Below, in pieces: positions 1 to 64,000 of a stretch of 64,000 nucleotides of DNA. The stretch lies in assembly GCA_022790975.1 (NCBI GenBank), contig JAAVYF010000011.1:5158-69157 (forward strand), written 5' to 3'. Position 1 is the first letter of the stretch. Each line of letters begins with the position of its first letter. The position numbers were made by a program, and so were the translations under genes. Source of the DNA: Clostridia bacterium. Lineage in GTDB: Bacteria; Bacillota; Clostridia; TANB77; CAG-508. The notes below the pieces were generated by a model. The model was not told the origin of the DNA and did not search any database. It worked only from the letters and a program-made list of their open reading frames with translations.

Positions 1-168
1 GTATTTGCAGATATTTCTTTAAAACAAATGTCCACATATTATCCAACAACTGTGGATAATATGTTAAAAATTAATGGAGTTGGTGAATTAAAAATGAAGA
101 AATATGGTAATGAATTTCTGGAAATTATAAAAAAATTTGTTAAAGAAAACAATATTATTGAAGATTAA
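1..168 (+). CDS. recQ: 3' end of a RecQ-type helicase gene (HRDC domain), partial
   Basis: Frame 1 reads VFADISLKQMSTYYPTTVDNMLKINGVGELKMKKYGNEFLEIIKKF... to TAA at 166-168. The pattern resembles the C-terminal HRDC domain of RecQ helicases. The 5' part lies outside the window. Confidence 0.55.
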   Translation, partial: VFADISLKQMSTYYPTTVDNMLKINGVGELKMKKYGNEFLEIIKKFVKENNIIED

Positions 169-566
169 AATTTTATATTTTGAGCTTCATTTAACATAAT
201 TCCTATATTTCCTCCTCCAGCATATCTATCTGCATCAAAAAAATTGTCTTTACTATCAATCCAATATAGCTTATTTACCTCTTCTATTAGCTCTACTTCC
301 TTGTTTAATTTTCCAGCAAAAAATTCTAATTCCATATCATCAAATTTATACTGGAAGTTCATAACATGTAGTAAGGAAATATCATCTTTTGTTATTCCTG
401 TTTCTTCTTTTAGCTCTCTATATGCAGCAGATAATTCACTTTCTCCATTTTCCACTTTTCCACCAACTAAATTAAACTTTCCTTTAAATGGCTCTTTCTC
501 TCTTTTACACATAAGAATTTTATCTTTATCTTTATTATAAACTAATATTACATTTAATTTTTTCAT
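165..566 (-). CDS. NUDIX hydrolase
   Basis: ORF 165..602 has the Nudix box GGKVENGESELSAAYRELKEETGI. Start placed at ATG 566 (MKKLNVIL...), preceded by GGAGAAG. Confidence 0.8.
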   Translation of the reverse strand: MKKLNVILVYNKDKDKILMCKREKEPFKGKFNLVGGKVENGESELSAAYRELKEETGITKDDISLLHVMNFQYKFDDMELEFFAGKLNKEVELIEEVNKLYWIDSKDNFFDADRYAGGGNIGIMLNEAQNIKF

Positions 567-687
567 AAACTTCTCCAAACTATATATTATTAAAAAATAC
601 ATATTATATTTCTACAACTATTTATTTCTTTCTATAACTTTTTTAAACTCATAAAAATAAAATAAATAGCTTTAGTTTAAAAATGTT

Positions 688-1260
688 TTAATTGTTACTT
701 TTATACCACTCAGCAAAAACTTTTAATGCTTCTACAGAACCATCAATTTTTCTTCTTTCTTCTCTTTCTTTATAATCCATCTCTGCTAATGTCTTTTCAA
801 AATGTTCTGGTTTAAATATATACCATAAATCAGACCATTTTTCATCTCTATCTATTCCTTGAATTTTATTAGATAAATTTCCTGGATGCTTACCAAAAAA
901 ATAATGTATTTCTTTTCCATCATGATAAGCTAAACATTCTTCAAATTTACATTTTCTATTTTCTTTGCCTTCCATCAATTTTAATATTCCATCAATTCCA
1001 ATTGTATCTAATGAAAAATTAACAAATGCTTTTGGAAACCCATTCAATTCATCAATAAAGAATCCTGTATCTAATGCAATACATGGCTTCTTCACAATTT
1101 CATATGCCTGTTTTACTTTAGCTGTTGCAATCTCTTGTATATCATCACTTCTAGGCTCATTCAATTCAAAATCGTATGTACTAAATTTTAAGTCATTAAA
1201 ATATTTTTCTGCAGATTTTGCTTTTCCTTTATTATGTGTTACAAAAACTATTTCTTTCAT
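688..1260 (-). CDS. Ham1/RdgB-family non-canonical purine NTP pyrophosphatase (ITPase-like)
   Basis: 190 aa. N-terminus IVFVTHNKGKAKSAEKYF and the internal DTGFFIDELNGFPKAF are typical of the Ham1 family. Confidence 0.7.
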   Translation of the reverse strand: MKEIVFVTHNKGKAKSAEKYFNDLKFSTYDFELNEPRSDDIQEIATAKVKQAYEIVKKPCIALDTGFFIDELNGFPKAFVNFSLDTIGIDGILKLMEGKENRKCKFEECLAYHDGKEIHYFFGKHPGNLSNKIQGIDRDEKWSDLWYIFKPEHFEKTLAEMDYKEREERRKIDGSVEALKVFAEWYKSNN

Positions 1261-1352
1261 ACTACTTTCTTCTTTCTAATTTTTTATATTTTACATAATT
1301 TTTAACTTAATTCCTTTTTACAATATAATTTTAATATTTCTTTAATTTATAA

Positions 1353-1670
1353 TTAAAGTTTATCATATTTAGTACTAACTCCCTTAGATTTTTCAACAGG
1401 ATATTTCTTCTTAGTTTTTTCTAATTTATTTAAAATAATCTCCTTTGGATTAACATCTAAAGTTATAGCCATCTGAAAACAATAAGTAAAAACATCAGCT
1501 AATTCTTCATATACATCTTGTTTATTATAATCTTCTCCATTCCATTGAAAACATTCTAATAATTCCGCAGATTCAATTGAAATTGATTTTGCCAAATTAT
1601 CTGGTGTATGAAACTTTCCCCAATTTCTCTCTTTATTGAATTTTTTTATTTCTTCTATTATTTCATCCAT
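1353..1670 (-). CDS. MazG-like nucleotide pyrophosphohydrolase (small all-alpha type)
   Basis: 105 aa. RNWGKFHTPDNLAKSISIESAELLECFQW...EELADVFTYC matches the MazG/dCTPase-like EExxE-type helical fold pattern. Confidence 0.7.
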   Translation of the reverse strand: MDEIIEEIKKFNKERNWGKFHTPDNLAKSISIESAELLECFQWNGEDYNKQDVYEELADVFTYCFQMAITLDVNPKEIILNKLEKTKKKYPVEKSKGVSTKYDKL

Positions 1671-1801
1671 AAAAAAATTTGCTCCTTATATAATATTTAA
1701 AAAGTTACCATTAAAACTTTCTTTTATAACATTCCTAATAATAAAATATTTATTATTTATAATACTTTCACTTTCTACTTTATAAAAAAATTATTTCTTA
1801 A

Positions 1802-2665
1802 TTAAATTTTATTAAAATCAATTCCATTATCTTTAAATCTAATAAAAAGTTTCTCTTTATCTCTATAAATTCCCTCTTTTAATTCTAATTTATAAGCTTC
1901 TTTTTCTATATTTTCATCTTGATTTTCTAACTCTTTATCAATATTATAAGAAACTTTTACAAATTCATAAGAAATATCTGAACCATATTTTTTTGAACCA
2001 TATTCACCTGTAACAATCAAATAATTAGCTTTTGTAGTTTCTCTTACATCTCCATCTCTTTTAGGATTTCTAATCAAATTCAAAGCATTTCCTACACTTC
2101 CTACATTTATAAGAGTTCTATTATAAACCATATCCATAAATGCCTGATGTATATGACCATATATAACACAATCTGCAATTTGATTACTAATAGTATTTTC
2201 TGTTGGCACAAACATCTTAAATTTTTGTTCATAATTACTTCCAGAAAATACATTTCCCTTATCACTATCTGGTGCTCCATGAAATAATCTAATTAAAGAA
2301 CCACTCATATAAAATTCATAGCAAAAAGGCAAATTCTGTAAATACATTCTTTCTTCATCATTTAGCATAGAATTATTCCAATTAAATCTTTCTTTTTCCA
2401 ATTCAGAAAGACCATCATACTTTTCTTTATTTAATTCACTTGAATAATGCCTATCATTATTTCCTCTAATAACAATATCACAATTCTCTCTTACTAATTT
2501 TATGCATTCTCTTGAGTGGATACCCTTACTTATTATATCTCCTAAACATATAATTTTGTCTACATTTCTAGTTTTTATATCTTTTAATGTTTCTTTTAAT
2601 GCTTCTAAATTTCCATGTATATCTGAAATTATTGCAATTCTAGTCTTTTTATTTTCTAACTCCAT
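1802..2665 (-). CDS. calcineurin-like metallophosphoesterase
   Basis: Motifs IAIISDIHGN, LGDIISKG, GNND and YGHIH. Start placed at ATG 2665 (MELENKK), overlapping the stop of a small upstream ORF. Confidence 0.8.
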   Translation of the reverse strand: MELENKKTRIAIISDIHGNLEALKETLKDIKTRNVDKIICLGDIISKGIHSRECIKLVRENCDIVIRGNNDRHYSSELNKEKYDGLSELEKERFNWNNSMLNDEERMYLQNLPFCYEFYMSGSLIRLFHGAPDSDKGNVFSGSNYEQKFKMFVPTENTISNQIADCVIYGHIHQAFMDMVYNRTLINVGSVGNALNLIRNPKRDGDVRETTKANYLIVTGEYGSKKYGSDISYEFVKVSYNIDKELENQDENIEKEAYKLELKEGIYRDKEKLFIRFKDNGIDFNKI

Positions 2666-2804
2666 TATCTCCCCCATCAAATTTTCTAATTGCATCATCA
2701 ATAAAAATTTTACTTCTTCCACATCCTGGGTCATTTAGTGGACACATATTACTACATCCTCTGCAATTTTTTGTTTTTAAATATTCATCTATTATATCAT
2801 CCAT
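2649..2804 (-). CDS. small Cys-rich protein (51 aa), hypothetical
   Basis: ATG 2804 preceded by GAGG. MDDIIDEYLKTKNCRGCSNMCPLNDPGCGRSKIF... has 5 Cys. Its stop overlaps the start of the phosphoesterase gene. Too short for the supplied ORF track. Confidence 0.4.
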   Translation of the reverse strand: MDDIIDEYLKTKNCRGCSNMCPLNDPGCGRSKIFIDDAIRKFDGGDNGVRK

Positions 2805-2832
2805 TTTATATACCTCTTCTTAAATATTTAAT

Positions 2833-3483
2833 TTATTCTAAATTTTTTAAAATCCATTTTATATCTTCTATAGATTTATCAATATTAAATCTACCATTTC
2901 CAACTGGATAAAATATAGAATAAAAATTATATTCTTTTCCATTTATATCTTTTTTAAAAAGTTTTTTCCTACATTGCGAAACTGAAACTTTTTCATTTAA
3001 AACAATTGAACTAACTTGATTTCCAAATAATACAATAACTTTAGGATTTATAATTTCAATTTCTTGTTTTAATAAATCTAAATACTCTTTATAAACATTA
3101 TCTGGTATTATTCTTGCATCAATTTGTGTACATTTTCCTAAATTTGTAATAAAATATCTATGATTTTCAACATCTTTATATACCTTATCTGCAAAATCTT
3201 CAGTCCATTCATTAGGCTTAATTTCTTTAATTTTAAAATAAATCTTTTCATCCATTAAACCAACTTCATAAAATAAATCCCATATATTTTTAGTACCTAT
3301 CCAAGGTGATTTTCTTCCTTTCCAGTTTTTATCAGATGCAATATTTCTTCCTGTGGGATTCATAAAAACAAAGCAAATATCTGGATTATTTTCGCAACCG
3401 CCATTATATATAGAATCTAAATCTTTTGCTCCATATTTTTGCTGTAACTCATCATATTTAACTTTTAAGTCTTCTAGCTTCAT
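2833..3483 (-). CDS. uracil-DNA glycosylase superfamily protein
   Basis: 216 aa. CFVFMNPTGRN... and VIVLFGNQVS blocks resemble the UDG family 4/5 fold. The assignment is motif-level only. Confidence 0.5.
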   Translation of the reverse strand: MKLEDLKVKYDELQQKYGAKDLDSIYNGGCENNPDICFVFMNPTGRNIASDKNWKGRKSPWIGTKNIWDLFYEVGLMDEKIYFKIKEIKPNEWTEDFADKVYKDVENHRYFITNLGKCTQIDARIIPDNVYKEYLDLLKQEIEIINPKVIVLFGNQVSSIVLNEKVSVSQCRKKLFKKDINGKEYNFYSIFYPVGNGRFNIDKSIEDIKWILKNLE

Positions 3484-3573
3484 TTATTACCTCTTATATA
3501 ATTTTTGCTTATTATATCATACATAAATTTATATTTAAAGTTAATTCTATTAAATAATATAATAAAATCACAT

Positions 3574-3610
3574 AAAGAAAAATCCCACGACTCTGTTGAG
3601 AAGTGGGATT
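3574..3610 (-). terminator. rho-independent terminator of the 58-aa ORF
   Basis: Stem aatcccac (3581-3588) pairs with gtgggatt (3603-3610). A T-run follows on the minus strand (complement of 3574-3580). Confidence 0.7.
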
Positions 3611-3644
3611 CTGACGCTACCTACGACATTCCGCTGGTTATGAG

Positions 3645-3821
3645 TTATGCTAAGGACATAATAAGCGACATATTTGGATAGCCATCCACAAGCAGCTTTG
3701 CTTTAGTGAGTTCAGCTTGTATGCATTCATCGAACTCACCTGAAAGGTATCTTATAACATCATAGATACCTTCTACTCCTTCCTTGCTTATTTTTCTCCT
3801 TATAGCATCTACGTCGTACAT
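3645..3821 (-). CDS. small (58 aa) hypothetical protein in a GC-richer islet next to the CRISPR remnant
   Basis: Start ATG 3821 sits after AAGGAGG. MYDVDAIRRKISKEGVEGIYDVIRYLSGEFDECIQAELTKAKLLVDGYPNMSLIMSLA. It has its own near-consensus promoter and terminator. Confidence 0.55.
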   Translation of the reverse strand: MYDVDAIRRKISKEGVEGIYDVIRYLSGEFDECIQAELTKAKLLVDGYPNMSLIMSLA

Positions 3822-3858
3822 TTCTATGTACCTCCTTAATGAATTGTATAGTTTTTTT

Positions 3859-3888
3859 ATTATAACACATTTGTGCAACATCTGTCAA
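3859..3888 (-). promoter_or_regulatory. near-consensus sigma-A promoter (TTGACA, 18 nt spacer, TGtTATAAT)
   Basis: On the minus strand, -35 TTGACA lies at 3888..3883 and the extended -10 TGTTATAAT ends at 3859. It drives the 58-aa ORF. Confidence 0.65.
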
Positions 3889-3944
3889 GTATATTATTAT
3901 AGGCATACTCGCCTTTTTCTTCGACATAATTTTTGTCAAATCTT

Positions 3945-4047
3945 GTCTAACTTTATTTAATATGTGATAATATGATATAATTGCAGAAACAAAACTTGTT
4001 GCTGGAACTTAGTTATAGTTTTCTATTTTATTTTGATATGATATAAT
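3945..4047 (+). CRISPR. mini CRISPR array A: one degenerate repeat, a 30-nt spacer, one intact 36-nt repeat
   Basis: Intact repeat gttatagttttctattttattttgatatgatataat at 4012-4047. Degenerate copy at 3945-3981 still ends in tgatataat. Spacer tgcagaaacaaaacttgttgctggaactta at 3982-4011. Confidence 0.75.
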
Positions 4048-4144
4048 ATTTTCTCAAAAAATCAAGTGATATCAACATATTACTGGATTTTTTGTTTTAA
4101 AAAATAATTTTTTCTTATCAATTTTTCTATTAATTTTTCATTTT

Positions 4145-4354
4145 TTAAAAAAGCGATAATGTTTCAAATTCAAGTGTCTTTTCATATTTAGATTTTTTAC
4201 CCAATAGAATTTCAACATTTTCATATTGTCTTTCTGTAATTACTAAAACACGAATAGACCCTTCATTTTGTACATAAACATTTCTAAAAGCCATATATTT
4301 GCTTAAAACATTTATCAATCTATAGATTAAGACCGTAGATGCTTTAAGATAAAT
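4145..4354 (-). pseudogene. cas2: cas2 remnant (C-terminal ~68 codons only)
   Basis: Frame reads ...LINVLSKYMAFRNVYVQNEGSIRVLVITERQYENVEILLGKKSKYE..., resembling the C-terminal half of type II Cas2 (compare [21 protein letters not shown] in S. pyogenes Cas2). It has no N-terminal beta1/Asp region and no ATG at the 5' end. It begins about 20 nt after the cas9 stop. Confidence 0.6.
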
Positions 4355-4373
4355 ATTAAAGCTTCCCTCCCTT

Positions 4374-7300
4374 CTATTTTTTATTTATATTAAAAGGTAA
4401 TCTTTTTTCTGGCAATTTAACTTTATGATAATTACCTAAAATATCTACTTCATATTTTTCAAACTTTTTTAAAGATTTTATTCCTAAATTAGTTTGAATA
4501 TATTTATTATCATGTGTTTGTATTGTTATTGATGCTACAGAAATTCCTGCTTTTATATAATAAGCAAATAATTCTTCTGCTTCTATAGAATCTTTATTTT
4601 TAATATTAGGATTTAACTTTACTTTATTATTTCCTTTTATGTAAATCAAATCTTTAGGATATAATGAGAAAATAAAATTTCTATCATCCATTTCTTTCCA
4701 TTTTACATAATCTTTATTAGCTACACAAGCTTTATTAGGGAGTTTATTCTTTACAGTATCACTAACATAAATTGGAATAAAATAATATCCTTCATTCTCA
4801 ATATAAAATACATCAAGTCTCACACAATTACCGATTTGCTGCAAATGCTTTTCCGTTATTCAATTCAACCCCTAAAGTTACATTAGATTCTATTTTAACT
4901 TTTCTAACAATTGGACCTTTACTTCCATCAGATTTTGGTTTATAAAAATCTTCTTTAAATGCTTCTTCACCCTTACCTCCATATTCCAATAACCTTGTTT
5001 TCAAAGCATCATATAGTAACCCATCATCTCTTCTACAATTTTCTGGATATCCTTCTATCTCTCCATCTTTTAGTTTCAATTTTGTTAATTCTGTTTTTGT
5101 AATTGTTTTTATTTTTTCTTCGTCTTTTTTTATACCTCTTATCGTATCTAAATGTGCGCTTCCTTTAACTTTTCTTCTAGGCATTCTTGATACAAATATA
5201 GGTTCTAAATCTTCATCATTCTCATAAGTATAAATTTTCTCAGCTTTTAAACACTCTATCATTCTTTCTTTAGAACTGCAATTAACTCTTATATCTAACT
5301 CTTTTCTAAATTTAGTCCATGGCTCAGGAAAATATATTCCATTATTTTTTTCATATTCTTTAGAATTTAAAATCTCTCCTGTTTCTAAATCAATATATTC
5401 TCCTTTGGAATTCATAAATTTCCCATCATTATATTGATAATATTTTGTCAATTTATTAATCATTTCTTGTGTAGTAGTAGCAATTATTGTAGCATCAATT
5501 GCATGATGAATATCTCCATCTCTTAATTTTTCAATTCCTAATCTTTTTCTTATATGAGCAGTTAGCTTACCATTTACTGTCCATACTTTTCTTTCAAAAT
5601 TAGGATTATCTGAAAACTCTAAATTATTTCTTATTAAATTATACATTAATTTACAAATATATTTTGTATCATTTAAATTTCTTTCCTTCCATTCTTTTGC
5701 ATCTTCTCTTGTAAAATCTTCCTTTAATAATCTTTGTTGTTTTCTAAAATTCTTTATATATCTATTTACTCTAATTTCATATTCTTCAACGTTTTTTCCT
5801 GATTCCTTTATATATTTATACGGTACTCTATTTCCTTTTTGTCTATTTTCGCTTGCAAAAACTAGCACTTTATTATTATAGCTATCATCAAAACATGCAC
5901 TATATGGAATAATGTGGTCAACATCTACTGCTTCTGTAAATAAATCTTCTAATTTTATATGTTTTCCTGAGTATATACATACTCCATCTTGCTCTTGCCA
6001 CAACTTGTATTTTACAATATCCTGACCAGTAACATAGGCTTTTCCTAATTCTTTTATATGTTCTTTAGATGCACTATTTATTTTTAAGTTTTCTTCTTGT
6101 TTTTTTGAAATCATATTTCTGTATTTTAAATTTTTTCCCAATTCTCTTGCAAGTTCTACAACTACAACATCAAGTTTACCATACTTATCATTATACTTTA
6201 AAGTAATAGCATTTAAAACCTTAATTGCTTGTGAAATACCACGTCTTACTACTGGATTCGAAATTTCTTGTTCTAAATCATTAAGACTTAGCTTTCTTTT
6301 TTTCTCTGTATTAATTTTTCCTCTAAAATCTTGATAAACATTATTAACTGCTTTATCATAAGTAATTCCTTTCTCTAATTCTGGAATAATTTTTTTCATA
6401 GCTTTTATTGATAAATTTCCAACTTTAGAAAAAGATACTTTTAATAATTCATCAATTGCTTCATCAGTTAAATTTATTGTATTTTCTCTTAAATATCTTT
6501 CTCTTTTCTCATCATTTTTATATATAGTTAATGCATATCCAATACTATCTAACTCATCTATTGATAGTTTTAAAATATAATCTTTTTCTATTTTATTTAA
6601 AGCTTTTTTTATTTTCTTATAGCTTTCAAATTCACTTAATTTTTTAGATTCTTCAGCTTCTTTTGTAGCCTCATCTGAAAAATCTATTACACCTTTATAT
6701 GTAACTAAATTAAATCTTTCAAAATTAGAAAGTTGTAATTCTTTTCTAACATCATAATAAGTTAAATTAATTTTAGAAAAAATTAAATCTTCTATTTTAT
6801 CTCTTTCTTCATTAATTAATGGTCTTTTAAGTTTATCTTTGCTTCCATCTTTGTTTATAATAGTTTCTTCTATTTTTATATGATTTAATGTTTGTAAAAA
6901 TTTAAACTTCTCAAATGTATAGCACGCTTTAGGAGCTCTATATTCTGTACTTTCAAAAGTACATTTTCCAAGCATATTCTCAATTAAATTTCCACCAAAT
7001 GGACTTGGACTTCCTGGTCCATCATCAAAATTTCTTTGAGATTCAAATATTTCTATGTATTCATTTATAAAATCATCTGTAATCATAGAATTTAATTCTT
7101 TTTGTTTGTTTAAAATTAACTTTATTTCATCAACTAATAACGTTCTAAGTGCAGTATTTTTATAATCTCCTATAGAATTCTTTATTTTAATAAGTGGATT
7201 AGAATTTTTATCTAAAATAAACTCTCCATTTTTGTTTTTTAATTTAAATTTGTCATCTTTTAAATACATCTCTGAAACAGTTCTATATCCTTTTTCTTTC

Positions 7301-7782
7301 ATCAAAATCTCATTTTCCTTTGTTGCTGTTAATAGCTTTCCTGTTTCTTTGTCATTTTTACTTTCTTCAGATTTACTATTTGATTTATATCCTCTTTTTT
7401 TTACAAAACTAATTAAAACTCTTGCAAGTTCTTTGTTAGTTAGTTTTTCATCTAAACCTTGCACTTTTAATTCATATACATTAAATGGAAATTTATAATT
7501 TTCATACATTTCATCTATTTCTTTTTTAGAAATTAAATTATATCTTTCTAATAATCTTTTAGTACGCTCAACTCTATGTTTTTTTCTTCTTAGTCTACGT
7601 CTTCCTCCTCTTGCATCTCTTCTTTCTTTTGCAAGTGAAGAACCATCTTTTGAATTTTCTGCTGAATCAAAAATTCTTGAACCTAAATCAATAATTCTTT
7701 GAGGTTCTCCATTTTCATCATTTTTAATTACAGACCATCCAACAGATGTTATTCCAATATCTAATCCTATTCTATATCCCAT
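4374..7782 (-). CDS. cas9: Cas9 (about 1135 aa, compact type II). The ORF is broken at in-frame CGG 4833..4831 and is continuous if the C is skipped.
   Basis: RuvC-I IGLDIGITSVGWSVI, Arg-rich bridge helix RRDARGGRRRLRRKKHR, HNH DVDHIIPYSACFDDSYNNKVLVFASENRQKGNRVPY. The C-terminal PI-like segment VRLDVFYIENEGYYFIPIYVSD lies in ORF 4374..4844. The junction ...AFAAN-(C)GGT-NCVRLDVF restores the NG.xVRxDVF pattern. Start ATG 7782 follows GGAGG. Confidence 0.9.
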
Positions 7783-7799
7783 ATTTTCCTCCATATATG

Positions 7800-7930
7800 T
7801 AGATAGCTGCCCAATAAATGGACAGCTAGTGCTTTACGACGCATAAGTTCTAAAATAAAACTTAGGTCTTATTATAGTAACCTATTCTACTTTGATATGA
7901 TATAATTTTTGTGCCATTCCCTATAGCACA
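7800..7930 (-). ncRNA. predicted tracrRNA (anti-repeat 7906..7871, then nexus and hairpins), co-directional with cas9 and immediately upstream of it
   Basis: The minus strand reads AUUAUAUCAUAUCAAAGUAGAAUAGGUUACUAUAAU-AAGACCUAAGUUUUAUUUUAGAACUUAUGCGUCGUAAAGCACUAGCUGUCCAUUUAUUGGGCAGCU. The anti-repeat is complementary to the 36-nt repeat at 31/36 positions, with an internal 2-nt mismatch after an 8-bp lower stem. The UAAGAC following it parallels the UAAGGC of known tracrRNAs. Candidate promoter: TTGACA 7964..7959, 17-nt spacer, TAATAT 7941..7936. Ends are not mapped. Confidence 0.6.
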
Positions 7931-8244
7931 CTATTATATTAATATACTTTTGTATATTTGTCAATATTTATCTAAGATAATATTAGACAAATATCAAATA
8001 AATATAATATATTTTAAATTTTATTTTTTTTATTGAATATATTATTCAACTCCTTTCATTTTTATTTTATCAATTATAAAAAAATATTGACATTATACTA
8101 TGATGGAAGTTGCTTTTCTACAAGGCTAAAGTCTTGTTACTACTGGCGTAGTCAGAAGATTATATAAATTAAAATATCAAAATCTTATAATATTTTGATT
8201 TTACTTTATATATTTAAAATTCATTATTTACTCCAATCTCTAAA

Positions 8245-8907
8245 TTAGCATTGTATACTATTTTTTTCGATAATCTTTATGGCATTCATAATTTTGTTTT
8301 TACGATCACCAGACATATCAAAAAAATAAATTCCTAATTCTTTACATTCTTTATAAAGCATTTTACTTTTACAAATAATTTCATCACAATTAAGCTTCAT
8401 CATATCATTACTTACATAATATGACCAATCTAATTTGGAATCTGTTTTTCTTATTTTTCTTAATAAATTTTTTATTGATTTATTTGGCATCCCGAAACAA
8501 TAAATATCACAATCCGATTTAAAATTTTTTATAACATCTATCACATCTAGTTCATGTGTATCAATAATTAATTTTTTACTTGTTTTAGATAAATCCCATT
8601 TTAGTTGATTAAAATAATTTTTTAAGAAATAAATTATATCTTCATGAGTTGTTTTAATATTTGATAAATTTAATATTTCATTTTTAGAAAATATATATTT
8701 TTTAAAATTTAAAGCATTTAGTGCAATAACTGCTGAATCTACTCGTAATGGTTCATAATTTTTATACATATCTAATAACTTATCTGTTAAAGTTGATTTT
8801 CCACAACGAGAAGCACCTAGAATAAAAATATTTTGACTTATAAATTCCTCCTGTTCTGCTATAAATGTAAACTTATTGAAGTAAATAATGTTTTTATAAT
8901 ATATCAT
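8245..8907 (-). CDS. P-loop NTPase / kinase-like protein
   Basis: Walker A GASRCGKSTL near the N-terminus. 220 aa. No further family assignment possible. Confidence 0.5.
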   Translation of the reverse strand: MIYYKNIIYFNKFTFIAEQEEFISQNIFILGASRCGKSTLTDKLLDMYKNYEPLRVDSAVIALNALNFKKYIFSKNEILNLSNIKTTHEDIIYFLKNYFNQLKWDLSKTSKKLIIDTHELDVIDVIKNFKSDCDIYCFGMPNKSIKNLLRKIRKTDSKLDWSYYVSNDMMKLNCDEIICKSKMLYKECKELGIYFFDMSGDRKNKIMNAIKIIEKNSIQC

Positions 8908-9026
8908 AATTTAATCTTGATGTAAAGTATTGCTAATATTACTTATAATTAGCTATTAGCTTTAAATATAAAAGTAAATTACAGTAAAGCAACAATTAGA
9001 ATTTACTTTTATATTTAATCTATTTT

Positions 9027-9287
9027 TTAAAGACCCCATACATTAGCTAATATTTTTAATAAAAAAGAAAACAATATAAAAGCACAAATTGCAATTATTC
9101 CTTTAACAACTATATCAAGCTTTTTGTTAAATTTACGAATTTTTTTACTTCCAATTTCTTTATTTGTATAAATATCTCTCCCATATTTTTCAATAGATTG
9201 CTGTCTTCTCTCTGCTTCCCACATGTTAAGTTTTCTTGCTTCTTCTTCTGCTATTTTTATAATTTCTTCTTGTTCCTTTTCATCCAT
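9027..9287 (-). CDS. small tail-anchored membrane protein, hypothetical
   Basis: 86 aa with a charged N-terminal helix and one C-terminal TM segment (GIIAICAFILFSFLLKILANVW). Confidence 0.4.
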   Translation of the reverse strand: MDEKEQEEIIKIAEEEARKLNMWEAERRQQSIEKYGRDIYTNKEIGSKKIRKFNKKLDIVVKGIIAICAFILFSFLLKILANVWGL

Positions 9288-9419
9288 AAAAATTACCTAT
9301 TTCCTTTTTTAATATACAAATATTATATTTAAAAAATAAATTTATTTCAACTAGAATATTAATTTTTTATTATTGACAAATACTCCAATATATTTTTATA
9401 TTAATATCTACTAAATAAA

Positions 9420-29461: not shown

Positions 29462-30361
29462 TCATAAATAATTATTTAAGGTTTTTTTTAATTTTTCTTT
29501 TACAATTTCTTTTACCTTAGTTGGAGCCAAAACTTTTGTATATTCTCCAAAAGATAAAATATATCCATATACCCATTCATTCTCTGGATATTTTACTTTA
29601 ACTACAAAATTTCCATCAGATTTTTTAGTTATTTCTTCATTTTCAAATTCATCATATACCCTATATGCCATGCTTGAATTTATCTCTAATTCAAGCTCTA
29701 TAACATTAAAATTGCGTCTTTCTTCTTTATTTTCTTTTGGTAATTTTCTTTCAAAGTGTTCTTCTAAAATCTCAATTTCTTTTATTCTTGCAATTTTAAA
29801 TATTCTATAGTCTTTTTTATTTCTACAATAACTTATTAAATACCAAGCTTTATCTTTAAACCATATTTGTAATGGTTCAACACTTCTTATACTTTCTTCT
29901 CCATTAGAATTATAATATGTAAATTTAATTACCTTTTTATTTAAAATTGCCGATTTAATAATTTCAAATCTATTTTCTTGCATATCATCTTTTGACCAAT
30001 TTGAAAAATCAATTTTAATCCAATCATTTATTTTTTTATTAAATAACAAACTTAATTTATCTAAGATGTCCTTTTCATTTTGTCCTCTTACATTTTTCAT
30101 TCCTTGTAGTGCAAATAAAATTTGATTTTGCTCCTCTTCAGAAATAAGAGTTTTGTTTAAAACATATTCATCTAAAAGACATATTCCACCATCTTTTCCT
30201 TTACTTGCATAAATTGGTATATTTGCTCTACTTAATGTTTCTATATCTCTATATATTGTTCTTGTAGAAACCTCAAATCTATCTGCTAACTCTTTTGCAG
30301 TAATCTTTCTTTTTTGCATTAATATATAAACAATTTCAAATAATCTATTATTTAACTGCAT
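29462..30361 (-). CDS. YafY-type transcriptional regulator (HTH plus WYL domain)
   Basis: N-terminal ITAKELADRFEVSTRTIYRDIETL. Central ...EPLQIWFKDKAWYLISYC is WYL-like. Start ATG 30361 follows GGAGG. Confidence 0.8.
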   Translation of the reverse strand: MQLNNRLFEIVYILMQKRKITAKELADRFEVSTRTIYRDIETLSRANIPIYASKGKDGGICLLDEYVLNKTLISEEEQNQILFALQGMKNVRGQNEKDILDKLSLLFNKKINDWIKIDFSNWSKDDMQENRFEIIKSAILNKKVIKFTYYNSNGEESIRSVEPLQIWFKDKAWYLISYCRNKKDYRIFKIARIKEIEILEEHFERKLPKENKEERRNFNVIELELEINSSMAYRVYDEFENEEITKKSDGNFVVKVKYPENEWVYGYILSFGEYTKVLAPTKVKEIVKEKLKKTLNNYL

Positions 30362-30461
30362 AATTCCTCCTACAAGTATTAAACCCATTAATATGACAAA
30401 CATATCATATTTTATTAAATTTTTACTTCTTATTATAATCTTTTTATATAACTATATATTT

Positions 30462-30929
30462 TTATTTAATAATTGGTTTTTTAATATCTATATATTTTTT
30501 TACATCTTCTAAAACATTTCTATCACATTCATGCATATCATTTGGTAAATTATTTATATCAAACCATTTTATTTCTAATACTTCATTATCATTAAAAGAA
30601 ATCTCACCATCATATTCTGTGCAAATAAAACAATTTCTACACAAATACACTTCATCCTCATTTGGATATTTATTATATCCAGTATAAATCCCCATTAATT
30701 CTGGATTTATTGGTTTAATATTTAATTCTTCTTTAATTTCTCTATTGAGTGCCTCCATAATTGTTTCATTTGGTTCTATAAATCCTCCATGCATATCCCA
30801 TTTCTTATCATCTGCTCTTTTTTGTAATAAAACATTTCCATTTTTATAAATAATTAAACATGCAGATGGTACAAACATTGGCATATGTCCAATTTTTCCT
30901 CTTATTTGTTCTACATAATTACTAACCAT
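30462..30929 (-). CDS. NUDIX hydrolase
   Basis: Nudix box GGFIEPNETIMEALNREIKEELNI. Confidence 0.8.
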   Translation of the reverse strand: MVSNYVEQIRGKIGHMPMFVPSACLIIYKNGNVLLQKRADDKKWDMHGGFIEPNETIMEALNREIKEELNIKPINPELMGIYTGYNKYPNEDEVYLCRNCFICTEYDGEISFNDNEVLEIKWFDINNLPNDMHECDRNVLEDVKKYIDIKKPIIK

Positions 30930-30981
30930 TGTATGCCTCCAACATTAATTTTTTCTTTAAAAACAAGTTTATTATGTAATT

Positions 30982-31488
30982 TTATTCTATTTCAAAATTT
31001 ATTTCTTTTACATCATCTTCAATTAAATAGCACATCTCATCATGAGGAGTGACTTCTTGAGTAATTTTACTTATATCCATTTTTATGTATTTCACTTCAG
31101 CATTTGCTAGTAAATTCCCTTTTTTATCAAATAATTCTGTATCTATAACTATAAATTTTGAACTTTCTTTTTTTACTAATCCTCTTCCAATTATAACTTC
31201 ATTATATGGTACAGGCTTTCTATATTTTACTTCCATTGATAAAGTTACACCATATTCATAATTTGAATTTTTTGCCCATAATGCCCTTAACCCTAATTCA
31301 TCAAGCATTGTTGCAATTAGCCCACCATGAACCCTTTTCGGAAAGCTTTGATGTTCTTCTCTATATTTAAATATAGTCATTACACTTTCATCTTCCATAT
31401 TATAAAATTGCGCCTTTAATCCTATTGGATTATCCATACCACAAATAATACACATTTTACTATTTTTCTGCTTACCTATTACTTTCAT
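30982..31488 (-). CDS. PaaI/4HBT-type hotdog-fold thioesterase
   Basis: CIICGMDNPIGLKAQFY...HGGLIATMLDE pattern. Confidence 0.7.
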   Translation of the reverse strand: MKVIGKQKNSKMCIICGMDNPIGLKAQFYNMEDESVMTIFKYREEHQSFPKRVHGGLIATMLDELGLRALWAKNSNYEYGVTLSMEVKYRKPVPYNEVIIGRGLVKKESSKFIVIDTELFDKKGNLLANAEVKYIKMDISKITQEVTPHDEMCYLIEDDVKEINFEIE

Positions 31489-31769
31489 TTTTTATTGCTC
31501 CAATCTTATATATTTATTGTAAGTTATTTTATATTAATTTTTATATCCTTTCAATATTTAATACATAAATAACTTAACAGATTTTATTCAATAACATTTT
31601 TAATACTAAAAGATTTTTTCAATAATTCTTTTTTAAATCATAATTCTTAAAATTTAATACATTTTATATTATTTTTCTAATTAAAATTCACTAGAATATT
31701 TTAACATACAAATAATCCCTCATTATTAATTTTTTTTAATATATGGGCTAACTTCATTATTTGTTTTTA

Positions 31770-32435
31770 TTAAAATTCATTTTTTAAAGTATTATTTAAA
31801 AAATCTATAACATTAACCTCTTCATTTTTAATTAAAATTTTATTAACTTCACTATAATTTATAATCAAATTTCCTTTAAATAAATCATATTTAACACAAC
31901 AATTATTTTCTATTTTTATTGTATTCTCATTTAATTTTATAAATGGTATAGTATAAATAAAATCAAATTCGTTTCCTATATTTTTTTCTTTTACTCTAAA
32001 TAAATGACCACAATATAAACATAAATGAGTTCTATGTGGTATATAAGCAAATTTTCCATTATCAGAATGATAATGATTACAATGACTACACTTTATGCCT
32101 TCTAAAGGTATTTTATTTAATTTAGATAACATTAAACCACCTAAATCTTTATAACATAAAATACAATTATCATATTTAAATATTCCTGTAAACTCTTTAT
32201 TATTTATAAATATTTTTGGTACAACATTCTCTAAAATATTTTCATAAATTATTTCTATTTTTTCAATGTTATTTTCTTTTAAATCTAATATATTATTATA
32301 CATTTCTTTATAATTACATAAACATTCTTTCAATTTGTTCCCTTTTTTATCATAAGCAAACGATTTATGAATTGTACAATAATATTGGGATATTCCATTT
32401 CTTAATTTTCCAACATATTCTATATTACATTCCAT
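31770..32435 (-). CDS. Cys/His-rich hypothetical protein
   Basis: 221 aa. CSHCNHYHSD...HLCLYCGHLF looks like a zinc-ribbon element. No family recognised. Confidence 0.4.
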   Translation of the reverse strand: MECNIEYVGKLRNGISQYYCTIHKSFAYDKKGNKLKECLCNYKEMYNNILDLKENNIEKIEIIYENILENVVPKIFINNKEFTGIFKYDNCILCYKDLGGLMLSKLNKIPLEGIKCSHCNHYHSDNGKFAYIPHRTHLCLYCGHLFRVKEKNIGNEFDFIYTIPFIKLNENTIKIENNCCVKYDLFKGNLIINYSEVNKILIKNEEVNVIDFLNNTLKNEF

Positions 32436-32597
32436 TTTTAATCTCCTCAGCAGTTTACTATTTAAATTTCAAATATATATTAGCATATAAATACTTATAT
32501 ATCAATTTATATAAAAAAAGAGTGGAGAATAAATAATTATCTTACTTACCCTCCACCAATTTCTGTAAATTAGTTCCCTCACAATGCTAAAGAAAAT

Positions 32598-32840
32598 CTA
32601 AGCTAGTGCCGATAACATCGCTATAAGTACGCTGAGCATAAATTGTATCCAAAGCAATACTATTACCATTAGTAGCCTAGAAACTACAAAATACATAACA
32701 GCAAAAATAATGACTTTTGCTAGCTCAGTTAAAGAGTCACCTCTCCGTTCGAAATAACGTACTGTAATGCGATACAATACAAATGACCCCACAAGCCTAC
32801 ACAAGGTCAATAAAACAAAAGCAATTTTAGTGATTCCCAT
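32598..32840 (-). CDS. small hydrophobic membrane protein in a GC-richer islet (80 aa if CGG is read as Arg; 36 aa if CGG shifts +1)
   Basis: ATG 32840 follows AAAGGAGGAG. MGITKIAFVLLTLCRLVGSFVLYRITVRYFE-R(CGG 32747..32745)-RGDSL... A +1 reading gives ...YFEGEVTL followed by a stop. Confidence 0.45.
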   Translation of the reverse strand: MGITKIAFVLLTLCRLVGSFVLYRITVRYFERRGDSLTELAKVIIFAVMYFVVSRLLMVIVLLWIQFMLSVLIAMLSALA

Positions 32841-33045
32841 AAAGCGCTCCTCCTTTTTACTTTGTACAATAGCAATAATTATTTTTACTATTGTAAGATG
32901 TCGACGCACATGCGCCAGGAACTATATAAAAATAAACATATTAAATGTCTATTGCAAATATAATAGCACATATTTTTTAAAAAGTAAATCATTATGTAAA
33001 TAAAATTTATTTATTTTTTTAAATTTTTTTATATAACCTATAATA

Positions 33046-34059
33046 TTAATTACCAACTCTATTTTCTTTTTTTCCAAATTGTATATAATGCTTTATGTAT
33101 TCTTTATTATTATCTCTAAATATTTTTCTTAAATCTTTATATTTATTTTTATATGCTAATATATAAAATTCACTACTTGAAGCTCGTCCTTCATTTATAC
33201 CATGGTTCAAGAAATGTTTTAAAGCCTCTATATTACTCATATTTCTTAAATCTGAATTAGAATTTTTATAAAATAAAACATCAAATTCTACTGAAGCTTG
33301 CCTTCCTTCATAAATACCATTTTTAATGAAATGCTCATAAGCTCTAGCATAATCATTTCCAAATATTCTTTTTAAATCTGGATATTTATTTAAATAAAAT
33401 ATACTATCAAATATATAACTTCCTCTTCTTCCTTCTTTTAATCCATATGTTATGAAGTGACTTTTTAATTGTTGCTCATTTCCTCCAAATGCATTTTGTA
33501 AATCTAAATAAGATGAGTTATACAAATCTGTGTCGAAAACATCTAATATTTCATTTTGAACATTAACTTGCAGTTTTCTTTTTATATCTTCTTTAAATTT
33601 ATTCCATTCACATGGATTTTTTACATAATATCTAGGACATTCTTTTCTTGTTACATCATAATGTCTAATTATATTATTTTCATTTAAGTTATATCTTTTA
33701 CAAATATCAACACATAATTCAACTAAAGAATTATATGTACTATTATTGAATTTTCCGTTCCAGTCTGGATGGCAATTTTCTATTCCTATGCTCTTTCTAT
33801 TCATTTCACTATTACCAGCATGAAAAGCTACTTCATTTTCTGGAATACATCTTATTATTTCTCCATTTAATCCTATAATATAGTGTGCTGATGCTTGAGT
33901 AGTATATGTTAATTTTAAATTTTCAAAATAATTACGATTAACAATAGCTGAAGTATTGGGATTGCCTATCCAGTGAACTACTATATTTTCTATTTTATTT
34001 TGTTTTTCTCCTGGTCTACTATATTTATTAATTGTTAACAATTTCTCTTGAATATTCAT
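33046..34059 (-). CDS. N-acetylmuramoyl-L-alanine amidase endolysin (amidase_2/PGRP fold) with four C-terminal ~40-aa repeats
   Basis: N-terminal ...IVVHWIGNPNTSA...AHYIIGLNGEI...AFHAG...IIRHYDVTRKECP. The C-terminus has four repeats of the form F.x.Y...Y.DL...F......H...G..EGR. Confidence 0.85.
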   Translation of the reverse strand: MNIQEKLLTINKYSRPGEKQNKIENIVVHWIGNPNTSAIVNRNYFENLKLTYTTQASAHYIIGLNGEIIRCIPENEVAFHAGNSEMNRKSIGIENCHPDWNGKFNNSTYNSLVELCVDICKRYNLNENNIIRHYDVTRKECPRYYVKNPCEWNKFKEDIKRKLQVNVQNEILDVFDTDLYNSSYLDLQNAFGGNEQQLKSHFITYGLKEGRRGSYIFDSIFYLNKYPDLKRIFGNDYARAYEHFIKNGIYEGRQASVEFDVLFYKNSNSDLRNMSNIEALKHFLNHGINEGRASSSEFYILAYKNKYKDLRKIFRDNNKEYIKHYIQFGKKENRVGN

Positions 34060-34128
34060 ATATATTACTCCTTTCTTTTTTATTTTTGTATGATATATTA
34101 GAAAATAAAGTCTATACAGAATATGAGT

Positions 34129-34234
34129 ATTATAGTTCCCTATTATATTTTGTTATGATATAATTTCTTTGAGCAAATTCAACTGTATTATCTGGTTATA
34201 GTTCTTTTTTATTCTCTAATTTGATATGATATAA
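34129..34234 (+). CRISPR. mini CRISPR array C between the holin and endolysin genes: repeat, 30-nt spacer, degenerate repeat
   Basis: attatagttccctattatattttgttatgatataat at 34129-34164. Spacer ttctttgagcaaattcaactgtattatctg at 34165-34194. Degenerate 40-nt repeat copy gttatagttcttttttattctctaatttgatatgatataa at 34195-34234. Confidence 0.7.
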
Positions 34235-34268
34235 AAAGCTAGTAACCACAATAAATTACTAGCTTTTT
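34234..34268. terminator. hairpin terminator, homologous to the one after array B
   Basis: aaaagctagta pairs with tactagctttt. It lies directly downstream of the holin stop (34278) on the minus strand and directly after array C on the plus strand. Confidence 0.65.
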
Positions 34269-34277
34269 ATATTTTAC

Positions 34278-34706
34278 TTATTTTTTATTATCTAATTCTG
34301 TTGTCATTTCTTCTAATAAATGTACAACTTTTTCTTGCATTTTTTTAGGAACTGGTAAATCACAAAGAACCATATTTTTTAATACACTTGTTATCTCATA
34401 AAGTACAAACATTAATCCAAAAAGTTCACAAGTAGCTACTCTTTCTAATTTTATAAATTCCATTACTTTTTCTGGAACCATAAAAAGAAAATTTAAATTT
34501 AGAATTTTATCAAAAATAGACAGAAAAAAAATGCAACCTATCATTGCAATTTTTCTTAACATTCCATTTATACCAACAGTGCTATTCCATTTATGTTCCT
34601 TCCATGCTCTTATAGAACCTAAAAAAGTATCTAATATCAAAAAAAGCAATAATGCTTTTATAACTATATTTTCCATTATGTTAAAAATTAAGCTTTCTAT
34701 ATTCAT
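34278..34706 (-). CDS. phage holin (holin_4 / LL-H-like family)
   Basis: MNIESLIFNIMENIVIKALLLFLILDTFLGSIRAWKEHKWNSTVGINGMLRKIAMIG..., with three TMs, located upstream of the endolysin. Confidence 0.75.
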   Translation of the reverse strand: MNIESLIFNIMENIVIKALLLFLILDTFLGSIRAWKEHKWNSTVGINGMLRKIAMIGCIFFLSIFDKILNLNFLFMVPEKVMEFIKLERVATCELFGLMFVLYEITSVLKNMVLCDLPVPKKMQEKVVHLLEEMTTELDNKK

Positions 34707-34725
34707 ATTTTTCCTTCCAATTTTA

Positions 34726-36495
34726 TTAAATTTGATAATATGTATTATTTCTTTTATTAAAAGTAAATGTAATACTTTCATTTGGTTGTAATGTAATTGT
34801 TTCTGTATCTTTCCATAAAATATTTCCTGTAGAGTCTTTAGTAATAGTTCTTGCCATAGTATAAGTATTAATTATAGTAATTTTAAAAAAAGAAAATCTA
34901 ACATTTAATGATTTAAATATTAGATCAGATGCCATTTGATAAAACATATTTGTATTAAATTTAGGATTTTTATTAGTACCATTAAAGAATGATGGTGAAT
35001 CTATATATAAAGCCTGATCTTGATATATAGTATTTATTGATGATGATACATCTCCTATTGCCCCAGCAATATTTCTTCCTGTAAAAGTTCCATTAATTTG
35101 TGTATATCCATCATTTCTAAAATCTTGAATATGAACTTCTTCTCCTGATAATAAGCATCCTTTTGTTTTTCCTTTTATATTTGAAAAATAACATTTATTT
35201 AAGTTGGTTGCACTTATAATTCTTGATGGACTTCCTACTCCATAAGAATTATAAATCGAATTTACAAAAGAAACATTACAATTATCACAATTATCCATTT
35301 GTATATCATTTAAAGATGCATGAGAAATTATATTTTCAACATTAATAGTTTTGCAATTTTTAATTAAAATAGTTCTTAAATTAATGTTACTTGATGAACT
35401 ATCATACGCTCCATTAGAAATATTTGAAATTATTCCTGTATCTGTATTATAAAAACCTAAAGTATTAACGCAATTTTCTGAATATACATTAGAAATATTT
35501 ATATTTTTATGTTTTATTCCTTCTTCATAAGCAGAAGATGCACCAACTACAATTGCTGTTGTAGGTTTATTCTTTATTACTATATTATTTATATAAATAT
35601 CCTGTGCTGCTTTTTTAGTTGCAACCCATATTCCTTCTGAGTTTTCCCCTGAATCAATATAGCAATTTGTAATATTTATATTTTTAATTGGATAATCTCT
35701 AGAATCAAACATAATTCCAACATCAGAATAGTTTATATTGCAATTATTAACATACACATTAGAACAGTTCCAACCTCTTATTGCTATATATTTATTATTC
35801 TTTAGTTTAACATTTTCTACTGTAACTCCATCTACATTAAAAAATTGTAATTGATGTATTCCATCTTTGTCATCTCCATCTGGATTATTTATATAATCAC
35901 AATCTATTTCTAAGTCATGAATATAAATATTTGAACATGAAGGGTTAGATTCTAAATTTCCAAATGCAATAAAATCAGTTCCTCGTTCAGTATTTGGCAA
36001 AGCTTTAATAACAGAACTTCTTGTTCCATAAAATTCTATATTAGATTTTGTTTTATTTTGATTTATATCCATACACATATATATACCTGTTGGAACAAAA
36101 ATTTTATTATAGTTTTTAAAAGCAATTCTAAATGAATTAGTGTCGTTTGTTTCTCCATCTCCTTTTGCACCTAGTTGTTTTACATTTACTTCATTATTTT
36201 TAATTACCAATTTTGCTTTTAAATTATTAGCTAAATTATGTACTGTTCCGTTATCAGAAATTAAAGAAGAGTCATTTACAATTTCATATAAACCAGCCCC
36301 TCCATCATTTTTTTCATAATATCCTAATGTTTGAACTACATCTCCCACTACTAAAGAAGTACATTCTTTAATTTTTTCAATAGTTTCAATACATTTAATA
36401 TTTTCAAGCTCATAAGCCTCTTCGGCTTTATCGAAAACTTGCATATTTTCATTATCATTTTCTATTATTTCAGAATTTAAAAATTTATTTTTCAT
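34726..36495 (-). CDS. tail fibre / depolymerase with pectate-lyase-type beta-helix
   Basis: VKQLGAKGDGETNDTNSFRIAF (Pectate_lyase_3 signature) is followed by many N/I-rich beta-helix rungs. The first ~30 aa are shared with the preceding gene. Confidence 0.7.
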   Translation of the reverse strand: MKNKFLNSEIIENDNENMQVFDKAEEAYELENIKCIETIEKIKECTSLVVGDVVQTLGYYEKNDGGAGLYEIVNDSSLISDNGTVHNLANNLKAKLVIKNNEVNVKQLGAKGDGETNDTNSFRIAFKNYNKIFVPTGIYMCMDINQNKTKSNIEFYGTRSSVIKALPNTERGTDFIAFGNLESNPSCSNIYIHDLEIDCDYINNPDGDDKDGIHQLQFFNVDGVTVENVKLKNNKYIAIRGWNCSNVYVNNCNINYSDVGIMFDSRDYPIKNINITNCYIDSGENSEGIWVATKKAAQDIYINNIVIKNKPTTAIVVGASSAYEEGIKHKNINISNVYSENCVNTLGFYNTDTGIISNISNGAYDSSSSNINLRTILIKNCKTINVENIISHASLNDIQMDNCDNCNVSFVNSIYNSYGVGSPSRIISATNLNKCYFSNIKGKTKGCLLSGEEVHIQDFRNDGYTQINGTFTGRNIAGAIGDVSSSINTIYQDQALYIDSPSFFNGTNKNPKFNTNMFYQMASDLIFKSLNVRFSFFKITIINTYTMARTITKDSTGNILWKDTETITLQPNESITFTFNKRNNTYYQI

Positions 36496-36544
36496 TATAT
36501 TATCTCCTCTTTTTTATATTTAAAATTGTTCTATATTTTACTTT

Positions 36545-38146
36545 TTATAACTCGCAAATTGAAACAAAACTAGAACCACCATTCCCAGATACTAAAACTA
36601 TTCCTTCAGCTCCTTGATACCATTTAATTTGTATATCATCACCTTTTTTTAAATCATCAAAAATATATGAAAATTTTAGTGAATCCCAAGCTCTATCTAA
36701 ACTTTGAGTTATTTCTGTAAATTTAGCAACTTCACCATTTCTGTAAACCAATATTCTAAATCCATAATTTCTTGATACTGTAAACTCAGTAAATCTAAAA
36801 TTTAAAATAAATAAAGCTAATTCTACATCATCATTTACTATAATATGTCCTGGTACTACTGAAAATTTATTTCCTTTATTTACAGCTACTGTATCTATAA
36901 CTACACTTGAACGGTTAGATATAATATCACTTGTAGGTCTTTCCGCAGCACTATTAAAAGCAACTAACATACTTTTTTCTTCTTCTTTAATTTCTCTCCA
37001 ACTTCCATAATTAATATTATCAACATCAATAAATTCTATAAATCTACGCCAATGTTTACCATTATTATTATAATATAAGTCTTGTCTAATGAAATTATCT
37101 TCTAAATTTTCATCAAAATTTTCATATGACGACTGAGTCATTAATGTTTTTAAAATAATTCTTCTATCTTCAACTATTCTTGTTGGTAATCCTTGTGTAT
37201 TAACATTAATTAATAAACTATACTCTCCTGGGTTTAAATATTTTTTATCATTTACTGATAAACATTGTGTTTCTTGATATGTATATCCCAATTGATAAGA
37301 AGCATTATTGTCACATGAAGGAATTCCTATAACTTCTTGAGTTATATTAGTACCATTTCCAGTTAAAATTGTTGCTGTAGTTTTTGTTCCTTTATCATTA
37401 CTAATATTTATTGATTTTATATAATTTTCACTGTCTTTATCTAATTTAGTTTCTATCAAATTCAATAAATTTCCTGCAACATCTCCACTTAATGTTGTTT
37501 TTACTCTTTCAAACCAATTATTAAAATTATTTTCAAATTCTTCTTGTTTTTGATTTAAGTTTATTTCACCTTCTTCAGTTACTCTATTTAACCAGTCCTT
37601 ATATTGATTAAACAAAGTAGTTGTATCAACATGCTGTAATTGATTTGCTACTATTCCACAAACTTCTGTATTTAATCTTAAATCTGTTATATTTTCTTGT
37701 TTTATTTCAATTACATTAGCATTAATTCTTACATCTGCAAGAGCTAATTCATATATATCATAATCTCTTTGTAAATCAGGTACAATTGGATTAGCACTTG
37801 CAATTCCTTTTTTTACAAACAAATTAATACTTCTATCTTCCAAATTCAACCTTGCAACAATTCTATCAATTCTTGGTTGTATATCACTTTCTTCTATTTC
37901 AAAAACTTCTTCATTTTCTACCCATCCCATATATCCATCTATATAACATACTCCTGTACTAACTTTAATTTGCATTCCATTTTTAACTAGTACTTGCATA
38001 TTAGTTGACGGATTTGGAAATACACCATTTGAAATAAATTGACTAAAATATTTTGCAAAAAAAGAAGCCTCTTCGGCTCTATCAAAAACTGGCATATTTT
38101 CTGCATCATACCCTATTATTTCAGAATTAAAAAATCTACTTCTCAT
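36545..38146 (-). CDS. baseplate upper / receptor-binding protein (BppU-like N-terminus)
   Basis: MRSRFFNSEIIGYDAENMPVFDRAEEASFFAKYFSQFISNGVF is a typical siphovirus BppU-type N-terminus. Position is after the Tal-like gene. Confidence 0.6.
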   Translation of the reverse strand: MRSRFFNSEIIGYDAENMPVFDRAEEASFFAKYFSQFISNGVFPNPSTNMQVLVKNGMQIKVSTGVCYIDGYMGWVENEEVFEIEESDIQPRIDRIVARLNLEDRSINLFVKKGIASANPIVPDLQRDYDIYELALADVRINANVIEIKQENITDLRLNTEVCGIVANQLQHVDTTTLFNQYKDWLNRVTEEGEINLNQKQEEFENNFNNWFERVKTTLSGDVAGNLLNLIETKLDKDSENYIKSINISNDKGTKTTATILTGNGTNITQEVIGIPSCDNNASYQLGYTYQETQCLSVNDKKYLNPGEYSLLINVNTQGLPTRIVEDRRIILKTLMTQSSYENFDENLEDNFIRQDLYYNNNGKHWRRFIEFIDVDNINYGSWREIKEEEKSMLVAFNSAAERPTSDIISNRSSVVIDTVAVNKGNKFSVVPGHIIVNDDVELALFILNFRFTEFTVSRNYGFRILVYRNGEVAKFTEITQSLDRAWDSLKFSYIFDDLKKGDDIQIKWYQGAEGIVLVSGNGGSSFVSICEL

Positions 38147-39216
38147 TATATCATCTCCTTTATTTTTTTCATATTGTAATCTTCTCCAAAAACTATTTCT
38201 ATGGTTTTACTTCCATTTTCATAACTTTCTGTAATTCCTACAATTCTATTTTCAATATTAAAATTTAATTTATCATTTTTATATACTACTTCATCACCTA
38301 AATCAAAATCTCTTTGATATTCTAAATTTGATAATAGATTTACATTAAAATTTGCTGTTTCTACTTTATTGCATTCATTTAATTTTTCAATTCCTTTTTC
38401 AATTAGCATTTGTTTATATTCTTCATCTGTTAATTCTCCATCTTTTTGTAAATCTTTTGCTTCTACATATAGTTCTCTACGTTCTTCACCATCTTTCACT
38501 CTATTAATTGTAACAACAGTTTCTTTTCCATTGTCTTCACCTACAACATATGCAAAATTACAATACTTTGTATTATCTATAGAATATTCATCTTCAAGTA
38601 TATTTTCAAAACTTCTTGAAAATATAGCCCATGAATTTAAATCTTGAGTATCTTTTCTATTTAATCCTTGCCATACTTCAAAAATCATTTGATTATTATT
38701 AAAATCATATCTTATTTGAATACTAAGTTCATCTTCTTTGCATAATTCATATATTTTATCTAATAAATTATCGCCTGTTATTTGAATAGTATGTTTTTTT
38801 CCTATGGCTTTTCTTTTGCCTAAAACTAAATTTGGTATTTTTCTATCTCCAGAATTAATAATAAATGTATTAACTAAATTACGAATAATATCCTCTGATA
38901 TCATATCTTTAAATATTTGTGTATTATCAATAACTCTTTGTGCCAATTTACTTTCTAAAAATCTACCTGATATCTGAATTTCTGTTCCTTGAATAGTAGT
39001 TTTATAATTTAAATTTTCTATTACTGCAGTTTCAGTAAAATCCTTTGAAGATATATATACTGCGTCCTTAAATTTATTTAAATATTTAATATTTATTTGT
39101 AAATTAAAATTTCCACATTCATAATATTTTCTATTCCAAACTAAACTAGAAAAATCATCTATCAAGCCACATATTTGAAAATCTTTATCTAATAAAAATA
39201 ATTCCATCCTATACAC
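38146..39216 (-). CDS. tail-associated (Tal / Gp37-like) protein
   Basis: MELFLLDKDFQICGLIDDFSSLVWNRKYYECGNFNLQI matches the siphovirus Gp37-like minor structural family. Position is after Dit. Confidence 0.6.
   Translation of the reverse strand: MYRMELFLLDKDFQICGLIDDFSSLVWNRKYYECGNFNLQINIKYLNKFKDAVYISSKDFTETAVIENLNYKTTIQGTEIQISGRFLESKLAQRVIDNTQIFKDMISEDIIRNLVNTFIINSGDRKIPNLVLGKRKAIGKKHTIQITGDNLLDKIYELCKEDELSIQIRYDFNNNQMIFEVWQGLNRKDTQDLNSWAIFSRSFENILEDEYSIDNTKYCNFAYVVGEDNGKETVVTINRVKDGEERRELYVEAKDLQKDGELTDEEYKQMLIEKGIEKLNECNKVETANFNVNLLSNLEYQRDFDLGDEVVYKNDKLNFNIENRIVGITESYENGSKTIEIVFGEDYNMKKIKEMI

Positions 39217-64000: not shown

Follow-up and report, generated by a model that had tools for sequence, protein, structure and literature searches.

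Sequence analysis confirmed that a genuine CRISPR mini-array of the host's type II-C repeat family is located in a phage-derived tail cluster, with the holin gene on one side and the endolysin gene on the other, within a window of 64 kb, the whole stretch of DNA analyzed (Table 1). A first-pass annotation had proposed a mini-array of the host Cas9 system at this site, and its description is borne out: repeat R1 differs from the consensus at 3 of 36 positions, a 30-nt spacer (S1) follows, and a degenerate terminal repeat (R2) closes the array. Its placement of the array in the lysis cassette is likewise upheld by the flanking Phage_holin_4_1 and Amidase_2 genes.

Table 1. Coordinates, in the window, of the lysis-cassette mini-array, its flanking genes and the cas9-linked features.
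Feature	Position	Strand	Remarks
Lysis-cassette array, overall	34064-34273	+	R0, S0, R1, S1, R2, terminator
R0, degenerate leader-side repeat	34064-34099	+	ATTACTCCTTTCTTTTTTATTTTTGTATGATATATT; 11/36 mismatches to consensus
S0, leader or pseudo-spacer	34100-34128	+	AGAAAATAAAGTCTATACAGAATATGAGT; 29 nt
R1, near-consensus repeat	34129-34164	+	ATTATAGTTCCCTATTATATTTTGTTATGATATAAT; 3/36 mismatches
Extended -10 promoter motif of R1	34156-34164	+	TGATATAAT
Promoter-like site inside R1	34129-34156	-	ATAACA, 16 nt, TATAAT; points at endolysin
S1, spacer	34165-34194	+	TTCTTTGAGCAAATTCAACTGTATTATCTG; 30 nt, period 66
R2, degenerate terminal repeat	34195-34234	+	40 nt; in register with R1
Bidirectional intrinsic terminator, array trailer	34228-34273	both	stem GCTAGTAA/TTACTAGC with A/T-run extension
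Holin	34278-34706	-	142 aa; Pfam Phage_holin_4_1, E 3e-20
Endolysin	33046-34059	-	N-acetylmuramoyl-L-alanine amidase with C-terminal repeat domain; Pfam Amidase_2, E 1e-30
tracrRNA gene	7796-7964	-	directly upstream of cas9; read from sequence
cas9	4374-7794	-	Pfam HNH_4, RuvC_III, Cas9_a, CjCas9_PI_CTD; PADLOC Cas9 C-terminus
Array A	9420-9695	+	degenerate first repeat, three repeats, three spacers, terminator
Array B	3970-4110	+	leader end, one repeat, terminator; directly downstream of cas9

Architecture of the mini-array and its kinship with the cas9-linked arrays

When the window was scanned with the 36-nt consensus repeat (GTTATAGTTCCCTATTTTATTTTGATATGATATAAT), four matches were found, compared with none in each of 100 dinucleotide-preserving shuffles; the three matches other than R1 lie at 4012, 9547 and 9613, all in arrays flanking cas9. 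Just 10 sites in the 64-kb window have 11 or fewer mismatches to the consensus, eight of them in three arrays, one in the tracrRNA anti-repeat, and one at 6854 inside cas9 that looks like a chance match. To the repeats described earlier we add R0, which keeps register with R1 from 65 nt upstream, is similar to the degenerate repeat that opens array A, terminates in a motif like an extended -10 (TGATATATT), and overlaps the endolysin ribosome-binding site, which is carried on its reverse complement. R2 has an intact 5′ portion of 10 nt (GTTATAGTTC) and keeps its last ∼13 nt, which end in TGATATAAA, around a scrambled middle that includes a 4-nt insertion. Substitutions in the full repeats are confined to positions 11–25, G1A excepted, and spare both the 5′ end, for tracrRNA pairing, and the 3′ end, with the promoter motif. 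The length of S1 and its 66-nt period are those of array A and of the array in sister strain L013; it is uncertain whether S0 is a true spacer. Rfam returned sub-threshold matches to CRISPR-DR34 only, for R1 and for the consensus repeats alike, and no match to a tracrRNA family. Chance AT-rich similarity, which the first-pass annotation named in one of its possible refutations, is ruled out by the shuffles and the register of the three repeats, as well as by the trailer terminator in common with the cas9-linked arrays and the perfect repeats beside cas9-cas1-cas2 in L013. Because three in-register repeats at 65–66-nt spacing are accompanied by spacers, the feature classifies as a mini-array and not as a solitary repeat in the sense of PMC10651486.

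The array runs in the direction of the cas9-linked arrays and against that of holin and endolysin, consistent with the antisense arrangement first described, and it ends at a hairpin. The hairpin folds strongly on both the + strand (-18.3 kcal/mol, z -9.4) and the - strand (-21.4 kcal/mol, z -7.7) and is flanked by A and T runs, indicating a bidirectional intrinsic terminator. A consensus terminator scan did not call this hairpin, probably on account of its 10-nt loop, which is longer than the 8 nt allowed by the tool. The terminators behind arrays A and B are its homologues. The terminator also weakens the suggestion that an antisense transcript controls the lysis genes, since + strand transcripts would end 5–10 nt before reaching the holin stop codon, without overlap with any coding sequence. 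Repeat-internal promoters are established in type II-C systems (review PMC5965381), and R1 ends in an extended -10 motif. Read on the - strand, the first six bases of R1 give TATAAT, part of a promoter-like site that matches 10 of 12 positions in a consensus scan and points at the endolysin, whose start codon follows after ∼70 nt; the site might act as a promoter, and promoter-like sites are not in excess across the region (three found, 4.6 expected).

A type II-C cas9/tracrRNA locus lies 26 kb from the lysis-cassette array in the same window. The tracrRNA gene comprises a promoter (TTGACA at 7964-7959 and TAATAT at 7941-7936, 17 nt apart), an anti-repeat (7906-7871) and then 3′ hairpins, with a transcript fold of -44.1 kcal/mol (z -6.0). 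The predicted duplex with the anti-repeat has an energy of -30.8 kcal/mol for R1, versus -39.2 kcal/mol for the consensus, and -26.7 kcal/mol for R2, whose spacer-proximal 8 bp are intact; pairing of R0 is weak (predicted -17.5 kcal/mol), and shuffles gave -8.1±2.7 kcal/mol. Thus, a cognate effector and a tracrRNA whose anti-repeat is predicted to pair with the repeats are encoded in the same genome, though cas9 is split. A 1-nt insertion divides the gene into a 984/988-aa ORF (7794..4828) and a 156-aa ORF (4844..4374), the latter corresponding to the C-terminal part of the PAM-interacting domain. The two are colinear with a full-length homologue, P0003, with the junction at residues 981|982. 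Cas9 in this strain would need a +1 frameshift, for which AAT-C-GGT-TAA (∼4828-4844) is the candidate site, or function as two pieces. The dN/dS values of the halves (0.18 and 0.23) indicate that both are under purifying selection, and a cas9 naturally split by one inserted base with both halves so maintained is an observation in its own right.

In L013, cas9-cas1-cas2 adjoins seven perfect copies of the same repeat, forming a main array with six spacers whose transcription converges with that of the cas genes. The L013 segment 4642-5696, which contains cas1 and most of cas2, is missing from the window, to which this absence applies; copies elsewhere in the genome are possible. Array B is evidently a remnant of the main array after deletion, and array A is the closest paralogue of the lysis-cassette array. 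All three arrays in the window have the same leader architecture and trailer terminator. Comparison of the arrays shows that the lysis-cassette array is a paralogue of the cas9-linked arrays, having the same repeat family, a degenerate first repeat and a trailer terminator. A phage contig, L023, also has the type II-C repeat as a single, perfect copy with no other repeats, so mobile elements of the host clade do carry these repeats; this copy is a candidate RNA anti-CRISPR against the same Cas9 system.

The carrier element, inheritance of the array and its spacers

Gene calls give the same 142-aa holin product in at least 23 contigs and an identical endolysin protein in 15. In three related phages (L015, L016 and L045), a holin and an endolysin of the same families are neighbors, at 87% and 81% amino acid identity, respectively, between L015 and the window. 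This recurrence supports the earlier assignment of the endolysin to the same element, and it rules out the array as a mere element boundary; the array is cargo inside the lysis cassette. The corresponding slot in all three phages is occupied by a HicA/HicB toxin-antitoxin pair instead of an array, which makes this gap a cargo slot. On these phage-like contigs the lysis genes are followed by HTH regulators; in L017, a further phage-like contig with which the holin-endolysin pair is syntenic, an integrase comes after the endolysin. Nine IMG/VR phage loci with a related amidase domain had neither this holin nor any repeat, and exact-protein look-ups of the 167-aa holin ORF, the 988-aa cas9 ORF, P0127 and P0242 gave no result.

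The remainder of the element encodes Dit, a Gp37-like protein, tape-measure pieces, a Gp15 chaperone and a tail completion protein, together with a sigma-like regulator and an XRE and ImmA pair. No portal, terminase or capsid genes were found in the tail cluster, which therefore has the gene set of an F-type tail-like bacteriocin, in which tail genes and regulators accompany a lysis cassette in the absence of capsid or packaging genes. Like the carriers of virus-borne mini-arrays, it is a virus-derived element without cas genes, and its array has one or two spacers. The tape-measure gene is broken into four ORFs (40050-42357), the last of which (135 aa) is called as a separate gene in two further contigs (L001 and L002), and some contigs have a 533-aa tail protein in two parts of 200 and 306 aa. 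The fragmentation of the tape-measure gene makes particle production doubtful. The carrier is a fixed chromosomal, tail-only (siphovirus-type, tailocin-like) prophage remnant that has partly decayed.

The array was present in all 17 metagenome contigs covering the holin-endolysin intergenic region, from more than 12 different samples, and is heritable. Samples with the element include ERZ14864793/4, ERZ14889263, ERZ15043455, SRR33949423 and SRR29872682. Three of these contigs (L004, L006 and L007) carry a form with two spacers, compared with one in the window. The extra spacer is TCTGCAAATTGGCTACCATATTGAATTACTG, and the homologue of S1 (TGTTTTGAGCAAATTCAACTGCATTATTGG) differs at 5 of 30 positions; S0 is identical in all 17. 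R1 of the window is an exact chimera of positions 1–18 of R1 and positions 19–36 of R2 of the two-spacer form. Alignment of the two forms shows that the window form arose from the two-spacer form by a repeat-repeat deletion, with loss of one spacer unit, and that the array predates the split of two element lineages. The two forms differ at 12 of 139 positions in the array and at 7 of 433 in total in the holin. In the trailer terminator the changes fall just in the loop and in the flank before the core stem. Because the divergence of the array approximates that of neutral sites and 5 of the 30 spacer positions differ, the guide shows no detectable purifying selection. Contigs do not vary across 34060-34128, nor across the endolysin block (0 differences in 1014 nt), and a recombination breakpoint between strain lineages lies inside the array, with 0 differences to its left versus 19 in 581 nt to its right.

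The protospacer search called for by the first-pass annotation yielded none for S1 in the window, the fetched loci, IMG/VR, INPHARED, PLSDB, GTDB species representatives or JGI metagenomes, the collection scans accepting exact words only. Three of the six L013 main-array spacers, used as controls, were also matchless, and the missing protospacer is for this reason weak evidence either way. No match to S0 was found elsewhere, and the matchless L013 spacers left nothing from which to derive a PAM. The mobile-element interpretation stands insofar as a true array resides in a phage-derived cassette, while its proposed aim at a rival phage or tailocin is not supported by a match. Scans with 21-mer cores matched just 21–24-nt cores in four unrelated genes, encoding a type I restriction R subunit (L011), an AAA ATPase (L012), a 1520-aa surface protein (L018) and a phage-region protein (L019). 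We rejected all four as protospacers, since the PAM-proximal end is mismatched, the genes are unrelated and no flanking motif is common to them. They are best explained as coincidences of AT-rich codon usage, several encoding N-A/T-V-E-F-A; L019, in a phage-like region, is a weak lead. Within the window, neither a full-length spacer match at 9 or fewer mismatches nor a seed match in promoter regions was found, ruling out self-targeting or regulation there. S0, S1 and their variants also have no 3′-anchored match of at least 8 nt and no internal match of at least 11 nt to the cas9/tracrRNA upstream region, the array A leader or the element regulatory region; the partial PAM-proximal complementarity to a regulated promoter that marks crRNA-like regulators is thus absent within the window. 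The few host spacers seen include no match to the element.

Candidate functions of the array

We tentatively favor the reading that the feature is an orphan type II-C mini-array, carried as accessory cargo between holin and endolysin, that guides the host Cas9 via the tracrRNA. By analogy with the type II-C systems of Neisseria and Campylobacter, the extended -10 at the 3′ end of R1 would start transcription a few bases into the next spacer, R0 possibly providing a second start site, and the transcript would run through the following repeat to stop at the trailer terminator. The product would be a crRNA with a guide of ∼24 nt and a repeat part that pairs with the tracrRNA made from upstream of cas9; the duplex would load the host Cas9, and the guide would direct it against DNA absent from the window and not yet sampled. 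A competing phage or other mobile element is the most plausible target, again by analogy, and the array was probably acquired at the phage stage of the element, with which it has been passed on ever since. This reading draws its weight from two usable repeats that are predicted to pair with the tracrRNA far beyond shuffles, from purifying selection on cas9 and from the presence of the array in all 17 contigs; the matchless spacer, the near-neutral divergence of the array, the degenerate repeat downstream of S1, the missing cas1/cas2, the split cas9 and the decaying tail cluster count against it. A more specific version, which we consider unlikely, is that a domesticated tail cluster actively programs the split Cas9 against intact relatives of its ancestral phage as a hard-wired superinfection guard. 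The targets would then be, for example, head or connector genes lost by the remnant, and the holin-endolysin gap would serve defense cargo in general, with a CRISPR guide in one lineage and HicA/HicB in its siblings.

The array could instead be a neutral relic: recombination would have copied part of a host array, with its leader, a few units and trailer, into the lysis cassette, where it drifts without function and persists only through its location between two genes that are retained. We regard this as a distinct possibility, albeit a doubtful one. Degeneracy in two of the three repeats, roughly neutral divergence with 5 of 30 spacer positions different, the spacer unit already lost and the matchless target searches all fit such drift, as do the decay of the tail cluster itself, the deletion of cas1/cas2 and the collapse of the main array in this strain. 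Yet the substitutions in the full repeats avoid both functional ends, the terminator stem is intact, with changes limited to loop and flank, R1 and R2 are still predicted to pair strongly with the tracrRNA, and cas9 is under purifying selection; the independent substitutions are too few to decide. Co-option of transcription signals, to which any guide function would be irrelevant, is in our estimation quite improbable. The terminator, strong on both strands and immediately past the holin stop codon, would insulate holin from endolysin, and the repeat promoters, including the - strand TATAAT that G1A created in R1, could drive the endolysin, given the 10/12 site ∼70 nt upstream of its start and the overlap of R0 with its ribosome-binding site. 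The invariance of 34060-34128 would suit this idea, but it is common to the whole endolysin block, and promoter-like sites are not enriched (3 vs 4.6 expected). Moreover, the array-less L015 appears by eye to have an A/T-flanked inverted repeat just upstream of its endolysin; if so, separate expression of the endolysin predates the array.

Action on the host CRISPR system, as an RNA decoy or a regulator, has phage and prophage precedents (PMC10651486; bioRxiv 10.1101/2023.03.03.530964, 10.1101/2024.10.29.618823), either by Racr-like titration of tracrRNA and Cas9 or by promoter repression of the crlRNA, tracr-L or viral sgRNA type through partial complementarity. The perfect solitary repeat on L023 and the predicted tracrRNA pairing retained by the degenerate repeats are compatible with it. 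We nevertheless judge it very improbable here, as S0 and S1 lack the 3′-anchored (≥8 nt) or internal (≥11 nt) matches to regulatory regions of the window, the unit is a repeat-spacer-repeat array rather than a solitary repeat, and the element is a fixed chromosomal remnant without a match among the few host spacers seen.

If active, as in the guide reading that we prefer, the array would widen the known range of mobile-element mini-arrays to include a type II-C Cas9 with repeat-internal promoters, a domesticated, tail-only carrier and a site within a lysis cassette, and it would represent heritable immune memory that persists on a prophage remnant after loss of the host cas1/cas2. If a relic, it offers a clean, datable case of array copying, spacer loss by repeat recombination, and decay. 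Comparison with the sibling phages presents the holin-endolysin gap as an exchange slot for defense or competition cargo, a CRISPR guide versus HicA/HicB, and as a useful place for finding new cargo. To those who work on Cas9, the split cas9 and the solitary repeat of L023 may matter more than the array.

Comparison with known systems

The window array is a further example of the known habit of phage-derived elements of carrying mini-arrays. Such arrays are described from the Saccharolobus portogloboviruses SPV1 and SPV2 and from surveys of viral genomes (PMC11656645, PMC7099407). The window array resembles them in having one or two spacers, repeats of the host family and a virus-derived carrier without cas genes. 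Their spacers mostly match related viruses, however, whereas no target was found here; the repeats in the window are not identical to the host's, with three mismatches and two degenerate copies; and their carrier is an active virus, in contrast to a fixed, tail-only, partly decayed remnant. The type II-C repeat family, the putative repeat-internal promoters and the tracrRNA also set the window array apart. The prophage arrays of Clostridioides difficile (PMC4173771) are likewise Clostridia prophage arrays that rely on host Cas proteins, but they are of type I-B, have 7–24 spacers that match known phages, and lie between xkdN and the tape-measure gene, compared with one matchless spacer of a type II-C array in a lysis cassette. 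Racr loci (PMC10651486) are host-subtype repeat mimics on prophages, intergenic and downstream of a promoter, a description that L023 fits. The window feature departs from them in its three in-register repeats with spacers.

F-type (non-contractile) tail-like bacteriocins such as the Listeria monocins consist of siphovirus-type tail genes, regulators and a holin-lysin pair, without capsid or packaging genes. The carrier has the same gene set, differing in its fragmented tape-measure gene, and we know of no CRISPR array in an F-type tail-like bacteriocin cluster. Similar in array design are the type II-C systems of Neisseria meningitidis and Campylobacter jejuni (PMC5965381), which also have a 36-nt repeat ending in an extended -10 (TGnTAnAAT), a tracrRNA beside cas9 and, as in L013, a main array convergent with cas9-cas1-cas2. 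Their arrays are chromosomal and adjacent to cas genes, whereas the window array lies 26 kb away in a phage-derived lysis cassette, with promoter activity that is putative. The Neisseria repeat has ∼25 of 36 positions in common with that of the window family.

A mini-array of the host type between holin and endolysin

A real, heritable type II-C mini-array lies between the holin and endolysin genes, where the lysis cassette of a tail-only prophage remnant has a slot for cargo. The first-pass annotation had described a repeat (R1), a spacer (S1), a degenerate terminal repeat (R2) and a terminator at this position; all four were confirmed, and the array proved to be one unit longer, with a further degenerate repeat (R0) on the leader side (see table). 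R1 matches the 36-nt consensus GTTATAGTTCCCTATTTTATTTTGATATGATATAAT, copies of which lie at 4012, 9547 and 9613, and no match was obtained in 100 dinucleotide-preserving shuffles. Only 10 sites in the window score as well as R0 in a Hamming scan: eight fall within the three arrays (A and B, which flank cas9, and the lysis-cassette array), the remaining two are the tracrRNA anti-repeat and a site inside cas9, apparently a chance match. The hairpin at the end of the array forms a strong fold whichever strand is read (−18.3 and −21.4 kcal/mol; z = −9.4 and −7.7) and has runs of A and T on either side; it is therefore a bidirectional intrinsic terminator. The array is antisense to both lysis genes, as had been noted. 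The accompanying proposal that its transcript controls them is unlikely, since + strand transcripts would stop short of the holin coding sequence.

Features of the lysis-cassette array, its carrier and the host CRISPR locus (window coordinates unless a contig is named)
Feature	Coordinates	Strand	Remarks
R0, degenerate repeat	34064-34099	+	Hamming scan, 11 mismatches; 65 nt upstream of R1
S0, leader or pseudo-spacer	34100-34128	+	29 nt, left between R0 and R1
R1	34129-34164	+	3 mismatches to 36-nt consensus
S1, spacer	34165-34194	+	30 nt
R2, terminal repeat	34195-34234	+	degenerate; first 10 and last ~13 nt retained, 4-nt insertion mid-repeat, end TGATATAAA
Terminator hairpin	34228-34273	both	folding energy
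Holin	34706..34278	-	Phage_holin_4_1
Amidase endolysin	34059..33046	-	Amidase_2
cas9	7794..4374	-	HNH_4, RuvC_III, Cas9_a, CjCas9 PI-CTD; PADLOC match to Cas9 C-terminus
tracrRNA gene	directly upstream of cas9	-	promoter TTGACA, 17 nt, TAATAT; anti-repeat 7906-7871, then hairpins
Array B	3970-4047	+	short array
Array A	9420-9648	+	short array
Solitary perfect type II-C repeat	L023 9560-9595	same as genes	intergenic, just upstream of RusA-like gene
Tandem repeat	56521-56645		25-nt unit, ~5 copies (repeat finder: four overlapping 50-nt copies)
Tandem repeat	18455-18540		15-nt unit, ~5-6 copies (repeat finder: four overlapping 41-nt copies)

The proposed kinship with the host Cas9 system is borne out by a sister lineage (contigs L013 and L014, Cas9 93% identical to that of the window), in which cas9, cas1 and cas2 are followed by an array of seven perfect consensus repeats and six 30-nt spacers, transcribed convergently with the cas genes and closed by a terminator. 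Homologous terminators follow all three window arrays; that of array A is nearest to the lysis-cassette one, with identical stems and similar loops. In both of these arrays, moreover, the first repeat is degenerate and the first full one begins with A rather than G, and R1 and the consensus repeats alike give a full-length, sub-threshold + strand match to Rfam CRISPR-DR34. Sequence comparison therefore identifies the lysis-cassette array as a genuine copy of a host array.

State of the host cas locus

The window (24% G+C) carries a type II-C-like CRISPR locus on its − strand. A single extra base (AAT-C-GGT TAA, junction at ~4828-4844) breaks its cas9 into ORFs of 984 and 156 aa, which correspond in order to residues 1-981 and 982-1133 of a full-length homologue; the shorter ORF represents the C-terminal part of the PAM-interacting domain. 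An identical split is present in the 93% identical gene of the sister lineage (L013 1115-4529), suggesting +1 frameshifting or a naturally two-chain Cas9. Because both ORFs have been under purifying selection since the two lineages separated (dN/dS = 0.18 and 0.23), Cas9 is probably still made, by one or the other of these routes.

A deletion in the window strain, evident from comparison with L013 (window 3946-4275 versus L013 4642-7489), has removed cas1, the greater part of cas2, six spacers and small ORFs on the leader side; array B, with a leader end, one repeat and the terminator, is all that survives of the main array. The flanks are 99.8% identical between the two, whereas the cas9 region is only 93% identical. 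Compared by eye, the "spacer" of array B resembles the leader end of the L013 array. The cas locus of this strain is unable to acquire new spacers. Within array A (9456-9612) the first spacer is only 25 nt and the other two are very AT-rich, one containing TTGACA; AACTTA ends one spacer each in arrays A and B, and such spacers may not be ordinary acquired ones. A possible defence gene a few kb from the cas9 locus (14732-17221, +) encodes 829 aa with an adenosine deaminase domain and has a weak PADLOC match (E = 1e-7) to a CARF-adenosine deaminase model.

The carrier, its cargo slot and population forms

Upstream of the holin, the − strand encodes a pectate-lyase-like tail fibre protein, a 533-aa tail protein, a Gp37-like protein and Dit, together with tape-measure pieces, a Gp15 chaperone, a tail completion protein and a sigma-like regulator. 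Beyond the tail genes come, on the + strand, an XRE repressor and its neighbour, an ImmA/IrrE-type protease, with a tRNA gene next; no portal, terminase or capsid gene was found in the cluster. The carrier is a tail-only, siphovirus-type cluster of ~16 kb resembling an F-type tailocin. The tRNA gene itself (49927-50006, −) lies just past the regulator end, with no integrase seen, and may mark the ancestral prophage integration site. Four ORFs make up the tape-measure gene (40050-42357, −), the last of them called separately in independent assemblies too, and several independent contigs have the 533-aa protein (36545-38146) as two pieces of 200 + 306 aa (breakage in L001, L028, L030 and L035). 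Part of the population, at least, may therefore have a decaying cluster. A 115-nt direct repeat of 81% identity (36401-36515 and 38052-38166) covers the 5′ ends of two adjoining tail-fibre-like genes, whose products have common N-termini (M-K/R-x-K/R-F-L/F-N-S-E-I-I). A longer, unrelated gene takes the place of the downstream one in strains of the L004 type, suggestive of an exchange of receptor-binding proteins.

In three phage-like contigs (L015, L016 and L045), homologues of the window's holin and endolysin are likewise paired, which places the endolysin in the same module as the holin and answers the objection, raised in the first-pass annotation, that the endolysin might not belong to the element. 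L015 is 87% (holin) and 81% (endolysin) identical in protein, and 84% (holin-gene region) and 82% (endolysin gene) in nucleotides. In place of an array, their gap holds a HicA/HicB toxin-antitoxin pair (L015 4188-4833, L016 1823-2468, L045 4503-5148), and in L017 the two genes abut, with an integrase next. These arrangements indicate that the gap is a cargo slot of which the array is one occupant.

The intergenic region is covered by 17 metagenome contigs from more than 12 different samples. Fourteen have the window form, and three (L004, L006 and L007) have a two-spacer form consisting of R1, TCTGCAAATTGGCTACCATATTGAATTACTG, a second repeat, TGTTTTGAGCAAATTCAACTGCATTATTGG and the terminal repeat. 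The window R1 is an exact join of positions 1-18 of the two-spacer R1 and 19-36 of the second repeat, and the window form therefore arose when repeat-repeat recombination deleted one spacer unit. Between L004 and the window there are no differences in ~1080 nt of endolysin and leader, 12 in 139 nt of array and 7 in 433 nt of holin, and the tail fibre gene is replaced outright; a recombination breakpoint between strain lineages falls inside the array.

Targets and possible functions

For S1, its variant in the two-spacer form, the extra spacer and S0, searches gave no protospacer in the window (up to nine mismatches), in ~290 kb of fetched loci, in IMG/VR (exact words) or in INPHARED and PLSDB (blastn); GTDB species representatives and JGI metagenomes, scanned only with the 21-nt core of both S1 variants, gave none either. 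This core has five matches on four contigs, distributed over four unrelated genes, whose products are a type I restriction R subunit, an AAA ATPase, a surface protein of 1520 aa and a protein from a phage-like region. They were rejected as protospacers (≤24 contiguous bases, PAM-proximal bases missed, no common 3′ motif) and are treated as codon-usage coincidences. The canonical spacers of the sister strain served as controls and also went unmatched, three of six by exact match in IMG/VR and all six in the BLAST collections. Viruses of this uncultured Clostridia bacterium are evidently poorly sampled, and the missing target of the suggested attack on a rival element thus carries no weight against function.

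For the consensus, the predicted duplex with the tracrRNA anti-repeat has an energy of −39.2 kcal/mol; R1 reaches −30.8, the terminal repeat, whose first 8 bp are intact, −26.7, and R0 −17.5, against −8.1±2.7 for shuffled repeats. R1 also retains the extended −10 TGATATAAT; in the type II-C systems of Neisseria and Campylobacter, such repeat-internal promoters start crRNAs within the spacer (PMC5965381). As the most likely mechanism, which we advance tentatively, promoters inside the repeats would yield one, perhaps two, tracrRNA-dependent crRNAs, and these would arm host Cas9 against a competitor so far unsampled. The main rival, a neutral relic, is a serious if rather doubtful possibility: the overall divergence of the array is close to that of neutral sites, so that selection on the guide is not demonstrable, and the common spacer differs between the two forms at 5 of 30 positions. 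Against it, all changes in the full repeats but G1A are confined to positions 11-25, sparing the tracrRNA-pairing 5′ end and the 3′ promoter, and those in the terminator to the loop and to the flank immediately preceding the core stem, a pattern compatible with constraint, though resting on only ~6 independent events.

The array could instead supply co-opted transcription signals, the terminator stopping holin transcripts before the endolysin and a − strand promoter inside R1 driving the endolysin. A promoter-like site (10/12) does lie there, its TATAAT made by the G1A change, but such sites are not enriched in the region, and the HicAB-bearing L015 shows, by eye, an apparent inverted repeat, bordered by runs of A and T, immediately 5′ of the endolysin; if a terminator, it would make separate endolysin expression older than the array. 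We consider co-opted signals unlikely. Slightly less probable still is a decoy or regulator of the host CRISPR system. A regulator of the cas promoter (crlRNA or tracr-L type) finds no seed complementarity in the cas9/tracrRNA upstream region, the array A leader or the element's regulatory region, and an RNA anti-CRISPR is at odds with a unit that is not a solitary repeat. However, L023 (IMGVR_UViG_3300028591_001399; 27% G+C), a bona fide phage contig with portal, terminase, homing endonuclease, RusA and RNA ligase genes and no known spacer matches, bears one perfect (36/36) copy of the repeat. This copy is a candidate RNA anti-CRISPR for the Cas9 system, or a captured promoter, and it indicates that mobile elements of the host clade carry type II-C repeats. 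Mini-arrays on mobile elements are an already known class (PMC11656645, PMC7099407), among which the array described here is unusual in its CRISPR type, its carrier and its position.
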